Positions 1 to 64,000 of a stretch of 64,000 nt of DNA are shown here, one piece after another (positions within the stretch are counted from its first letter, which is position 1; the number at the start of each line of letters is the position of its first letter). The stretch comes from a virus. Both the position numbers and the translations under genes were made by a program. Under the pieces are notes generated by a model. It was not told the DNA's origin and made no database searches. It saw only the letters and a list, made by a program, of their open reading frames with translations. The DNA is taken from IMG/VR virus record IMGVR_UViG_3300045988_131126; one strand, 5' to 3'.

Positions 1-990
1 ATCAGTTAAGAATACATGCTTATTATCTGTAGGACAGTTTGTAATCGGCATATATGCTTCTCCTTCAAATGTAGCACGAAAAGCACCAAACCAATAATGC
101 TCGATATCGAAGAAGCTTGTGCACTTAGCCCACTCTTCCATTGAAGCAGGCTTATCTCTATCAATAATATGATCATAAAGCATTTTATATCTTACAGATT
201 CAGAATTCATTCTACTTCCGCCAGGATTATTGAGCTTATCAATTTCTGCACCTGTGAAACCAAGCATTCTAAATCTGTTACCTGTATTATATGCTACCCA
301 ATCTGCAGCTTTTCTATTAGGATTTTCTACTGTATCAAGTACAGCATTTAATGCTACTGGCTTCTTAGATATTGTAAATGCAGAAAGGTCATATTTTTTA
401 GCTACAACCTTAATTTTGGATTTTACTGAAGCTTTTAATTTCTCATTGATAATTTCATCATCTCTTGTTTCCTGAGTAGTGGTTGCAGTATTTTCATCTT
501 CATCCTCGTCGTCATCAGGAAATTCGATATCATCAAGATTAGTAGGAATATTATACTCTTCTTTTTTAGGAGCATTATCAAATCCAATTATTTTCTCAGG
601 ATCTGCATCTACTTTTACATCTGCCATTTCTTTAAGTTCATCGTTTGATGTAGGAGTCGCAGACGTTGTTAATACTGGCTTTTCTTCTTCATTCGTATGA
701 TCTGATTCAATTTCAAATTCTTCTTCATTTGTATATTCATCATCTTCTATGATATTAGAATAACCTGTTGTGTATTTAACGGTTTTTTCTACTTCTTCTT
801 GCTGATCTGGTTCTTTTTTAGCTACGCTTTTTGTTACTGATCTACCAGTAATAGCACTAGCTACTGTTTCTTCGTCTCTTTCCTGCGGATAAGCATAATG
901 TACTTCGTTTCCATCATTCTTAAGATCACTAAGAGATACGGAATCTTCTGGTCTTGCGTTGTCTGTAAAAACTTTGTTTTCTGTGGACAT
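1..990 (-). CDS. hypothetical protein, truncated by window edge (first 330 codons present)
   Basis: ATG at 990-988 (MSTENKVFTDNARPEDS...) with AAGGAGG about 1000-1006. I translated minus-strand stretches 1-60 and 781-990 by hand and the frame stays open to position 1. Absent from the ORF track because no stop lies in the window. Acidic low-complexity middle. Confidence 0.7.
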   Translation of the reverse strand, partial: MSTENKVFTDNARPEDSVSLSDLKNDGNEVHYAYPQERDEETVASAITGRSVTKSVAKKEPDQQEEVEKTVKYTTGYSNIIEDDEYTNEEEFEIESDHTNEEEKPVLTTSATPTSNDELKEMADVKVDADPEKIIGFDNAPKKEEYNIPTNLDDIEFPDDDEDEDENTATTTQETRDDEIINEKLKASVKSKIKVVAKKYDLSAFTISKKPVALNAVLDTVENPNRKAADWVAYNTGNRFRMLGFTGAEIDKLNNPGGSRMNSESVRYKMLYDHIIDRDKPASMEEWAKCTSFFDIEHYWFGAFRATFEGEAYMPITNCPTDNKHVFLTD

Positions 991-1010
991 ATTTTACTTC
1001 CTCCTTAAAA

Positions 1011-1436
1011 TTATAAATCGTCTTCATCATCGAAGTCATCTTCAAATCCAGTTTTAACTGAACCCAAGATATTATCTATTTCATCAGCAGACTGTTTAGT
1101 TTCTGCTGCAATTTTCTCTTTGTTTTTATTTCGAGCTTTTATAACTCTTTCCATAGGTTTAGTATTTAATGGAATAGGTTTATCACCTAATAAGACATTA
1201 GCATATCCATATCCAAGCAATTCATTCATTTCCTGTTTAGAAATATTACCATCTGTCTCTTCCATAATTTCATTAAATTTTTTAGCTTCCGCTATTTTCT
1301 TAGGAATAATAACTTTATCGAACACATCCAAAGCTCTATCAGCATCATCTTCTTTTTCTGGATGAAGCATTGGATCATCTTCCTTAGGAGCAGGTTTGAA
1401 ACCGAGTTCTTCAGGAGTCATTTCTACTAAAGCCAT
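1011..1436 (-). CDS. hypothetical acidic protein
   Basis: 141-aa ORF with GAAAGGAG RBS upstream of ATG 1436. Tightly packed with neighbouring minus-strand genes. Confidence 0.75.
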   Translation of the reverse strand: MALVEMTPEELGFKPAPKEDDPMLHPEKEDDADRALDVFDKVIIPKKIAEAKKFNEIMEETDGNISKQEMNELLGYGYANVLLGDKPIPLNTKPMERVIKARNKNKEKIAAETKQSADEIDNILGSVKTGFEDDFDDEDDL

Positions 1437-1454
1437 AAATATATCTCCTTTCTT

Positions 1455-1841
1455 TTATCCGTTATATAATTCGGTTAAAGTAACTTCATTATTTTTGGAT
1501 ATATTAGCTTTTAATGTATAAATAGAATCATCAATATCTAATTCTATTAAAAGAATTTTGTTTTCTTGTAAACTTATATTTACGTCTACTTGAGTAAAAT
1601 ACGGAAGAAATCTATTTATTTGATCCTCAATATTTTCTTCTAAGTCAACAATAGTTTCAGAATTCATATATCTATATTTACTAACCAGTCCTACTCCAGC
1701 TTCTGGGGCAATGGAAATAGTACCTGGTTCTAATAATATTAATCTACATACTAAAGTTAGTATTGCATCTTTATCTTTTATAACTAGAGGTTTATTGAAC
1801 GTACTTGTCGTAAACAAGTGATCTGTAAAAGTTTGCATCAT
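1455..1841 (-). CDS. baseplate wedge protein, gp25/GPW-like
   Basis: 128 aa. LILLEPGTISIAPEAGVGLVSKYRY..LEENIEDQINRFLP..VDVNIS..NKILLIELDI resembles the GPW/gp25 pattern (T..GeR...P.fG..l, then wEPR..v.v). GGAGG RBS. Assigned from memory of the family pattern. Confidence 0.55.
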   Translation of the reverse strand: MMQTFTDHLFTTSTFNKPLVIKDKDAILTLVCRLILLEPGTISIAPEAGVGLVSKYRYMNSETIVDLEENIEDQINRFLPYFTQVDVNISLQENKILLIELDIDDSIYTLKANISKNNEVTLTELYNG

Positions 1842-1880
1842 TTACCTCCTTTAAATCTTACTATAAAGTTATTCAAATAC

Positions 1881-1910
1881 AATTATATATTATAATAGTG
1901 AATACGAAGA
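1881..1910 (+). promoter_or_regulatory. promoter-like box (variant of the repeated AATTATATATTATTATAGTGATAA motif)
   Basis: aattatatattataatagtgaatacgaag sits about 30 nt upstream of the RBS of 1937..2656. It aligns with the boxes at 5816, 18787, 26900 and 33181. Confidence 0.35.
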
Positions 1911-1936
1911 CAAAAATATAAAAGGAGGAAGTCAAT

Positions 1937-2656
1937 ATGAAAAATATATTAGCCGTATTTAATTGTGTACTTAAAGTTATGCATACAGAAGAAGATTGGA
2001 CGGAAGATGACAGATATTTTATGATATCACGTCAGGATTTATTTGCTGCTTTAGAAGAAGCAGAACAGTATATTTCAGACGTGTTTAATGAAGTGTATGG
2101 GAAAATCAATAATACCGAATGGCCATATAAACTGGTGAATGATGAGTATGATATTTATATAAAAATACTTAATGATAAATTTGAGTCGACCGGATATGAA
2201 CCAGATTCTGTAGATATGCTGACATTTGACCATGATATTAGATCAAATGATGAGTATCTGAAATATGTAGATTATGTGGAATATAGGTATGACTTCAAAA
2301 CAAGAAAAAGCAAAAGATATGAGAATGTTTATGGATGTGAACCTATAAGGCGGGATATTGGAGATAGCAAAAAATATCCAAGCTTTAAAATAGGCGATAT
2401 AGTAAAGCTTCAATATTCTGATAAATTATATGTTGTAAGCGGTGCTCCAACTATTAACAGTTTAAATAGAACTGTATGGAATCTGACATATTGTATACTT
2501 CCGTATATATGTGGTAAAGAAACCGATTTGTTTGTTGATGGTGAAAAAGAAGGAGTACATGAAAGCGAATTAGAACTTGTGTCTAAAGGTAATAATAAAC
2601 ATTTGCATTTAGATTATAAAAAGGGTACGTATATTATAACTGATAAGGAGAATTAA
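1937..2656 (+). CDS. hypothetical protein
   Basis: 239-aa ORF with AAAGGAGG RBS. Confidence 0.8.
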   Translation: MKNILAVFNCVLKVMHTEEDWTEDDRYFMISRQDLFAALEEAEQYISDVFNEVYGKINNTEWPYKLVNDEYDIYIKILNDKFESTGYEPDSVDMLTFDHDIRSNDEYLKYVDYVEYRYDFKTRKSKRYENVYGCEPIRRDIGDSKKYPSFKIGDIVKLQYSDKLYVVSGAPTINSLNRTVWNLTYCILPYICGKETDLFVDGEKEGVHESELELVSKGNNKHLHLDYKKGTYIITDKEN

Positions 2657-2657
2657 A

Positions 2658-3098
2658 ATGCGTATGAATTACTTAGAATTAGCTGATAAATTAAAAGAAA
2701 ACACTATAACTCGTTTAAAAGAGGAAGTGATCCCATTAAATGAATTTACAGTAAGTAAAGATATAACCGGACTGGATCATAATATAATGATGGGAAATGC
2801 AAGCGAAAATCATCCAAACAGAATCAAAATATTTATTGGCAAGAAACCGGCCATTACTATAGCTTCTACTGGAGGAGAGGATGAACCTGCTGAAGTAAAA
2901 ATATTACCAAATAAACAAAGAGCCGAAGGATTAATTGGAGGTCCGAAAGAATTAAATAAATATATAAAATTTTTCAAAGAAAACTATGATCTTGTATTGC
3001 GTATAACTGATGACATGATGAATTCGGTAGATAAAGGAATTAGTAAACAATTGGAAAATGAAATTAAAGAAGAATTAAAAAGAAGGAGCAAAAAATAA
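2658..3098 (+). CDS. hypothetical protein
   Basis: 146-aa ORF with AAGGAG RBS. The start lies 2 nt after the preceding stop. A terminator follows. Confidence 0.8.
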   Translation: MRMNYLELADKLKENTITRLKEEVIPLNEFTVSKDITGLDHNIMMGNASENHPNRIKIFIGKKPAITIASTGGEDEPAEVKILPNKQRAEGLIGGPKELNKYIKFFKENYDLVLRITDDMMNSVDKGISKQLENEIKEELKRRSKK

Positions 3099-3104
3099 TT
3101 TAAG

Positions 3105-3149
3105 CAGTATGAGATGGAGTAAAACCCGTCTCATACTGTTTTATTTTTT
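3105..3149 (+). terminator. rho-independent terminator
   Basis: cagtatgaga(t)...gtctcatactg stem followed by ttttatttttt. Confidence 0.75.
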
Positions 3150-3318
3150 GTGATATTTTAATAAAATATAAATTTTAGCAAATGAGAAATATATTATGTA
3201 TTTAGGAACAAACCAAAATAGAATACAAAGAAGTACAGTATTCCTTAAATGATGTAAAAATTTACAAAAGATGATCTAAATTATATTTGCAAATGTATAG
3301 AAAATGACTAAATATATG

Positions 3319-3354
3319 GTAGTAAGACCGAATATTCGGTCTTACTACTTTTTT
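3319..3354 (+). terminator. rho-independent terminator with no ORF upstream (orphan)
   Basis: gtagtaagaccg-aatatt-cggtcttactac (12-bp perfect stem) followed by tttttt. No tracked ORF lies between 3150 and 3319. Confidence 0.7.
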
Positions 3355-3406
3355 GTATATCTGAAACATTTCAGTAATTAATCAAATAAAGGAGAGTACA
3401 GTTATT

Positions 3407-5731
3407 ATGAACGAAATAGCATTAATGGAAGCAGCCTCTTCTGTATATAAAAGAAAATATCAATGCCCTTACTGTAACGAAAAATATGATAGAATTAAAC
3501 TTGTGGATCATATAGAAAAGAAACATTCGGAATTCATTCCAAAAGACTTTACTGCATCTAGAATAGTATTTAATACCGTAAATAAAAAAGAAAAAGGCAA
3601 ATGCACTATATGTGGAAAAGAATCTCCATGGGACGAAGATAAATGTAGATACGATAGATTTTGCAGTGATAAATGTAAAAAAGCTTACGAGCAACTAGCT
3701 GCAGAAAGATTAAAAAGGGTAAGAGGAATGACTAAGCAAGAAATGCTTAAAGATCCAGAATATCAAAATAATGTAATGCTTGCCAATAGAAGTATATCAG
3801 GAAAATATAAATTTCAAGATGGAACCATAAGAACTTATGTAGGTTCTTATGAGCATAAGTTTTTGGAATTTATGGATAAATTTTTAAATGTAAAAAGCGA
3901 GGACCTAGAAACTCCTGGGCCTATAATAGAATATAAGTTTAAAGGAGAAACTCATAAGTGGATTACTGATGCTTATTATGCTCCATATAACTTAGCATTT
4001 GATATTAAAGATGGCGGAGATAATCCAAATAAAAGAGAAATGCCTGAATATAGAGCTAAACAAATAGCAAAAGAAGATGCTATTAGAAAACAAGGTAAAT
4101 ATAATTATATAAGATTAACCGATAACAAGTTTGAGCAATTGATAGAATTAATGCTTGAATTAAAAGAATTATATATAGAGAATAATGGAGAATATAATCC
4201 TATTATAAGAATCAATGAATCTACTGTATTAGAAAGCAAGAAAGCCAAAGACTTAGGACCTAAAGTATGTAGTAAATGTGGATCTAAAAACATAGGAGTA
4301 TTTTTCCAAGGAGAACCTATCTACAAATGTAAAGATTGCGGAGAATATTTAGGAGTAGTACCATTTAACGAATCTGCTTCAAACGATATAATCCAAAATG
4401 CGTTTAATTCAGTAATTCATACTATTAAATGGTGCAGAATGGATGACTCTGCTTTTTGCAGTATAAATGAATATAACAAGCCAAAGATAATTAGCGATAA
4501 TTCATTCTCTGCTGGTAAATTTGCGTATGAATCTGGAATTGATGCTGTAGTAAAAACTATTAACTATAACAATATTTTCGAAAATGGAAAATATTCTGCA
4601 AGATGTGATAATAATGAATTAATTATCACGATTGATAAATTGAATAACATGAATGAATCATATATTATAGATGAAATATATAAAGGAGATAATAATATGA
4701 TTCGTGAAAATAAATCTACACTTGATCCAAATCATAAAACTAAAAAGACTGATACAACTTTTAAGTTTATAGATCTTAAAGATCCTAGCGTAGATAAATA
4801 TTTAAAACAAGACAAATATTGTACAGAGTATTGGGATTATATTCATAAAAGTTGCATAGGTGAAATAGTTATAGATGCTGATAGCGATTGTATAGCAGGA
4901 TATGTATTCTTAGATAATAAGAAATATCCGGGATTTATAACTCCGGTTGTAGTGATTAAGAAATATAGAGGATATGGATTATCTTCTAAGCTTGTAAAAG
5001 ATGCCATAAATAAATATAAGGCCATAGATTTAACTGTAACGAAAGATAACGAAGTTGCTATTAAATTATATAAAGATAACGGGTTCGTTATAATTGGAGA
5101 CGGTAATTCCAAAAATGAGTATTGGATGAAGCTCAAAAGCAAGCTTACTGATGAAGAGAAATCTAAATCACTAAAAGAATTTTCTATAATAACTCCATCA
5201 TCTGATAAACCTTCTCAAGAAGGATTTATTGGTCATGGATCTTGGAATGCTATTAAGAAAGTTAATGGAGAACCATATAGAGAGCGTGTAGAAGTAATTA
5301 TATTTAATAAGGAATTAGATAAAGTACTTATTGGTACTAGAAAATCTGATGGTAGTGTTAAACTACCTGGAGGTGGTACTGATAAGAATTCTTCATTAGA
5401 GTCTCAAGCTGCTAAAGAATGTCAAGAAGAAGTAAAGGTAAATATAGATAATCTTAAGTATATCGGAAGTTATTCTATGTCTAATGAACAGGCTAGGTAT
5501 AAGGATGATGTATATAAAGGACAATACACGTATCTATATTTAGCAATTTATGATTCTGATTATACTGGATATATTAGACCAGAAGATCTTGATTCTTTAT
5601 ATGATACAGCTGAATGGATGAGTATTTATGATGCTAAAAAATTATTAAAGAAGAGATCTGTAGATTTATACAACTTATTTAACTATAATTATAAATTATA
5701 TATTAATGATTTATCGTATTTAAAATTATAA
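3407..5731 (+). CDS. multidomain protein: Zn-finger / PD-(D/E)xK-like nuclease fold / Zn-ribbon / GNAT acetyltransferase / Nudix-like hydrolase
   Basis: 774 aa. Motifs seen: YQCPYCNEKY..HIEKKH and CTICGK..FCSDKCKKAY Cys clusters; WITDAYY..LAFDIKDGG (3958-4018) fits D..(D/E)xK; CSKC..CKDC (4268-4339); VVVIKKYRGYGLSSKLV (4946-4996) is GNAT motif-A-like; LPGGGTDKNSSLESQAAKECQEEVKV (5363-5440) is Nudix-box-like (KECQEE for REUxEE). Confidence 0.7.
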   Translation: MNEIALMEAASSVYKRKYQCPYCNEKYDRIKLVDHIEKKHSEFIPKDFTASRIVFNTVNKKEKGKCTICGKESPWDEDKCRYDRFCSDKCKKAYEQLAAERLKRVRGMTKQEMLKDPEYQNNVMLANRSISGKYKFQDGTIRTYVGSYEHKFLEFMDKFLNVKSEDLETPGPIIEYKFKGETHKWITDAYYAPYNLAFDIKDGGDNPNKREMPEYRAKQIAKEDAIRKQGKYNYIRLTDNKFEQLIELMLELKELYIENNGEYNPIIRINESTVLESKKAKDLGPKVCSKCGSKNIGVFFQGEPIYKCKDCGEYLGVVPFNESASNDIIQNAFNSVIHTIKWCRMDDSAFCSINEYNKPKIISDNSFSAGKFAYESGIDAVVKTINYNNIFENGKYSARCDNNELIITIDKLNNMNESYIIDEIYKGDNNMIRENKSTLDPNHKTKKTDTTFKFIDLKDPSVDKYLKQDKYCTEYWDYIHKSCIGEIVIDADSDCIAGYVFLDNKKYPGFITPVVVIKKYRGYGLSSKLVKDAINKYKAIDLTVTKDNEVAIKLYKDNGFVIIGDGNSKNEYWMKLKSKLTDEEKSKSLKEFSIITPSSDKPSQEGFIGHGSWNAIKKVNGEPYRERVEVIIFNKELDKVLIGTRKSDGSVKLPGGGTDKNSSLESQAAKECQEEVKVNIDNLKYIGSYSMSNEQARYKDDVYKGQYTYLYLAIYDSDYTGYIRPEDLDSLYDTAEWMSIYDAKKLLKKRSVDLYNLFNYNYKLYINDLSYLKL

Positions 5732-5736
5732 ATTGT

Positions 5737-5770
5737 AACCCCATAATCTGTATTGGATTATGGGGTTTCT
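5737..5770 (+). terminator. rho-independent terminator
   Basis: aaccccataatc...gattatggggtt stem followed by tct. Confidence 0.65.
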
Positions 5771-5777
5771 TAATGGC

Positions 5778-5813
5778 TCTGAATATATTCAGAATATGAT
5801 AGATTCAGAATAT
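5778..5813. promoter_or_regulatory. operator-like palindrome plus repeated half-site
   Basis: Perfect 16-bp palindrome tctgaatatattcaga (5778-5793). ATTCAGAATAT occurs at 5787-5797 and again at 5803-5813, immediately upstream of the promoter box of the HTH gene. Confidence 0.5.
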
Positions 5814-5815
5814 AT

Positions 5816-5846
5816 AATTGTATATTATTACTGTGAATAAATAAAA
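5816..5846 (+). promoter_or_regulatory. promoter-like box (repeated motif variant)
   Basis: aattgtatattattactgtgaataaataaaa aligns with the repeated aattatatattattatagtgataa box. It lies about 25 nt upstream of the RBS of 5874..7034. Confidence 0.4.
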
Positions 5847-5873
5847 TTTTTCAACACTAAGGAGGAAAAACTT

Positions 5874-7034
5874 ATGAAGAGATCTAAAACAAACACATAC
5901 TATAATTTTAACGCTCCAACAGTAGAAGAACTGGATCCCGTCAGTAAAAAGATTTATGATGGGTTATGTAATGGTGAAAACAAAAAGGTACTTTCGAATA
6001 AGTATAAAGTACCAATGACTGCAATCATCGCATTGCAGAAAAGGTTTAAAACCGGTACAATTGCAAATTCGCAGTTACCTGAAATGGTGCAGAAAACGGA
6101 AACTACTGACAAATCCAAAGTAATTCAAATCGGAAACGATTCAGATTCTAGCAAAGATAGTGTAGAAACTAAATCTAGAAAGAAGAGAAAAACTGTTAAC
6201 GAGGATGATATAGATTTAGTTATCGAATTTGTCAAAGATGGATATACATCTAAACAAATCGCTGAATTGACAAATTTATCAATATCTACAATATCTAGGA
6301 TACGAACCAATAATCGGTCAGAGTGTCAGTCTTCCAAAACAAACACCGAGAATACTATCAGCACTACTGAAGATCATAAAACTCATTCAGATATAGTACC
6401 TATAGGTACTTCTATCAGAGTTGGGTTAGTAGCTGACAGGCATAATATGCCTGTAAATGATTTTATCTTCAAGACATCTTTATCTAAGTCGATCATGTTC
6501 GATTATGATAAAATTGAAGATATCTGTAGAGAATACATCGACGAGATGGTTGATTTCATCAATGGAGAAGCTCAACAGAAGTTAGTAGTGTACGTGACTG
6601 GTATTCAGTGTGTATTATCTTCTTTGATCAAAGTAGCTAATGAAAAGAAGGTAAATTTAACACTGAGACACTATGACTCAGACACTAATACTTATCACAC
6701 TCATGTGATATGGGATCAATTTGGTGGTTCCACACCTGTAGAGATAGATGAGTTATTAGTAAACTCAAAAAGTTCTTATACATATAAGTGTGATATAAAA
6801 GAACTTATTGAGAATAAATCATGCATAAAGATAGTAGAGGTTCATTATAATAATGATACCGTGGTCTATCAAGATGCATACTTGGTAAAAAATACTGATG
6901 ATATGTTTATGCTTGTGTCTGACATGATGAAGAAATCAGACAAAGATGTATCAATCTATGCCAAAGGCTATGATTTGATTAAAGGTCGATTCGTGTTAAA
7001 CGGAATTGATCTTAAGTTAAAAAATAAAAATTGA
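5874..7034 (+). CDS. putative DNA-binding (helix-turn-helix) regulator with uncharacterised C-terminal domain
   Basis: 386 aa. GYTSKQIAELTNLSISTISRIRTN is a classic HTH. A second HTH-like stretch is LSNKYKVPMTAIIALQKRF. TAAGGAGG RBS. I do not recognise the C-terminal about 200 aa. Confidence 0.6.
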   Translation: MKRSKTNTYYNFNAPTVEELDPVSKKIYDGLCNGENKKVLSNKYKVPMTAIIALQKRFKTGTIANSQLPEMVQKTETTDKSKVIQIGNDSDSSKDSVETKSRKKRKTVNEDDIDLVIEFVKDGYTSKQIAELTNLSISTISRIRTNNRSECQSSKTNTENTISTTEDHKTHSDIVPIGTSIRVGLVADRHNMPVNDFIFKTSLSKSIMFDYDKIEDICREYIDEMVDFINGEAQQKLVVYVTGIQCVLSSLIKVANEKKVNLTLRHYDSDTNTYHTHVIWDQFGGSTPVEIDELLVNSKSSYTYKCDIKELIENKSCIKIVEVHYNNDTVVYQDAYLVKNTDDMFMLVSDMMKKSDKDVSIYAKGYDLIKGRFVLNGIDLKLKNKN

Positions 7035-7063
7035 GGAATTAGGTCCTCATTTGTGTCCAAACG

Positions 7064-7105
7064 GAAACCCAGGTACTAATATTAGTACCTGGGTTTATTT
7101 TTTTT
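7064..7105 (+). terminator. rho-independent terminator
   Basis: aaacccaggtact-aatatt-agtacctgggttt (13-bp stem) followed by attttttttt. Confidence 0.8.
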
Positions 7106-7150
7106 TAGGAATACATTAAAATAAAGAGAAATCGAAGGTAGGTGATATAA

Positions 7151-10100
7151 GTGCCAATATTTGTTGACGATACAGAAGCTGTTAATGAAAAAGTTAACAG
7201 TTTCTCAGCATTCATATCTACTAAAATAATAATTGATGAAAAAGAAAATAAGATATTTATCAAAGGAATTAATTATGATAAATTTCTTATAAGAATAAAA
7301 GATATGTATGAAACTAAATCGGTAAATAAATTATTTACAAAAAACTATACTCCATTTACACAAAAATTATGGGAGAAAAAGAAAATACCTGGATATAAGA
7401 GAAAAGTTACAAATTTAGAAGTAGATTTATTTTTTGCTAGCGAATTATATAATATATTAATGCAATTAGCTGATTATTATAATCTCAGATATTATCGTAG
7501 AATGGCAGAATATATAAAGAAAAATACTTATTTGGATAATCTCGATAAAAATATTGATGTAAAAGTTGATATAAATAGACTAAATAGTATATTGAACGAA
7601 GATTACAAGCCTAAAGATTTTCAAGAAGAATTTATCAAAAAATATTTCGAATATAAAGAAATATATGATCTAGATGGGTATATATTATCGTTTGATCAAG
7701 GTTTGGGAAAGACATTTACCGCAGCTTGTATATCGGAACTTATACATCCAGATCAAACAATAATAGTATGTATGAATACGCTTAAAGAGAACTGGGCTAA
7801 TGAATTAAGATTATATTTCAAAAAATATAATGATATCGAAAGATTCAAAAGAGAAGTATATGTATATGGAGTTTCTAAACCAAAAGAATACTCCAACGAT
7901 ACAAGATATATTATCGTAAATAATGAATCAATAAATAAAATATTTCCATTAGTTAAGAATACAAATTCTACTATGATAATAGTCGATGAATGCCAAAATT
8001 TTAGAAATTTAGATTCATTGCAAACCAAAAACATGCTCAAATTAAAGCAAATAACTAAGTCCAAAGACAATCTTATGATGTCCGGTACACCTATAAAAGC
8101 TAATCCGAGCGAAATAGTACCAGCTATGATGATGATTGATAGAACCTTCACTTTAGATTTAGCCAAACTATATATAAAAGCATTTACAAGTAATACCGAT
8201 ACATTGTCTGATGTGGTTCAGACAAGGTTTAATAGAACTATATATAGAAAAACAAAAGATCAAGTTTTGGATTTACCATCTAAAACTGTAACTAATTTTA
8301 AATTAGAGTATAAAGATGAAGATCCTTATTTGATGATAAATGTAAAAAAGAAAGTAGCGGATAGATTTCAAGAAATACTTGAAAGCTATAAAGACGAGGT
8401 AGATTCTGTTAAAGATGAATTTAGAGAAACGACTTTAAAATATTCATCACAAGATAGAACTACTACGTTAGACTATATAAAATTTGTTGATAAAGGACAA
8501 GATTATGAATCTGTACATGATTCGTTATATGACTTATATGATGGATTTATCAAGAATAATGTATATCCTAATATAAAAGATAAAGATGAATTAAAAAGAT
8601 ATAAATACGTAGTAAGTGTATATGTATATATAACTCAAAAATGTTTTTTCTTAGCTATGGGAGAAGTTCTACCAAAAATAAAAGCTAAAGCATTTAATGA
8701 GTTATATGATAATAATAAAGATCTTATATATAAAATGATCAATAATAATCCAAAGAAAACAGTTATTTTTTCTACTATAGTAGAAGTTGTAGATCATATT
8801 TGTGATGATCTTAATAAAAACGATATAAAAGCTGTAAAGATAACTGGATCTGTAAAAAATCGAATGAATATTATTAATCAATTTAGAGAAGATGATACTG
8901 TAGATGTATTAGTAGCAACCTCTCAAACTATGGGAACTGGTGTTACATTAGTAGAAGCAAACCAAATGATGGTATTTTGTCCTCCGTATAGAAAAGCAGA
9001 TTTTGATCAAGCCTGTGATCGTATATATAGAATAGGACAAACTCATCCGGTAAATATTTATAATATAATAGGATCTACTTCATCTAAAGACATAACTACA
9101 AGAATGACAGATATATTAGATTGGTCAGATCAAATGGTTTCTTCTGTATTAGATAATATAGTTAATGAAGAAGCTTTAATAGAAAAATATAAAGGAGAAG
9201 ATACTAATATGATCATGTTTGAAGAAGCTATATATGATTCTAAACATACAGAACCGGTATATATAGTATTGATGCATACCGGAACTATGCTGGCTAATAC
9301 CATAAAGGCTGTAACAAAAGATGAATTTTCCCATTCATGTATATCATTTACAAGTAAACTTGATCCGATGTTTTCTTTTGGTAACAAGAAAACGTCATAT
9401 ATTGCCGGGCAACCTGGATTTGTTCAGCAAAATACCAAGGACGAGTTTTTTAAGAAGAAAAAATCTGTTTATGAAATATATGTAATGTTTGTAAGCAAAA
9501 GTCAAAAACAGAAGATGATAGATAGATTAAAATGGTTCAAAGAAAAAGATAAATATTTAGGGTATGATATTATAGGATTAATTAAATATAAATTAGGCAT
9601 ATCTAGCGATGATAATCTTAAAAAATGGTTCTGTTCAAGATTTGTAGCAGAATTATTAGGCCAAGCTGAAGATTTGGGCAGGGATGCTAGTTTATTTAGT
9701 CCTCAAGATTTTAAAAATGATTTGAATTTTATTTCTTTAGTTAATAAAGGCGATGATTTATATAATTATGATTACAAAGTGACAGAGCGAAACTTAAAAA
9801 AAATAAAGGAAGGAGATTATTCGTATAACGAATCTGATGCAAATATGGGAATAATAGAAAAAGCTTTACTAGAAATGGACAATACAGATGATATTAAAGA
9901 ATCAACTTTATTAACTGAGACACTAGAAGATTTTCTTAATAACGGTATGACTGTAAGTGAATCTTTAGCATTAAATGAAGCCACATTATCTTCTAAAGAA
10001 AGAAAATCTTTACCTGATAAAACATTTGGTTTACCAGAAAAAAGAAAATTTCCTTTAAACGATTACGATCATGTAATTTTAGCTATTAAATTCTTCAATA

Positions 10101-11737
10101 GATGCGACAAGAAAGATCAAGAGGAATTAGCTAAAAATATAATTAAAGCTATGAAAGTATATAAAGTTCCTACTGATAAGATAGGTAAAAATAATAAATT
10201 AAGAAATTATATAAATGGGTCTTTAAAGGAATTTGCTATTCATGAAGGATTGCTTAGTAAATATAAAACAGAAAAAAGAGAGATAACTCCTAAAGTTTCT
10301 AAAAAAGAAGCTGCTAATAAAATGGTGAATTATTTAAATAGCTTACTGAATGGAAAATATAAGCAATTTAAAAAGTATATAGAAATTGCAATTGATGATA
10401 AATATATAACCAATTTTATTAAAGATTCAGATTCTAGATATGTTCATATAGATTTATACTATTTCAATGTACCTGAAAAAGATCAGGATATACAGATTAT
10501 ATCATACGGAAAATGCAAAACATTTGATGATTATGAAGATAAGCTTCCTAAAAACATGATAGACGATCTATTTGGAGACCTCGAAAAATTTGCGAAAAAT
10601 TTATCCGGAGACGGTGTATATGATGTATACAGTATTCCCGATCAAGGATGGTCTTTAGAAGGAACCGTAGGATTTGATTATACAAAAAAATATGAAACTG
10701 TTAAAGTTAATAAGAAAACAGGAGAAGTAATGAAAGAATCAGTTTTGGATGAGGGATTATTCAAAAAAGATCCTTACAAAGATACAATTAAGAAATACAG
10801 AAAATATAATCCTTCAAGACCAGATTGTGATAAAACGATGAAAGACATAGAAAATACTCTGGTTAACGATATAGCTAAAAATATTAGAACGAAATTAATT
10901 AAAGTTGAAAATAATGAAGACGACACTGTATCTGTAATATTTAAAACAGATAAAGTATCTGGGTTAAATAAAAGATGTTTTGACGCTGTTATTAGATCTA
11001 AAGGAGTAACACTTCTAAATGAATCGTATAAGCTAATTACAGTTAAATATAAAGATTGTATTTTACTTGTATCGACTAGTGATGAAGATGATGACGATAT
11101 CGAATCAATTTTTAGAATAGATCTATCTGTTTTATATTGTAAAGAGTATTCTGATGCTTGCAAGATTTCTATATCATCTATAGAGGTTTTATGTAAAAAT
11201 GTAAATATAACATATACGTCTTTAGTAAATCCTGCGTTTGTGTCATTCTCCGTAGCCGGAGGAGGAAATGCTTATACAGATAAATATCCGAATATAGAAA
11301 AAAATACCGGATGTAAAATAATACCTAAAGCATTCGCGATATATGTATTTTCTAATAATGCAATACATGAATCTGTAGGAGTTCCTGTTGTAGGTCTTAC
11401 TAGCAAAACACCAGTAATAGTAGATAATATGTATAATAATGCATTTACTTCATTAGAAATGGATGAAGAAATAATACGTAATTGCATGATGTCTTCTACT
11501 AAAGCATTACTAAATAAAGAGGATAAATTCTACGTTCCTTATATTCCATATATACAGGAATCTTTAAATATAGATCCTAACATAGGATTTTATAGAGATA
11601 GAAATGGTATATTTGTAATGAACGAGAATACCAAATTAAGATCTCCTTCATATAATGACGTAGATGATATAGATGATAGAACTATATTATATGTAACATA
11701 TGGAGAATTAAACGATTCTAAATTAAACGATTTATAA
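7151..11737 (+). CDS. SNF2-family helicase fused to a papain-like (permuted NlpC/P60, YiiX/C92-like) domain and a long uncharacterised C-terminal region
   Basis: 1528 aa with a GTG start after AGGTAGGTG. Helicase motifs: motif I FDQGLGKTF (about 7701-7715), DExQ IIVDECQNF (7985-7996), helicase-C VLVATSQTMGTGVTL..DQACDRIYRIGQ (about 9010-9042). Downstream: HTGTMLANT..FSHSCISF..WFCSRFVAELL (about 9626-9658) is C92-like. LPEKRKFPLNDYDHVILAIKFFN is a short motif I recall from phage proteins. Confidence 0.8.
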   Translation: MPIFVDDTEAVNEKVNSFSAFISTKIIIDEKENKIFIKGINYDKFLIRIKDMYETKSVNKLFTKNYTPFTQKLWEKKKIPGYKRKVTNLEVDLFFASELYNILMQLADYYNLRYYRRMAEYIKKNTYLDNLDKNIDVKVDINRLNSILNEDYKPKDFQEEFIKKYFEYKEIYDLDGYILSFDQGLGKTFTAACISELIHPDQTIIVCMNTLKENWANELRLYFKKYNDIERFKREVYVYGVSKPKEYSNDTRYIIVNNESINKIFPLVKNTNSTMIIVDECQNFRNLDSLQTKNMLKLKQITKSKDNLMMSGTPIKANPSEIVPAMMMIDRTFTLDLAKLYIKAFTSNTDTLSDVVQTRFNRTIYRKTKDQVLDLPSKTVTNFKLEYKDEDPYLMINVKKKVADRFQEILESYKDEVDSVKDEFRETTLKYSSQDRTTTLDYIKFVDKGQDYESVHDSLYDLYDGFIKNNVYPNIKDKDELKRYKYVVSVYVYITQKCFFLAMGEVLPKIKAKAFNELYDNNKDLIYKMINNNPKKTVIFSTIVEVVDHICDDLNKNDIKAVKITGSVKNRMNIINQFREDDTVDVLVATSQTMGTGVTLVEANQMMVFCPPYRKADFDQACDRIYRIGQTHPVNIYNIIGSTSSKDITTRMTDILDWSDQMVSSVLDNIVNEEALIEKYKGEDTNMIMFEEAIYDSKHTEPVYIVLMHTGTMLANTIKAVTKDEFSHSCISFTSKLDPMFSFGNKKTSYIAGQPGFVQQNTKDEFFKKKKSVYEIYVMFVSKSQKQKMIDRLKWFKEKDKYLGYDIIGLIKYKLGISSDDNLKKWFCSRFVAELLGQAEDLGRDASLFSPQDFKNDLNFISLVNKGDDLYNYDYKVTERNLKKIKEGDYSYNESDANMGIIEKALLEMDNTDDIKESTLLTETLEDFLNNGMTVSESLALNEATLSSKERKSLPDKTFGLPEKRKFPLNDYDHVILAIKFFNRCDKKDQEELAKNIIKAMKVYKVPTDKIGKNNKLRNYINGSLKEFAIHEGLLSKYKTEKREITPKVSKKEAANKMVNYLNSLLNGKYKQFKKYIEIAIDDKYITNFIKDSDSRYVHIDLYYFNVPEKDQDIQIISYGKCKTFDDYEDKLPKNMIDDLFGDLEKFAKNLSGDGVYDVYSIPDQGWSLEGTVGFDYTKKYETVKVNKKTGEVMKESVLDEGLFKKDPYKDTIKKYRKYNPSRPDCDKTMKDIENTLVNDIAKNIRTKLIKVENNEDDTVSVIFKTDKVSGLNKRCFDAVIRSKGVTLLNESYKLITVKYKDCILLVSTSDEDDDDIESIFRIDLSVLYCKEYSDACKISISSIEVLCKNVNITYTSLVNPAFVSFSVAGGGNAYTDKYPNIEKNTGCKIIPKAFAIYVFSNNAIHESVGVPVVGLTSKTPVIVDNMYNNAFTSLEMDEEIIRNCMMSSTKALLNKEDKFYVPYIPYIQESLNIDPNIGFYRDRNGIFVMNENTKLRSPSYNDVDDIDDRTILYVTYGELNDSKLNDL

Positions 11738-11746
11738 AAAATAAAA

Positions 11747-11789
11747 CGGAATACTCCATATGGAGTATTCCGTAATATCTTTATTTTTT
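11747..11789 (+). terminator. rho-independent terminator
   Basis: cggaatactcca-ta-tggagtattccg stem followed by taatatctttatttttt. Confidence 0.75.
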
Positions 11790-11870
11790 GATCGTATACT
11801 ATCATATTGAAAAAATAAATAATAATATAAATCATACTTATTTAAATAAGTGTGTAGAAAGAGGTATGAT
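11772..11870 (+). promoter_or_regulatory. repeated promoter-leader module, copy A
   Basis: gtaatatctttatttttt, then TTGATC-N17-AAAAAT, then leader hairpin catactta/taagtgtg (11833-11854, one U.G pair), then tagaaagagg RBS, then ATG 11871. Confidence 0.5.
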
Positions 11871-12089
11871 ATGAGAAGAGATGAATTCATGAACGCGCAC
11901 GAAGTAAGAATGAGCGAGCTTGAAAAAGCTTGCGAGGATCTTAACGAGATTCTCGGCTCCGATCCTGTAGAAGGATTTGAAGATGATATCCTGGATCCTT
12001 CCCTAGAAAGCGAAAGAGGAATCCAGGATATCCAGACAAAGAATTCTCAAGATTTGGATGACTTATTGAAGGGTCTTGAGAATTTATAA
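11871..12089 (+). CDS. small acidic hypothetical protein (cassette cargo)
   Basis: ATG 11871 lies 7 nt after the conserved GAAAGAGG (the track's GTG at 11850 sits inside the leader). 72 aa. Visibly more G+C than its surroundings. Own promoter module and terminator. Confidence 0.6.
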   Translation: MRRDEFMNAHEVRMSELEKACEDLNEILGSDPVEGFEDDILDPSLESERGIQDIQTKNSQDLDDLLKGLENL

Positions 12090-12096
12090 AAAATAA

Positions 12097-12128
12097 ATAA
12101 CGGATAAGTAAATGCTTATCCGTTATTC
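12097..12128. terminator. bidirectional terminator hairpin between convergent genes
   Basis: aataacggataag-taaatg-cttatccgttatt. It overlaps the stop of 12123..12848. Confidence 0.6.
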
Positions 12129-12848
12129 TTTCCCAAAAGCTGATTTATTTTTTCTTGCTCCAGGTATCTGTCTTCCCTTAGATGCTTTTACTGGAGCACT
12201 CATAGCTTTTTCTGATTTTTGTTGATCTCTTTCAAAATCTGATAAATTAAATCCGTTCTCCGGTCTACCTAAATAATTTACCATATTTTGAGCATATCCA
12301 AACATATCTACTGTATCTATTAGATATTTAAATCCTAGAAATAGATCTGATATCATATCTACATATATAGATGGATCTGATATAGTTATTCTTACTCCTT
12401 GATTTTGGATATTATTCCATTCGATCACTACTGGATCGAACCATAAATATTTACCATCTGGTAATGACATTTTTAATGTATTTCTTCTTTTACAAGTTAA
12501 ATTACCATCTTTAACTTCAAAAGTATTATCTATCATCCATTTAGATGCCATACTTACTAATTCTCTTAATATAATAATATCTTGTATACGGATCATTACA
12601 CTTCGATCCCAATTGTCACCTCCTACGTCTATAGACATATAATACGAAAAACATCTTTTAATAGTTACTGCTACCTGAGTATCGTCATATTTCGATTCAT
12701 AACGATACTCACTGTGAAAAAACCTTCTACTATTATCTATACTTGAATTCTTTTTGGATAATAGTACATTAAATCGCAGATTAATATTATTCCCTAAATA
12801 CATCATATCATCTGTGATTTTATCATAATCTACGTATTCAACTTGCAT
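12123..12848 (-). CDS. hypothetical protein (basic C-terminal tail)
   Basis: 241-aa ORF with AGGGAG RBS. Confidence 0.75.
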   Translation of the reverse strand: MQVEYVDYDKITDDMMYLGNNINLRFNVLLSKKNSSIDNSRRFFHSEYRYESKYDDTQVAVTIKRCFSYYMSIDVGGDNWDRSVMIRIQDIIILRELVSMASKWMIDNTFEVKDGNLTCKRRNTLKMSLPDGKYLWFDPVVIEWNNIQNQGVRITISDPSIYVDMISDLFLGFKYLIDTVDMFGYAQNMVNYLGRPENGFNLSDFERDQQKSEKAMSAPVKASKGRQIPGARKNKSAFGKE

Positions 12849-12897
12849 ATTAACTGTTTAACTCCCTATTATTTATAAAAATATATTATTAAACAGT

Positions 12898-13641
12898 TTA
12901 TCTGGATATAAATTTCCAATTAAGATCTTTCTTCCAACTGATATCATAAGTTCCATTAGATACAGCTATAATTACATCATCTGTCATTCTTCCATAAGAA
13001 TCTAATGATGACAGCATGAAAGAATCCGGATTATTATATATTTTTAACCCAAAATATAAATCTGGGTTTCTAGAAACTTTTCTGGCTTTTTCTACTAAAG
13101 GTATATAACCAGCCAATACGTCAGTAAATGTAATAATCTCCTCTCCCCATTTATCTTCATAAAACTTTATCGGTATTTTATAATAAGGCTCAAGCCTTAT
13201 ATCTGATCCATGCTTTGGACCATTCTGCCTGAATCTAAATACAGAACTTCCAAATATATTATCCCCATCTGGAGATTCTGATAATCTAACTATTGGATAT
13301 TCTGTATCAAGCTCTAATCTTTCTGACGGATATTCTGAAGTATCTCCAGTATACGTGACATATTCCGTAACTTCCTTATCTTTGCACTTATCATTAATAT
13401 CACGTACAATGCTCGGTAATGATTCTTCTACTATAGCATCTGCTACCTTTGTTGCCGTTTTAACAGCACTATTTAATATTGTATCTGCTATACTTGGTTC
13501 TTCTTTCCTCTCCTCCTTAAGTTCTTCATTATCAGAAAAGCACTCTGATAATCTTTGTAATTTTGTTTTGTTATTTACGGAATTACCCTCATAAAAAGTT
13601 TCATAAATTTTATCCGTAAGTGCATCAATAAAAATTCCCAT
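12898..13641 (-). CDS. hypothetical protein
   Basis: 247-aa ORF with AAAGGAGAG RBS. Confidence 0.75.
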   Translation of the reverse strand: MGIFIDALTDKIYETFYEGNSVNNKTKLQRLSECFSDNEELKEERKEEPSIADTILNSAVKTATKVADAIVEESLPSIVRDINDKCKDKEVTEYVTYTGDTSEYPSERLELDTEYPIVRLSESPDGDNIFGSSVFRFRQNGPKHGSDIRLEPYYKIPIKFYEDKWGEEIITFTDVLAGYIPLVEKARKVSRNPDLYFGLKIYNNPDSFMLSSLDSYGRMTDDVIIAVSNGTYDISWKKDLNWKFISR

Positions 13642-13711
13642 TGTTTTCTCTCCTTTTCATTTTATTCATCTATATAATATATAAAGAAAAGAAATTTTGG
13701 AAGTATACTTT

Positions 13712-15256
13712 TCAGTATACTTCCGATTCATAATCATGATATAATATTTTTCCTTTTTCTTTTTTAGACTCTAATCTAGCATGTCTATTTATTAATTCCA
13801 AATCACCTATCTCTACTTCTGTACATCTAGTAGCATATTTATCGAATATAGGTTTCTTATAATTATAATATTTCTTTATCTGATGAAAACTTTTATCTAC
13901 TATTTCTATATACATAGTATTATTTGCTCTGGTTCTACCTAATGTCTGTCTAGCCAAAACCTCTGATTTAAATGGTTCTGCTAATACTACAGTCATCTTT
14001 AATCCATCTATATCTACTGCAGCTCCTGCTGATTTAGTTGTAGATAATATTAATCTTTTATTTAAAGCTTGTTGTTTTTCTTCTTCTGATACCATAGAAG
14101 TATATACACCGACGTTATTTCTAAATTCCTGATGGTTTTCTATGATCCAGTTGTATACTTCTGATATGGCATTATTTGTACCTATATATACCAGGCATTT
14201 TTCATATAATCCAACATTTTCTTCTATTATTTCGAATAATATATCAAGCATCATATAGAAATTATCATTAGTTACTATTAGATTAGTGTACTTATTTCTG
14301 TCTAATCCATATTGGTTTTTACAGCTCGATATCTGTTGCGGAGTAGGTTTACTACTATACAATATACTTAAATATTCAGTATGAGGATCAGTTTCAGGAT
14401 CAAATAAATCTATTGCTAATACATTTTTAAATGATAATTGATAAATATTGTTTTCAAATTCATTTGATCTTAATGCTGTTGCAGTAATATAATAATTCTT
14501 ATAGGTATTTGTATAGTAATCTATTTTCATCATATTATCAAAATTTTGATGAGCCTCGTCGTAGAATTTCAATCCTATTCTTAAATATTGAAATAATTCA
14601 GTTATTTTATCCCATCCATGAGTATCACCATAACTCTTTAATGTAGAATGAGTTACTGTAAAATATTTGATTTTCCTTATTTCTTCTGGTGTTTTGGTTA
14701 ATAATCTATATATACAACCAGAGCCTTTTATATTATATATCTCCTTATCTGTTACATTCGTGTACTGCTTAATTCTATCTATCCATTGAGTTAACCAAGA
14801 ACTTTGCGAGGTTATAATGATAGATTTAATACCTAAATAAGCACTAGTAGCTATAGCTATATAAGTTTTACCTTTACCTGTATATAGATTTAATTGTAAT
14901 TGAGATTTAGTAGCTGTATCTCTATATTCTTCTTTACCTATAGTAAATCTTAATGCTTCTTTTTGTACATCGTTTCTTGGTAAAGTCTTTATCATAATAT
15001 CATTATACATATCGAACTCATCACTCATATTACGTTCTACAATAGCTTTTTGCTCCATTATTTTTTCGACAAAATAAACGTCTATACCTCTCGGGAGATA
15101 TAGAGTACGATTTTCCGTGTCATAAAATAATCCCTGATAGTAATATTGGTGATTCGTTGGGTTAAACATTAAGAAATATTTCTCTAAATCTGGATGTGAT
15201 CCAAATTCATAATCAGTTATTTTTATACATGTATTTTTAACTATTATTTTACTCAT
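13712..15256 (-). CDS. SF2 DEAH-box DNA helicase
   Basis: 514 aa. Walker A LYTGKGKTY (about 14865-14882), DEAH FYDEAHQNF (about 14546-14563), motif VI QTLGRTRA. The C-terminus ends ILYHDYESEVY (13715-13747), a variant of the recurrent motif. Confidence 0.8.
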   Translation of the reverse strand: MSKIIVKNTCIKITDYEFGSHPDLEKYFLMFNPTNHQYYYQGLFYDTENRTLYLPRGIDVYFVEKIMEQKAIVERNMSDEFDMYNDIMIKTLPRNDVQKEALRFTIGKEEYRDTATKSQLQLNLYTGKGKTYIAIATSAYLGIKSIIITSQSSWLTQWIDRIKQYTNVTDKEIYNIKGSGCIYRLLTKTPEEIRKIKYFTVTHSTLKSYGDTHGWDKITELFQYLRIGLKFYDEAHQNFDNMMKIDYYTNTYKNYYITATALRSNEFENNIYQLSFKNVLAIDLFDPETDPHTEYLSILYSSKPTPQQISSCKNQYGLDRNKYTNLIVTNDNFYMMLDILFEIIEENVGLYEKCLVYIGTNNAISEVYNWIIENHQEFRNNVGVYTSMVSEEEKQQALNKRLILSTTKSAGAAVDIDGLKMTVVLAEPFKSEVLARQTLGRTRANNTMYIEIVDKSFHQIKKYYNYKKPIFDKYATRCTEVEIGDLELINRHARLESKKEKGKILYHDYESEVY

Positions 15257-15317
15257 TGCACCTAATTCCCTTCTTTGAGAGCTTTATTTACTTATTTGTA
15301 CGTACAAAAATGATTCC

Positions 15318-15400
15318 GTAATATCTTTATTTTTGTCAAAATTATAGATCTTAATAAATCCTAATACAAATATATATTATATAGGTGAAAATAAAAAGAA
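15318..15400 (+). promoter_or_regulatory. degenerate copy of the repeated promoter-leader module
   Basis: ccgtaatatctttattttt, then ..aaatcct.., then atatatattatataggtgaaaataaaaag. It shares the T-tract box and the ATTATA(G)GTGA box, but the order differs and the hairpin is weak. Confidence 0.3.
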
Positions 15401-15414
15401 AGGAGCCGATAATT

Positions 15415-15720
15415 ATGGCTAAATTTATAACAGACGATACCAAAGATTCATTGGCAAAAGATTTTTATGATTTTTGTAACGGGATAATTTCTCAAGTTGA
15501 AAGTTTACATGGTATTTTTAATGACGATGTGTATAGTAATATTATACACGAATTTATCAACGTAGTTAAAAAAGAATATGAATTATACGATAAGTTTGTA
15601 GGACCTATTAATCACGTAAGAAGATTCTATCCAAATGCTACTTATAAAAATACCATTAATAAACTAAATAAACTAGATCCCGAAGTAATACGTAAAGAAA
15701 TAGAACGATACGGAGATTAA
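15415..15720 (+). CDS. hypothetical protein
   Basis: ATG 15415 after AAAGGAG (the track's GTG at 15385 lacks an RBS). 101 aa. Confidence 0.65.
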   Translation: MAKFITDDTKDSLAKDFYDFCNGIISQVESLHGIFNDDVYSNIIHEFINVVKKEYELYDKFVGPINHVRRFYPNATYKNTINKLNKLDPEVIRKEIERYGD

Positions 15721-15760
15721 TACAAAATATATAATTACAAGAAAGGGGTATTATGTTTAT

Positions 15761-16093
15761 ATGGGACGTTATCGTAATATTAATGTGTGTGAAAATTTTG
15801 GCTGGATATCTGATTCTATTGTACTGAAAGCCGAAGAAGAATTGCTAGACTATATAAATAAAACGATAGAATATTTGGACAATCTCTGGAAAAGCGGAAA
15901 AATATCAGCTGAAGACTTTAAATCAATTATACTCAACTATGAAGTTCAATATGATTTATATACAAAAACTTTTCTTGATACTTTTGGTTATTCCATAGAA
16001 GTAGAAGAGGATAAATGTAGCTTTGTCAAATATTTTAATAAAGCTATAGATAACGATTATTATACCTATTCATATGGATATATAAAAATATAA
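15761..16093 (+). CDS. hypothetical protein
   Basis: 110-aa ORF with AAAGGGG RBS. Confidence 0.65.
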   Translation: MGRYRNINVCENFGWISDSIVLKAEEELLDYINKTIEYLDNLWKSGKISAEDFKSIILNYEVQYDLYTKTFLDTFGYSIEVEEDKCSFVKYFNKAIDNDYYTYSYGYIKI

Positions 16094-16196
16094 TTAATGA
16101 CGAAAACAAGCTACCTGAATAGCTTATTTTCAGTTTATTATTTTTATGAGTTATATATATCATATATGTGAAAATAAAAGAAAGGAGTATTATATT

Positions 16197-16853
16197 ATGG
16201 ATAATACAAAATATTTAAAAAGTGATATTGTTTCTAAACCAGTTATTAGAAGATGGGATCTTCATTATTGCTCATTAGATCAGGATATACTTCCTGATTC
16301 TGGTTCTGTTTTAATTGGGAAAGCTAATAGGCCATGCTTAATAGTTAGCTCTAATGAATATAATCAGATGTCAGATAAAGTATTAGTAATGCCTTATTGC
16401 AGTAATAACAGAGATGATTTAACAGATGAAGAGTACGTAAAGCAGGCTGCAGAAAGAGGAGAAACTTTAATACCAATGGTATTAAATAGAAATGCCAGAT
16501 CATTTCTTATCATTGATCAACCTAGATTAATTGCAAGAAAGATGCTCAGAGGATATGTAGGAACACTTGATGTAGAAGCAAACGAAAAATTAGCAATTAA
16601 AGTAACGGAAGCTGTATTTAATTATATGATTGATCCTGAAGTGTTTACGAAAACAGAAATATTCAAATCAATGGTTAACGAATACTTTGCTAATAATTTT
16701 ACTGTTGATGCTACAGACGAAAGTATTTCAACTCCTCCAAAAGATGTCGATGAAAAACCAAAGTCGGTCCCTAATACTATTCAGGAAGATTACGGAATAA
16801 TATGCATGAGAAGATCTAAAGAGGAAAATGCTAAATATGCATTAGCAATTTAG
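16197..16853 (+). CDS. MazF/PemK-like toxin-fold protein with C-terminal extension
   Basis: ATG 16197 after AAAGGAG. RRWDLHYCSL...GKANRPCLIVSSNEYNQMSDKVLVMPYCS...FLIIDQPRLIARKMLRGYVGTLD fits the PemK/MazF pattern (RPalVvS.d..N......v.PiTs ... DQiRtid..Rl...iG.l). An extra 70 aa or so follows. Confidence 0.55.
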   Translation: MDNTKYLKSDIVSKPVIRRWDLHYCSLDQDILPDSGSVLIGKANRPCLIVSSNEYNQMSDKVLVMPYCSNNRDDLTDEEYVKQAAERGETLIPMVLNRNARSFLIIDQPRLIARKMLRGYVGTLDVEANEKLAIKVTEAVFNYMIDPEVFTKTEIFKSMVNEYFANNFTVDATDESISTPPKDVDEKPKSVPNTIQEDYGIICMRRSKEENAKYALAI

Positions 16854-16883
16854 ATTAATTAAATACGAAAGAAGGAAGTATAA

Positions 16884-17447
16884 ATGTTAAAGGGAGAGGG
16901 AAAGTACGGATTGAAGGAATTTGTAAAGAAAGAAGGTGTAAATTATCATAATAGAAATTTAAAAACTGGAGCATGTTTTGAGCAATATGATAGACAGGGT
17001 AACCTTATATATTATAATTGCTCATTCTTGCTTGCATCTAATGCTGTATTAAATTATAAACAGGAATATGCTTATAATCATATAGCACATATAGTATCAT
17101 ATAGAGATTCTGATGGGGTTAAATGGGAAAAGCAGTATACTCCAGAGGGATTTGATATTGTATACAAAAATAAAATATTTAAAGTAGCTTTTAGATTTAA
17201 ATATAAAACCAATAAAATCATAGCTATAGAAAGCAATGGTCATAAAGATATTATAGATATATCCAAATGTAAATCTATATCAATAATAAACGGAATAGAT
17301 TTTTCTGATAGATTCTTATTAGAAAACAAAAGTTTATTCGATTATTTTATATCAGATTTACCAGCGACCGATTTACAAGAAAAAATAATAGCTTTTAAAG
17401 ATGATGAATTATCCGATAAAGTATTAAATTATTTGAAAGAGGTATGA
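16884..17447 (+). CDS. hypothetical protein with YD/MORN-variant-like beta-hairpin repeats
   Basis: 187 aa. YDRQGNLIYY, YRDSDGVKWEKQY. Shares GNLIYY with 17638..18354. Confidence 0.6.
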   Translation: MLKGEGKYGLKEFVKKEGVNYHNRNLKTGACFEQYDRQGNLIYYNCSFLLASNAVLNYKQEYAYNHIAHIVSYRDSDGVKWEKQYTPEGFDIVYKNKIFKVAFRFKYKTNKIIAIESNGHKDIIDISKCKSISIINGIDFSDRFLLENKSLFDYFISDLPATDLQEKIIAFKDDELSDKVLNYLKEV

Positions 17448-17450
17448 CTA

Positions 17451-17645
17451 ATGGAACATTCAAAATCTACTAAAAAAGATCTAATGAAACAAATGATCAA
17501 GAAATTAAATAAGCAGGATAAAGAAATAAACCAATTAAAATTGCTACTCTATAATAATATTCAAACTAAGAGATTAATTCAAGATGAAAAACCTTCTCGC
17601 CAAATTAGTTTTCTTAGAGGGGAGGATGAAACATTTTATGATTAA
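17451..17645 (+). CDS. small hypothetical protein (coiled-coil-like)
   Basis: 64-aa ORF with GAAAGAGG RBS. Its stop overlaps the ATG of the next gene. Confidence 0.5.
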   Translation: MEHSKSTKKDLMKQMIKKLNKQDKEINQLKLLLYNNIQTKRLIQDEKPSRQISFLRGEDETFYD

Positions 17646-18354
17646 ATCATTCTATGCTGTTTTGGATTTAAAGAATCCAGATTTAGTTATTCAGAAAATA
17701 GATCCAGTAAATTTTAAACTATATAGAAAATGGAAGAATGGAGTAGAAGAATGGATCACATTCTATTATCTTGCAGATGGAAAACGTATTCTTATTAAAG
17801 AATATAAAAACTCTACTGGATACGAATTTAAGATTGATACCGAAAATAAAGAATTCATGTATAATGATAATCTTGGTAATTGGTATAAATATAATATAAT
17901 TACCCATGATTACGAATCTGTAGACTTAACTCATAGATATGATAATAATGGAAATCTTATATATTATAAGTCTCCAGAAGGAGTAGAAGAATCTTATCAG
18001 TACGATGACAATAACCTGATACAGAAATATGAAAAGAGAGTAGATGGAGAAATAGTATTAACCCGTACATATCAAAGATACATAGCGAGAGGTTCATCAG
18101 AAGAATATTTTATGGATGAACCTTTAACTCAAATTCAAGAGAATACTAAAGATTTATACTCTGAAAGAACTTATGATATGAAAGGAAGAGAGATTCTTTA
18201 TGAAGACGAAGATAGAAACGGAGATAGAATAATGGTTGGAACTAAATATGAAGATAAAAGAGCACATGTAATGGTGTGGAAGAATGGAAAGTTTATTTAC
18301 GAATACTATGTCAAAGAAGGAGACGAAAATTATGGAAAAGGATTCAAAAAATAA
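17638..18354 (+). CDS. hypothetical protein with YD/MORN-variant-like repeats (paralogue of 16884..17447)
   Basis: ATG 17638 after GGGGAGGATG (the track start 17584 lacks an RBS). RYDNNGNLIYYKSPEGVEESYQYDDNNLIQKYEKRVDGEI, YDMKGREILYEDEDRNGD, WKNGKFIYEYY. Confidence 0.6.
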   Translation: MIKSFYAVLDLKNPDLVIQKIDPVNFKLYRKWKNGVEEWITFYYLADGKRILIKEYKNSTGYEFKIDTENKEFMYNDNLGNWYKYNIITHDYESVDLTHRYDNNGNLIYYKSPEGVEESYQYDDNNLIQKYEKRVDGEIVLTRTYQRYIARGSSEEYFMDEPLTQIQENTKDLYSERTYDMKGREILYEDEDRNGDRIMVGTKYEDKRAHVMVWKNGKFIYEYYVKEGDENYGKGFKK

Positions 18355-18718
18355 TATGGTTATAGATGATAAGCCAGGACAGGCATTTTCTATGGTTTCA
18401 CCATACGGAGTTATGCCACACGATGTTTTGTGTAAACCACGTAAAAGAATAGAATATATTTTATCTCCTAAAAACTGTCCTGATGAGGGAATTATACCGT
18501 TACCGTTTTTACTTAAAATAAAAGATGAAGACAATTATTTAATATTTAAAGGTTTACAAACTGTAAAATTATCTAGCGAAGAATCTTATGATAAAATAAC
18601 AAATAAAAACATCATAAGATATATACTAAAAGAGCACATTGCTGCAGTATTTCGAGCAAGCTATAAAAATAATATCGATTTTTTAAAAGCACAAGAATAC
18701 GGAGAATTAACAGATTAA
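18332..18718 (+). CDS. hypothetical protein
   Basis: ATG 18332 lies 8 nt after AAGGAG. ATGs at 18284, 18308 and 18356 are alternatives. Overlaps the previous gene's end. Confidence 0.5.
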   Translation: MEKDSKNNMVIDDKPGQAFSMVSPYGVMPHDVLCKPRKRIEYILSPKNCPDEGIIPLPFLLKIKDEDNYLIFKGLQTVKLSSEESYDKITNKNIIRYILKEHIAAVFRASYKNNIDFLKAQEYGELTD

Positions 18719-18724
18719 AAAACG

Positions 18725-18757
18725 AGAAAGCTATCCAATGGATAGTTTTCTTTTTTC
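18725..18757 (+). terminator. rho-independent terminator
   Basis: gaaagctatcc-aat-ggatagttttc (contains a plus-strand G.U pair) followed by tttttt. Confidence 0.65.
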
Positions 18758-18765
18758 TACGATAC
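18751..18765 (+). repeat. exact 15-mer TTTTTTCTACGATAC, copy 1 of 4
   Basis: Identical 15-mers at 18751, 26467, 26849 and 33637, all plus strand, each just downstream of a gene's 3' end. This copy lies directly on the terminator T-tract. Confidence 0.8.
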
Positions 18766-18767
18766 GC

Positions 18768-18866
18768 GTAATATCTTTATTTTTTGATCATATAATATTA
18801 TAGTGATAATAATAAAAAATAATACATAAATCCTATATAATAAATATAGGTAGAAAGAGGAACAAT
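18768..18866 (+). promoter_or_regulatory. repeated promoter-leader module, copy B
   Basis: gtaatatctttatttttt, then TTGATC (18784-18789), N17 ending TGA, TAATAA (18807-18812), then leader hairpin cctatat/atatagg (18832-18850), then tagaaagagg, then ATG 18867. Confidence 0.55.
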
Positions 18867-19130
18867 ATGAGAAGACTTGATACCATGAGAAACATTTTAA
18901 AGAAAGCTAAGACCAACGATCTAACAAAAATAAAATCGAAAGCGCTTACGCCGCTTATGTATGATAAAGATAAGCATACATTTTTACAACTCTCTCCATT
19001 GTGGGAGGGACATGGATGGAACTCAAAACTAATAGGTGTGAGAGTACCTCACACCTATTGGATTGGGGAAGTACTTGTAACAAAATATGAGGATTTTAAA
19101 TTAACACTTCCTCGGAGATACTATAGATAA
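18867..19130 (+). CDS. small hypothetical protein (cassette cargo)
   Basis: 87 aa. Conserved GAAAGAGG RBS. Own promoter module and terminator. Confidence 0.65.
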   Translation: MRRLDTMRNILKKAKTNDLTKIKSKALTPLMYDKDKHTFLQLSPLWEGHGWNSKLIGVRVPHTYWIGEVLVTKYEDFKLTLPRRYYR

Positions 19131-19133
19131 ATT

Positions 19134-19171
19134 ATAAAGAGGTGTAAGGATTATACCTTACACCTCTTTAT
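19134..19171. terminator. bidirectional terminator between convergent genes
   Basis: ataaagaggtgtaagg-attata-ccttacacctctttat (16-bp perfect stem). Confidence 0.75.
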
Positions 19172-19194
19172 ACCCAAAACTATTTTATTTTTTA

Positions 19195-21315
19195 TTAAAT
19201 ACTCATTATATTACTATATGGAATATTGTTGTTTCCGTTAGTCTGAATATTTACAGACTTAAGCGGGAAATTACCAATATTATCATTTATAATAGTTGTA
19301 TAATCAATAAACTCTACAACCCATTTAGGTACTGCTACATCTAACGGTATTGCTAATGATGTAAATTCATTACCTTTACTTGTAGCTTTTCCTTTAAAAA
19401 TACTTGTATCCTTTAATACGTTCTTTATCTTTTCGTATGTTTCTGGATAAGTATCTTTTATTTTTTCTACAGTTTCTTCATTTACAACTACTTTTACAAT
19501 ATCCATACTATTTCTAGCTGTTAAGTCAAATCCTTCAAGACCATCATCTTTAATATCATTCCATATAACCGCAGCTTTTATACCTTGTATACCCATAGGA
19601 TCATCATAATGATCCATAGATTTTACATTTACCGGTTTATAGAATTCTTTTTCTCCATTATTAAGAGATCTAAATATCTTTTTATCTAATATCGCTAATC
19701 TCTTTATAATTCTAACTTGATCTATTACATCTGTATCAAGTATCTCTTCATATAATATCTTAGATAAAGCTGACTGTATAGATTTATTTAAGGTTACCTT
19801 TCTAATTTGTAAACCTTTAATATCCATACTTTCTTCTTCTGGTACTTTATGACCTTCCTGAAGTTCCTGTTTAGATGCATAGTTCTTCATACCTTCTGTT
19901 AATAATGCTCTTTTCATAAGAAACTCATTTTTCATATAGATAAGACATTTTCTATCTTCTCCATAAGAATGATTAGCTTTAGTATATTCTACCATATAAT
20001 CATTTACCAAAGCACCTACTATATAAGCCATAATATTAACCAATGAATATCTTAAATTATCAGAACCAGTTTGCTTATTAGGATTTACCAATCTTTTTCT
20101 AATTACAATATCATCATTAATGAAATCATAATCTTCATAATCTTCTTCAATAGGTTTAGTTTCTCCTAATACTGGATTATCTATTTCATTTAAGATTTTG
20201 AATTTGTGACCTTTACATTTCTCAAGACCAAATCTGAACCAAGCTTCAAGACTAATAATAGCACTATCTGTATCAGAGATACCAGCAATATTTTTAATCA
20301 TATTATCGCATCTATCAACTTTATCCATATATTGATATTTAAAATATACAAACTCTTTTAAGATATCTACTAAAGTATCTATCTCTACTTTGATTTCTTT
20401 TGGTGGCTCGTTTGGATCCATAAATGGTTGATCTAATTTTTCCAATAAAATTAATAATGCATTCGTCATTGATGCATTATCCATGAACTCGTAAAGGTTA
20501 TTTTTGTAATACAGTCTATTTATATCTTCTTGATCAAGTCTATTAATAATATCCCATATGATCTGTAAATCCATTTCATCAGGTAACCATTTTATTAATC
20601 CTTGCTTATAATCACCTATAGTAAGTACAATTTTATTGAAACATTCTTCTTTAGAAATATTACGATCTAATATATCGCAGTCTCTATATCTTCTTTCTTT
20701 TCTTTCACTTACTACACTATCAATAAACCATACAACTTCTTCAAGAGAAGCAAATTTAACGTTATTAGATAGAAAGCTTTCGAAAAACATAGTTGCTGTA
20801 CTAATGAGTTCTCTACCTGTTGTAGTAATGGATTCTGCTACAAAGATATTATAAAACATTGCTTGACATTGACCAAGTACACCGTATATTCCATTACAGT
20901 CAATTTTATCAAGTAATTGCAATAGATTATATTTCACAAACATTTCAGATCCTTTTGGATACTTAAACATTTCTGCTTTATGAACACCTCGCATTTCCAT
21001 AAATCCTCTAATCATTTCTATTAAAGGATTAGGAACTGTTCCATGTCTCATAAACATTACTCCAGATGGAGTACATATTGGTTGCTGAGATGCTATATAA
21101 TTTGTAAACTCTGATAATAACATCTCATGTTCTTTCTTATTGTAGTTATTGACTATTTTACATTTAGTATCAACAAATCTTTTCTTTACAGAATAATCAA
21201 TAGCATCTTTTATCTCTTGATTATTTAGGCTTGGATATATTAAAGACATTACTGTATGCATTTGCTGCATATATCTCATAACGCCAGCCGAATTATCTAC
21301 TGCTGAATTAACCAT
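19195..21315 (-). CDS. family-B DNA polymerase, C-terminal fragment (fingers / palm motifs B and C / thumb)
   Basis: 706 aa. Motif B KIDCNGIYGVLGQ (Kx3NSxYG), motif C GISDTDSAII (about 20260-20280), KKRY-like GMKNYA. No exonuclease motifs and no motif A; those are in 40602..42539. Confidence 0.85.
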   Translation of the reverse strand: MVNSAVDNSAGVMRYMQQMHTVMSLIYPSLNNQEIKDAIDYSVKKRFVDTKCKIVNNYNKKEHEMLLSEFTNYIASQQPICTPSGVMFMRHGTVPNPLIEMIRGFMEMRGVHKAEMFKYPKGSEMFVKYNLLQLLDKIDCNGIYGVLGQCQAMFYNIFVAESITTTGRELISTATMFFESFLSNNVKFASLEEVVWFIDSVVSERKERRYRDCDILDRNISKEECFNKIVLTIGDYKQGLIKWLPDEMDLQIIWDIINRLDQEDINRLYYKNNLYEFMDNASMTNALLILLEKLDQPFMDPNEPPKEIKVEIDTLVDILKEFVYFKYQYMDKVDRCDNMIKNIAGISDTDSAIISLEAWFRFGLEKCKGHKFKILNEIDNPVLGETKPIEEDYEDYDFINDDIVIRKRLVNPNKQTGSDNLRYSLVNIMAYIVGALVNDYMVEYTKANHSYGEDRKCLIYMKNEFLMKRALLTEGMKNYASKQELQEGHKVPEEESMDIKGLQIRKVTLNKSIQSALSKILYEEILDTDVIDQVRIIKRLAILDKKIFRSLNNGEKEFYKPVNVKSMDHYDDPMGIQGIKAAVIWNDIKDDGLEGFDLTARNSMDIVKVVVNEETVEKIKDTYPETYEKIKNVLKDTSIFKGKATSKGNEFTSLAIPLDVAVPKWVVEFIDYTTIINDNIGNFPLKSVNIQTNGNNNIPYSNIMSI

Positions 21316-21475
21316 TTAAATATCTTCCTTTCTTTTAGAATTATTCTTATGTGTTCGCAAAGATAATATATCATTAAAACTAGTATAAGGTTAAAATAAG
21401 AACATATGTGTAAAAATGGCTTGTTAAAGTTATGATTCTAAAAATAAAGATTATGAATTTAAGGAGGACAATATC

Positions 21476-21946
21476 ATGTCATTATTTGATACAGGTTCTG
21501 AAAAGATTACTTTAGAAAATACATTTGATGAAGATCAGAAAGATTTAGTTATTGAAGCTCTTATTTATGACGAAGTTTCTCATCTTCCTCAAGAGAAAAT
21601 TGAAGAGTTCTGTAAACCGAATGGAGTTGGAGAAGAACTTGTTATGGAAGGTAAGATCTCTAAGAAAACTATTGTACGTCTTAATAGACAGGACGACCTT
21701 GCTAGACGTAAAAAGATTATGGCTCTTAATCTTGCTAAAGAAGCTAATGATCCATTATATGCTAAATCTGTTATGTTTCGCCAGAAACAGAAAGAATATG
21801 TAGCAAAGATTATGCAGAAATATGGAAATAAAGCTGAGAGACTTGCTAAGCAGGCTCAGCAGGAATTCTTACATCCTGCATCTGATAAGAAAGTTCTTCC
21901 AGCATCCTTTATGAAAGCTGGCGGAGCTGAACGTGTTGGCCAATAA
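21476..21946 (+). CDS. hypothetical protein, probably highly expressed
   Basis: 156 aa. TAAGGAGG RBS. Codon usage is noticeably G/C3-richer than neighbours (cgt, ctt, gct, ggt). Strong terminator. Confidence 0.75.
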   Translation: MSLFDTGSEKITLENTFDEDQKDLVIEALIYDEVSHLPQEKIEEFCKPNGVGEELVMEGKISKKTIVRLNRQDDLARRKKIMALNLAKEANDPLYAKSVMFRQKQKEYVAKIMQKYGNKAERLAKQAQQEFLHPASDKKVLPASFMKAGGAERVGQ

Positions 21947-22009
21947 TTAATATAAACATATAAGTAATTCTGATAAGTAAAATACCTTCAATAATAATCA
22001 ACGAAAGAT

Positions 22010-22055
22010 ATGAGAGTAAGTGGATTAATTTCCACTTACTCTCATTATTTGTTTT
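22010..22055 (+). terminator. rho-independent terminator
   Basis: atgagagtaagtgga-ttaatt-tccacttactctcat (15-bp stem) followed by tatttgtttt. Confidence 0.8.
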
Positions 22056-22149
22056 ATTGATATATTATAAAAATAATTAAGTTATAGGATTTTGAAAAAT
22101 ACATACAGTTCTACAACTTAATAAGTATAAATAGGGAGGATTAGAACTT

Positions 22150-24357
22150 ATGGACGAATTATTTAATGATCTTTTAAATCCGGAGCCATTTATATCAAAG
22201 ATTCAATCTCGATTTAATGAGATACAACCTTTGATAATTGATGATCTGACGCACTATGAAAATTATGGTGAATATGTACCGCTAGTTAATACTGGAGCGA
22301 TCAGTATTAACACTTCTAATTTGAGTAAAGAGAATATTGATTCTCATTTTACTTGGATTTATAATATCATTGCTGATGGCATTGAGCAGAAAAAAGTTCA
22401 TGATATGATAGTATATATTACATTTATGGATAATGTACAAATTAGATTATCTATATTTGATTATATGCTTAATCTTATTATGTGGAAACTACCTTTGCAA
22501 GCCGGAGATTCTTTAACAAGTAATTTCCTATTCTTTGATGATTGCATCACGCAGGATTCTATCAAAGATTATATTGATTTTAAATTCATTGATATTCACA
22601 GAAGAGATTTTAATAACTGTGATATGAATCAAATGATTGATGAGACAATATACAAATTTATGTATATTGATGACTTTGCTTATTATCTTATCAATACTAT
22701 CAATGAAAAAGATACTATTGATTTAATGAAGAAGTCCCAAGTAGCATGGGATACATTGCATTTTTCTACGGTACAATATCCGTTGGAAGACAAGAAAGAT
22801 GCTGCTATGGATATGACAAACAAATTAATTGCAGTAATAAAAGCACCTGATTCTGAGCATTGTTTAAGGGATTCGTTCAGAGCTAGAGAAGGTGTTAACC
22901 CAAAACAGTTCAGGGAAATGATTTGCAATATTGCAACTAAACCCGATGGTAATGGAAGTATCTTTAGTATCGACCTCGATACAAACTATATGCAAGAGGG
23001 TGTAGCAAAACCTGAATATTATACTATTGATAGTAGTGCAGCAAGACAAGCACAGATCTTAAATAAAGAGAATGTAGGACAATCTGGAGCATTTTCTAGA
23101 AAATTAAGATTAAATAATATGCACGCTAAAATTCATCCAAACCCAAAATACGTTTGTAATTCAAAAAGATTCTTGCCAATATTTATTAAAGATATGAAAG
23201 TATTAGTAAGATTCAAAAACAGATATTTCAGATTTAATCCAAAAGGAATGGAGTATAAAGTATCTCCACATCCAGAAAGAGATAATGTAAATCTTATAGG
23301 AAAGACTTTATATTTTAGATCTCCGGAAACATGTGCTTCACATGCTAGAGGAGAAGGGATTTGTTATAGATGCTATGGGGATTTGGCATATACGAATGCA
23401 GATATTAACCCAGGATGTATGGCATCAGAGTTATTGTCTTCTGTATTAACCCAGCGATTATTGTCTGCTAAGCACTTATTAGAGACAAATGTAAAAGCAT
23501 TAAACTGGGTTCCGGAATTCAAAGATATTTTTGCTGTAAACTGGAATATGATTATGATTATGGATGATTTCATTCCAAAGAAATGGAAACTTATTATATC
23601 ATCAGATGATATTTATCAGGAATCAGAATATGATGAGTTTGATTATAACTCATGCATAACTACTTTCAATGTAATGGATCCTGATGGAAATACCATTCTT
23701 ATCAAAACAGAGGATTTAGACAACTTATATATTTCTCCAGAGTTAAGAAAAGTAATGGATAATCAGAAACTTGTAGATGATCAGTATATAATCGATTTCT
23801 CTGATATTATGGGGATTCATTTATTTATGGTCAATATTACAAATAATGGATTATCTGCAACTCTTGAACGATGCAAAGCTACTCTTGATAAACAAGCTAT
23901 TATTAAAGAGTATAAAAATGATATCGGATTATTTACACAAGGATTTATCAATACTATTATTGAGGGTGGACTTGATACAGATGCAGTTCATTGTGAAGTA
24001 CTTATATCAAATCAGTTACGTAGAGTCACAGACGATTTAGGAGATTCTATGTTACAACCTGAGTGGGAATATCCAAATGAACCATACAAGATCGTAACTC
24101 TTGATACAGCGTTAAAAGAGAACCCAAGTATCACTACATCATTGAATTATCAGTATATACAGAAACAGTTATTCAAACCAATTACATTTAAGAAAAATAA
24201 ACCTGGTATGATGGATTTATTCTTTATGGAAAAACCACAAGAATATATGAATGTAGAATTGGATTATAACCCGAAATTCAAAGATGACGTTGATGATGCA
24301 ATTGATGGATTTATTAATCCTATTTATCACGTAGATGAAAATGGTAATAAATTATAA
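22150..24357 (+). CDS. multisubunit RNA polymerase beta-prime-like protein, C-terminal half
   Basis: 735 aa. SPETCASHARGEGICYRCYGDLAY (23331-23390) matches the beta-prime segment ..C....GvC..CYGrDLa. There is no NADFDGD segment, so this is only the C-terminal part. Ends DGFINPIYHVDENGNKL (NPIYH at 24316-24330). Confidence 0.65.
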   Translation: MDELFNDLLNPEPFISKIQSRFNEIQPLIIDDLTHYENYGEYVPLVNTGAISINTSNLSKENIDSHFTWIYNIIADGIEQKKVHDMIVYITFMDNVQIRLSIFDYMLNLIMWKLPLQAGDSLTSNFLFFDDCITQDSIKDYIDFKFIDIHRRDFNNCDMNQMIDETIYKFMYIDDFAYYLINTINEKDTIDLMKKSQVAWDTLHFSTVQYPLEDKKDAAMDMTNKLIAVIKAPDSEHCLRDSFRAREGVNPKQFREMICNIATKPDGNGSIFSIDLDTNYMQEGVAKPEYYTIDSSAARQAQILNKENVGQSGAFSRKLRLNNMHAKIHPNPKYVCNSKRFLPIFIKDMKVLVRFKNRYFRFNPKGMEYKVSPHPERDNVNLIGKTLYFRSPETCASHARGEGICYRCYGDLAYTNADINPGCMASELLSSVLTQRLLSAKHLLETNVKALNWVPEFKDIFAVNWNMIMIMDDFIPKKWKLIISSDDIYQESEYDEFDYNSCITTFNVMDPDGNTILIKTEDLDNLYISPELRKVMDNQKLVDDQYIIDFSDIMGIHLFMVNITNNGLSATLERCKATLDKQAIIKEYKNDIGLFTQGFINTIIEGGLDTDAVHCEVLISNQLRRVTDDLGDSMLQPEWEYPNEPYKIVTLDTALKENPSITTSLNYQYIQKQLFKPITFKKNKPGMMDLFFMEKPQEYMNVELDYNPKFKDDVDDAIDGFINPIYHVDENGNKL

Positions 24358-24366
24358 TTAAATATT

Positions 24367-24398
24367 GTCTCACTAGTATATCATACTAGTGAGACTTT
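24367..24398 (+). terminator. hairpin, weak terminator
   Basis: gtctcactagtat-atc-atactagtgagac (13-bp stem) followed only by ttt. Confidence 0.45.
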
Positions 24399-24422
24399 AA
24401 TCTAGAAAGGAGAATTTAATTT

Positions 24423-25442
24423 ATGAGCAACGTATCTATGTTTTTATTTAATGATGATGAGGAAATGAAACCTAAACCATCAGAAATTAAACGTTTACAG
24501 GAAGGTAGTGTGAAATGTATTGAAAAGAAGAAAGAACCATATGTAGAAGGAATGATCTTCGTATTACAAATGGATAGAGAGATTGATAAAGATAAGCATT
24601 GCATTATATCTCCAGGAGGATATGAGTTTAAATCCAGTAAAAGTGAAAAATCTTTACAGTTTGATTTCTTTGACTATGCAGGATATATAGATTCAAATGA
24701 TAAGACAAAGATATTATTTGAAACTGAAGTATTAGACAGACAGTCTTTTCCAGGAACTATAGATAAATTAAATAAATCATTTTGTGAAGATATAAACGAA
24801 ATTACAGAATTTTATGTTTATACTGGAGAAGATGAAGATCCAGAACTAAACTTATCTAAAATTATAGACATAAGTTTATTATTTACAGATGGTACTAAAA
24901 TTGATATCAAAGAAGAAGTTATAAATAAATACAACGAAAAGATTACTAAAACTAAAGAAAAGAAGAAGATGCCGATGATTAATAGATTATCGAGCATGTC
25001 TTTAACATTAAAATTTAAAAATCTTCCAGATGATATTATGTATAAATCTTTAAGTGAAAGTAAATCTATAACTATATTTGACATAATACAATTATCATCA
25101 TCAAGATTAGGAAAATCTGCAAAGTTTGCATTCTGTGGAGAGGTGGAAAATCATTTCTTCGAGCATGACAAATCCATATTAATAGAAAAGCAGAATTATT
25201 TGGATAATAGTGCATTCTATGATGACATAGATATACTTACAGAAGATTTTATCAAATCGGTTGATGTAATAAATTATATATCCTTCGATGATGTATTATT
25301 AATGCCGAATCTTCCGATACAGTCTATTCTTACAATTAAATATGAATTCGAAAATGGCGATGAATACTACGCAAATGATTATGTAATAGACGAGTTCAAT
25401 AGAAGAATTAAAGAAAATATGAACTTAATCCATATTAATTAA
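24423..25442 (+). CDS. hypothetical protein
   Basis: 339-aa ORF with GAAAGGAG RBS. Confidence 0.75.
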   Translation: MSNVSMFLFNDDEEMKPKPSEIKRLQEGSVKCIEKKKEPYVEGMIFVLQMDREIDKDKHCIISPGGYEFKSSKSEKSLQFDFFDYAGYIDSNDKTKILFETEVLDRQSFPGTIDKLNKSFCEDINEITEFYVYTGEDEDPELNLSKIIDISLLFTDGTKIDIKEEVINKYNEKITKTKEKKKMPMINRLSSMSLTLKFKNLPDDIMYKSLSESKSITIFDIIQLSSSRLGKSAKFAFCGEVENHFFEHDKSILIEKQNYLDNSAFYDDIDILTEDFIKSVDVINYISFDDVLLMPNLPIQSILTIKYEFENGDEYYANDYVIDEFNRRIKENMNLIHIN

Positions 25443-25461
25443 TAAAAGGAGAATGATTACA

Positions 25462-26106
25462 ATGAAAAGCAATGAAAATAAAGAAATTTGTAGCAAATGT
25501 AGAGGAATTTGTTGTAGAAACATGCCGGGACAATACGTCCCGGATGATCTCTTTGATCATGAAATGACGAAAGAAGAGTTGAAGAAATTTATATTAGAAG
25601 TTGGGAATATATCTATAGACTGCTGGGAGCCAGATGAAGAATCAGGTTACGAATCATATTATTATTTAAGACCAATGAGAAGAAAATTAACTCTTGAAGA
25701 AGCAAAGCAAAATGTAATAACGATAGACGAGAAGGATCCTGATAATTTATCATTAGAAGATAAAGAGAAAATAGCAGAAGTGTGGGCAAATATACTCAGT
25801 TATTCGATCAAGAATTTCAGAAATCAGGATCTTACGGTTGATTATGGATATAACGAAGTTGCACTAGTATGCTGTCATTTAACCGAAAATGGGTGTGATT
25901 TAAAGTTTGATAAAAGGCCTACCAATTGCAAAGAATTAATCCCAGCAAGAGATACGGAATGCTATATAGAAGGATTATCCGAAAATGATTCAGCGAAATT
26001 ATATTATGCTAAGAAATGGGAGAAATATAATGATATGCTGAATGATATAGCAAATGAAATTGAATTCGGAAAAGACTATAAAGAATATATTGGAGAGGAA
26101 GAATAA
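25462..26106 (+). CDS. Cys-rich protein, YkgJ-like CxxCxxCC zinc/iron-chelating domain
   Basis: ATG 25462 lies 10 nt after AAGGAG (ATG 25453 is only 1 nt after it). CSKCRGICCRN ... CCHLTENGCDLKFDKRPTNCKELIP resembles the CxxCxxCC ... C.iy..RP..Cr.yP family. Assigned from memory. Confidence 0.45.
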   Translation: MKSNENKEICSKCRGICCRNMPGQYVPDDLFDHEMTKEELKKFILEVGNISIDCWEPDEESGYESYYYLRPMRRKLTLEEAKQNVITIDEKDPDNLSLEDKEKIAEVWANILSYSIKNFRNQDLTVDYGYNEVALVCCHLTENGCDLKFDKRPTNCKELIPARDTECYIEGLSENDSAKLYYAKKWEKYNDMLNDIANEIEFGKDYKEYIGEEE

Positions 26107-26107
26107 T

Positions 26108-26455
26108 ATGATACAGGTATTTCCTAAAGATGAAAATGTAAATATGAATCTAGAAGTTCCTACATTTGTAAATACTAGGAAAAATGATTACATATTATCT
26201 AAGAAATATACTAAAGAAAAGGAGGGTCTTACAATGAAAAGACTCAATAAGAAAATCGAAACTATAAACAATATTATTCTGGCAGTTGCCATTGCCGGAA
26301 TAATATTCTGGCTCCTTGGAGATGGCCTTTTTGGTCATCTCGGAGGACTTATAGTTACTATTATAGTAACTATAAGCATTTCCTTATTGACAGTAAGGAA
26401 ACTTCAATTGAAGAATAAGAAACTTCAATTGAAGTTAATGAAAGCAAGACGATAA
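26108..26455 (+). CDS. small membrane protein (two predicted TM helices), holin-like topology
   Basis: ATG 26108 follows GGAGAGG. A stronger internal start at ATG 26234 follows AAGGAGGG. TM segments IILAVAIAGIIFWLLG and LGGLIVTIIVTISISLLTV. Charged C-terminus. Confidence 0.5.
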   Translation: MIQVFPKDENVNMNLEVPTFVNTRKNDYILSKKYTKEKEGLTMKRLNKKIETINNIILAVAIAGIIFWLLGDGLFGHLGGLIVTIIVTISISLLTVRKLQLKNKKLQLKLMKARR

Positions 26456-26472
26456 GTCTTGCTTTCTTTTTT
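26440..26472 (+). terminator. rho-independent terminator
   Basis: gaaagcaagac-gataa-gtcttgctttc followed by tttttt. The stem includes the stop codon. Confidence 0.75.
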
Positions 26473-26481
26473 CTACGATAC
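26467..26481 (+). repeat. exact 15-mer TTTTTTCTACGATAC, copy 2 of 4
   Basis: See 18751. Lies directly on the terminator T-tract. Confidence 0.8.
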
Positions 26482-26574
26482 TCGTAAAATCGTTTTTTTT
26501 TGAGTGTATATTATTATAGTGATAAATAATAATAAATCCTACTTTTAAAATAAGTAGGTAGAAAGAGGTATAAT
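26482..26574 (+). promoter_or_regulatory. repeated promoter-leader module, copy C
   Basis: TTGAGT, N17 ending TGA, TAAATA, then leader hairpin cctactt/aagtagg (26538-26558), then tagaaagagg, then ATG 26575. Confidence 0.5.
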
Positions 26575-26802
26575 ATGTGGAATTTATTTGGCATAGATGA
26601 TTTTTTAACAGACCAATTTTCTGAGGAGGCTTCTGCATTATTAGAAGACCCTCAGGAAGGGGATTTAGAAAAACTAAAAGATATTTTTAAGAAATATTCC
26701 TGCAACGCTATGTGGTGGGAGATAAAACCGGTGTATGACCGGTATTATTCTGAGATTGAATATAAGCTCAGAAAAATAAAAAATAAATTAGAAGAAAGCT
26801 AG
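26575..26802 (+). CDS. small acidic hypothetical protein (cassette cargo)
   Basis: 75 aa. Conserved RBS. Own promoter module and terminator. Confidence 0.6.
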   Translation: MWNLFGIDDFLTDQFSEEASALLEDPQEGDLEKLKDIFKKYSCNAMWWEIKPVYDRYYSEIEYKLRKIKNKLEES

Positions 26803-26819
26803 TAATGCTAGCTTTCTTC
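26791..26819 (+). terminator. terminator hairpin
   Basis: gaagaaagctag-taatg-ctagctttcttc (12-bp stem containing the stop codon). The T-tract is weak. Confidence 0.5.
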
Positions 26820-26854
26820 TAATTATACTAATTTACGTATACTCTTTATTTTTT
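26819..26854 (+). repeat. 36-bp direct repeat, copy 1 (ctaattatactaatttacgtatactctttatttttt)
   Basis: 34/36 identical to 27091-27126. The two copies bracket an ORF-free cassette. Confidence 0.8.
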
Positions 26855-26863
26855 CTACGATAC
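26849..26863 (+). repeat. exact 15-mer TTTTTTCTACGATAC, copy 3 of 4
   Basis: See 18751. About 30 nt downstream of the 26791-26819 terminator hairpin, on the T-tract that ends the 36-bp direct repeat. Confidence 0.8.
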
Positions 26864-26880
26864 TATGGCAAAATTGTATT

Positions 26881-26930
26881 TGTAATATCTTTATTTTTTA
26901 ATTATATATTATTATAGTGATAAGAATAGA
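26881..26930 (+). promoter_or_regulatory. repeated promoter box, copy D (no RBS or ORF downstream)
   Basis: tgtaatatctttatttttt, then TTAATT, N17 ending TGA, TAAGAA. Same architecture as copies B and E, but followed by hairpins instead of the tagaaagagg RBS. Confidence 0.45.
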
Positions 26931-27090
26931 AAATCTATATCTTATCCGGTAGTATGTCCGAAACATACATAAAAGGAAAGAGCACTTCATAGTGCTCATT
27001 ATATTACTTTACTTTATTAAGGCGGGCTTAGGTTGCGATCTTTTTGGTCGTAACCTAGGCTCAAAATCAAATAATAATATTTTATTTTTT
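26931..27090 (+). ncRNA. candidate small RNA expressed from promoter box D
   Basis: No ORF or RBS. Three hairpins: 26952-26968, 26980-26997, and a 14-bp stem at 27026-27060 with three G.U pairs that pair only in the plus-strand transcript. Ends in ttttatttttt (27080-27090). Confidence 0.3.
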
Positions 27091-27126
27091 CTAATTATAC
27101 CAATTTACATATACTCTTTATTTTTT
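27091..27126 (+). repeat. 36-bp direct repeat, copy 2
   Basis: ctaattataccaatttacatatactctttatttttt. See 26819. Confidence 0.8.
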
Positions 27127-27169
27127 GTCTAAAACAACACTGTAATATTGATTGAGGAGATGATGTAAA

Positions 27170-29386
27170 TTGGTAATACCTGCTGAGAAACAACAAGTAC
27201 AACCTATTACTATATATTATCAGACATCTACTACTAATCAAAGTTTCATGGATATGCATTTTCAATTAAAACAACAAGGACGTGTTAATAATAGATTTTT
27301 CCTTGCATTATACGATAGAGACTTGATAGGAGTAGATCCAAGGGATCCTAGACTTCCACAATATATGAAAGCTAAAGTGCTTAATGAATGTGCACATAAC
27401 TATTGGTATTTTATTAGAGAAGTAATACGTATTCCAGATCAAGGTGGTGCTGCTAACTCTGGTGTAAGGTACAAATTACATAGAGGAAACTTAGCATTAT
27501 CTTTTTGCTTATTAAATAACTGGAATATTTTTTTGGAATTACCTCGTCAGCATGGTAAAACCATGGCTGCGTTATGTTGGTATTTATGGGTATTTAACTT
27601 TAGAACTACCAACTCAGAAATTATGTTTATGAATAAGAAACATGATGACTCTAAAATGAACTTACAGAGATTAAAGATACTTAGAGCTGCTCTTCCTACA
27701 TATTTACAATTTGCAAATCAATATGGTAAAGATGGTACAAAATTAAGAGCATCTAATACATTAGAGACAATTACTCATATTATAAATAATAACAAGATTA
27801 CTACTAAACCTAGTGCTAGAAGTAAGACTATAGCTAATAACCTTGGTCGTGGTTGTACTATGCCTATGCATTGGTATGACGAGTATGCATTTATTGTATA
27901 CAATAAGATCATATATCAAGCTGCTACTCCTGCATACAAGACAGCATCAGAAAATGCTAAAAAGAACCATGCACCATATGGTATTCTTATAACAACAACA
28001 CCTGGCGATTTAAGTACCGATGAAGGAATGGATGCTTATGAAACAAGAAACTCTGCTACGCCATTCCTGGAAGAATTCTATGATTATACTCCACAGCAAT
28101 TAAAAGAAGTTGCTGAAGCTAATACGGATTCTTCTTTCTTTTATATAAGATTTACTTATCAACAATTAGGTTCTTCCGAACAGTACTTCAAAGAAATGGT
28201 TCGAGATCTTAAGAAAGATTGGGCTGCTATCAGACGTGAAGTTTTACTTGAGTGGTCTCTTACATCTGATAATTCTCCATTTGATCCTAATGACCTTGAG
28301 CTTATTGCTACTATGGTAAGAGAACCTATTAGAAGAATAGTATTAAGAAAAGGATTCGCTATTGATCTTTATAAACAAATAGAAGATCCTCATTATCCTC
28401 CTATTATAGGTGTCGACGTTTCTGGTGGTTATAGTAGGGACTCTTCTGCTGTAACTATTATAGATAGCAAGACTACAGATGTGGTAGGAGACTTTAACTG
28501 TAACTATATATCTACTAATGATTTGGCTCATTTACTGTATGAATTAGTAGTTAAGTTTATGCCTAATGCTATAGTAAATGTAGAGCGAAATGGTGGTTTT
28601 GGTGCTTCTGTATTATCAACACTAAAAGAAACCAAAATAAAACGTAATCTATATTATGAAATCAAAGATAGAATATTCGAGGAACGAACGTTTGGTGGAA
28701 TGAATCAAACTATAAAACATACTCAGAAATGTAAAGTATACGGATTCGATGAAACAAAGAATAGTCGAGATCTGTTAATGCAGATATTAAGAGAAAGGGT
28801 AGATAACCATAAATCTAAATTCTTATCTCCTAAGATATTAGCAGAATTACGTACATTGGAATATAAGAAGAATGGTAGAATTGAGCATACTGCTCAAGGA
28901 CACGATGACCAGATATTCTCTTATCTAATGGCTATGTATGTATGGTATGAAGGAAAAGAACTTACTGAAAGATATGGTTTACAGAAAGTAACTATACATA
29001 CGGATGAAGATGATGAAGATAGAATTGATATTGATAATAACTATACAGATATATCTGAAGCTATTAATGAAGAATCTGATATGGTTCAAGAGCAATTAGA
29101 TGTACTATCTTCTAATAAAGCTATACTATATGATGAATGGAGAGCGCAAGAAAAAGCTAAAGACCAAGAAGCTGTAAATAGGTTATTACAGACTAAAGTT
29201 GGTCAGCAAGCTTATATCGAAAAATATCATATAGATCCAGATGATCTTCCGATATTAGGGCAAGCCTATTCTATTCCACAGGATGTATTTGATGATTATT
29301 ATGATGATTTTCAAGTAGATCCATTAACTAAACAAAAGTTAGTAGAAGAAGAAAGATTAAGTAAAATATATAGTATGAAATATTAA
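27170..29386 (+). CDS. terL: terminase large subunit
   Basis: 738 aa with a TTG start 10 nt after GAGGAG. Walker A-like ELPRQHGKTMA (about 27544-27562), Walker B HWYDEYAF, coupling motif ITTTPGD. Nuclease-domain acidic motifs IIGVDVSGG and GHDDQIFSYLMA. The layout is T4 gp17-like. Confidence 0.85.
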   Translation: MVIPAEKQQVQPITIYYQTSTTNQSFMDMHFQLKQQGRVNNRFFLALYDRDLIGVDPRDPRLPQYMKAKVLNECAHNYWYFIREVIRIPDQGGAANSGVRYKLHRGNLALSFCLLNNWNIFLELPRQHGKTMAALCWYLWVFNFRTTNSEIMFMNKKHDDSKMNLQRLKILRAALPTYLQFANQYGKDGTKLRASNTLETITHIINNNKITTKPSARSKTIANNLGRGCTMPMHWYDEYAFIVYNKIIYQAATPAYKTASENAKKNHAPYGILITTTPGDLSTDEGMDAYETRNSATPFLEEFYDYTPQQLKEVAEANTDSSFFYIRFTYQQLGSSEQYFKEMVRDLKKDWAAIRREVLLEWSLTSDNSPFDPNDLELIATMVREPIRRIVLRKGFAIDLYKQIEDPHYPPIIGVDVSGGYSRDSSAVTIIDSKTTDVVGDFNCNYISTNDLAHLLYELVVKFMPNAIVNVERNGGFGASVLSTLKETKIKRNLYYEIKDRIFEERTFGGMNQTIKHTQKCKVYGFDETKNSRDLLMQILRERVDNHKSKFLSPKILAELRTLEYKKNGRIEHTAQGHDDQIFSYLMAMYVWYEGKELTERYGLQKVTIHTDEDDEDRIDIDNNYTDISEAINEESDMVQEQLDVLSSNKAILYDEWRAQEKAKDQEAVNRLLQTKVGQQAYIEKYHIDPDDLPILGQAYSIPQDVFDDYYDDFQVDPLTKQKLVEEERLSKIYSMKY

Positions 29387-29390
29387 AATA

Positions 29391-29427
29391 TACCCCATAG
29401 ATATTAATATCTATGGGGTAATTATTT
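29391..29427 (+). terminator. rho-independent terminator
   Basis: accccatagata-ttaa-tatctatggggt followed by aattattt. Confidence 0.65.
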
Positions 29428-29478
29428 ATGGATAATTAAACCATATTATAATTTAAAATAGATAAGGAGAGAAAATCT

Positions 29479-30243
29479 ATGGGAAGTAAAATAGGGTTAT
29501 GCACCATTTATAAAAGCGATAGCGGTTATAATAGAGAAACCGCAACTTGGTATACAAGTTCCGAACCGAAATTTGTATTATTCGAGCTATTACTAAATAA
29601 TTATTGTGCAATAATGGTAGAAGATAAAAAAACATTAGAAAAACCGATCAACTATACTTATCGATTATTAACAGTAGAACACGCCGAATTATATAAACTT
29701 GCAATCTCAGCAGCCTCTGATATACATGGTATATTGAAATATAATGGGTATTTTAAAAAAGAAGCTGAAGATGCAAAAATGAATGGAATATCTAATGGAG
29801 ATAAAAGAAAAATGATGAATGAAATATGGAAAGAACTTGATATTGTAAATGTCAATTCTTCTATATATGATTTAGCAGTCGATCAAAAAGTATCTATACT
29901 TGCAAAAGGTGAATCTGGTATGCATTTATATTTGTACAATAGCGCTATTAAAGATATTTTAAATTCTGATTTCTGCGCAAAAATAGCCGGAATATATAGT
30001 GAAACATATGACTTGGGATATATTTCTGATATTGATGATTTGAAAAAAGAATTGGGCCAGTATGCCAAAGAAGTATTATGTCCCATAGACGATTATATAA
30101 GAGTAATATCATCTTCAATAGATCAAATCAAAGACGCTTTAAATGAAGATAATAAAAAAGAATTTTTAGAGAAAGTAAAATTAATTATGAATTTACCTGA
30201 AAACTTTTTGGAGGAATATAAAGATGGCGTTCAAGAGCAATAG
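29479..30243 (+). CDS. hypothetical protein
   Basis: 254-aa ORF with AAGGAGAG RBS. Confidence 0.75.
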   Translation: MGSKIGLCTIYKSDSGYNRETATWYTSSEPKFVLFELLLNNYCAIMVEDKKTLEKPINYTYRLLTVEHAELYKLAISAASDIHGILKYNGYFKKEAEDAKMNGISNGDKRKMMNEIWKELDIVNVNSSIYDLAVDQKVSILAKGESGMHLYLYNSAIKDILNSDFCAKIAGIYSETYDLGYISDIDDLKKELGQYAKEVLCPIDDYIRVISSSIDQIKDALNEDNKKEFLEKVKLIMNLPENFLEEYKDGVQEQ

Positions 30244-30997
30244 TAACGATTACACAATTATTACAGAAGGAGAATTAGGTGCTGTATTACAGAACTTTGA
30301 TCCTGATATGGTATTCTCTGTATTAGAGAATAATCTTGAAAATAAATACAGAGAATATGAATTAAATTTAACTAATTTGGTTACTTCATACGAATATCAG
30401 TTTAAAGAATTAGCTGATCAGTATGGACAAGATAATCAGATATTTGTAACTAGAGATCAGACATATGGAATTATCATAGAAAGAATATGTAGATTCCATG
30501 ATTTAGATATGCCTATCACTACAGATAATGTAGATATTTATACGTTAGCTTCTATAATGTATGAATTCTTTGTATCAAGTTTCACTAAATATATATCAAG
30601 ATTTTTTATCTCTTATATTTATAGGGAGAAAGATTCTATATATAAAATGATTCTTAGTTTTGATGAGGATAAAAAAGTTAAAAATAACAGTATAACTTAT
30701 GCTAAAAAGATATACGACAACGATCCTCAATTAGCAGCTATTCATGCATATATACCTAAGGTTGTAGAAAGTATATGCCAATTTCCTATTACATTACACG
30801 AATACATATCTGGTGTATATAAAACAGAGCCTCAGAAAGCTGATTTTTTAAGATCGGTATTACCCGACAATGAATATTTTTATTCTAATTTTGTAGTACC
30901 GTTTATTAATAACCACAGTAGTAGAATCATTATGGATATTAGATTTGCATTACAATCTGATGTATGTCCTACTTTAAGTTTTCCACAAAATCAATAG
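30224..30997 (+). CDS. hypothetical protein
   Basis: 257-aa ORF with GGAGGAA RBS. Overlaps the previous gene by 20 nt. Confidence 0.75.
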   Translation: MAFKSNSNDYTIITEGELGAVLQNFDPDMVFSVLENNLENKYREYELNLTNLVTSYEYQFKELADQYGQDNQIFVTRDQTYGIIIERICRFHDLDMPITTDNVDIYTLASIMYEFFVSSFTKYISRFFISYIYREKDSIYKMILSFDEDKKVKNNSITYAKKIYDNDPQLAAIHAYIPKVVESICQFPITLHEYISGVYKTEPQKADFLRSVLPDNEYFYSNFVVPFINNHSSRIIMDIRFALQSDVCPTLSFPQNQ

Positions 30998-31009
30998 AGG
31001 TGATATTTT

Positions 31010-31219
31010 ATGAAGAAAAATGAGTTGGTCGTATACAGACCACCCGAATATTATTTGAATTACTCTAAAACTACTAATATTAGTCTTATTTGTAATTCAA
31101 ATCGAATGGAAAATGTAGTATTACCAATATTAACTCTTTATAATTTACTACAAAGACTACGAGGTGGAACAAATGAACAAACGACAGAAAAAGAAACTGA
31201 AGAAAAGACATACACCTAA
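31010..31219 (+). CDS. small hypothetical protein
   Basis: 69-aa ORF with AGAGGTG RBS. Its 3' end overlaps the next ORF by 47 nt, so its true extent is uncertain. Confidence 0.4.
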   Translation: MKKNELVVYRPPEYYLNYSKTTNISLICNSNRMENVVLPILTLYNLLQRLRGGTNEQTTEKETEEKTYT

Positions 31220-31436
31220 TATAATCACAGAATTTAGAGATACAACTCGAATAGAAGGGGCTTCTTTACCAGATGAAATATTACAAGAAATATCAGATAG
31301 TATTAAAAAGATTATGGGTACATTCAAACCAATTTCATTTAAAGATATACCATATATAGTACCTGTTATTCTAGATGAGGATACCAAAATTGAAGTATAC
31401 GATATAATTATTCAGGAGGATAATAAAAATGAATAA
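31173..31436 (+). CDS. small hypothetical protein
   Basis: ATG 31173 lies 5 nt after GAGGTGG (the track's GTG at 31164 is inside the RBS). 87 aa. Confidence 0.5.
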   Translation: MNKRQKKKLKKRHTPNIITEFRDTTRIEGASLPDEILQEISDSIKKIMGTFKPISFKDIPYIVPVILDEDTKIEVYDIIIQEDNKNE

Positions 31437-32622
31437 CGAGAATTTAAAAACAGTATTAACAGATGAGCAAGTAGATCAAATTGCAGAGAAATTAGAAGAA
31501 AGTAGATCAGAAGATAATAGAAAGATTGAAAATCTTCCTTCTAATAAAGATACTAATGAAAGAGTACCAGAAGATCCAAATGCTTATGAATCAGAAACAG
31601 TAACAGCCTATGTAGATCCTATGACAGGAGAAAAGAAACCGGTTCCTACAGAGATCGAACCATTGACTAATATTGATTTAGATACTTCTGGATTTGATAA
31701 TTTATTAAATATGAGTGACGATGAAATCAGAAACTTAGAGATATCCGATGAGGAACTTAAAGAATCTTTACCAGTAAAAGCATCTAAAGAAGATTTCGTT
31801 ACTTTCAGAAAAGTATTCGATAGATATAGAAAAGGAGAAGACTTCTCTGTATATAATGCATTACCACCATCATTTAAGAGATTCGTAGATGAAAGCATTG
31901 CATCTATTTCTATGGAGAGTCTATCCAAAGCACAGATTAAAGATGTAAGATCAGTTATTACTAAATCCATCTTTGATGAGATTATCCAAGATACTTATCA
32001 AAATAAAGTATATTTCGATTTAAATACATCAGTAGATAATGCATTTAAAGATTTATCTAAATCTATTACATCTGAAACTAATATGGATGTAAGACATAAG
32101 ATTCTACAATTCCCGAAAATTGCGGAAAAGATCAAAGATAAAAATCCAGAAAAGGCTAAAGCTTTATTAGAATTTATCGATTCTTATGAAGAAGCAAGAA
32201 ACTATAACAAATTAATCGAAGCCGTTAAAACTGGGAAACTTAGAGCTAAAAAGATTGAATTAGATAAGTTCGATAATAGAGTTTGTATTCCATATGAAGA
32301 TAAATATGCAAAAAGTAATAGAATCGTAGATTCTTTGAGAAAATTACCATTTATCATTTCTAGACATATTGGATGTGATGCTGAAGACTCTAAGAGAATT
32401 ATTATTGCTTATGTAAAATATATCGCATTTGCTAAATTAAATATCGAAAAGCTTCCTGATTATTGCTTTATGTATTACTTCGTAAAAAATATTCTTGGAA
32501 TGGATAATTACGATCAATCAGTATTTGAAGAGAAATCTTTCTATACTAATATTGAAAAGAATCTTCAGAAATTACTGGATGCTATCCTTTCCATTGAAGA
32601 CAATATTATAAATAAGAAATAA
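31429..32622 (+). CDS. hypothetical protein (acidic N-terminal region)
   Basis: 397-aa ORF with CAGGAGG RBS. Confidence 0.75.
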   Translation: MNNENLKTVLTDEQVDQIAEKLEESRSEDNRKIENLPSNKDTNERVPEDPNAYESETVTAYVDPMTGEKKPVPTEIEPLTNIDLDTSGFDNLLNMSDDEIRNLEISDEELKESLPVKASKEDFVTFRKVFDRYRKGEDFSVYNALPPSFKRFVDESIASISMESLSKAQIKDVRSVITKSIFDEIIQDTYQNKVYFDLNTSVDNAFKDLSKSITSETNMDVRHKILQFPKIAEKIKDKNPEKAKALLEFIDSYEEARNYNKLIEAVKTGKLRAKKIELDKFDNRVCIPYEDKYAKSNRIVDSLRKLPFIISRHIGCDAEDSKRIIIAYVKYIAFAKLNIEKLPDYCFMYYFVKNILGMDNYDQSVFEEKSFYTNIEKNLQKLLDAILSIEDNIINKK

Positions 32623-32645
32623 TTTAAGGAGGCAATTTAATAAAC

Positions 32646-33122
32646 ATGATTTACAATCACGGAGAGGTAGTTCGCTATGAGGTAAGAGAATTAGCTCAAT
32701 TAAGATTACATCTTGGCAATTTCACTGATGACGATCTTAAGACAGAAACTACTTGTATTACTGAAGGGGATAAGGTGTCTTTATTAACAAGGGAGTTTGA
32801 TAAAGAACACAAAGAAGTATTCACAATAGTTAGGGGTTTAGTAAAAGAAATTTCAACAAACATGGTTAGATATGGTATGTCTAAACAAGACCAAATGAAA
32901 TGTATTTTCATACGTATGGATTGTTCCAAAGACGGAAAATCAGATATACAAGCAATCAAACTATGCGATGTTGTAGAGGTTCATGATATAAATTATGCAT
33001 ATGAAGAAATTAAAACAAAAGAAATAGAAGTTGTTGAATCTAATCCAGAGTGGAATATTGAATCAGGGTCAGATAAAAATATCGCTACTGTAGATTTAAA
33101 AACAAATGTAAAACTTCAATAA
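32646..33122 (+). CDS. hypothetical protein
   Basis: 158-aa ORF with TAAGGAGG RBS. Confidence 0.7.
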   Translation: MIYNHGEVVRYEVRELAQLRLHLGNFTDDDLKTETTCITEGDKVSLLTREFDKEHKEVFTIVRGLVKEISTNMVRYGMSKQDQMKCIFIRMDCSKDGKSDIQAIKLCDVVEVHDINYAYEEIKTKEIEVVESNPEWNIESGSDKNIATVDLKTNVKLQ

Positions 33123-33134
33123 TATTTATTTATT

Positions 33135-33179
33135 CCATATACTCTATATATAAGAGTATATGGAATATCTTTATTTTTT
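33135..33179 (+). terminator. rho-independent terminator
   Basis: ccatatactct-atatata-agagtatatgg followed by aatatctttatttttt. Confidence 0.7.
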
Positions 33180-33257
33180 AATTATATAATATTATAGTGA
33201 TAATAATAAAAAATAAATAAATCCTACGTTAAACTCGTAGGTAGAAAGAAGGAAATT
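33164..33257 (+). promoter_or_regulatory. repeated promoter-leader module, copy E
   Basis: aatatctttatttttt, then TTAATT, N17 ending TGA, TAATAA, then leader hairpin cctacg/cgtagg (33223-33241), then tagaaagaagg, then ATG 33258. Confidence 0.55.
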
Positions 33258-33578
33258 ATGACGAACACAGCGCAGACAACTACAATTATCACAGACCTTG
33301 ACACAATCAAATCACTTATGCAACTTGAAGACCTGATCGATCACGATTTCGAGATCTTCGATGAATACAAAAAATACCTTGCAGATGCAGAAATTCGTCA
33401 GAAATTAGACGAATTACTCAATATACAAATCGAGCATCTTGCATTTCATCAGGTATTAATGGATCGATTGACGATAGCAAGCGTAAACACAAAGAAAGCT
33501 TGTATTGAGTATCATCGGGCTGTCATTAATACGATGACATCATGTAAAATGCTTATTGCATTTTACGAAAGAAACTAA
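33258..33578 (+). CDS. small hypothetical protein (cassette cargo)
   Basis: 106 aa. Conserved RBS. G+C-richer codons than flanking genes. Own promoter module and terminator, inserted inside the structural block. Confidence 0.65.
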   Translation: MTNTAQTTTIITDLDTIKSLMQLEDLIDHDFEIFDEYKKYLADAEIRQKLDELLNIQIEHLAFHQVLMDRLTIASVNTKKACIEYHRAVINTMTSCKMLIAFYERN

Positions 33579-33588
33579 GCAATACATA

Positions 33589-33617
33589 AGTGCAGAGTAG
33601 AATTTCTACTCTGCACT
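33589..33617 (+). terminator. terminator hairpin
   Basis: agtgcagagtag-aattt-ctactctgcact. The T-tract (ctctttatttttt) lies about 15 nt downstream. Confidence 0.55.
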
Positions 33618-33636
33618 AAATTTCATATTCTCTTTA

Positions 33637-33651
33637 TTTTTTCTACGATAC
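33637..33651 (+). repeat. exact 15-mer TTTTTTCTACGATAC, copy 4 of 4
   Basis: See 18751. About 20 nt downstream of the 33589-33617 terminator hairpin. Here it lies about 55 nt upstream of ATG 33707 with no motif-2 promoter box in between. Confidence 0.8.
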
Positions 33652-33706
33652 CTGAAAATGTACATCTGGAACATATCATTAAATTGATATGGAGGTGTAT
33701 TCATAT

Positions 33707-34504
33707 ATGAGCAGACCTAATTTTATTAAAGTTGTAGATGAATCTGTATACTTTAAAGGTCCAAATAAGAAGTTTATTTTTTTCGTTCCAGAAAAGTATT
33801 TTGAACGAAATTGTGCTATTGAAGATGGTGAGTATATAGAATTAATTGGTATATTAAATTATACTATAGTAGATAGAGATTCTACTAATTATGCTAAAAA
33901 GATAGGAACTTTTAATTATCCGAGTATGTTTGTAACTAAACCTGGATATGTTGAAAGAGCAAGAAAATTTCAATTGACTAAAGATACAGATCCTCAAGAC
34001 TATAGATTATTAATATATGAAGATAATGATATAGATCAAATAATATCTTCTACAGAAGTACCTCAAGATATTGCTAATGTAGAACAGTTTATCAGATTAT
34101 TCGTATTAACTGGTAATATTCCTAAAACTATCCCTTATGATAAATTACATGAATATTTCTTGGATTCTATTAAATATAATGGAGGTAACTATAAAGTTAC
34201 TGCTCAATTATTTGGTATATTATTATCTGAAACATGTAGATCTAAAGATGATCCTGCTATACCATTTAGATTATCTAAAGAAAAAATAAAAGACCATAAT
34301 ATGCACGCTTATGAGACTATGAGAATTAGTCAAATTCCTAAATTTAATGGTCCATTTAACTCACTTACATCTGAGAACTGGGATGAATCTCTTATTGGTG
34401 CTATGATGAATCCTGATAGTAAAGGTTCTCCTCTTGAGCCTATTATGATGGGTGGTTGGGATAGAATAAATAGACCAACAGACAAAGACGACCAGATATC
34501 ATAA
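33707..34504 (+). CDS. hypothetical protein (structural block, immediately upstream of sheath)
   Basis: ATG 33707 after GGAGGTG (the track's ATG 33689 overlaps the RBS). 265 aa. Confidence 0.7.
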   Translation: MSRPNFIKVVDESVYFKGPNKKFIFFVPEKYFERNCAIEDGEYIELIGILNYTIVDRDSTNYAKKIGTFNYPSMFVTKPGYVERARKFQLTKDTDPQDYRLLIYEDNDIDQIISSTEVPQDIANVEQFIRLFVLTGNIPKTIPYDKLHEYFLDSIKYNGGNYKVTAQLFGILLSETCRSKDDPAIPFRLSKEKIKDHNMHAYETMRISQIPKFNGPFNSLTSENWDESLIGAMMNPDSKGSPLEPIMMGGWDRINRPTDKDDQIS

Positions 34505-34578
34505 GTATAAACATATCAGTAAATTACATTTAATAAAACTATAAATGTGGTATATAATATGTTAAGGAGGATTCATTA

Positions 34579-36435
34579 ATGAGGCCCGATACAATATTTG
34601 AGTATATAGATCAGTCAAATATAACAAAGACTACCGAAACTCTTGTTACTGCTCCTTACTATCTTTGCTGCTCTTCTGCTGAAAGAGGTCCAGAAGATAT
34701 TAGAGAAGTTGTAGGAACAGATTTTTACAATTTATACGGTAATCATATCTCATTTGTTAAACATGGTCAGCCGCTTGTTCAGGCTGCGCATATTATTGAT
34801 AATGGTGGTAGATTAATTTTCAAGAGACTTGTTGCTGAAGATGCGGCTCTTGCCAATCTTACTGTCATTGCTACAGTTACTAAAAAAGAGGTCGAGAAAA
34901 CTAATGCTGCTGGAAAACCTCTTTATATTGATCCATCTACAAATCAGGAGAGCGAAACTGATGGTGGTGGATGGGCTAAAGCTACAAAGAACGTAGCTAG
35001 TATTAAATACGGAGTTGTTACTGTACCTTCTATGAAAACTATTACTGATGTAGTAGCTCATGTTCAGTTACAGTATAAAGAAGAAACTGACGTATTCCCT
35101 CTGTTCACAGTAACAGATAATGGTAGAGGAAAATCTACTAAGAGATTTAATATTCAGCCAGATTATCAGTTAAGTAAACAGAATTCTTTCGAATTCTATA
35201 CATTTAATGTAATTGCTGATGCTGAAACAAATGCTGAGTATACAAGATTTTCTATTGATCCTAATATTATTTATCTTAAGACAAGTATGTCTCTGACAGA
35301 AAGTTCTAAAGATCTTACACAGCTTGACGCTTATCAGTATGAAGAAGGATCTAATAAATTCATCAAAGCTGTTAGTGAAGCTACTGGAGTAGATGAAGAT
35401 ACACTTAAATCTATTGACATACTGTTTGGATGTGATAGAGCAGGTAAAGCTCTTGACTATATTTCAGTAGATCTTACTAAGTCAGAAGATGAAGCTGAAA
35501 ACGGATATGATCTTGCCGACGCTACAGGTATGATGATCATGTCTGGTGATAATGGTGAGTTTGGAGATAAACCATTCGGAACAGGTGCTTGGACTAAAGA
35601 AGCAGTAAAATTCTTCTCTGGAGAATTTGATGATTCTGTATTTAACCCTAACCAGGTTAATATCGATGCAGTATTCGATGCTAACTATCCATCTGAAGTA
35701 AAGAAAGCTATTCTTGATCTTGCAGAGTTCAGACAGGACTTCTTCTACTTTAGAGATTTTGGTCTTGATAAATATACATATGATCAGTTTAAGATGGCTG
35801 CTAAAGAATTTGACCATTCTAAATTTGCAGCTTCTTACATTACAACATATGATGTTCTGGATCCATATTCCAGAAAGCAGATCAATGTAACTCTGATGTA
35901 TTCTTTAGCAGTTAAAATGATTAATCATTTTAACCTTAGAAGAAATGCACCGTGCGCTGGTATTCAGTACGGATTTACTTTTGATGAAGCTATTAAAGGT
36001 ACAGTTAACTTCTGTCCTAAATTTACACCAAAGGTTGACCAGAAAACAGAGCTTATGGACTTAGGATTAAACTATTGTGGATATATCAATAATCAGTTGG
36101 TACTTGAAACAACTAATACATCTCAGGATCCATATAGCCAGCTCTCTTATATTAATAATATCCTTGCTGTACAGCAGATTATTCATAGAGTTAGAGAGGT
36201 TTGCCCGATTAATAGATATACATTTATTACATCTGATGACCTTGAAACTTATAAGAAAGCTGTTAATAATGCAATTATGCAGTATAAAGAAAACTTCGAT
36301 ACTCTCGAATTTGTTTATGTTGCAGACCCAATTATGAAAGCCAATAAGATCTTTAATGCATCTATTAAAGTTTCATTCAAAGACTTCGTTCAGACTGAAA
36401 TCTTTAAGATTTATGCATTACCGACCCAATCTTGA
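34579..36435 (+). CDS. putative contractile tail sheath protein
   Basis: 618 aa. The N-terminus ..SSAERGPEDIREVVGTDFYNLYGN..HGQPLVQAAHIIDNGGRLIFKRLV parallels the T4 gp18-type N-terminal pattern (..GP...v.s..dF...fG.....a..fl..Gg.l.v.Rv). The C-terminal LNYCGYINNQLVLETTNT is like iN.i....g.vvwG.rT. High-expression codon usage. Pattern-based only. Confidence 0.5.
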   Translation: MRPDTIFEYIDQSNITKTTETLVTAPYYLCCSSAERGPEDIREVVGTDFYNLYGNHISFVKHGQPLVQAAHIIDNGGRLIFKRLVAEDAALANLTVIATVTKKEVEKTNAAGKPLYIDPSTNQESETDGGGWAKATKNVASIKYGVVTVPSMKTITDVVAHVQLQYKEETDVFPLFTVTDNGRGKSTKRFNIQPDYQLSKQNSFEFYTFNVIADAETNAEYTRFSIDPNIIYLKTSMSLTESSKDLTQLDAYQYEEGSNKFIKAVSEATGVDEDTLKSIDILFGCDRAGKALDYISVDLTKSEDEAENGYDLADATGMMIMSGDNGEFGDKPFGTGAWTKEAVKFFSGEFDDSVFNPNQVNIDAVFDANYPSEVKKAILDLAEFRQDFFYFRDFGLDKYTYDQFKMAAKEFDHSKFAASYITTYDVLDPYSRKQINVTLMYSLAVKMINHFNLRRNAPCAGIQYGFTFDEAIKGTVNFCPKFTPKVDQKTELMDLGLNYCGYINNQLVLETTNTSQDPYSQLSYINNILAVQQIIHRVREVCPINRYTFITSDDLETYKKAVNNAIMQYKENFDTLEFVYVADPIMKANKIFNASIKVSFKDFVQTEIFKIYALPTQS

Positions 36436-36452
36436 TATAGGAGGTAAGTATA

Positions 36453-37394
36453 ATGGCTAACTTACAAAGTACATTTAATACTTATAGCAAACGTCCTAGA
36501 TCAGTAGCAGAATATACAATGATGAGAGGTGTAACTGACTTTACAAATGCTGCACAGTTCAATGCATATTTGAAGGGTTATCAGCATCTTGTAGTCATTT
36601 CTGTTCCTGAATATCTTAAAGTATTAGGATCTAATGGAAACGCAGATGCTCAGAAACTTCTGGATCTGTTCTGTTATATTCTTGAATACGAGTTTAAAGG
36701 ACTTGATGGTATTGAAGATATTACTGTTGATAATATCGAATTTACTGATGGTATTTCTACAATGAACTCCATGGGTAAAGTTACTCAGCAGTCTGCATCT
36801 GAAATATCTATGAGCTTTACTGAAAAATCTGGTTCAGTTATCACAAAATTCATTGATATGTATATTAGAGGTGTAAGAGATCCTCGTACACAGGCTAAGA
36901 CATATCATGGATTAATCAAAAATGGTATCCTTGCAGCTGGATTTGAAAATGAAGTATTCAACCTTATGTATATCGTAACTGATGAAACTATGCTTGGTCT
37001 TGAAAAAGCATATCTGTTATGTAATGCATGGCCAAATAAAGTTCCATCCAGTATCTACAATGGTACTAAGGGTGAAATTGAAAAAGTTGATATCGAAGTT
37101 ACTATGCAGTGCTTCGTTATCGACGGTGAAGAAGTAGATGCTAGAGCGCTTAAGATGCTTGCATATCTTAATGAAGCTGATGCTGTTAAGAATATGATGG
37201 CAGTTAATGACGGATTTAGTCAGAATGCTAGGGATAGCGTTAACGGATTTAACAATCATTCTGAAAATCAGATCGAACTTGATTCTGGTAAATTCAAATA
37301 TTCTGTATTTGATACAGTTAATTCAAACTTCGGTATTGATGTCGCAAGTACTACATCTTCCGGATCAAATAACAACAACGCTAATGGTGGCTGA
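36453..37394 (+). CDS. putative tail tube protein
   Basis: 313 aa. Immediately follows the putative sheath (the usual sheath-tube order; jumbo myoviruses have large tube proteins). High-expression codon usage. No specific motif recognised. Confidence 0.35.
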   Translation: MANLQSTFNTYSKRPRSVAEYTMMRGVTDFTNAAQFNAYLKGYQHLVVISVPEYLKVLGSNGNADAQKLLDLFCYILEYEFKGLDGIEDITVDNIEFTDGISTMNSMGKVTQQSASEISMSFTEKSGSVITKFIDMYIRGVRDPRTQAKTYHGLIKNGILAAGFENEVFNLMYIVTDETMLGLEKAYLLCNAWPNKVPSSIYNGTKGEIEKVDIEVTMQCFVIDGEEVDARALKMLAYLNEADAVKNMMAVNDGFSQNARDSVNGFNNHSENQIELDSGKFKYSVFDTVNSNFGIDVASTTSSGSNNNNANGG

Positions 37395-37407
37395 TAAAAA
37401 AATAAAT

Positions 37408-37441
37408 ATATGGATGTATACCAAATGGTATACATCCATAT
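37408..37441. terminator. bidirectional terminator between convergent genes
   Basis: atatggatgtatacc-aaat-ggtatacatccatat (15-bp perfect stem), flanked by A-run and T-run. Confidence 0.75.
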
Positions 37442-37446
37442 TTCTT

Positions 37447-39783
37447 TTAATATCCTCCGTATGAATCTCCGACTGCATTTCCGTTAGCAGAAGCTGCAGT
37501 TTTACGTTTATTATATTCAAACTCTGTTTGTCTCTTAAGATTATCTATCTCATCAGCTTTTACATAAGTACTCAATCTTTGTTTCATCATTAACTTCATA
37601 AAGATTGCTTTCTTTTCATTATTAGCTTGATCATTTTCATTATCATATTCGTAATTAGCTATGGTTTCTGTATTAGCACGTACAGTTTCAAGGATATTAT
37701 TAAGATTTGTAATAGATAAGAATAATGGTTGAGGTAATACACATTTAATGTATACTCTTTCTCCATATTCTGCAGCATATAAAGCTGTTATTATTCTACT
37801 GAAGTAATATTCAAGCTTCTCTTGTCTTAGTATACAGTGCCTTAAGAATTTGATATTAGACATTGTAATTTGCGTAGCAAAGTCTGTACTATATCTTGCA
37901 TTTACTAATTCAAGAGGAATACCAGTAGAATTTACACACTGTTCTTCAAATCTATCTAATAATTCTGTATGAGGTTGAATATCTTGACCATTCATTACTT
38001 CCATTTGTACAGGAGCATCTCCAGATTGTCCAACAGGAATAACAAAGTCATTATATCTACCTATAATATTCAATATAGAATTCATATTCTCTACTTGACG
38101 TATATTAAAATTAGATATTTTAATCTGATTAATAACGTTCATAAGAGTCTGAGCTATATTGGTTTCGGTATTCTGTTTTACATAGTATACCCTTCTATCT
38201 TGAGATCTTGTTAAAGATGCTATAGTATCATTAATAGAAATACAACAATACATTTTAGCCGCTATTAAGCAAGATAATATGTCAGATATACCTCTATGTG
38301 TATCAGGATCTTCTTCAAATTTAATATGAGTTACATCTTCTTCTGGTAAGAATGTAACTTTGATATTAGAAGTTGAAGCTCCATTGAAAAGATCATTATA
38401 TTTTAATACTGCATATATTTCACCCGCTAAATCTGGATTAGTATTGATAAATTGCGTATCAATCTGACTAGCTATATTAGATGCTACATATTTTAATAAT
38501 TGGTTTTTATCTTGTTCTGCTTTAAAATCTTGAGAATTTTTAACAGCGTTTCTATCATACATTGTAGAACCATAACCAGAAGAATCATACTGGTTACTAT
38601 ATAAAATAGAATTATCTGTATTTGGATCAAATTCAAAGTAATAATATCCTAAACATATTTCGTCAATATATAATAATACAACGTTTTCAGGCTTTAATGT
38701 TTTTAATACACAACCCGGTGTTTTTACATTATATGAATCGACACTATTATTTATACCAGATTTAATCAAACCGTCTCTAGCACTTTGATCAAAGTCTTTA
38801 GTTGGTAATTCTAATTCATCTGATATAGTTTTATTCAATTTAGTTTTCTTATCGCTAGTATTATTTTTTAATGAATTTGGTAAAGCATCTTCCATTAATG
38901 CCATTTCGTCTATATTATCGCATACAGAGCCAACTTCATTAACTATACTCATAGATTCTCTTAATCTAGTCTGATCATTAACAGCAGACTCAAGAACTCC
39001 AGTATAATTATATGATACATTGATATTATATGTATTTGTAGTAATCTGATTATTTAATTTTAAGTCTTTTGTAGTAATTCCATCTATTCTGATTACTGAT
39101 TCATGTAATCCTCCTGGATTACTAACTGACATGGTTTTAGATTTATCTCTTAAAAGTTTAGCCAAAGCTTTCTTATATGGTGGATGATAAATAAATTCTT
39201 CACCATATTTCATTGTACTATAAGTGGCTTTATCGAATTTTTCTGCTAATTTATATTTCTTTTTAATATTTTCAATACGAGTATTAAATACAACTCTATC
39301 CTCATCATATGTAGATGATACAGTAGCATTAACAAAGTCTTTAGAGAAATTATCTGATGATAATATGGCGTCTCTTTTAGCTTTTAATGCTTCATCAAGC
39401 TTAGGCATATATTTACATACTGTATCTATTTCATTATACAGATCTTTTATATTCTTATTCTGTAAATATATGCCTAATATATTATTTGTAACACCCTCAT
39501 CTCCAAAAGTGTCTTCTATTTTCTTCTGAACTTGTCTATCATTAAGATTCTTAGACAATAATGCTCTTGAATAAAGTTTAGTAAGATTTGGAGCATCTAT
39601 ATCATTATTTCTATTCATGATAGCATCAATATTATCTTCAACTCTGCCAGATACATCGTCCAATTCTTTTTTGGAGGTTCTGGATGAGTTATATGTCTGC
39701 CTGTAGTGGTCGTTCATTCGGTTATTCAATATTTTAGACAGATCGACAATTTTAGAAAAATTAAATCTGTTTCTATTTGCCAT
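37447..39783 (-). CDS. large hypothetical virion-associated protein (possibly portal)
   Basis: 778-aa ORF next to the structural block. The size fits a jumbo-phage portal, but I recognise no diagnostic motif. The start is preceded by an SD-sequestering hairpin. Confidence 0.3.
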   Translation of the reverse strand: MANRNRFNFSKIVDLSKILNNRMNDHYRQTYNSSRTSKKELDDVSGRVEDNIDAIMNRNNDIDAPNLTKLYSRALLSKNLNDRQVQKKIEDTFGDEGVTNNILGIYLQNKNIKDLYNEIDTVCKYMPKLDEALKAKRDAILSSDNFSKDFVNATVSSTYDEDRVVFNTRIENIKKKYKLAEKFDKATYSTMKYGEEFIYHPPYKKALAKLLRDKSKTMSVSNPGGLHESVIRIDGITTKDLKLNNQITTNTYNINVSYNYTGVLESAVNDQTRLRESMSIVNEVGSVCDNIDEMALMEDALPNSLKNNTSDKKTKLNKTISDELELPTKDFDQSARDGLIKSGINNSVDSYNVKTPGCVLKTLKPENVVLLYIDEICLGYYYFEFDPNTDNSILYSNQYDSSGYGSTMYDRNAVKNSQDFKAEQDKNQLLKYVASNIASQIDTQFINTNPDLAGEIYAVLKYNDLFNGASTSNIKVTFLPEEDVTHIKFEEDPDTHRGISDILSCLIAAKMYCCISINDTIASLTRSQDRRVYYVKQNTETNIAQTLMNVINQIKISNFNIRQVENMNSILNIIGRYNDFVIPVGQSGDAPVQMEVMNGQDIQPHTELLDRFEEQCVNSTGIPLELVNARYSTDFATQITMSNIKFLRHCILRQEKLEYYFSRIITALYAAEYGERVYIKCVLPQPLFLSITNLNNILETVRANTETIANYEYDNENDQANNEKKAIFMKLMMKQRLSTYVKADEIDNLKRQTEFEYNKRKTAASANGNAVGDSYGGY

Positions 39784-39784
39784 T

Positions 39785-39859
39785 GGATGGAAACCTCCCT
39801 TACCACGAATTATCTTATTGTTCCAGCGATAATTCTATATGGTAAGGGAGACTCCATCC
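39785..39859 (-). promoter_or_regulatory. 17-bp hairpin sequestering the Shine-Dalgarno sequence of 37447..39783
   Basis: Plus-strand arms ggatgga-aac-ctcccttacc (39785-39804) and ggtaagggag-ac-tccatcc (39841-39859) give 7+10 bp with a small internal loop and a 36-nt apical loop. In the minus-strand mRNA the 3' arm contains AAGGGAGG, and the ATG starts 1 nt after the stem. Confidence 0.55.
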
Positions 39860-39860
39860 T

Positions 39861-40589
39861 TTATTCTGACAAACTTCTATATCTTAATAAGCATTTAATC
39901 ATTAAATCTTTTGGTTTACTTTTTATAATTTCTACTATAGAAACGTTGCTTCCATCATGTAAATCATATAAAGTTATTGATACTTTATCTTTAGCTGTGA
40001 TTGGATACATGCCGCCATATAATGTAATGATATTATTATCTAAATTAACCATTTCCATTCCATCTCCAGCTTTCATAGATAAACTGTTCGTAATATCCGC
40101 ATTCTGCCTTAAATCATCCAAATGATAGATTAATGTTGGATCATCAAGACTATATGGATTTGAGCCATGTCCTAATAAACGAGCGTTACGAGCTAATTTA
40201 TATAATTTATCACCCACAAACGATTTACCTACCCATAACTTGGAATAACCCATTTGGTCGTACACATTACAATTGCTTATATATCCAAATTCATTTTCTT
40301 TCATCAAAGCTATGATTTCATTTTTATTAAAATATAACGTGTAATCTGAAACTGCATTTCCTTTTTCATCAGACCACGTCCAATGATTAATATCCCCATC
40401 ATTTAATGCGAAATCTATATATTCTATATACGTTACAGATGAAAAATCATCATCTGTTCCGTATACGTTTACTCGTACTATATCTAAAAATTTTTCTACT
40501 GACACAGCAAACCATTTTTTCTTTGTATACTTTACATATTCAAAAATCTTTAAAAAGTTTTCAAGTGATAATCCTACATATTTTCCCAT
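39861..40589 (-). CDS. hypothetical protein immediately downstream of the polymerase N-fragment
   Basis: 242 aa with AAGGAG RBS. The start lies 12 nt after the PolB-N stop. Contains GSNPYSLDDPTLIYHLDD (LIYH at 40112-40123). Confidence 0.75.
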   Translation of the reverse strand: MGKYVGLSLENFLKIFEYVKYTKKKWFAVSVEKFLDIVRVNVYGTDDDFSSVTYIEYIDFALNDGDINHWTWSDEKGNAVSDYTLYFNKNEIIALMKENEFGYISNCNVYDQMGYSKLWVGKSFVGDKLYKLARNARLLGHGSNPYSLDDPTLIYHLDDLRQNADITNSLSMKAGDGMEMVNLDNNIITLYGGMYPITAKDKVSITLYDLHDGSNVSIVEIIKSKPKDLMIKCLLRYRSLSE

Positions 40590-40601
40590 GGTTTAATCTC
40601 C

Positions 40602-42539
40602 TTATTTTATTTTCTTTAAATATGGTTTAAAATCTTTAGACTTATCAGAATCTCTTATAATAGGTCTAAATGTATTTTCTGGATCATGATAAATTGGATT
40701 ATAAAATCCACTTTCTATATCAGGATAATGATAAATTGGATTATAAAATCCATCACTATTTATATCAAGCATTGGATTTATTGGGAACCTTACTTTAGTA
40801 AAGAATTCATCAAAATCTTCCATCATCTCTCTTATAGATGCTAAATGGAACCAACGTTTACCAACTTCAAGGTAGTTTCCGTTATTAAAGTCCATAAGGA
40901 ATCTACCACCTCTATAATAAAATTCATATCTAAATGGATTTTCATTTTCATATACTTGTGTAGGTATTTCTAATCTACCAACTTGAGTATTTGGAGCCAT
41001 ATTATTTTCTCTTGCAATACTTGGATACAGAGACTTATAATCAAAATCTACTAGATTATCCATAATATTTAAAATCTCTCCATTTTGCTTTAATTTAGAA
41101 TAATCGCTATTATGCTTAGGATTACCTACTAAAGCTCCAGGGAACTTAACGTTACTATTATTTCTATTAACGTTATTACCAATAATAAATCCCTGATTAT
41201 AGAATTCTTTTGCTCCTCTATTTGTAAGATAAACAGTCTGTCTGTGACCTTTATCATATCTTGTATTATTCATTACACACTTACCAAAGATATAATCTAT
41301 ATCACCGGTTTTAACTTCAATACATTTCTGAACAATTGTATCGACGATATTATAGAATACAAATGTCTTATAATCTAAATATGGTAATTTAGAGATATCA
41401 TGTGTAATATGAGAATAATCTAATTTATTTACACCTGCTATAACTTCACCGATATCATCCAATTTAAATGATTTAAATGCTGACTGACCTTTACGTCTTG
41501 AAGCAAATTGAATCATTTGGTCCAATAATACTGTATACATAGAAAACGTATATCTATCGCATCTCTCTGCATATTCATTTCTATGTCTTTCATCTATATA
41601 ATACTTAGCAACTTTCTTTTCAAAAGCTGGATGAGACATGATCTCTGCTGGATCATATCCTAAGTTAATTATTCTCTCATATATATACGGAATATCGAAT
41701 GCCATGTTCCATGCCAATAAGAAGTCTGGTTCATATTTATTAATAAATTGAAATAATGAATATATTAATTGGATCTCTTCATCAAAGAATGCAAGACGTA
41801 CATCCAAATTATCTACTCCATATTTTTTTGCTTTTTCTGGTCCACCTACAGTTGTTATTAAAAACTCTCTTAATTCTTTAAATAAATTTGGATCGGTTTT
41901 TGCTTCATGTTCAAATTTTTCTATTAACGGATTATTTGGGTTTCTTAATAAAAATACTTTTACAAGATTTTCTTGTTCTATTATACATGATACTGCATTT
42001 ATAGGACACTCTCCCATCTCTGGAAAGTCTCCTTTCATATCTATAGTATCAGCCTCAATATCGAAGAATGCCTTCGTTACAGGACAAATATCATTTTTAT
42101 AATATAAATCAAACATGAATTTATATCTGTCTTCTATATTAGAATCACTAAATAATATATTAGGTAATTCGTGTAATAATTGATTATTTCTAAATTGACC
42201 AGTTCTTAAATTCTCATAAAAGAATTCTTCGTTACCTGTATTCTCAGCAATAGATTTTAATAAATCTCTATATTTACAAGTAATCTTATCTACTTTCTCT
42301 TTCTCTACAATAAACAAATTATGATCTGTTGTATATTCAGGTTTTAATTTATAATAATCGAAATCTGGCTTCATAATATACCTATGACCTTTTTTACCAG
42401 TTTCTAAATCTTTATATATCATAAGCATATAATCTGGATCATATTTTCCATCCTCTCTCTTTTGAGGATAATGATATCTATTATCTAATAAAGTAATATT
42501 ACTATTAAAAGGATATCCTTTAATTAATTCATCGCTCAT
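40602..42539 (-). CDS. family-B DNA polymerase, N-terminal fragment (3'-5' exonuclease + palm motif A)
   Basis: 645 aa. ExoI FFDIEAD, ExoII LLAWNMAFDIPYI, ExoIII YNIVDTIV, motif A VDFDYKSLYPSI (about 41021-41048). Ends in a tail with two GFYNPIYH copies (40686-40700 and 40728-40742). Confidence 0.85.
   Translation of the reverse strand: MSDELIKGYPFNSNITLLDNRYHYPQKREDGKYDPDYMLMIYKDLETGKKGHRYIMKPDFDYYKLKPEYTTDHNLFIVEKEKVDKITCKYRDLLKSIAENTGNEEFFYENLRTGQFRNNQLLHELPNILFSDSNIEDRYKFMFDLYYKNDICPVTKAFFDIEADTIDMKGDFPEMGECPINAVSCIIEQENLVKVFLLRNPNNPLIEKFEHEAKTDPNLFKELREFLITTVGGPEKAKKYGVDNLDVRLAFFDEEIQLIYSLFQFINKYEPDFLLAWNMAFDIPYIYERIINLGYDPAEIMSHPAFEKKVAKYYIDERHRNEYAERCDRYTFSMYTVLLDQMIQFASRRKGQSAFKSFKLDDIGEVIAGVNKLDYSHITHDISKLPYLDYKTFVFYNIVDTIVQKCIEVKTGDIDYIFGKCVMNNTRYDKGHRQTVYLTNRGAKEFYNQGFIIGNNVNRNNSNVKFPGALVGNPKHNSDYSKLKQNGEILNIMDNLVDFDYKSLYPSIARENNMAPNTQVGRLEIPTQVYENENPFRYEFYYRGGRFLMDFNNGNYLEVGKRWFHLASIREMMEDFDEFFTKVRFPINPMLDINSDGFYNPIYHYPDIESGFYNPIYHDPENTFRPIIRDSDKSKDFKPYLKKIK
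40686..40752 (-). repeat. in-frame tandem duplication (25-nt exact repeat, 42-nt period) encoding GFYNPIYH twice
   Basis: atgataaattggattataaaatcca at 40686-40710 and 40728-40752, identical. Confidence 0.9.
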
Positions 42540-42674
42540 TTTTTATTATCAACCTTTCTAATCGTATGTAATTTGATACAATTATGTATTACTATATAGT
42601 TTTCAGACTAGTATAATTTCAATATATTCACATTATGGTAAGAATGCATAATTTGCTTAGTGAAAGGAGATACT

Positions 42675-43649
42675 ATGGATTTAATATATCACGATTACTC
42701 ATCCGATTCATATAACCCATCTGAAAACCAACCTGTAGTAGCAGGAGTTAAAGATGAAGATATAGGAATAGATTTTTCTAAAATAGGTCAGGATGATTCT
42801 CTTGTTATTTCTTCTCCTGTTGGAATTTCAGAAGAAAAGCCGAAAAGAAAACGAAGAACTGGCGACCCTAATAAAGTAGTAAAAGTTTCTGAGAGTAAAT
42901 CTTCTTCTAATAACAATGGTTTAGAACCATTTGAGAAGAAATATGAAGAAACTAATAGTATGCTTAAAGAAGTAATTGCACAAACCAATATGAGTATGGC
43001 TGATATCAACGAAGATATCAGATTACTTCGTAATTCTAAAACCGTTAGAAATAAATATACTTATTTAAGTAATTTAACAGATGCTTCTGCATCAATGCTT
43101 AGCAATAAACTTAATGCTATTAAGGAAATGAATAACTCTATTACAAAGGCACAAGACTTTGAAATGAAACGAGCTAAAGAGCTTCATCTAAACGATAATG
43201 TAGATGATGATAAAGCTATTCAAGATATGTATAAAGCTTTCGTAACTGCATCAGTTCCTAATCCTTATGCAGCACTTGGACCAACATCCAGAGATATGAC
43301 TGTACGTAATGATGCTATTATAGCAGGTACAATACCTAATAATACTATGGATGATGTTGCTGCTTATAATAATTATGTTCAAAATATGACTCCTCAGCAA
43401 CATATGATTGCATTGGAGAATGATCCTAATGTACAGCAAGTTGTAGTTTGGAACAAATCTACAGGAGCTAAATCATTCGAAATTATGAATATGGCTACTG
43501 GAGAGATTCTTCAGAATGTAGATAAACATGATATTATGTTTATGGAAGATACTACTATAGATGAAAGAAATCATACAGCTAGAAATATCAAACTGAATGA
43601 ATCATATCCTCTTGTAGTAATCGGAGAATCTGCTATCGATGAATATTAA
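42675..43649 (+). CDS. hypothetical protein
   Basis: ATG 42675 after AAAGGAG (the track's GTG 42660 overlaps the RBS). 324 aa. The N-terminus MDLIYHDYSSDSYNP resembles FPIYHDYTSYNPIYH of the RNAP beta fragment. Confidence 0.7.
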   Translation: MDLIYHDYSSDSYNPSENQPVVAGVKDEDIGIDFSKIGQDDSLVISSPVGISEEKPKRKRRTGDPNKVVKVSESKSSSNNNGLEPFEKKYEETNSMLKEVIAQTNMSMADINEDIRLLRNSKTVRNKYTYLSNLTDASASMLSNKLNAIKEMNNSITKAQDFEMKRAKELHLNDNVDDDKAIQDMYKAFVTASVPNPYAALGPTSRDMTVRNDAIIAGTIPNNTMDDVAAYNNYVQNMTPQQHMIALENDPNVQQVVVWNKSTGAKSFEIMNMATGEILQNVDKHDIMFMEDTTIDERNHTARNIKLNESYPLVVIGESAIDEY

Positions 43650-43660
43650 CTATATATTAA

Positions 43661-43715
43661 ATACAAGATTGTCTCATTGGTCCTGCTGCTGAAATGAAAC
43701 CATCTTGTATTTTTC
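43661..43715 (+). terminator. rho-independent terminator (long bulged hairpin)
   Basis: atacaagat...atcttgtat outer stem, tcatt/aatga inner stem, then tttt. Confidence 0.6.
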
Positions 43716-43940
43716 ACTCGAAGCTGTTTTACTGGCTTGAATTCTGGTGTGGATGAACACCTCCTCCGAAAAATTGTAACGATGGTACTTGGTAGCCTCA
43801 TGCAACTCTGTCTTGCATGGGGTTGCTAAGTTGTTTTAAATAGTTATAACAATTTCATAATTAGACAGGGATGCCTAATTATGTATTTTGTATTTTTCAT
43901 AAAGTTTTTTCCTTTTTTTGTTTTTTTGAGTAGTTACGGA

Positions 43941-43986
43941 GAAATAATAGATAGTGAATATTCGCTATCTATTATTTTCTGTTTTT
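43941..43986 (+). terminator. terminator-like hairpin with no ORF upstream
   Basis: gaaataatagatag...ctatctattattttc (14 bp, one bulge) followed by tgttttt. Confidence 0.5.
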
Positions 43987-44403
43987 AAATAACAAGTATA
44001 ACATTAAATTAAATATAGAAGTTGCCACTCTATATTTACGTAAAGCCTTTCCATGTGTGGTTTATGAATGGTATTTATGTGTGCGTAATAGTTTTGTTTT
44101 TCCACCTAGACATACTTAATAGTATGTCTAGGCCCTCGCATCTATAAAAATAAAATATATTTTTGAATAAATATCCTGTATGATCGAATTGATCATACAG
44201 GATATATTTTGTCAATAGTAAGGGGCTATTGACATAGATCAAGACCGGATAGGATAACTCCTATCCTGCGTTACAATAAAAATAAATAAGAAGGAGTTAT
44301 ACTTCGTAAAGAGAAAAACTAGCAGAATGTTACACGAAGGGATGTTTTAAAACTTTTTACTACTAGTCTTCTCTTTACTCAGATGTATAATATACTATCA
44401 TTT

Positions 44404-47088
44404 TTAATATTGGAAGATTACGTGTCCTGGACCTTCATAATTAGAATTTAATGATACTATATCTACATTAGACAACTCTGATTCTGATGAATGAGATATC
44501 ATTAAACATTGGGATATATTCATAGCCATCATCATTCTATTTATAGTAGGAATAAATGATGCTCTATTACCTTCATCTAATGGCGAATCTACTTCATCTA
44601 ATCTTATAATATTGCATTTTCCTGATCCTTGCATTGATAAAGCTAACGATATAATCATACTTATCATAGATCTTTGAGCCGATGAGCAACTCTTAATATC
44701 ATCATTGATAATGCTAGACGACAATGATTTTACTGGTATTCTGAATTCATTTTCATTGATAATATAATCCATTAATACTAAATCACCATCAAAGAGCATA
44801 GATAATAATTCATTTGCTATCTTTAATGTCTTACCCATATATAGCTCCATATACAATGTCTGTATACCTTTAGATGGAGAACTATATTTTCTAACCATTT
44901 CAACCTTCTCATATTTTAAATTTAATAATTCTAATTCTTTTTGATACTGATCGAGCATTTTGAGAGAGAACTTGATTTCTTCTTGTTCTTTCTGTGCCGG
45001 TTCAAGCTCAGAATTAAAATTATTTATAGATGATTGAATTTTATTTATATTATCCAAACAGATTCTAATAGATTCTATATCTTTAGATAGCACACTACCA
45101 TTATTACTAAGAGTATTAATCTTATCACAGACCATACCATATTCGTCATATCTCCTATTTAATTCTTCTAAGTTATTTAATTGAGTACTCTTAGATACAA
45201 ATTCTTTTGATAAATAATCTATATCTTTATTATTTTCATCTATCTTGATATTATAATCATTTAATTTCTCAGAAAGGCTCTTTATATCAGAATTTAATTC
45301 GTTTATAAGATCTATCTTATCTTTAAGAGCATCCAATTTAGTTAACAATATATCGATTTCTGTCTGATTATTCTTATATAATTCCATCTGATTTACTATT
45401 TCGAGATTATTCATGACAGATTCTGTAGCTTTATTTAAATCGAATTCACTTATAAGATACTTCATTACGTTATTATTATCAAGAATAAATGAAGCACCTA
45501 TCTGCGTAAATATTTCTTTATTAGATTCTATTGATCTTAATATTACATTTAATCTATTAATAATATCAAGATCGTCTTCAAGTTCTACTATAGTATCAGA
45601 ATATATGGTAAGATCCATCTGAGAATCAAATAATTCTTTCCCTAAAGATTCTTTTTTCTTTAGAGGATCTCTTTTCTGAGCTTCTACTGCTGATTTAATA
45701 AACGGGCAACTATCATCGTTACATCCAGACGGACGTTTATCCAGAGATTTCATTAGCTCTATATCATTATCGCATAAAGATATATTATATTTCAACTCTC
45801 TGATTTTATCCTCAGATGCTAATTTGTTTAATCTGGTTTCTTTTAATATATCAATGATATTTTTACCATTAGATACTATATCATATATATATTTAAGATT
45901 TTCCATAAAAGCTTGCTCTTTTATTCTATTGATATCTTCTATAATAAGATTCAATGTGTTCATACCGGCAGCAAACTCTGTTACAGATATATTTATATTA
46001 AAATTATCCGGAATGAATTTCTTTATTTCCTCATTCTTCTTTATTAAAGAATCTAATTTATTCTGTAATATAGATAAATTACCATCAGCAGTTAAAGTAC
46101 TTAATTTTATCTTCTTAGCTTTTAACTGCTCGTCATCTTTACTTAAATAAGAAAGCATTATCTCATTCTCTTTACGTAAATCATTAATATCCATTTCTAT
46201 ATTAGTAATATTACTTTTTAAAGAATTGATATTCTTTAATAATTCCTCCCTATCTTTATAATCGTATCTATTAATAATAAGCTCAAGATTTTTCTTTTCC
46301 GCAGATAAAGATTGAATCTGAATAACTATATTATTATATTTCTCTTGTATAGAACCATCAGGATCCAATACTTTAACAGATGCTTCATTATCTGAAAGAG
46401 ATTTTGAGTATTTTTCTTTCTCTATAGTAAGATACTTAATTCTTTCTTCCAATGCAACCAATCTGTTTTTCAATTCTTCTTCATTACCAATAGCACTTAT
46501 CTTAGAGGCCGCACTATTTATCAATGATTTAAATGCAGAAGCTCTTTTACTCAAAGTTTTATAGATATTATTATAAACTTCTACAGATTCAAGGATAGCA
46601 GTTACAAATCTTTTTCTTTCATTTGGACTTTTAGATACAATACCTCTATCATCCATAGATAATTTTGTTAAAGACACATAATTAGGATCTAATCCGAACA
46701 GATTGTATATAGTGTCTTTGTATGAAGTAATATTACCATTACTATTTAATTCTTCTGTATCCCCTCCTGGATTTATTTTAGTAATAAACCCTTTTATTAC
46801 AGATCTAGTACCGTCGTATTTTACAGGATGCACTATTCTTAAATTATATATTACATCATTATCAATATATGATATTTCTTTAACCCCTTCTTTTCCATCT
46901 ACCATACTACTATTACTATCCGGTAATGGACTCGAAGCGTCCAATATAGTAGTTTTTCCTGATCCATTAGGACCAATAATCAACACAATACTAGAAATGC
47001 ATTTACTGAAATCTATACAGATTTCATCTAATCCACTGGCTCTTTTTATACCAGCATAATTTTTCATATATAAGCGTAATAGTTTCAT
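44404..47088 (-). CDS. SbcC/Rad50-like recombination ATPase (T4 gp46-like)
   Basis: 894 aa. Walker A IIGPNGSGKTTILDA (about 46950-46976). Long coiled-coil middle with a central Cys pair PSGCNDDSCPF (45701-45732), a possible zinc hook. Signature-like SSAQRSMIS. Walker B NIIRLDEVDSPLD. Confidence 0.8.
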   Translation of the reverse strand: MKLLRLYMKNYAGIKRASGLDEICIDFSKCISSIVLIIGPNGSGKTTILDASSPLPDSNSSMVDGKEGVKEISYIDNDVIYNLRIVHPVKYDGTRSVIKGFITKINPGGDTEELNSNGNITSYKDTIYNLFGLDPNYVSLTKLSMDDRGIVSKSPNERKRFVTAILESVEVYNNIYKTLSKRASAFKSLINSAASKISAIGNEEELKNRLVALEERIKYLTIEKEKYSKSLSDNEASVKVLDPDGSIQEKYNNIVIQIQSLSAEKKNLELIINRYDYKDREELLKNINSLKSNITNIEMDINDLRKENEIMLSYLSKDDEQLKAKKIKLSTLTADGNLSILQNKLDSLIKKNEEIKKFIPDNFNINISVTEFAAGMNTLNLIIEDINRIKEQAFMENLKYIYDIVSNGKNIIDILKETRLNKLASEDKIRELKYNISLCDNDIELMKSLDKRPSGCNDDSCPFIKSAVEAQKRDPLKKKESLGKELFDSQMDLTIYSDTIVELEDDLDIINRLNVILRSIESNKEIFTQIGASFILDNNNVMKYLISEFDLNKATESVMNNLEIVNQMELYKNNQTEIDILLTKLDALKDKIDLINELNSDIKSLSEKLNDYNIKIDENNKDIDYLSKEFVSKSTQLNNLEELNRRYDEYGMVCDKINTLSNNGSVLSKDIESIRICLDNINKIQSSINNFNSELEPAQKEQEEIKFSLKMLDQYQKELELLNLKYEKVEMVRKYSSPSKGIQTLYMELYMGKTLKIANELLSMLFDGDLVLMDYIINENEFRIPVKSLSSSIINDDIKSCSSAQRSMISMIISLALSMQGSGKCNIIRLDEVDSPLDEGNRASFIPTINRMMMAMNISQCLMISHSSESELSNVDIVSLNSNYEGPGHVIFQY

Positions 47089-47132
47089 TTAAAGTACCTT
47101 CTTTCTTAGATTATAATTAGGTTTCGAATCAA

Positions 47133-47173
47133 TTAAAAAAATAAGAGGAGTAGGTATTCCCTACTCCTCTTAT
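47133..47173 (-). terminator. rho-independent terminator (minus strand)
   Basis: ataagaggagtagg-tattc-cctactcctcttat. The minus strand is followed by ttttttt. Confidence 0.75.
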
Positions 47174-47175
47174 AA

Positions 47176-48480
47176 TTATGCATTTATATTTAATGCTTTA
47201 AATGCACTTTCACGAAACTTTAAATAACCTTCCACATTCGATTTAATAAATCCATCTGGGATAAGTTCAAATGTATCTGGAATCATTTTGAAATTTAGCA
47301 GATTAGCTATAGAAAAGATACCTCCCATTCTATCTATTTCGAATTCTTCGTCATCAGAGAGATCATTTATGATAAATTTTAATATATCGTATGCAATCTT
47401 TATAATCTCTTTCTCTGATCCATTAATATTTCCAGGAATAGTAATTAAACGTCCAGCAGGAAAATCATTACTAATTTTAGACATAGAAAAGGATTCTGAC
47501 ACAGCCATTATATATTTATCACCATTATATTCACAGATGCATGAATATAATGGTGTATTTAACCATTCATCAATTTCTACATCTTTTATATACTTTTCTT
47601 TCTTCGGATTCATGTAATCAAAACGCTTAATTGCACGTTTATCTTCGCTTGTGGCTTTAGGCTTTTTATCTAAAAACTTGGTAATGCATGGTATCACGTT
47701 TCTAGTAAACCCTGCTAATTCTTTAATGTCAGCTTCATCTAATAGATTAGATAAAGGATCATCTTCTTCGACCATGCTCTTTAAATTATTGAGAGCCGAC
47801 TTTTTATATTCTCTCGTGTTAAGTATACTATCATAGAACCATCCGCACTCTTCATCTACAAATAAATTATTTTCAAATTCTGTAGGATAAAATGATGCTA
47901 CTGTAAGGAATAATGAAGACAGTGCTGATGGTATAGCATATTGCTGATTTATATCATGGTATATAAGATTTACAAATTCTTTCATTACATGAATAAATGC
48001 TTTTATAATTTCGGTATTATTGCTTCCTAATTTATCGAGAAAATCTTTATATTTTTCTCCAATAGCAAGTATAATAATTTTCTTATTATCTTCTAAATTT
48101 ACTGCCTGTGTAATATATTCATCTTTAAATGAATCGTCTATGGCAAATACAGTTATAGTATCTTTATCAGCGTTGGGGCATACACCAACAAATACTCCTC
48201 TACTATCTTTATTGCAATCATGAAGAAATCTATTTTCTTTAAATAAGCTCCCTTTTATCATAGCTGCTTCAATATTTGCCATAACGAAAGCTTTATCATC
48301 AGTTGATATAGTATCTCCGTAGTTCGGAGCTAATATATTAACTCCATCATCAAAATTAATAGATCCTTTCATTAAAAGTGCTACCTGTTTTACATCTTTG
48401 CAAAAATTCTGATTCTCTGCGCAAAATTTATTCATTTCTTTAGCGAATTCTATTTTTTCTTCCATTGTTAAATTTCTCAT
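47176..48480 (-). CDS. hypothetical protein
   Basis: ATG 48480 after AAAAGGAGAAAA. ATGA overlap with the upstream stop (the track's longer 48573 start lacks an RBS). 434 aa. Contains NLIYHDI (47953-47970). No Mre11/SbcD phosphoesterase motifs. Confidence 0.7.
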   Translation of the reverse strand: MRNLTMEEKIEFAKEMNKFCAENQNFCKDVKQVALLMKGSINFDDGVNILAPNYGDTISTDDKAFVMANIEAAMIKGSLFKENRFLHDCNKDSRGVFVGVCPNADKDTITVFAIDDSFKDEYITQAVNLEDNKKIIILAIGEKYKDFLDKLGSNNTEIIKAFIHVMKEFVNLIYHDINQQYAIPSALSSLFLTVASFYPTEFENNLFVDEECGWFYDSILNTREYKKSALNNLKSMVEEDDPLSNLLDEADIKELAGFTRNVIPCITKFLDKKPKATSEDKRAIKRFDYMNPKKEKYIKDVEIDEWLNTPLYSCICEYNGDKYIMAVSESFSMSKISNDFPAGRLITIPGNINGSEKEIIKIAYDILKFIINDLSDDEEFEIDRMGGIFSIANLLNFKMIPDTFELIPDGFIKSNVEGYLKFRESAFKALNINA

Positions 48481-48782
48481 AGTGTTTTCTCCTTTTCTTT
48501 TAGTGCTTTGCATACTTCTATGAAATCTTCCATTTTTGAAATTTTCATTGGTACCGGAACACATCCAGTCCAATCTATTTTAAATATTTCTTTGCATTTA
48601 TTGCATTTGAAATATCTAAAACTTCTGTTTTTAAGTTTACTTGTGTCATGAGTACTTAAAAGCATTTGATAATTAAAAGGTCTATTGTAATTATCAAACA
48701 ATTCAAGACTGTCCAAAGCATTACACTTTGGACAGCTCTCGTGATGATCATGATATATCAAGGGTCGTAATGTCTTCGTCAT
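48477..48782 (-). CDS. small zinc-ribbon protein
   Basis: 101 aa. CPKC..(45 aa)..CNKC. The N-terminus MTKTLRPLIYHDHHES carries the motif (48747-48764). Confidence 0.6.
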   Translation of the reverse strand: MTKTLRPLIYHDHHESCPKCNALDSLELFDNYNRPFNYQMLLSTHDTSKLKNRSFRYFKCNKCKEIFKIDWTGCVPVPMKISKMEDFIEVCKALKEKEKTL

Positions 48783-49491
48783 TTTCTATATCCTCTTCAT
48801 CAAATAAGATTTGTTCATATCCTAAACAGTCTCCTATAGTTGTAATTTCATTGTAATCGAATAATGATGTATACCAAACATTATTTTTACAATGTTCTTT
48901 TATATATCTGACAAACTGTTTTAAAGGCTCATACTCACGAATATGTTCTGGTAATTTAGAAATAGGTGTCAGCATTGCTGGAATGTAGAAACAACTAAGA
49001 TTATATGCTCTTTCTGCATAATTATCTATTTCACTCATTCCATCAATTAAACCTAATGCTGATAAACTATACATATATTCATTGGTAAGTACCTCGTATA
49101 CTTTAGTAATCAATGCAAATTCTCCACTGTATAATTCACCAGTAAATAAAATTGTGTAACAATCATCTCCGTATTTAACAGTGCATACTGACAGGAATAA
49201 AGATCCTGCAACGGCTTTCTGGTCATCTGTTAAATCGCTACTTTTAGAAGCTACTTCAACAAATTTATCGACAGATTCTTCATTAAGTTCGCATATAATG
49301 CAATGTACATGCTTATCTTCTACTTTTGTAATTCTACCGATATTAGATACTTTAATACCTCCTGCTGATAAGCACGCTACAGATACAGCTTTTGATAACT
49401 GATCATCTGCAAGTACTTCAATTGTTTCCTTCGGGTTTGGTTCATGCTGAATTAATTGGTTTAATGTTTCTGCTACTTTTGTGTAAATCAT
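48748..49491 (-). CDS. hypothetical protein (acidic C-terminus)
   Basis: ATG 49491 after CAGGAGG. ATGA overlap with the upstream stop. 247 aa. Confidence 0.65.
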   Translation of the reverse strand: MIYTKVAETLNQLIQHEPNPKETIEVLADDQLSKAVSVACLSAGGIKVSNIGRITKVEDKHVHCIICELNEESVDKFVEVASKSSDLTDDQKAVAGSLFLSVCTVKYGDDCYTILFTGELYSGEFALITKVYEVLTNEYMYSLSALGLIDGMSEIDNYAERAYNLSCFYIPAMLTPISKLPEHIREYEPLKQFVRYIKEHCKNNVWYTSLFDYNEITTIGDCLGYEQILFDEEDIENDEDITTLDIS

Positions 49492-50390
49492 AATTCTGTC
49501 CTCCTGTATACATAAATGATATATGTGATCTTGCCATCTCCCACTTTTTTCATGCAGGAAATACAAGCGTTCACCGAGTCATGTAACTTCTTAAGAAGAT
49601 TATCTTTATTACGTTTATCAGTTATTGCAACTGATACATCACAACTTGGATTATTGCAATCGAATATATAATTTGTCTTTGCAGAATGAGGTATCTTATT
49701 TTTATCCTCATCTTCTACAGACCCTACTAAATACGTATGAACGTATTCAATATTAGCCAAATTCTTTCTTTTTTCTATAAATAAGTTAACTGGTATATCC
49801 ATTTTAAGATAATCGTTATGTATATTAAAAGTTATTTGTATTTTATCATAAACTTTTATCAATTTAAGTAATGAATTAGGTAGTTCTTTAGGCAATACGC
49901 TAACGTTGAAAACTTTCTTATTTTTTGCAAAATCATCTATTTCTGATTCAATTTTTATAGATGGATTTATAATTTCTTCATCTTTAGAAGATAATATATT
50001 CTTGAAAGGTTTTTTAAATTTTATATCAGAGTTTATAATTTTCTCTGTATCAGAAATATAATTCTTAACGGATAATACTATTTTATCAGTAATTTCATTT
50101 TCTATTTTATCAGCTTCGTTATCCGGAATATGATCTTCATGCTTGTCTAAAATATATCCATATGGTAGCACTATTACATCAAAAATTTTATCAGTTTCAT
50201 ATATAAAGTTATTCCCAGATAGATATATTATTATGGATTCTGATCTTGATTCTAAACGTATTCTAATAAATACTTTATAATCTTCTGATGATATATTCAT
50301 TATATTATCGGTATCTGGATAATCTACATCATAATTATCTAGAAAGTCTTTAATACAGATAACTAAATCATTAGGTAGTGTTTTGATCAT
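49488..50390 (-). CDS. hypothetical protein
   Basis: 300-aa ORF with GAAGGAGAA RBS. Confidence 0.7.
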   Translation of the reverse strand: MIKTLPNDLVICIKDFLDNYDVDYPDTDNIMNISSEDYKVFIRIRLESRSESIIIYLSGNNFIYETDKIFDVIVLPYGYILDKHEDHIPDNEADKIENEITDKIVLSVKNYISDTEKIINSDIKFKKPFKNILSSKDEEIINPSIKIESEIDDFAKNKKVFNVSVLPKELPNSLLKLIKVYDKIQITFNIHNDYLKMDIPVNLFIEKRKNLANIEYVHTYLVGSVEDEDKNKIPHSAKTNYIFDCNNPSCDVSVAITDKRNKDNLLKKLHDSVNACISCMKKVGDGKITYIIYVYRRTEL

Positions 50391-50404
50391 TTTTATTTCT
50401 CCTT

Positions 50405-50442
50405 CAAAAGACCATTAAGGATATAAAAAATCCTTAATGGTC
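50405..50442 (-). terminator. terminator hairpin (minus strand)
   Basis: gaccattaagga-tataaaaaa-tccttaatggtc. The minus strand is followed by tttt. Confidence 0.55.
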
Positions 50443-50448
50443 AAACTT

Positions 50449-50745
50449 TCATGAGTAGAATGGATTAAAGTCTTTCATTCTTTTGCTTTTCTTTTCCTTT
50501 ATCAGTTTCTTACTGGATCTCTTAATAAGATAGTGCATACCTTCTTTATCTGCATCATAAACTGATTTACATTCAGTACAAATCAGTTTGATTTCTACCT
50601 CATCGTCTAAATTATTAGATTTAGGTATACCTCTTTTATCTAAATCCATCATACTAATACTTTTTTCTACCAGTACCAAAATACCTTCGCATTTTGGACA
50701 CTGATTTAAACCTAATCTGTGAATTGGATGTATTGGAATATTCAT
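50449..50745 (-). CDS. small zinc-ribbon protein (same architecture as 48477..48782)
   Basis: 98 aa. CPKCEG..(40 aa)..CTECKS. The N-terminus is MNIPIHPIHRL. The extreme C-terminus is KDFNPFYS (50452-50472). Confidence 0.65.
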   Translation of the reverse strand: MNIPIHPIHRLGLNQCPKCEGILVLVEKSISMMDLDKRGIPKSNNLDDEVEIKLICTECKSVYDADKEGMHYLIKRSSKKLIKEKKSKRMKDFNPFYS

Positions 50746-50755
50746 TACTCTCTCC

Positions 50756-50983
50756 TTAGCTTATTTTCATAAGACTATAATACCCTTCAGCTACAATTAC
50801 AGCATCTGAATATCTACTTTCTCCTGTTGTATTCATTTCAGTAAACTCTTTCCATTTACCATTTACTAAAACTTTTTTAGGTTTATAACCCGCAGGATTT
50901 ACCGTTGATTCTATATCTTTTCTCTGTTTTCTCTGAGTTGTAGAGTACAGAAAATAAACATAACGTCCATTTGATTCTGGCAA
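50756..50983 (-). CDS. small hypothetical protein
   Basis: 75 aa with a TTG start 7 nt after GAGGAGGG. Confidence 0.5.
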   Translation of the reverse strand: MPESNGRYVYFLYSTTQRKQRKDIESTVNPAGYKPKKVLVNGKWKEFTEMNTTGESRYSDAVIVAEGYYSLMKIS

Positions 50984-51049
50984 TTCAAATCCCTCCTCAT
51001 ATCTTTTATAATAATGTGCTGCTTAATACTATCCATATCACAAAATCTT

Positions 51050-52813
51050 TTATTCTGCTACAGCTATACTATTAGGGATACTCTCAATATTATCAATTTC
51101 CTTGTTAATACGAGCTATAGGCGTAATCAATTTCTCAATAGAACTAAGAGTATCTTGAATAACTGCTAAACGTTGTTCTTCAACATTAACTCCGTTTATA
51201 GTTCCTTGATATTCCAATGCATTTTTAAGACCTTCTAACTGAGCATATTGAGCTAATACTTGATCAACTTCTGCTCTCCAGTTATTTGGCTCTTTATAAT
51301 CACTAAAGAAGTTATTATGAATTGAAGCCATCGGGCAAAGCATTCCAGATAATCCTGGATCATTTGCTGTAGAGCTATCCAAATCCAATCTTCCCAAGTG
51401 AGTAGGATGTACTTGTCTATAATTTACTGGAATAGATGCAGTATTACCATCTCCAACTCCACTTACTCCTTTATAAGTGAATTTAAGAGCTGTAATAGCA
51501 TCCATATCATTTACGCTATTATTATAGTTTACCAGACTGTCTTTCGAGATCTGTTTCAATAGAAAATCTGGGAATGTATAAATAGCTTTCTCTAATCTAT
51601 CTATCTGCAATTTGGAAGCTTCATCAGATATTCTATAAAGGCCTGTAGCTAATTTAATAGCATAAATAGCTCCAAAATATTCTTCATATCTGATACGCTT
51701 TGTAGATATATCTAGATTGTCTTTCTTTCTTAATTCATTAAATTCCCTAAGAATCCATATAATTATATCATAGATATTCTTTTTACATTCTTCTGGAAGT
51801 TTTAAGTTTTCTTGAGTTGGAATATCCAATATAGATTCAAGAGAATCTAATACATTTAATCCTTTCTCTACAGTCTTATTGTTGTAAGAATCTCCAAGTA
51901 CTGCTATCCAATACTCTAATGTATAGACATTATTCAATGAGGTTTCCCTTGACACTGAATTATATACAGTATACATTAAACTCTGAGCTACAGGATCATT
52001 ATCATATATATACTTAGGTAATGAAATATACATATTATTTTTCTTTACCGTGTAATAATCATCCTTTTCGATATCATGATCTGAAATGTACAGATCATTT
52101 ACTTTTAATAATTGACAAGTTTGATAGAATCCAAATCTAGCCAATAAGTATCTCATAAGAGGACAATTCTTCTTAAAGATATTACTCATATACCAGATGC
52201 ATTCTTTAGTTTCTCCATTTGTCATTTTAAGCTTCTCTATATATCTATAGATTCTAGATGCCATAAATAAAGTTTTGAAAGCTATATTTTGTGACTTTGG
52301 ATTTGCAGAATTGGAATTATTATAAGTAGATCCATCCACTACCTGATATAGAGATGAATATATATTTCCAAATATTCTGAAATAATATTTGTCAACGATT
52401 TTAGGTACTTCTATAAGCACCCTGAGATTTTTAGATCTAGGAGATCCCTCTTTAGGATTAGGGACCTCCAGATAATAATCAACGATTAATAATCTTATAT
52501 CGGAATCTTTTAACGGGATATAATTATATTTATCGTCGATTTTCTGTTTATTTTTATTCTTAGATTTGAATTTCTCTTGCTCACGCAATAATATACGTAT
52601 TTGCTGATAATCATCCACCACAGAAAAATTCATTACTTTAATGACAAAGTAACGATCTCTCTCGATAGATAATATAACCTTTTTCAAAACTTCTATTATT
52701 GCATCATCAGATCTATTAAATAATTCTGGGTTAAATTGTGGCCTATTCTTATCATTATATTCTCTTATAAAAGAATATTGATTAGGTTCGATCACTTCTC
52801 TATTCACATTCAT
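51050..52813 (-). CDS. multisubunit RNA polymerase beta-like protein, N-terminal half
   Basis: ATG 52813 after CAGGAGG (the track's 52834 start contains the RBS). YRQVHPTHLGRLDLDSSTANDPGLSGMLCP (51377-51409 core) matches beta vRDVHPTHYGRvCPIETPEGPNIGLI. It ends shortly after this segment. Confidence 0.7.
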   Translation of the reverse strand: MNVNREVIEPNQYSFIREYNDKNRPQFNPELFNRSDDAIIEVLKKVILSIERDRYFVIKVMNFSVVDDYQQIRILLREQEKFKSKNKNKQKIDDKYNYIPLKDSDIRLLIVDYYLEVPNPKEGSPRSKNLRVLIEVPKIVDKYYFRIFGNIYSSLYQVVDGSTYNNSNSANPKSQNIAFKTLFMASRIYRYIEKLKMTNGETKECIWYMSNIFKKNCPLMRYLLARFGFYQTCQLLKVNDLYISDHDIEKDDYYTVKKNNMYISLPKYIYDNDPVAQSLMYTVYNSVSRETSLNNVYTLEYWIAVLGDSYNNKTVEKGLNVLDSLESILDIPTQENLKLPEECKKNIYDIIIWILREFNELRKKDNLDISTKRIRYEEYFGAIYAIKLATGLYRISDEASKLQIDRLEKAIYTFPDFLLKQISKDSLVNYNNSVNDMDAITALKFTYKGVSGVGDGNTASIPVNYRQVHPTHLGRLDLDSSTANDPGLSGMLCPMASIHNNFFSDYKEPNNWRAEVDQVLAQYAQLEGLKNALEYQGTINGVNVEEQRLAVIQDTLSSIEKLITPIARINKEIDNIESIPNSIAVAE

Positions 52814-53441
52814 AACTGCCTCCTGTAACGTCAATACTCATTGCTGTACCAATCGGGTTAGGAACGTCCGGCTTGGAATCCTGTAACGTAAGAGTTAACT
52901 TCATATCTAAAGCATCAGCCATTCGTTCCATCATAGTTAATGATACCGTATTTTTATTGAAAATACGTTTGTCATTATTATAATTAGATCCGAATCTATG
53001 CTCATAGTTATCTAGGTTAATATGTTTCTTATTCACCGCTTCTTTTAAAAGTCTCATAGCAGGTGAATCTTTTTCGTCAATAGGATATACTGACGTATTG
53101 TCCGGATTGGTCAATACGTCTTTTTCCATATTGATAACCGTTTGCTGTAAATTAGCCAACTCATCATAGCTTTTAGCTTTACTGAAATCTACTAATTTAT
53201 CTTTACTATATGCTTTTTTATCTTCTGCTGAGGTTGGTAAATATACTCTAGAAATCGTCGGACCGACATCTATACCAACCTTGTTTGCATTATTTAAAGT
53301 ATTACCCGTTAATATAGGTAACACATAATCCTCATCTTCAATTGCTACATGTCCAGATACATAAGCATCTGGATTCTTAGTGTAAGTCTCTAATGAAACT
53401 ACATCATAAAACTTTTTATTTAATTCTGCAACGCCAGCCAT
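52800..53441 (-). CDS. hypothetical protein
   Basis: 213-aa ORF with AAAGGAG RBS. Overlaps the RNAP-beta-N start by 14 nt. Confidence 0.7.
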   Translation of the reverse strand: MAGVAELNKKFYDVVSLETYTKNPDAYVSGHVAIEDEDYVLPILTGNTLNNANKVGIDVGPTISRVYLPTSAEDKKAYSKDKLVDFSKAKSYDELANLQQTVINMEKDVLTNPDNTSVYPIDEKDSPAMRLLKEAVNKKHINLDNYEHRFGSNYNNDKRIFNKNTVSLTMMERMADALDMKLTLTLQDSKPDVPNPIGTAMSIDVTGGSYECE

Positions 53442-53461
53442 AATAAAAAATCTCCTTTCGT

Positions 53462-53502
53462 GGTAAAATAGAGGTACGAACTAAACAACTTAGTTCGTAC
53501 CT
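53462..53502 (-). terminator. terminator hairpin (minus strand)
   Basis: aggtacgaactaa-acaac-ttagttcgtacct (13 bp). The minus strand is followed by ctatttta. Confidence 0.6.
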
Positions 53503-53520
53503 TACTATTTTTATAATATA

Positions 53521-54120
53521 TTATTCTGTGGCATTTTCAGATGAACTATCATCATCTTTAATCAGTCTCTTAACTGCTCCATCTGGAATGAATGACATAA
53601 CTTTCTCACCATCGATCACATCAACTGTTGCTACGAAATATGGATCGTGCTTAAGTTCGAATGTACTTCCTTCAACAGCATTCTGATCGAGGAAATCTTT
53701 CAGTAATGAGAAGAATAATGTTGATAACTGAGATAATACATCTGGTGCACTAAATCTTACTTTGAAGTCATCGAAACCACGTTTTGCAATAACTTCCTTT
53801 GGACCGGATTCATAGATACTGTATGTTTTACAATCCTTAATATCTTCTGGATCGAATGTAAACTCTACAGACCAGTTGCCCGGATTACCATCTTCGCCCT
53901 CGATATACTCTACAGTAGCAGCTGCTACCATATTTCCTTTGATATCTTCGAATACTAAAGCGGTTTTTTCTTTCTTGGATTTTACCTGTTTTAAGAAATC
54001 GACAGTTCCAGTAATACTGAACTGAATTACCTCAACTACATCTCCAAAGTTTACTGTCCATGACAGTCCTTTGCACTCCTGGATCATGTTTGCGATTAAG
54101 CTGCTGTCTGTTAATTTCAT
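53521..54120 (-). CDS. hypothetical protein, probably highly expressed; acidic C-terminal tail
   Basis: 199 aa with TAAGGAGG RBS. G/C3-richer codon usage. Own terminator. Ends KDDDSSSENATE. Confidence 0.75.
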   Translation of the reverse strand: MKLTDSSLIANMIQECKGLSWTVNFGDVVEVIQFSITGTVDFLKQVKSKKEKTALVFEDIKGNMVAAATVEYIEGEDGNPGNWSVEFTFDPEDIKDCKTYSIYESGPKEVIAKRGFDDFKVRFSAPDVLSQLSTLFFSLLKDFLDQNAVEGSTFELKHDPYFVATVDVIDGEKVMSFIPDGAVKRLIKDDDSSSENATE

Positions 54121-54255
54121 TTTAAAATCCTCCTTATTTTTCGATATGCAACTTTATGGCATATCTTTTCTTTTTTATTGATTTTATATTGAGGTTTGCA
54201 TATTTGTAAAAATTTACAATATGCAAATTCCCTCAGATATCATAATTAGGTACTA

Positions 54256-56628
54256 TCAGAATGATTTAGTTTCTAACCCTATATAATTTTTAAAGTCATT
54301 AACTGTCATCATTTTAATGTTATATTTTAATGCTTTTTCACATTTGCTACCTTGATTATATCCATCGTACGGAACCAATAAGATAGCTGTGTCTTTTGTT
54401 ACTCCTGCATTTCCATCTGCATCGTAACCCATTTCGTCTAAGATAGATTCAAGAAATTTATCTCTAAATCCTGTAAATCTAATCTTCTTACGAATTTTAA
54501 AACTACCATAAGAATTCTTATAGTTGAATTCATTTACTATGAAATGAATATCATCCTTAAATGAATTCCACTCTTCTATGATAGTTTCTGTTGTATTTGG
54601 ACCTATACCTTTAATGGTACAGAACATATCTTTTACGTCATCGATATACCCTCCATCTAAATATTGAATTATATCAACTAATGCAATCTTTTCGAATATA
54701 ATTCTCCAAGTTTTAGCTGATAAGTTACTAAATCCCAAAGCTCCGATTAATATATAATCTGGAGTTTCGTTATTTTTGATAGAATCTAATTGATCTTTGA
54801 ATTTAGCTGCATTTGTAGGACCTATAATTTCAACCATTTTATCATATGGATAATCATACAGTTCTTTTAAAGATCCAATCCCTAACGCTGCCATTCTTTC
54901 TTCGGCAATATCCTTGATTCCTAATTTAGCTATCATATTAGAAATCCTCTTTGCTTCTTTACCGACACAATGAAGATTCATACAATAAGCTGCTTTACCA
55001 GACTTAGATATCGTAATCTTACCACCACAGAATGGGCATTTATCTGGAAATACTTCATCTGCTTCTGGTGGTCTATTATGATTATCTCTATTAAATTGAA
55101 TATCTGGTTTTGATACATACGGCATCACATCATGATTATAATCAATATCAATTACATCTCCTTTATAGAGATTTAACTTATTGAAATGCTCATAAGAATA
55201 CCCTGTTGTATGATCATGTATAGCTCCTAAGAACTCTACAGGATCAAAATAAAACATTGGAACTATCATTCCAGATTGACCAATACTATATTTGTAACCT
55301 CTAAATACCGAATGACGTCTCATTGGATTAAATTTTACTGCCATCTTATATTGATCAATGGAATTCTTTCTACCAAGTTTCTTTCTAATCTCAGGATCGT
55401 ACATCTCTGCAACTATTCCATCATACATGAACGGAAGAAACGAGCGCGCAAATTCAGCTTCTTCTGCATATCTTTTAATTTGGAATAATATACTTTGATA
55501 ATTTCCTGAAATAGTCTGATGCTTAAACATGATCTCTCTAGTATAATACCGATTCATGAACTCGATTTCTACTAAACGATCTAATGGTTCTCCATTCTCA
55601 TCTTTTAAAGATGTCTGTAATGGAACCAATGTTATAAAATCTCTATATCGGTATGAATCAGATCTACCTAATATACCAATAATTGCAGTTCTTCCATTTA
55701 TATAATGATTTCCTGTTAATCTATTGATATTATCGAGGTTATTATAGCTTACAATAGCTTCAAACTTCATACCGATAGTTTCCCCTAAATCTACAGCATT
55801 GGGAAACTTATACCCTTTAAATATAGGTGTCAAATCACTTGCTTTCTCAAGATCTGTATCACCTCTTGTCCTTGCAGATATCACCTCTGTATTTACATCA
55901 GCCTCTATAGATATTCCATCATACTTTAAGCTGAGTATTACATCTAACTGATCTGTAGGCTTTATTATATTACTCAATATCATCGGAGCAATCCAATCTC
56001 GCTCCAATACTACCACATTGCTTTGATTGAAAACTCCTCTTTCAATCGCATCAGCACTTAATACAAATTTAGACTTGTGTAATGTACCAACAAGTTCTGG
56101 ATGCTCGTGCTGAGTATTTCTTAATCTCTTCGTGACATCATTGCTCTCTGGTAATAAATCCTTTGCAAAAATGTCATTACTATTAAACTCTCTTCTGATG
56201 TTTATGATGCTTGGAAACATCATATTATTCATCTTTTCAATTTCATCATCCGGTACATGCATTATCGGATTTGACATTTTAGTTTCTTCAGTCTCCATAA
56301 ATTGGGAAGCTGAACCTGCTAAATTTTGCGGAGTCGCTCCAGATTGAATATCTGGTACATACTCCCTCACTTTTTCTAATAATAAATCGTATACTCCATC
56401 ATCTAATAATAATATATCTAAATCACTATTATTATATAAATTATTAGATATTTGGATTATTAGTACACCTTTTTCTACGTCCTCCTTATTCCATACCGGC
56501 TTACTCATTAGGCTCATTGTTTCGTTATTGATCATTTCTTTTGAATCGAATATGATATCTGTTAATGAACCTGAATTAGTAACCAGATTGTTTTTTAAAG
56601 ACTTAAGTATAGTAATATTGTTATCCAT
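54256..56628 (-). CDS. ligA: NAD-dependent DNA ligase
   Basis: 790 aa. Adenylation motif LKYDGISIE (about 55910-55930), Ia-like DDGVYDLLLEKVREY, Zn finger CPFCGG..CMNLHC, HhH region, and a BRCT-like C-terminus. An extra insertion carries SNPIMHVPDDE (56251-56271). Confidence 0.9.
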   Translation of the reverse strand: MDNNITILKSLKNNLVTNSGSLTDIIFDSKEMINNETMSLMSKPVWNKEDVEKGVLIIQISNNLYNNSDLDILLLDDGVYDLLLEKVREYVPDIQSGATPQNLAGSASQFMETEETKMSNPIMHVPDDEIEKMNNMMFPSIINIRREFNSNDIFAKDLLPESNDVTKRLRNTQHEHPELVGTLHKSKFVLSADAIERGVFNQSNVVVLERDWIAPMILSNIIKPTDQLDVILSLKYDGISIEADVNTEVISARTRGDTDLEKASDLTPIFKGYKFPNAVDLGETIGMKFEAIVSYNNLDNINRLTGNHYINGRTAIIGILGRSDSYRYRDFITLVPLQTSLKDENGEPLDRLVEIEFMNRYYTREIMFKHQTISGNYQSILFQIKRYAEEAEFARSFLPFMYDGIVAEMYDPEIRKKLGRKNSIDQYKMAVKFNPMRRHSVFRGYKYSIGQSGMIVPMFYFDPVEFLGAIHDHTTGYSYEHFNKLNLYKGDVIDIDYNHDVMPYVSKPDIQFNRDNHNRPPEADEVFPDKCPFCGGKITISKSGKAAYCMNLHCVGKEAKRISNMIAKLGIKDIAEERMAALGIGSLKELYDYPYDKMVEIIGPTNAAKFKDQLDSIKNNETPDYILIGALGFSNLSAKTWRIIFEKIALVDIIQYLDGGYIDDVKDMFCTIKGIGPNTTETIIEEWNSFKDDIHFIVNEFNYKNSYGSFKIRKKIRFTGFRDKFLESILDEMGYDADGNAGVTKDTAILLVPYDGYNQGSKCEKALKYNIKMMTVNDFKNYIGLETKSF

Positions 56629-56720
56629 GGATAAACCTCCTTTTCTAAATTTTATATTCTTAAGTCACCTATATAATATATCACCATTACAAAAAATAAA
56701 AGGGGGTAAAACCCCCTTTT

Positions 56721-57125
56721 TTAAACAGCAACAGTGCTAACCTTTCTAAGCTTATATTCATCCATATTAACCACTTTATCACTATGGTGTTTTAATTGCA
56801 TTTCTATTGCTCTTGATATTAATTCCTGTTTTGATATATTACCTTTGAATAGAATTACTTTGGTATATCTCATACTACCTAAATCATAGTGATACATTTT
56901 AGTCTCTTTTACAATTCCTATATTGCTACCAAATTTATCAATGTATCTCTTTAAGTCTGAATATAATATATTTGAATCGACTTCAGCGACTTCAACTTCT
57001 AATTTATTATTCTTATTTGAAGATAAAAACTTAATTATCTTTTTAATTTCTCCCTCATCATTTCCAATCTTTCTAGAATGGTATCTCATAAAATAAGTTT
57101 TGATTAAATTTAATAAATAAAGCAT
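56721..57125 (-). CDS. hypothetical protein
   Basis: ATG 57125 lies 9 nt after CAGGAGG (the track's 57149 start overlaps the upstream gene). 134 aa. Confidence 0.65.
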   Translation of the reverse strand: MLYLLNLIKTYFMRYHSRKIGNDEGEIKKIIKFLSSNKNNKLEVEVAEVDSNILYSDLKRYIDKFGSNIGIVKETKMYHYDLGSMRYTKVILFKGNISKQELISRAIEMQLKHHSDKVVNMDEYKLRKVSTVAV

Positions 57126-57129
57126 AGTT

Positions 57130-57777
57130 TTAAACCTCCTGTTTTCCAAAATTTAAAAATATTAAAAACTCTTCAGCATACTTCAAAATTGTATCTCTCT
57201 CTTGTTTAAATGTTTCTTTAGAAAAAGTTCTTGAAATAATTGATCTGCATATCTCTGAATCATTAGATTCGAAATATATTTCATTCATACAAGATATATC
57301 TCCCATTAATTTTAAAACTATGGGGTTAGTTTTAAGTTTATTATTATCTCCAAAGAATGCACTATTATTTACACCGAATCTTTTATTTCTATTCTTCTTT
57401 CCTATCTTCTTAATTTCACTAATAAATCCTTTCTCTATATCTATAGTAGTTTCTAATGCATTCGATTGAGCTGTAACAATCTTCCCACTTTTACTATATC
57501 TGGCAGATTGAAACTTGTTTGCTGACATGATATGCGTTTCGTTACCTTCAATCTTTTTAATAATATTATCATGATGATATAGTTTTAATATAATCTTCTC
57601 ATCTTCGATAATATTCACATGATTAGCGTCTTGCCTTTCTCTTTTGATCTCCTTTACAGTTTTTCTCGATAATTCGATTTCGTTTTCTACATCGACCTCT
57701 ACCTCTTCGAATAAAATTCCCATCAAATTTCCATACTCTCCAAATCCAAATGTTACTGAATAATACATATCGTTCAT
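57130..57777 (-). CDS. hypothetical protein
   Basis: 215-aa ORF with AAAGGAGGAAA RBS. Confidence 0.7.
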   Translation of the reverse strand: MNDMYYSVTFGFGEYGNLMGILFEEVEVDVENEIELSRKTVKEIKRERQDANHVNIIEDEKIILKLYHHDNIIKKIEGNETHIMSANKFQSARYSKSGKIVTAQSNALETTIDIEKGFISEIKKIGKKNRNKRFGVNNSAFFGDNNKLKTNPIVLKLMGDISCMNEIYFESNDSEICRSIISRTFSKETFKQERDTILKYAEEFLIFLNFGKQEV

Positions 57778-57834
57778 ATGTATTTCCTCCTTTTTATAGT
57801 GTATATTTTTTGTGTCATCTATATTAAAAGAATC

Positions 57835-57871
57835 GGAGTCTATTATTATATAGACTCCGATAACTTATTAT
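57835..57871 (-). terminator. terminator hairpin (minus strand)
   Basis: atcggagtcta-ttattata-tagactccgat overlapping the stop of the RNAP gene. The minus strand is followed by tctttt. Confidence 0.55.
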
Positions 57872-60156
57872 TTTTTAAGAAGCTCTTTCATCGCTTTATT
57901 TGCTCTATCATTAACCTCTGTTGAATACGTTTCTATATCTTTACTCTGTGTACTTGCATCCATTTTCCAAAGCGGTACATGATAAATTGGATTAGCTTTA
58001 AATTTCTTATCTACTTCTAGATCACGTTTAATAGATTTATTAAAATCGTATTTTTCTTCATTAGAAATATGATATATCGGATTATATGATGTATAATCAT
58101 GATAAATCGGGAATTTCTGAACTGGATCTTTCCAAGTTCTTCTTACTTTCTTGAATTTCAGTCTAAGGCCAATGGTCTTAAATCTTACATTGAAAATCTC
58201 GGCAGATCTATCTACAGATTTTTCATCAAGTTTAATATCTACATTATATGGATCATCCGTATATATACTCTGCATTAATAATCTACCATGTGGTGATGAT
58301 GAATAAAGCATCATCATTTCTTTTACAATAGCGACAGGCATATGTGTCATATCACCATTTTCCATTTCACCCATTCTAATAGGTGTACTCTGATGAACAG
58401 ATTTAAAGTTTTTAGAAGCTTTATTTCTACTGTTCTGATTTCTAATATTTGTAGAAGACAATGATGTTACTGAGAACTTATCTTCAGCGTACTGTTTCAA
58501 CCTATAAAAGTATAATCTTCCACATACAATAGGTCTTCTACTTGGTACCATTCGTACATTACCGGTACTTCCTTTAATTGGTACATATAAATATCTAGGC
58601 GTTACATACGAAAATCTATCATAAATCTCCCCTAATCTATCTGTAGTTATAGATTCTGATATTGGTTCCATACTTAGAACAATATGATCTGATTCGATCA
58701 TTCCTAATAAATATTCTTTCTTATATGAAATATCCCAACTATTAAGCAGATATCTTAACTGTGCAGCTTGTAACGGAGAACACATTTCAATGAAATCGGT
58801 CACTTCTTTTAATGCTTCATCCACAGTAAACGGAGTTGTGGATATATATCTTAAAATTTCTGATCCAATAAAGTTCAATTCAAGTTCTTTTAACTGTCCA
58901 TCGTTCAGTCTATTTGTACATGTAGATGAATTTAATATTACTTCAACTCTTGTATTGGATCCTTCTAATACTGGCATTAATTCATCAGGAATTATTCTAC
59001 TGATAACTCCTTTACCGCCATATCTATTTGTAATTTTATCCCCAACCATTGGGACAGATTCTTCCATTACAGTAAAATGAATTACTGTACCTGAATACAC
59101 TTTACCTTTCTCTATATATTGAGCATTTGATATCTCGGATTTTGCTCTATTATAGATAGCATCAAGTCTACCTTTAATCTTTGTGTAACCAAGATCCTTT
59201 AATTGATCTACAGTTTCTACAATTTCTCTCAAGTATCGTTGTTTATTATTATAATAATAAAGCAACTGAGCATTAGTTCTTTTCTCCTGTAATTTCTCTG
59301 GAGAGTTGCAGTTAATGTCAATATCAATAACTTTGCCTGATTTAACCATCCATTTAGTATCAGACATAACAGTTTCTCTTAATTTCTTTTTAGATTGCAT
59401 AAATAATGCATCTTCATTTTTCTCTCTACGAGTAGCAAATAAAATACCATTCCCAACTTCTTCTCCAATATCAGGAAATGATTTGATAAATTCATCATCA
59501 CCTCTAAGATTAAGAGGGATATCATTATCATTGGCAATAGCTTTAACTTTTTTAAACAACGGTGCCGCCAATTTCTTAGCTGCAGATTCAGAGATATTGA
59601 TAGCATCTTCCATCGTACTAGCAGCTGCTATGTATGCTGTTACGAGGTTAACACCAACACCCTGATTATTATAATGATCATAGCTTGTGGACTTAGCTAT
59701 GATTTCTCCCTCTGGAATAGTATCTTCTACTCTATAGGAGTCTATTTGCGAATTATTCATAGCATATCCATAAGATTCTGAATTATGCTTATAGCATTTC
59801 CTTTCAATAATTTGAATAGAATCGTCCTTATCATCAGTACAAATAAGAAAATAATGATGACCAGGAACCTTTTCAAACTTCTCAATTTTACGTCTAATAC
59901 GTAAATCCCCATCTGTTTTCTTAATAGATGCAGATAAATCACCAAATCTGATTTCATAACCAGTTTGAATAATTGGTGGTTCTGAATTTAATATATCTAA
60001 TGCGTGTTCTGTCTGAATACCTGCTAATATTTTTCGAGGTCCAGAGTTGTTGTTATTGAATGGCATTAAGTTTCCTTTACCTAATGCATATTCCATTTTA
60101 GTAATTCTTTTTGCTTCATTTTCAAGAAGCGCTTTGTCGTTGTCCGTCCTTGCCAT
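57868..60156 (-). CDS. multisubunit RNA polymerase beta-like protein, C-terminal half
   Basis: ATG 60156 lies 9 nt after AAGGAGG (the track's 60180 start has no RBS). NRYGGKGVISRI (about 59003-59029) corresponds to beta RHGNKGVvSki. RMGEMENGDM corresponds to GEMEVWAL. The C-terminal tail has FPIYH (58099-58113), NPIYH (58069-58083) and NPIYH (57979-57993). Confidence 0.8.
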   Translation of the reverse strand: MARTDNDKALLENEAKRITKMEYALGKGNLMPFNNNNSGPRKILAGIQTEHALDILNSEPPIIQTGYEIRFGDLSASIKKTDGDLRIRRKIEKFEKVPGHHYFLICTDDKDDSIQIIERKCYKHNSESYGYAMNNSQIDSYRVEDTIPEGEIIAKSTSYDHYNNQGVGVNLVTAYIAAASTMEDAINISESAAKKLAAPLFKKVKAIANDNDIPLNLRGDDEFIKSFPDIGEEVGNGILFATRREKNEDALFMQSKKKLRETVMSDTKWMVKSGKVIDIDINCNSPEKLQEKRTNAQLLYYYNNKQRYLREIVETVDQLKDLGYTKIKGRLDAIYNRAKSEISNAQYIEKGKVYSGTVIHFTVMEESVPMVGDKITNRYGGKGVISRIIPDELMPVLEGSNTRVEVILNSSTCTNRLNDGQLKELELNFIGSEILRYISTTPFTVDEALKEVTDFIEMCSPLQAAQLRYLLNSWDISYKKEYLLGMIESDHIVLSMEPISESITTDRLGEIYDRFSYVTPRYLYVPIKGSTGNVRMVPSRRPIVCGRLYFYRLKQYAEDKFSVTSLSSTNIRNQNSRNKASKNFKSVHQSTPIRMGEMENGDMTHMPVAIVKEMMMLYSSSPHGRLLMQSIYTDDPYNVDIKLDEKSVDRSAEIFNVRFKTIGLRLKFKKVRRTWKDPVQKFPIYHDYTSYNPIYHISNEEKYDFNKSIKRDLEVDKKFKANPIYHVPLWKMDASTQSKDIETYSTEVNDRANKAMKELLKK

Positions 60157-60201
60157 CTCGCACAACCTCCTTAAATTCATTTTTATTGAAATAGCTATAT
60201 T

Positions 60202-60238
60202 AAATCATAGGTATAATATATGATTATACCTATGATTT
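60202..60238. terminator. 16-bp perfect hairpin between the recA-like and RNAP genes
   Basis: aaatcataggtataat-atatg-attatacctatgattt. The T-run is on the plus side only (accctttttatttt), so its role as a minus-strand terminator is uncertain. Confidence 0.35.
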
Positions 60239-60250
60239 ACCCTTTTTATT

Positions 60251-61501
60251 TTAAGCTACACCAATCTGATTAAATTCTTTCATCTTATTGATAAGAGCTG
60301 TAGTTACATTGAACTTAGCCTTATAGTTTTCTGGTTCTCCAGAATCATTAATAAGAGTCATAAGTGCTTTATAACCCTCAGTAATAAATACTTCCTGAAG
60401 TTCAGGATTTTCTTGAAGTTTCTGTTTAAAGTTCTTCTGAGCAAATTTCATATCAGATCTATCTCCGAAGTATAGATATGCACCTGCTCCATTTACATAT
60501 CCTAATTCTTTCATAGTATAGAATAGAGATAGATCTTTATCAAATCCTTTCTCGTAATCAAATACCAATGTGATACTATTACCGGCTGCAGAAGTTCTTG
60601 ATTTCATAATAGTAAGAGTTACTAAAGAACCTCTAATACAGAATCCTTCTGTAGGTTTCATCTTAGAATGGTCATCCATTCTAATAATAAGATTTGATAC
60701 ATATAATGCTACCTTACCACCACCAACTCTTTCGCCTGGCTTAAGATAAGCTAACTGCTGTTGTTTCTTAGCAAATGGATTAATATCTACATCGTCTAAG
60801 ATATGGTTAATACAAAGAAGAATAATATTTGCAGATTTAAGCAATGCGATAATTCTTCTAAAGATAGCTGAATTAGTTTTAGCAGATGCCGTTGTAGACA
60901 TCTGGCCAGATAATTCGTCTTCGTTTGCATATTGATCTGGCATAAGCATTCCCAATGAGTCTAAGACATATATAGTAGGTTCAAATTTATATATCTTTTC
61001 TCCATTAGTATCAAGTAAGCCAGTGTCATACATATACTCATCTTTTGATTCAATTTTTAAATCATGAACCATTTTAATACGTTCAAAGAAGTTCTCTGCT
61101 GTAACACCAGAATTTCTGATAATCATTCTATCTTTAAACTCTTTCCCATAGAAACCCGTAAGGTTTTCGATACGTGTTTCTACAATACCACCCTCGATAC
61201 TATCATAATATATACATGAAGTTTCAAAAGGTCTAATAATTTCACCTGCGGCTTGCACACAGAAAGTAGTTTTACCGCAACCGGATCTTCCGATTACAGT
61301 AGCCATAGAACCATCCACGATTCCGATACTATTATATGTAAATTTCATGTCATCTTTTTGTACATGAACTACTACGCCGTTTAAGAAATCAAAAGCCAAA
61401 AATCCAGTAGGATAAGATACATCTGAATCAGACTCTCTAGACATTCTAATATCTTTTGATTTACTAACAGTATTTCTAAATTTTTCTGCTAAAAGTCCCA
61501 T
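60251..61501 (-). CDS. RecA/UvsX-like recombinase
   Basis: 416 aa. Walker A VIGRSGCGKTTF (about 61265-61292), Walker B IYVLDSLGML. Then SAKTNSAIFRRIIALLKSANIILLCINH, parallel to the RecA QARLMSQALRKL..NQiR layout. Confidence 0.7.
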   Translation of the reverse strand: MGLLAEKFRNTVSKSKDIRMSRESDSDVSYPTGFLAFDFLNGVVVHVQKDDMKFTYNSIGIVDGSMATVIGRSGCGKTTFCVQAAGEIIRPFETSCIYYDSIEGGIVETRIENLTGFYGKEFKDRMIIRNSGVTAENFFERIKMVHDLKIESKDEYMYDTGLLDTNGEKIYKFEPTIYVLDSLGMLMPDQYANEDELSGQMSTTASAKTNSAIFRRIIALLKSANIILLCINHILDDVDINPFAKKQQQLAYLKPGERVGGGKVALYVSNLIIRMDDHSKMKPTEGFCIRGSLVTLTIMKSRTSAAGNSITLVFDYEKGFDKDLSLFYTMKELGYVNGAGAYLYFGDRSDMKFAQKNFKQKLQENPELQEVFITEGYKALMTLINDSGEPENYKAKFNVTTALINKMKEFNQIGVA

Positions 61502-61544
61502 TTATTTTTCCTCCAAATAAATTTATTTTTATTTAGAAGTTATA

Positions 61545-61593
61545 AATTTTATAAAAAATAAAATAGGAAGTGGAGCTTAATTACCCCACTTCC
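61545..61593 (-). terminator. terminator hairpin (minus strand)
   Basis: ggaagtgg...ccacttcc (8 bp). The minus strand is followed by tattttatttttt. Confidence 0.5.
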
Positions 61594-61609
61594 CGTATAG
61601 TTAGACTTT

Positions 61610-62680
61610 TTATAAAAACAATGGACTGCCATTTTTGATATCAAGATTTCTGATAATCATATCTAATCTTGGAAAATCAGATGGAGCAAAACTTCTTAAA
61701 TTAAATCTCACTGGTCTGTCGATATATAATAATTGCCTATTCTGCGAGTAATTTAATAAAGTTGTATTTAATCCAGCATCGTTCATTTCATTCAGCATAC
61801 TAAATAATGCCAAAGTAATTAAACCATAAATCTCTCTTTTACTTTCTGTCATCGTACTTACATCTTTTACATCATACATGATTCCCTCAAGTAAATCAAT
61901 TGCTTTGATTCTTGAACCACACACCGTATAATAGATAGCAGTAATGAGTCTTTCATATAGTATATTTAATGGTAAGGTCATAATTACATCATTAAGATTT
62001 CTCACACATACCTGAGCATTCAGGCTGGATCTACTAGCTCTTGCTAATCTATTTGCTGTTTTATCGTCAAACGCTCCAAATCCTACCATCTGCTGAATAA
62101 TATCTCTATTTACAACAGATGCAAATGTTGTTAATGCTGAGATCGTAGGTTTTGTATCTCCTTTCTCAACACTTGCAAACTTGATATAATCAGTTACAAG
62201 TTTATTGCAATATACCTTTTCGATATCAGATAACGGCTGAGCATATGCTATCTCAATCATAATCTGAATAACTCTCTGATCTACAAATACATGCACTATA
62301 GATCTATATTTATTATTCGGATCTGGATCCATTACTCTCTCTAAAATATATTTGAAATTTCCACAGATTAAATTTCTTAAATCTGTATCAGATAATCCTC
62401 TATAATTAGCTAACTGAGAGAATAATACATCGTCACTTGTTTGAGTATTAATCATGTTTACCTCCTGATATTCTACTTTCTGTTTTGGCTGAGATTGTAC
62501 CTTTTCAGCGAAATCTGAAAATACATTAATATCTTTAAGTTTTGGATCTTTTGCTTTTACATATTTTCTTGCATCAAAATCTTCCCCTTTTACAGGTTCT
62601 GGATTCTGAATATTCTGTATTACTTGATTGGAAATAAAATCATTTGGTACAAATGTTTCGTTGTTGCTAATTTGATTCAT
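61610..62680 (-). CDS. hypothetical protein
   Basis: 356-aa ORF with TAGGAGGAG RBS. Confidence 0.75.
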   Translation of the reverse strand: MNQISNNETFVPNDFISNQVIQNIQNPEPVKGEDFDARKYVKAKDPKLKDINVFSDFAEKVQSQPKQKVEYQEVNMINTQTSDDVLFSQLANYRGLSDTDLRNLICGNFKYILERVMDPDPNNKYRSIVHVFVDQRVIQIMIEIAYAQPLSDIEKVYCNKLVTDYIKFASVEKGDTKPTISALTTFASVVNRDIIQQMVGFGAFDDKTANRLARASRSSLNAQVCVRNLNDVIMTLPLNILYERLITAIYYTVCGSRIKAIDLLEGIMYDVKDVSTMTESKREIYGLITLALFSMLNEMNDAGLNTTLLNYSQNRQLLYIDRPVRFNLRSFAPSDFPRLDMIIRNLDIKNGSPLFL

Positions 62681-62834
62681 AGCTCTTCTCCTCCTATTAC
62701 TGTACTGTATATTGAATAAATTCGGTATTTGGGTTTAGTCATAAGTATCTCTCCTTTGTTTTTTAAAATTTTAGTGGTAAAGACCATTCCAGCCTTTACC
62801 ACTTTTGTGTCACTCTTATAATATATAATCGTGA

Positions 62835-63998
62835 TTAAAATTCATCATCAATCTCTTTAGCTTTTTTATCCTCTGAAAGTTTATTAAAGAAATTAGCTTT
62901 ATCAATAACAGCTTTGTTCTTTTTCTGCGTTCCAATATCAAAGTTGCTATCATCATTGGCAAATGTCTTTTTCTGCATATTACCAAAGAATGTATCTTTA
63001 TCTTTATTTACCATTGCAGTCATTTTCTGATATTTATTATATACAGATTCTACTTCATCCATAGGCATTTTAGAGCCTGCAGAAATAAATGCAATGAATT
63101 GATCCATATCAGATTCATCCTGAATATGCTCAAATTTATCATAGCACTGACCAAATCTTTCAGTAAGAATATCATCATAATCAATATAATCTGTAGAGTC
63201 TTTCTTAATATTGATAATTACTGCCATTCTAGTCTGACTAGGTTCATCAACATCAAGAGTTTTAGAATTATCGATCATATCAATTACGATCTTTCTAAAC
63301 TGCTCTCTATTTTTAATCTTATCTTCAATTACAGCAGATTCAATAACCATATATCCATCTGTAGTAGAGATTTTAAGTAAATCTGTAGGGTCAATATTAT
63401 GATCAGAATCTCTTAACTGTAATCCGATAAGTACAGAAAGCTTTTTGCAGAAATCGATATCTGCTTTTTCTTCTGCTTTAATTCTATTATTATTGCATTC
63501 TGGAAGATATTTTTTAAGTTTAACTGCTTCTGTAGCGAAGTTATTCTGTAATTCTTGGAATATTTCTACAGTGTTCTTTGTTCCTCTTACATCTTCCTGG
63601 AATCCAATAAAGAGAAATACATGTACACTAATACCTAATACTTCTCTAATATATTTTGCAAGTAAAGGAGTAGAACCTGAACCGGTTCCACCTTCAGTAG
63701 AACTTACAAGAACTACTAATTCTGCTTGATCTTCTTTTCCAACACTCAAGAACTCTTCTAATGGAATTGTACCGTCCTGGATTGAATTAGCACATAAGTC
63801 GTAACTCATCTTTCTTTCCTTACCGCATCCGCCATAGCTATTGCTAAATTCGATAGCTGAGCCAGTGTAGTCTTTTGGAATATCTTTAAGAGTACTATTA
63901 ATCAGCATGGTATTTTCTACACTGATAATATCATTTCTAACTGCACAGATAGCAGCTTTGTTTCCTCCAGCACCAATTCCAATTAATTTTGTAATCAT
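62835..63998 (-). CDS. tubulin/FtsZ-superfamily GTPase (PhuZ/TubZ-like)
   Basis: 387 aa. IGIGAGGNKAA (FtsZ/tubulin T1 loop). SSTEGGTGSGSTPLLAKY (tubulin signature GGGTGSG, about 63669-63698). Acidic extreme C-terminus KEIDDEF. ATG at 63998, 2 nt from the window edge. Confidence 0.8.
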   Translation of the reverse strand: MITKLIGIGAGGNKAAICAVRNDIISVENTMLINSTLKDIPKDYTGSAIEFSNSYGGCGKERKMSYDLCANSIQDGTIPLEEFLSVGKEDQAELVVLVSSTEGGTGSGSTPLLAKYIREVLGISVHVFLFIGFQEDVRGTKNTVEIFQELQNNFATEAVKLKKYLPECNNNRIKAEEKADIDFCKKLSVLIGLQLRDSDHNIDPTDLLKISTTDGYMVIESAVIEDKIKNREQFRKIVIDMIDNSKTLDVDEPSQTRMAVIINIKKDSTDYIDYDDILTERFGQCYDKFEHIQDESDMDQFIAFISAGSKMPMDEVESVYNKYQKMTAMVNKDKDTFFGNMQKKTFANDDSNFDIGTQKKNKAVIDKANFFNKLSEDKKAKEIDDEF

Positions 63999-64000
63999 TT

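Follow-up and report, generated by a model that had tools for sequence, protein, structure and literature searches.

A predicted gene-less early cassette and a candidate start-occluding repeat in a strain-variable slot upstream of the terminase gene of an AR9-like jumbo phage

What is the role, if any, of a stretch of phage DNA that carries a candidate promoter and no evident gene, is bounded by two near-identical repeats, and lies directly upstream of a terminase gene? This question is raised by a 64,000-nt piece of viral DNA (the whole of which is referred to here as the window), for which an original prediction had suggested that the ORF-less unit is either an sRNA expressed from an early promoter or part of a pac/cos-type region. 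Jumbo phages with their own multisubunit RNA polymerases (RNAPs) have been studied mainly in a few cultured models and, to our knowledge, next to nothing has been learned about how their uncultured gut relatives control expression after transcription or how plastic their genomes are. The locus was analysed with respect to its phage of origin, its variation between strains, its regulatory words, and the folding of its predicted transcripts.

The gene that follows the unit, terL (27170-29386, plus strand, as are the other features of this region described below), encodes a terminase large subunit of 738 aa that matches PHROG terminase families (E down to 7e-53), and its N-terminal M-V agrees with the ATG/GTG/TTG-GTA starts of its relatives. 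The window, which has a G+C content of ~30%, also encodes an RNA polymerase beta-like subunit (22150-24357) and a divergent family-B DNA polymerase. The nearest cultured relatives of TerL are found in PBS1/AR9-type Bacillus and Staphylococcus jumbo phages (35-39% identity; 37-39% with the TerL of AR9), and a DNA similarity search against cultured phages returned zero matches. An identical TerL is present on a 273,686-bp ENA metagenome contig and on four more contigs, in each case with unchanged neighbours, and the sister contigs stem from human-gut metagenomes. Taken together, the TerL relatives, the exact TerL matches on metagenome contigs and the gut origin of the sister contigs identify the window, by sequence, as part of an uncultured AR9-like jumbo phage of the human gut.

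The basic anatomy of the unit proved to be as first described. Two copies of a 36-mer, CTAATTATACYAATTTACRTATACTCTTTATTTTTT, lie at exactly the positions given for them, 26819-26854 and 27091-27126, and are 34/36 identical; between them are the 15-mer TTTTTTCTACGATACT (26849-26864) and a promoter box whose core, TATATTATTATAGTGATAA, occupies 26905-26923, and the unit ends in a T-run (27081-27090) that lies 80 nt before the TTG at 27170. With as many as 3 mismatches allowed, the 64-kb window has no third match to the 36-mer, and none of 100 dinucleotide shuffles produced a match. The likeness of the two copies continues weakly upstream (55 nt, 84%).

To place these repeats in context, we compared the slot between an upstream gene for a 115-aa protein and terL across strains in which the terL leader and the terL start are nearly base-identical (the window, L001, L002, L049, L050 and L051; for L001 and L002 the best tblastn segment against the TerL of the window was 100% identical). 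This comparison revealed four types of slot. The window, whose arrangement was assembled in 5 contigs, carries the cassette of a 75-aa gene followed by the ORF-less cassette, with two 36-mers; L001 carries the ORF-less cassette alone, with one 36-mer; L002, L049 and L051 carry the 75-aa cassette together with the cassette of a 114-aa gene that has its own terminator hairpin, with two 36-mers; and L050 carries one 36-mer and an unrelated 83-aa gene that has no early promoter. The ORF-less unit is thus found in two of the four slot types. L001 corresponds to the window with 384 bp taken out, and the break falls within the repeated words CTACGATACT...AAAAT; in L002, L049 and L051 the 114-aa gene sits where the ORF-less body was, precisely from the promoter box to the 36-mer. 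The slot before terL is hyperplastic and, as judged from these sequences, a phage with this terminase can do without the ORF-less body, which some strains with the same terL lack.

The same comparison bears on the nature of the 36-mer. The 75-aa gene (26575-26802), an early cassette present in the window, L002, L049 and L051 and absent from L001 and L050, is followed in all strains that have it by the 36-mer at the 3' end of its cassette. Its terminator-type hairpin (26786-26824; 17-bp arms and a 5-nt loop) reaches with its 3' arm 6 nt into 36-mer copy 1, and the copy closes with the terminator tail TTTATTTTTT (26845-26854). This runs directly into a second copy of the boundary word CTACGATACT (26855-26864), in the region that forms the right end-point of the window/L001 indel. 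The first copy of this word, together with a T-run, is found at 26467-26482, immediately 3' of the terminator hairpin of the 115-aa gene (26440-26466), and marks the left end-point of this 384-bp indel. Both of these predicted terminators are followed by a T-tail, and the layout is repeated at 18720-18790 and 33130-33180. More generally, TTTATTTTTT stands behind stem-loops throughout the window, on both strands, as well as behind the terminator upstream of terL in relatives with 58-65% TerL identity. A diverged third copy, consisting of the 3' part of the 36-mer, a T-tail and CTACGATACC (33606-33654), closes an early cassette (promoter box at 33185, gene at 33258-33578) just before a late virion gene, and 36-mer copy 2, whose T-tail is at 27117-27126, adjoins terL in every strain. 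Folded alone or with the downstream promoter region, 36-mer copy 1 showed no obvious partner, forming a weak 5-bp hairpin that is not significant. Given the strain comparison of the slot, the sequences identify the 36-mer as a 3' boundary module of early-gene cassettes; the two copies are not target-site duplications.

The cassettes appear to begin in an equally uniform manner. In AR9 the early promoters of the virion RNAP have been experimentally defined as AAATATATATTAT-N6-G(+1) (PMC5312081). The candidate early promoter of the ORF-less cassette (26884-26919) consists of AATATCTTTATTTTTT, AATTATATATTAT (26900-26912), a 6-nt spacer and a predicted +1 G at 26919, so that AATTATATATTAT-TATAGT-G agrees with the AR9 early consensus at 12/13 positions and at G(+1). 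The box of the 75-aa cassette (26502-26521) has the same 19-nt core. The box sequence TATAWTATTATAGTGATAA occurs five times on the plus strand of the window (at 1886, 18791, 26507, 26905 and 33185), where 0.7 occurrences were expected, and at the four sites other than that of the ORF-less unit, as in relatives, it stands 37-62 nt upstream of a gene. A scan for sigma-70 promoters found 8 against 8.2 expected, hence no excess. It is therefore plausible that the ORF-less cassette has a promoter of the AR9 virion-RNAP early type. The two early promoters that are co-oriented with terL lie 249 and ~650 nt upstream of it. All promoter assignments made here, early and late, are predictions by analogy with AR9.

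What, then, might the ORF-less cassette express? The body predicted to be transcribed (26919-27090) contains four local hairpins, one more than was first counted, H0 (26919-26946), H1 (26952-26968), H2 (26980-26997) and H3 (27024-27040 paired with 27046-27062), followed by an A/U spacer and the T-tail at 27081-27090. The stem previously placed at 27026-27060 is indeed a large hairpin with G.U pairs, but instead of 14 bp and three G.U pairs it has 17 bp, among them 8 G-C and 4 G.U. Folding of the body yielded -56.5 kcal/mol (z -7.5) for the plus strand versus -39.7 kcal/mol (z -2.7) for the minus strand, which upholds the argument that a plus-strand RNA is formed, and the plus-strand MFE ranks within the lowest 17 when 2970 sliding 172-nt windows are compared (top 0.6%). 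The first ~30 nt resemble the standard leader of early cassettes (GATAA.AATA.AAAAT...ATCC..GGTAG), with the SD missing and the A-rich standard form replaced by a perfect 12-bp 5' hairpin. At the other end, H3 is separated from the T-tail by 18 nt, and for this reason termination may be poor; a terminator scan did not call H3, which differs from a canonical hairpin with an immediate U-run, although the spacing is similar to that of the hairpin-spacer-tail ends of this phage's other cassettes.

The description of the unit as free of ORFs holds only in part, as there is a 46-codon GTG ORF (26992-27132) with a hydrophobic product and an SD-like AGGAAAGAG 10 nt upstream. In L001 this ORF is broken by a stop (A27019T) and a 1-nt deletion, and it is thus not conserved as a coding sequence. 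By contrast with the reading frame, the stems of H0-H3 are hit by 0/6 of the differences between the window and L001 (the chance of all six missing the stems is ~0.02 by our own arithmetic, made post hoc). Hence the H3 stem, for which a comparison with relatives had been proposed, is intact in L001, but there is no covariation in the stems of the body, which is carried by two near-identical strain lineages. Searches for homologues were likewise negative. Rfam covariance models gave 0 matches at gathering score in the window, a relaxed Rfam scan of 26700-27250 gave sub-threshold matches only, with none on H3, and ARAGORN made 0 tRNA or tmRNA calls. A blastn-short comparison of the body with 65 related loci matched only the same phage; when IMG/VR was scanned for exact words from both H3 arms and from H2, this returned only the sister contig and chance matches, such as one in the G+C-rich, unrelated L066; and the whole H3 hairpin had 0 matches in GTDB genomes. 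When the region was compared with all loci by six-frame tblastn, only the 36-mer was matched, and local DNA alignments of the body to the 115-aa, 75-aa, 114-aa and L050 genes were no better than shuffles. We also considered a kinship of the H3 region with the 115-aa gene, with which it shares 'G.LFG(R/H)LG' and a C-UUUUU-GGUC hairpin; this was rejected as not significant (BLASTP E = 1.0).

From its box and its fold, the ORF-less unit is predicted most likely to be transcribed early into a stable non-coding RNA, and this RNA may act in trans, serve as a structured leader or insulator before terL, or be a neutral relic. Of the two readings in the original prediction, an sRNA from an early promoter is a viable one, in that the AR9-type box, the plus-strand folding and the lack of a conserved ORF speak for an early sRNA, while the missing homologues, in Rfam, viral, genome and metagenome scans, and the missing covariation between the two lineages do not. 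In its full form, the unit would be a trans-acting early sRNA with an accessory role, an RNA 'moron' engaged, for example, in host takeover or anti-defence. Its parts are those of an sRNA gene (a promoter, a 5' stem-loop, two internal hairpins, a terminal 17-bp hairpin and a U-tail), the plus-strand-specific folding, the remodelling of the standard leader into a perfect hairpin and the intact stems in L001 also speak for it, and the alternatives that fill the slot are small early genes, one of them weakly similar to SUKH_6 (an immunity-protein family; E = 0.037). Against this stand the confinement of the unit to two of the four slot types, the possibly poor termination behind H3, and the fact that no complementarity to another locus came incidentally to notice, and we regard a trans-acting sRNA as unlikely, if worth keeping in view. 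A more specific version, in which the unit is an accessory RNA gene of ~170 nt that is transcribed early by the virion RNAP, swapped in the same way as small proteins and active in trans on the host, seems to us doubtful to a similar or slightly greater degree. One can imagine such an RNA as a decoy or antagonist of a host defence or RNA-processing system.

It is also conceivable that the unit is a decayed cassette, the functionless remains of promoter, leader and terminator after loss of the coding sequence. This would explain the leader-like first ~30 nt without an SD, the dispensability of the unit and its absence from some strains, and also its oddity among early boxes, most of which have a gene within ~100 nt; apart from this unit, a few weaker matches in relatives lack one. 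Against decay, no DNA or translated similarity to neighbouring or related cassette genes was detected; four stable, partly G+C-rich hairpins in a genome of 30% G+C are unexpected for a decaying CDS; and the unit has been kept in two diverged strain backgrounds and in 5 assemblies. We therefore consider decay improbable, and less credible than a trans-acting sRNA.

For the 36-mer copy next to terL, a second role is predicted. The terL TIR (27153-27175) comprises the SD UGAGGAG (27153-27159) and AUGUAAAUUGGUA (27163-27175), which includes the TTG at 27170-27172. A segment of the 36-mer, TACCAATTTACAT (27098-27110), is perfectly complementary to 27163-27175, with the TTG start inside the paired region, and 27114-27120 pairs with the SD. 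The resulting helix, with 13 + 7 bp over the start and the SD, gives the 95 nt from 27091 to 27185 a folding energy of -21.5 kcal/mol (z -4.9), and the anti-TIR duplex is stronger than in 500/500 shuffles. It is kept in the full 282-nt read-through RNA predicted for the window and for L001. The 13-nt arms are 52 nt apart, and the interval holds, 3' of the anti-SD segment, a late promoter motif of AR9 type, AACA-ACACTG-TA (27133-27144), with a predicted late +1 at A27144, and in an RNA that begins at 27144 the TIR is without significant structure (z +0.25). The AR9 late consensus is AACA-N6-TA/G, and terL of AR9 (g121) has been found experimentally to be a late gene (PMC5312081). WACA-N6-TA is kept in place, 20-35 nt upstream of terL, in L003, L004, L014, L019, L021 and L035, as well as in AR9.

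Four paired positions of the anti-TIR helix vary among the strains; three of these stay paired (C-G to U.G, A-U to G.U and U.G to U-A) and one breaks, and no two-sided covariation was seen in the helix among the strains compared. In sequences unrelated to those of the slot, an SD-occluding pairing around the late promoter was found in L019 (2/500 shuffles), L004 (14/500) and L005 (16/500), where the pairing arm is a pyrimidine segment located between the terminator tail and the late promoter, and such pairing was at chance level in L003, L014/L017, L021 and L035. At the third copy of the 36-mer (33612-33710), an anti-TIR pairing was considered and rejected, being not above chance (z -0.9). A general property of these loci that counts against the helix is that T-rich boundary sequences pair readily with purine-rich SDs. 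As an internal control, all genes of the window with a late-type motif were scanned for TIR occlusion, and terL ranked second. The top rank was taken by a virion structural gene on the minus strand (37447-39783), in which a hairpin of ~28 bp (-46.1 kcal/mol, z -7.8) encloses both the SD and the AUG and carries AACA-ATAAGA-TA in its apical loop. On the strength of this modelling, the terL-proximal 36-mer probably also keeps terL untranslated until late infection.

We propose that these features fit together as follows. The slot would be built from small early-gene cassettes with common regulatory boundaries, each boundary consisting of a terminator hairpin, the 36-mer with its TTTATTTTTT tail, CTACGATACT, an early promoter box of virion-RNAP type and a leader, and cassettes would be gained, lost and swapped when such words recombine with one another. 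The two 36-mers of the window would then be the 3' ends of neighbouring cassettes joined in tandem, and may have arisen by an unequal exchange between the tail of the terL-proximal 36-mer, CTTTATTTTTT, and the upstream terminator tail CTTTCTTTTTT plus CTACGATACT; the tails CTTTATTTTTT and CTTTCTTTTTT are nearly identical. The presumed ancestral order of 75-aa gene, 36-mer and terL was absent from the strains, and exact-protein look-ups with TerL and the 75-aa and 115-aa proteins gave only the window-type genome, so that this recombination history is one that we infer. From the early promoter of the ORF-less cassette, a non-coding RNA of ~165-210 nt with four hairpins would be made, which would stop at the weak T-tails or read on into terL. 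In all transcripts that start upstream, the terL-proximal 36-mer would pair with the SD and the TTG and block translation, and late transcripts, beginning at AACA-N6-TA inside the loop and thus without the 36-mer, would be translatable. Since early read-through RNA would be occluded and late RNA open, terminase would be made only late. As a whole, this explanation, which combines a hyperplastic slot of boundary-sharing cassettes, a gene-less early cassette and an anti-TIR 36-mer, is in our judgement moderately probable.

The position of the unit directly upstream of terL, and the presence of 36-mer copy 2 and its complement in all strains, could instead be taken to mean that the region, or the inverted pair 27098-27110 / 27163-27175, is a DNA packaging signal (pac/cos) or a terminase-binding site. 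The pac/cos idea in its original form fails on the strain comparison, because the 160-nt body is missing from L002, L049, L050 and L051 despite a near-identical terL leader, and a body that strains with the same terL do without is not pac/cos; only 36-mer copy 2 is universal. As for the inverted pair, variants of the 36-mer pair via G.U only, which in a DNA palindrome would be mismatches, and an equivalent hairpin precedes a virion gene that is not involved in packaging. Moreover, PBS1/AR9-type phages are generalised transducers and are thought to package by headful, which also counts against a packaging signal. We give this reading very little credence. Equally little is due to a mobile element with a 36-bp target duplication, an integron-like cassette or a gene for the 46-aa hydrophobic peptide (26992-27132), for, although direct repeats flank the unit and the ORF has its SD-like word, there are neither terminal inverted repeats nor a recombinase or transposase nearby, the L001 junction falls in the CTACGATACT word, outside the 36-mer, the single-copy 36-mer adjoins unrelated genes, and the peptide frame, besides its stop and frameshift in L001, has its GTG within the H2 stem and crosses the T-rich boundary sequence. 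Integron- or MITE-type, pRNA-type and micro-protein readings were rejected as explanations of the ORF-less cassette.

If our preferred reading of boundary-sharing cassettes and an occluding 36-mer is right, the locus suggests that two devices of T4 have been re-invented with a wholly different transcription apparatus, namely the shuffling of accessory genes via common promoter-terminator modules, and the silencing of late genes in early read-through RNA by a helix that the late promoter bypasses. It also offers concrete promoter and terminator words for this group of phages, and marks the strain-variable slot beside terL as a place in which to seek accessory early functions, possibly including non-coding RNA. 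Were the accessory RNA gene real, it would stand beside the small early 'moron' proteins of jumbo phages as their RNA equivalent.

The first of these devices has its closest parallel in the PeSLs (promoter-early stem-loops) of T4-type phages such as RB49 and phi1 (Arbiol et al. 2010, PMC2839356; PMC4122927). PeSLs, like the boundaries described here, are repeated intergenic modules in which a terminator stem-loop is combined with an early promoter; they cluster beside small ORFan genes in hyperplastic regions, and where close relatives differ by insertions, deletions or replacements, these end in the modules. They have been proposed to keep early transcription out of late virion genes (PMC2839356; PMC4122927). 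The present modules differ in that their predicted promoter is of the AR9 virion-RNAP type instead of sigma-70, in that they contain the 36-mer, its TTTATTTTTT tail and CTACGATACT as extra conserved words, and in that one cassette is gene-less.

The second device recalls the T4 late genes e (lysozyme), soc, 49 and I-TevI, which are occluded in early read-through transcripts (McPheeters et al. 1986, reviewed in PMC3014915). In these genes the 5' arm of a helix, located upstream of the late promoter, hides the SD and/or start, and late transcripts start inside the helix and are translated (PMC3014915). The geometry of T4 gene e is predicted by our folding both for terL and for the virion gene at 39783. 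Here, however, the putative late promoter is AACA-N6-TA, read by the phage's non-virion multisubunit RNAP, whereas T4 uses the gp55-modified host RNAP; furthermore, the controlled gene is the terminase, and the 5' arm belongs to a repeated cassette-boundary module.

Within the same group of phages, AR9 (Lavysh et al. 2017, PMC5312081) provides early and late consensus sequences that both fit the window, and its terL is a late gene with a late motif ~25-30 nt upstream of the start, as is predicted here. In AR9, unlike here, terL is divergent from an early gene and has neither a co-oriented early cassette nor an occluding helix; because of this divergent orientation, AR9 would need no device for TIR occlusion. 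The RNA of the ORF-less cassette might also bring to mind the pRNA of phi29, which is likewise structured, ~170 nt long, transcribed from an early promoter and associated with DNA packaging. The window has no match to any Rfam model, including pRNA, at gathering score, and a relaxed scan found none to pRNA near the ORF-less body; and since some strains that share the terminase lack the body, its RNA cannot be a component of the packaging motor. In summary, PeSL-like modules and gene e-like occlusion are known principles; what would be new, as predictions from folding and motif models, is their presence in phages that have multisubunit RNAPs of their own. Of the elements of the locus, only the gene-less cassette could prove to be new in itself.

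The arrangement proposed for terL, in which the second copy of the 36-mer cassette-boundary repeat pairs with the SD and the TTG start codon while an AR9-type late promoter sits in the loop, has a predicted counterpart at a virion structural protein gene (37447-39783). Here, a long hairpin on the minus strand (39775-39874; fold -46.1 kcal/mol, z -7.8) is predicted to sequester both the SD (AAGGGAGG) and the AUG of the gene, and its apical loop carries the AR9-type late promoter motif AACA-ATAAGA-TA. As modelled, this is the same promoter-in-helix TIR occlusion as that proposed at terL, and the predicted occluding structure is stronger at the virion gene than at terL.

The 36-mer occurs a third time, in diverged form, on the plus strand at 33606-33654, where the 3' part of the repeat, together with TTTATTTTTT and CTACGATACC, closes an early cassette (33185-33578). 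This copy immediately precedes a late-promoter motif and then a virion structural gene, the start of which is likely at 33707; no significant anti-TIR pairing was identified at the copy itself. Across the whole window and on both strands, TTTATTTTTT recurs as a tail 3' of stem-loops, as seen at 3140, 7094, 11780, 19184 and 33170 and, on the minus strand, at 37406, 56700 and 61562. Distant relatives keep the word after the terminator upstream of terL, and it appears to be the terminator U-tract that this lineage favours.

The most structured stretch in the whole window (26260-26470, plus strand) lies inside the 115-aa gene (26108-26455, plus strand) that forms the left flank of the strain-variable slot before terL. 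The MFE of a 172-nt segment is as low as -78, and a 141-nt piece has a folding energy of -65.1 (z -10), with five to six near-perfect hairpins in a row within the hydrophobic C-terminal half of the gene, the product of which is a small, membrane-like protein. In the sister-strain orthologue (L050; 77% identical), the sole hairpin retained is that of GDGLFG(H/R)L, with one compensatory change from U-A to C-G. At the C-terminal end, a 21-nt tandem repeat (GAAACTTCAATTGAAG...; 26398-26439, plus strand) codes for a repeated KLQLK motif and also makes a 14-bp hairpin immediately 5' of the terminator.

Elsewhere, the plus strand at 11900-12040, within a 79-codon GTG ORF, is unusually structured (G+C 0.37-0.43, -51.6 kcal/mol, z -5.5), and no ORF reaches 70 aa across the roughly 750 nt of 43650-44403, a region that holds several inverted repeats of 18-22 nt. 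Neither stretch had an Rfam match.

In three sister strains, a 114-aa gene (L002 5544-5888; also L049 and L051) replaces the ORF-less early-promoter unit upstream of terL. Its product weakly resembles SUKH_6, of the SMI1/KNR4 immunity-protein superfamily (sub-threshold, E = 0.037), a hint that the slot holds accessory or counter-defence functions.

No intron or intein was found in terL in this window. In several relatives (L014-L018, L026-L036), the TerL match spans 2.4-3.3 kb versus 2.2 kb, and the annotation of AR9 terL (L069 1498-4699) joins five pieces; because of these longer spans and the five-piece AR9 gene, it is probable that introns or inteins interrupt terL in related phages.

Follow-up and report, generated by a model that had tools for sequence, protein, structure and literature searches.

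A hairpin-rich, ORF-free gap in a gut jumbo phage genome and its reading as a predicted cluster of small non-coding RNA genes

Known small RNAs and the phage locus

Small RNAs of the RsaE/RoxS, RNAIII and LhrC type carry unpaired UCCC or CUCCC motifs in loops, linkers and terminator loops, and through these motifs they bind Shine-Dalgarno sequences (PMC2790875, PMC4132741). In LhrC, which is multicopy (LhrC1-5), CUCCC lies in loop A, in a single-stranded stretch and in the terminator loop (PMC2790875, PMC4132741). In the jumbo phage phiKZ, dRNA-seq predicted one 75-nt sRNA, which a northern blot did not confirm (PMC8244752). The promoters of phage AR9 were mapped by dRNA-seq, and the excerpted text of that report gives an early consensus, AAATATATATTAT-(6N)-G+1, and a late consensus, AACA-(6N)-TA/G, in which the last base is the start, and describes strong terminators that close operons (PMC5312081). 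The same excerpt reports early and late promoters before protein genes or as antisense promoters, and the word "noncoding" does not occur in it (PMC5312081).

The window analysed here, a 64,000-nucleotide stretch of DNA, comes from a gut jumbo phage that is a distant relative of Bacillus phage AR9/PBS1. AR9-like phages have two RNA polymerases of their own, yet they need host ribosomes. To our knowledge, regulatory RNAs have hardly been explored in virulent phages, and least of all in jumbo phages. Among enterobacterial RNAs, DapZ and MicL are Hfq-dependent sRNAs that derive from 3' UTRs and have an internal promoter. In the present phage, a gap of 754 bp (43650-44403) is flanked by two convergent genes, one for a 329-aa protein and the other SbcC-like. 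Judging from the sequence, we give a probability of about one half to the reading that this gap is a cluster of three or four short non-coding RNA genes, predicted to carry C-rich motifs that would pair with ribosome-binding sites. Its hairpins, C-rich segments and predicted units are as follows.

43659-43712, plus strand: hairpin T1, 20-nt arms that are 90% complementary, then a T-run
43787-43831, plus strand: hairpin H2, 19 pairs, four of them G.U pairs of the plus strand only, with a T-rich tail to 43840
43856-43883, plus strand: hairpin of 12 pairs with one mismatch, T-run after it
43942-43977, plus strand: hairpin of 16 pairs, T-run after it
44010-44038, plus strand: newly found 5' hairpin of RNA3, 10 pairs
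44105-44132, plus strand: hairpin H4, 12 perfect pairs
44171-44205, both strands: hairpin H5, perfect 15-bp stem with T-rich tails on both strands
44210-44234, minus strand: hairpin H6, 9-bp stem, minus-strand loop CCCCUUA
44247-44266, minus strand: hairpin H7, 8-bp stem
44306-44378, minus strand: H8, newly found long-range stem, with 44306-44315 pairing to 44369-44378 as its basal stem
43757-43771, plus strand: anti-Shine-Dalgarno-like C-rich block gAACACCUCCUCCGa, mostly unpaired
44233-44246, minus strand: single-stranded linker of RNA2, GGUCUUGAUCUAUG, 14 nt, nearly invariant in groups A-D
44268-44305, minus strand: linker of RNA2 with AACUCCUUCUUAUUU, unpaired in the predicted fold
43659 or 43713 (start) to about 43840, plus strand: predicted RNA1, ending at H2, fold z = -5.0
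about 43856-43988, plus strand: predicted hypervariable unit RNAx, made of hairpin 43856-43883, a T-rich spacer, hairpin 43942-43977 and a T-run
about 44010-44214, plus strand: predicted RNA3, made of a 5' hairpin, a C/U-rich and G/U-rich middle, H4, the A-rich AAAAAUAAAAUA, and H5 with a U-run
44380 to about 44165, minus strand: predicted RNA2, downstream of the early promoter motif P_R and made of H8, linkers, H7, H6 and H5

The island resembles RsaE/RoxS, RNAIII and LhrC in its predicted 5' hairpins, Rho-independent terminators and several unpaired UCCC, CUCCC or CCCC motifs. The likeness to LhrC lies in RNA2, with UCUCCCU, CCCC and CUCCUU in H7, H6, the H8 apex and the linker, and the A/T-rich setting with strong GGAGG ribosome-binding sites is that of low-GC Gram-positive sRNAs. 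In the predicted folds, the unpaired C-rich motif that marks this class is present in H6, H7, the linker, the H8 apex and RNA1. The island shows, however, no sequence or Rfam homology to these RNAs, which are bacterial, whereas it belongs to a virulent-type jumbo phage with predicted promoters for AR9-type phage RNA polymerases; it also holds several unrelated units, head to tail and convergent, in one place. Because no Rfam family matches, the island at most works like the RsaE/RNAIII/LhrC class and is not a member of a described family. With DapZ and MicL it shares a predicted RNA2 promoter 10 nt past the SbcC stop codon, a predicted terminator common with the SbcC mRNA, and an RNA1 that may be the mRNA tail of the 329-aa gene, but those RNAs are Hfq-dependent and enterobacterial, while the promoter type here is that of a phage virion RNA polymerase. 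The phiKZ sRNA is likewise a phage-borne candidate regulatory RNA in intergenic DNA of a jumbo phage. It comes from another phage lineage and host phylum and is one candidate from RNA-seq, whereas the present case is a multi-unit island that rests on comparative structure and promoter motifs.

Coding potential, folding and conservation of the gap

As the first-pass annotation had stated, 43650-44403 holds no ORF of at least 60 aa on either strand. It is the longest such stretch of the window, and the runner-up measures 367 bp. A stop-codon reassignment that would hide a gene was rejected: six-frame translation gave TAA stops in every frame, besides TAG and TGA, and because TAA stops occur in all six frames, no recoded gene lies in the gap. 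Two other apparent gaps of the first gene map (18355-18866 and 48574-49487) were artefacts of greedy ORF picking and are actually coding. Unannotated protein genes shorter than 60 aa would be another explanation, since ORFs of 30-55 codons are found, such as a 55-aa minus-strand frame at 44075-44242 and a 35-aa plus-strand frame at 43881-43988, and long open frames appear in individual lineages (109 codons in L057, 101 in L003). Against it, no ORF in the gap is conserved between lineage groups, and the sole cross-group peptide matches come from one conserved DNA block, which yields them in two frames simultaneously. In L003 a stop ends the 55-aa frame after 10 codons, and GGAGGAGG, on the minus strand of the C-rich block, is followed in no lineage by a start codon at a workable distance, nor by a conserved ORF. 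We regard small protein genes as very improbable here.

The gap had also been called a G+C-enriched island. This is correct for the leftmost ~190 bp (43650-43840, 39.3% G+C), the only part where G+C is clearly raised, but not for the gap overall, with 30.9% as compared with 29.7% for the window and 25.6% for other ORF-free DNA; G+C falls to 23.6% at 43841-43980. Folding energies of the 754 nt are -219.6 kcal/mol (plus strand) and -207.5 kcal/mol (minus strand), against -149 and -127 kcal/mol for dinucleotide shuffles (z = -8.7 and -9.3, respectively), and the fold stability of the two strands is about equal. Among the other units, z was -8.6 for RNA2, -7.2 for RNA3 and -3.7 for RNAx. Five terminator-like sites lie in 42400-45000 where 0.8 were expected. 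The Rfam and ARAGORN scans that had been proposed at the outset did not identify the RNAs: across the whole window ARAGORN found no tRNA or tmRNA, and no Rfam family reached its gathering score, with only chance-level matches to eukaryotic snoRNA and miRNA models at relaxed E-values.

All eight hairpins listed in the first-pass annotation are present, at coordinates that are exact or a few bases off, and two more were found. A strong hairpin follows almost every gene of this genome, and because post-gene hairpins are the norm, part of the structure in the gap is ordinary termination. The unusual feature is the density of hairpins without intervening genes, not the hairpins themselves. The stem-loop and U-run of an intrinsic terminator are found in T1, H2, the hairpin at 43942-43977 and H5, the last with both tails. 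T1 would be the terminator of the 329-aa gene, a role of the first hairpin that the first-pass annotation had missed; should the motif at 43648 fire, T1 would also serve as the 5' hairpin of RNA1. A hairpin occupies the T1 position in every lineage, each time with a differing sequence. H5 is proposed to be a bidirectional terminator common to RNA3 on the plus strand and RNA2 on the minus strand.

These observations allow for a gap that is cis-acting punctuation only, consisting of long structured 3' UTRs, stacked terminators and insulators between the two convergent units, together with stability hairpins and promoter motifs that are incidental or vestigial, with no RNA that acts in trans. T1 and H5, with their T-runs, terminate the flanking genes; in groups A-D the first terminator that SbcC meets is H5, whereas in group E one directly follows the SbcC stop codon. 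The fast turnover of the gap content, its length of 250-754 bp, and strand signals that are weak apart from the promoter motifs would also fit. One or two hairpins would suffice for termination, however, and ten are kept, among them H4, H6, H7 and H8, non-terminator hairpins with covariation. Termination does not explain these four or the hairpin at 44010-44038, because no T-run is adjacent to them. Also at odds with mere punctuation are the conserved 14-nt single-stranded linker, C-rich motifs conserved specifically in loops, three highly specific promoter motifs that are directed into the gap and keep their +1 bases from lineage to lineage, and left and right zones that are more conserved than the flanking coding sequence. 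We consider punctuation alone possible, though rather unlikely.

The gap lies at the same place in the eight examined relatives in which the two flanking genes are retained (among them five lineages whose flanks are 48-73% identical), and the syntenic gap was recovered in relatives down to 32% flank identity, with lengths of ~250-754 bp. It measures 737 bp in L003, 617 bp in L004/L005, 601 bp in L011, 596 bp in L057, 552 bp in L060, 531 bp in L012, 529 bp in L006/L007, 266 bp in L059 and 252-279 bp in L009/L010. In the more distant relatives the gap is present, though a covariance model did not detect the RNA2 core there. Two of the relatives lie on contigs with the MAG labels "Izemoplasmatales" and "Clostridia", a weak hint of a Bacillota host to which no weight is given here. 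Among near-identical relatives, 43650-43836 and 43981-44403 vary less than the flanking genes, with only two differing sites in the former and about six mutational events in the latter, and 43837-43980 is hypervariable. The hypervariable segment has ~27 variable positions in 144 bp among relatives that are 95-99.9% identical, and the changes in its stems keep the pairing. Between lineages, the island content turns over and hairpin sequences differ while pairing stays. The concerns that the region might be unconserved or filled with short protein genes were not borne out, as it is kept in relatives and contains no conserved ORF. Should no such RNAs be produced, the locus would still be a clear case of structure-level conservation in phage intergenic DNA.

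The first-pass annotation had named a degraded mobile insert as an alternative, and decayed genes belong to the same explanation. In AR9 the interval between SbcC and PolB holds six small protein genes and no analogous island, and the fast evolution of the middle segment, 43837-43980, would suit a remnant. But deeply diverged relatives share the gap in synteny, down to the lowest flank identity recovered, its left and right zones are more tightly constrained than the genes beside them, and it has no terminal repeats of length. A search with 43000-45000 gave no DNA-level match to deposited phages, and no homolog of the 329-aa protein was found in cultured phages. The chance that the gap is such a remnant appears very small.

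Promoter motifs and predicted transcription units

The core promoter motifs of AR9 recur in this phage and are here almost confined to intergenic DNA. ORF-free DNA makes up 7.5% of the window and contains 11 of the 15 copies of the early motif TATATTAT-N6-G (p = 4e-10) and 8 of the 9 copies of the late motif AACA-N6-TAA (p = 8e-9). In five lineages the late motif is also kept in front of a virion protein gene. Three copies, one early and two late, point into the gap and have no gene downstream. They are listed with a fourth, weaker candidate.

44394-44380, minus strand: P_R, predicted AR9-type early promoter, TATATTAT (44394-44387), ACATCT, G+1 at 44380
43848-43859, plus strand: AR9-type late motif 1, predicted promoter, AACAATTTCATAA = AACA-ATTTCA-TAA, start at about A43859
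44000-44011, plus strand: AR9-type late motif 2, predicted promoter, AACATTAAATTAA = AACA-TTAAAT-TAA, start at about A44011
43648-43659, plus strand: weak candidate promoter of RNA1, AACT-N6-TA, overlapping the stop codon of the 329-aa gene

P_R lies 10 nt past the SbcC stop codon. Every lineage of groups A-D keeps its octamer and the +1 G, although the N6 spacer changes. A late-like motif follows H2 in every lineage, in the forms AACC TATAAG TAA, [CT]ACA TAAAAG TAA and AACA CATAAG TAA. The counterpart of the motif at 44000 in L003 is AACAAAATAGTAA, which directly precedes the homologous TAAATATAG hairpin. At the 43648 site the relatives carry AACTATATAGTAA, and TAACTATATAGTAA is invariant in all lineages. 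An identical copy of the 13-mer is found at 42601 on the minus strand, ahead of the PolB gene. Because the class AACT-N6-T[AG] shows no enrichment in the intergenic DNA of the window, the promoter function of this site is uncertain. RNA1 has its weak point here, with an AACT variant as promoter and a predicted start at the base of a terminator-like hairpin. The sequence TAACTATATATTAA after the stop codon was rejected as an early promoter because relatives do not conserve its +1 G, and it counts here as no more than a weak late-type variant.

On this arrangement, RNA1 would be a transcript in its own right or else belong to the 329-aa gene as its 3' UTR, and it would expose the ACACCUCCUCC block. 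RNAx would be a fast-evolving unit transcribed on the plus strand from a late-type promoter with a predicted start at 43859, and RNA3 would likewise start from a late-type promoter at 44011 and run to about 44212. RNA2 would be fired on the minus strand from an early promoter of the virion-RNA-polymerase type just past the SbcC stop, and because its promoter lies there, it would also be the SbcC 3' UTR. RNA3 and RNA2 are predicted to converge on one bidirectional terminator, 44171-44205. The transfer of the AR9 early and late motifs to uncultured gut relatives means that transcription units, also non-coding ones, can be annotated in metagenomic genomes.

Covariation, C-rich motifs and the strand of the units

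Alignment with relatives, which the first-pass annotation had suggested as a check on covariation, revealed compensatory pairing in H2, H5, H6, H7 and H8. In the right part, helices were assessed with hand-defined helix arms and a covariance model; RNAalifold gave no consensus structure for this part, where the MAFFT alignment was out of register. The arms of H5, H6 and H7 are 100% paired within every lineage, and when arms of different groups are combined the pairing falls to 49%, 55% and 43%, respectively. A covariance model of the H7-H6-H5 core of the window finds the syntenic minus-strand copy in L003 (3e-8) and L057 (3e-6), with further matches in L012 and L004 (1e-3), L011 (1e-3) and L006 (0.07). 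The basal stem of H8 covaries as well (AAAGAGAAG/CUUCUCUUU versus AAAGGGAAG/CUUCCCUUU), and the basal pair, read on the minus strand, changes from G-C in the window to G.U in L003 and to A-U in group C. The architecture of RNA3 is the same in L003.

In the left part, H2 is the RNAalifold consensus helix, in which 4 of 10 pairs show compensatory changes. The plus-strand-only U.G pair that had been noted for the hairpin at 43796-43822 proved to be one of four such G.U pairs in H2; L003 has three, L057 and L014 one each, and L011 has one A.C. Over all helices the G.U asymmetry is not significant (14 versus 8 in the left part, 2 versus 4 in the right part) and is clear only for H2. In L001, a T>C change at 44212 in H6 produces a U.G pair that exists on the minus strand alone. 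Because three broader versions of the G.U versus A.C count showed no significant bias, these counts were not used as evidence for RNA2.

The pattern of substitution also bears on an element that acts as DNA, namely a replication origin, a packaging site or protein-binding cruciform palindromes. The gap lies between convergent genes beside the replication and repair genes PolB and SbcC, an A/T-rich block is present at 44140-44170, and the palindromes fold equally on both strands. The H5 loop is inverted between near-identical relatives, and such loop inversions show that the palindromes are active in recombination or template switching. Stems that change freely while linkers and loop motifs are conserved are, however, the pattern of an RNA and not of a sequence-specific DNA site, and H2 tolerates three to four G.U pairs. 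The origin put forward in the first-pass annotation, with a skew analysis as its check, found little in its favour: iterons and repeated boxes are lacking, the direct repeats being limited to short ones in two copies, and cumulative GC skew peaks at ~37-38 kb and tracks gene orientation, with nothing but this gene-strand effect and no separate inflection at the gap. A DNA-level element is unlikely on these grounds.

The C-rich motifs fall in predicted loops and linkers. The segment gaacacctcctccg at 43757-43770, described earlier as complementary to GGAGG-type ribosome-binding sites, does occur, and every related lineage keeps its core, as ACACCTCCTCC identically in groups A, B and C and as ATACCTCCTTAAT in group D. 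This ACACCUCCUCC block is conserved together with H2 (43787-43831), with compensatory changes and G.U pairs on the plus strand. In the right part, the H6 loop reads CCC or CCCC in groups A-C, the H7 loop UCUCCCU(A) in groups B-D, and the apex of H8 is C-rich (CAUCCCUUC). CUCCUU or AUCCUU is conserved in the linker 44268-44305 in groups A-C, and the linker GGUCUUGAUCUAUG has no second copy or complement elsewhere in the 64-kb window. Over seven lineages, the left part has 39 plus-strand and 22 minus-strand clusters of CTCC, TCCC, CCCC, CCTC or TCCT, and the right part has 5 and 32, respectively, a difference whose Fisher p of 9e-7 is overstated because the seven lineages are related.

The first-pass annotation had suggested one or more plus-strand ncRNAs. 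The conserved block with H2 and the two late motifs directed plus-ward agree with this, but the right third (~44165-44380) is more likely to be transcribed from the minus strand, because the conserved early-type motif sits 10 nt after the SbcC stop. If the right part were read on the plus strand instead, its G-rich loops (GGGG, AGGGAGA, AAGGAG) could make it a CsrA-type sponge or a decoy for the 16S anti-Shine-Dalgarno sequence. GGGG, AGGGA or AAGGA(G) indeed occurs in the H6, H7, H8 apex and linker loops of every lineage, and in group C the plus-strand fold is slightly more stable. GGA-containing loops, many of which would mark a CsrB/RsmY-type sponge, occur on the plus strand of 44210-44378, but no promoter and terminator arrangement favours plus-strand transcription there: no plus-strand promoter motif lies between H5 and H6 and no terminator follows H8, so that a plus-strand transcript would read through H5 and run antisense into SbcC. 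The P_R site read on the plus strand is, in all lineages, the variant octamer TATAATAT with A and not G at +1, whereas the minus strand has the full order of promoter, 5' stem, loops and terminator. A plus-strand sponge or decoy is improbable.

In the cluster of small RNA genes that we favour, each RNA would have a 5' hairpin, a terminator of the Rho-independent type and several unpaired CCUCC, CUCCC or CCCC motifs. Strong ribosome-binding sites of the AAGGAGG type precede the genes of this phage, and pairing of the C-rich motifs with GGAGG-type sites may block translation initiation, by analogy with RsaE/RoxS, RNAIII and LhrC. Duplex prediction against the 54 ribosome-binding sites in the window gave a best value of -22 and a median of -11 kcal/mol and is non-specific, because any strong ribosome-binding site pairs; no specific complement of the anti-Shine-Dalgarno block was found in the window. 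Possible targets would be host mRNAs, during takeover by the early RNA2, or early phage mRNAs, in a temporal switch by the units with late promoters. More tentatively, the gut AR9-like clade may have a conserved, fast-diversifying sRNA island, of which the injected virion RNA polymerase would transcribe one RNA and the late polymerase others, and in which many anti-Shine-Dalgarno loops would act globally on ribosome-binding sites, for host shut-off early and to turn early phage messages off late; we think this possible but doubtful. Conserved phage RNAs with several anti-Shine-Dalgarno motifs would, if true, offer a plausible means of controlling translation while the phage takes over its host. 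The locus gives testable predictions, namely starts at 44380 (minus strand) and at 43859 and 44011 (plus strand), ends at the hairpins, and the loops named above. In IMG/VR, scans with the right-end motif returned near-identical relatives and probable chance matches only, and a pattern scan for the anti-Shine-Dalgarno block plus hairpin returned 28 loci on varied, apparently unrelated contigs.

The gap between two convergent genes

The window has a G+C content of 29.7% and carries genes for a tail sheath, a split family-B DNA polymerase (PolB), an SbcC-like ATPase and a SNF2 helicase. PolB and SbcC are 27-33% identical to their counterparts in Bacillus phage AR9/PBS1 and in Staphylococcus jumbo phages, and by its sequence the window is taken to be DNA of an uncultured jumbo myophage, a distant relative of AR9. 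One contig near-identical to it is labelled human gut, and homologs of its 329-aa gene are carried by metagenomic contigs of 212-261 kb. A 774-aa protein (3407-5731) is an unusual fusion: its endonuclease-like N-terminus, with a zinc-finger match, is joined to GNAT acetyltransferase and NUDIX hydrolase domains. The gap studied here lies between the following genes.

42660-43649, plus strand: 329-aa gene, left flank of the gap
44404-47088, minus strand: SbcC-like gene, right flank of the gap

Searches of Pfam and PHROG gave no match for the 329-aa protein. ATG 42675, and not GTG 42660, is the probable start of its ORF: AAAGGAGA lies upstream of that ATG at normal spacing, and a database homolog with 98% identity has 324 aa.

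As the first-pass annotation claimed, the gap (43650-44403) is ORF-free; it is the longest stretch of the window without an ORF of at least 60 aa, the runner-up being 367 bp. The hairpins listed for it are all present, and two additional ones were detected. Its description as a G+C-enriched island holds only in comparison with other ORF-free DNA (30.9% vs 25.6%), and the enrichment is concentrated in 43650-43840 (39.3%). The predicted fold of the gap is far more stable than that of shuffled sequence, with z = -8.7 and -9.3 for the two strands. ARAGORN and Rfam searches, suggested earlier as checks, gave no match. The alternative of a replication origin found no backing: iterons and long repeats were looked for in the gap and none was found, and the cumulative GC skew, which tracks gene orientation, changes direction at 37-38 kb and not at the gap. 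A gene hidden by stop-codon readthrough was rejected, as reading TAG or TGA through opens no frame.

Since a strong hairpin stands 3' of almost every gene in this genome, the anomaly of the gap is ten hairpins without intervening genes. The main rival to a cluster of RNA genes is that the gap consists only of cis-acting punctuation and long 3' UTRs. The post-stop hairpins, 12-17 bp and often perfect, directly follow nearly every gene or operon throughout the window, and several are palindromes that also hold a promoter octamer, as at 60201-60239.

3105-3138, 5735-5769, 7065-7096, 19133-19172, 37406-37443, 60201-60239: examples of post-stop hairpins

Promoter motifs and candidate RNA units

The promoters of AR9, mapped by dRNA-seq, are AAATATATATTAT-(6N)-G+1 (early) and AACA-(6N)-TA/G (late) (PMC5312081). 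The window holds 15 copies of TATATTAT-N6-G, 11 of them within the ORF-free 7.5% of the sequence (p = 4e-10); most are upstream of a gene and oriented towards it. Octamers without G at the position equivalent to +1 are almost all intragenic. For AACA-N6-TAA, eight of nine copies fall in ORF-free DNA (p = 8e-9), including copies upstream of the tail sheath gene and of a virion protein gene, the latter conserved in five lineages. Three motif copies, one early and two late, lie in the gap without a downstream gene.

44394-44380, minus strand: early motif, 10 nt past the SbcC stop
43848 and 44000, plus strand: late motifs, inside the gap

The early motif keeps its octamer and +1 G in every lineage of groups A-D (groups of relatives listed below) despite changes in the spacer. 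Equivalents of the late motifs occur 3' of hairpin H2 in all groups and, in L003, also ahead of the homologous hairpin.

We read the gap as a non-coding RNA gene cluster, its expression wholly predicted, at roughly even odds (about 0.5). RNA1, on the plus strand, would start at T1, the terminator hairpin of the 329-aa gene, or at a weak AACT-type motif at 43648, would include the conserved block ACACCUCCUCC at 43760-43770 and would end at H2 (43787-43831) with its T-rich tail. Also predicted on the plus strand are RNAx, a hypervariable unit at about 43859-43988, and RNA3, at about 44011-44212. RNA2 would be a minus-strand transcript that begins at 44380 and ends at about 44165, with, in order, the long 5' stem H8, a linker, H7, the invariant GGUCUUGAUCUAUG, H6 and terminator H5; with T-rich tails on both strands, H5 would be a terminator common to RNA3 and RNA2. 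Each proposed unit also out-folds its shuffles (z between -3.7 and -8.6). Where the window and L003 have two units, groups C and D have a single one, which accounts for the shorter gaps of these groups.

The early-promoter octamer is also part of a five-copy cassette of at least 64 nt (GTAATATCTTTATTTTTT..TATA[AT]TATTATAGTGATAA..).

11766-11829, 18762-18825, 26478-26541, 26876-26939, 33156-33219: copies of the cassette

Most copies precede a leader in which a small hairpin and a ribosome-binding site are found, ahead of small genes of 75-106 aa, and the cassette looks like a duplicated promoter-leader module. One copy, with its TATATTAT-N6-G at 26905, lies in the second-longest ORF-free stretch (26803-27169, 367 bp), which also has a late motif at 27133. 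There, about 230 nt separate the early promoter from the next gene, the neighbouring 26270-26824 is also hairpin-dense, and the stretch may be another non-coding unit.

Comparison with relatives and predicted strand of transcription

The 329-aa protein has 109 database homologs, with identity graded from 98% to about 33%. The syntenic loci compared were group A (L001, L048, L053, L054; 95-99.9% identical to the window), group B (L003), group C (L004/L005, L011, L057 and, in part, L014), group D (L006/L007, L012), group E (L009, L010) and, further off, L059 and L060. An ORF-free gap of 252-754 bp between the same two convergent genes is present in all lineages compared but L008, which has lost the SbcC neighbour. 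No small ORF in the gap is conserved between groups. All peptide matches across groups map to a single conserved block of DNA, where they appear in two frames simultaneously, a signature of nucleotide-level conservation. Long stop-free frames in L057 (109 codons, plus) and L003 (101 codons, minus) are shared with no other lineage. L059 (JAQUZN010000001.1, 246 kb), deposited as a 'Candidatus Izemoplasmatales' MAG, encodes the 329-aa and SbcC homologs and may represent the complete genome of a phage of this group. Synteny is the same in L060 (CALXAO010000156.1), a contig from a 'Clostridia' MAG, whose 552-bp gap has many G+C-rich hairpins.

Across groups, hairpins keep their positions as their sequences change. 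Pairing in H5, H6 and H7 is 100% inside any one lineage, vs 43-55% when the 5' and 3' arms come from different groups, and H2 is a consensus helix with compensatory pairs. A covariance model built from the window's H7-H6-H5 core alone detected its syntenic counterpart in six further lineages and, within the window, no paralog; more distant relatives retain a hairpin-rich gap in which this core is not detectable. Near-identical relatives vary at 2 sites in 43650-43836 and by about 6 mutational events in 43981-44403, and the 144 bp between these segments (43837-43980) have about 27 variable positions, with stem changes that preserve pairing. This local hotspot, with very conserved DNA on both sides, includes changes in T-run length as well as compensatory changes within two hairpins. 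Two perfect hairpins carry loops whose sequence is exactly inverted from one near-identical relative to another (44117-44120, TAAT vs ATTA; 44186-44190, GAATT vs AATTC), which indicates a hairpin-mediated flip-flop, by template switching or recombination, in phage DNA.

G.U pairs exclusive to the plus strand support the use of H2 there: the window has 4, L003 has 3, and L057 and L014 have 1 each, vs one A.C. For the right part of the gap the G.U statistics are not significant, so its minus assignment rests on the orientation of the conserved early promoter, the promoter-to-terminator order, which is complete on that strand, and the C-rich strand bias. Isolated cases fit the minus reading: a 44212 T>C change in L001 gives a minus-only U.G pair, H5 of L003 has two G.U pairs exclusive to the minus strand, and the basal pair of H8 varies on that strand among G-C, G.U and A-U.

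C-rich motifs and a possible mode of action

The predicted transcribed strands carry CCUCC, CUCCC, UCCC or CCCC in unpaired parts. In the right part of the gap, C-rich clusters number 32 on the minus vs 5 on the plus strand; in the left part the counts are 39 (plus) and 22 (minus). In RNA2 they lie in the H6 and H7 loops (the latter UCUCCCU in groups B-D), at the H8 apex and in the linker. The same signature marks the C-rich sRNAs known from low-GC Gram-positive bacteria; those sRNAs base-pair with Shine-Dalgarno sequences and thereby prevent initiation. Given these motifs and the strong AAGGAGG ribosome-binding sites used by genes of this phage, we propose, more tentatively than the RNA cluster itself, that the gap RNAs would repress translation by occluding ribosome-binding sites. 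RNA2, as the early transcript, would work during takeover, and the units with late promoters later in infection. A target search within the window did not identify targets.

With no match in Rfam, the candidate RNAs are members of no described family and are filed as new phage-borne C-rich base-pairing sRNAs of a known functional kind. They differ from known ones in that several units would share one conserved island, with AR9-type promoters, in a phage. In AR9 itself (L058, KU878088 107408-120083), SbcC (g139) and the DNA polymerase (g132) are separated by six small protein genes, all in one orientation, together with an annotated early promoter, so the gene order around SbcC differs between the two phages.
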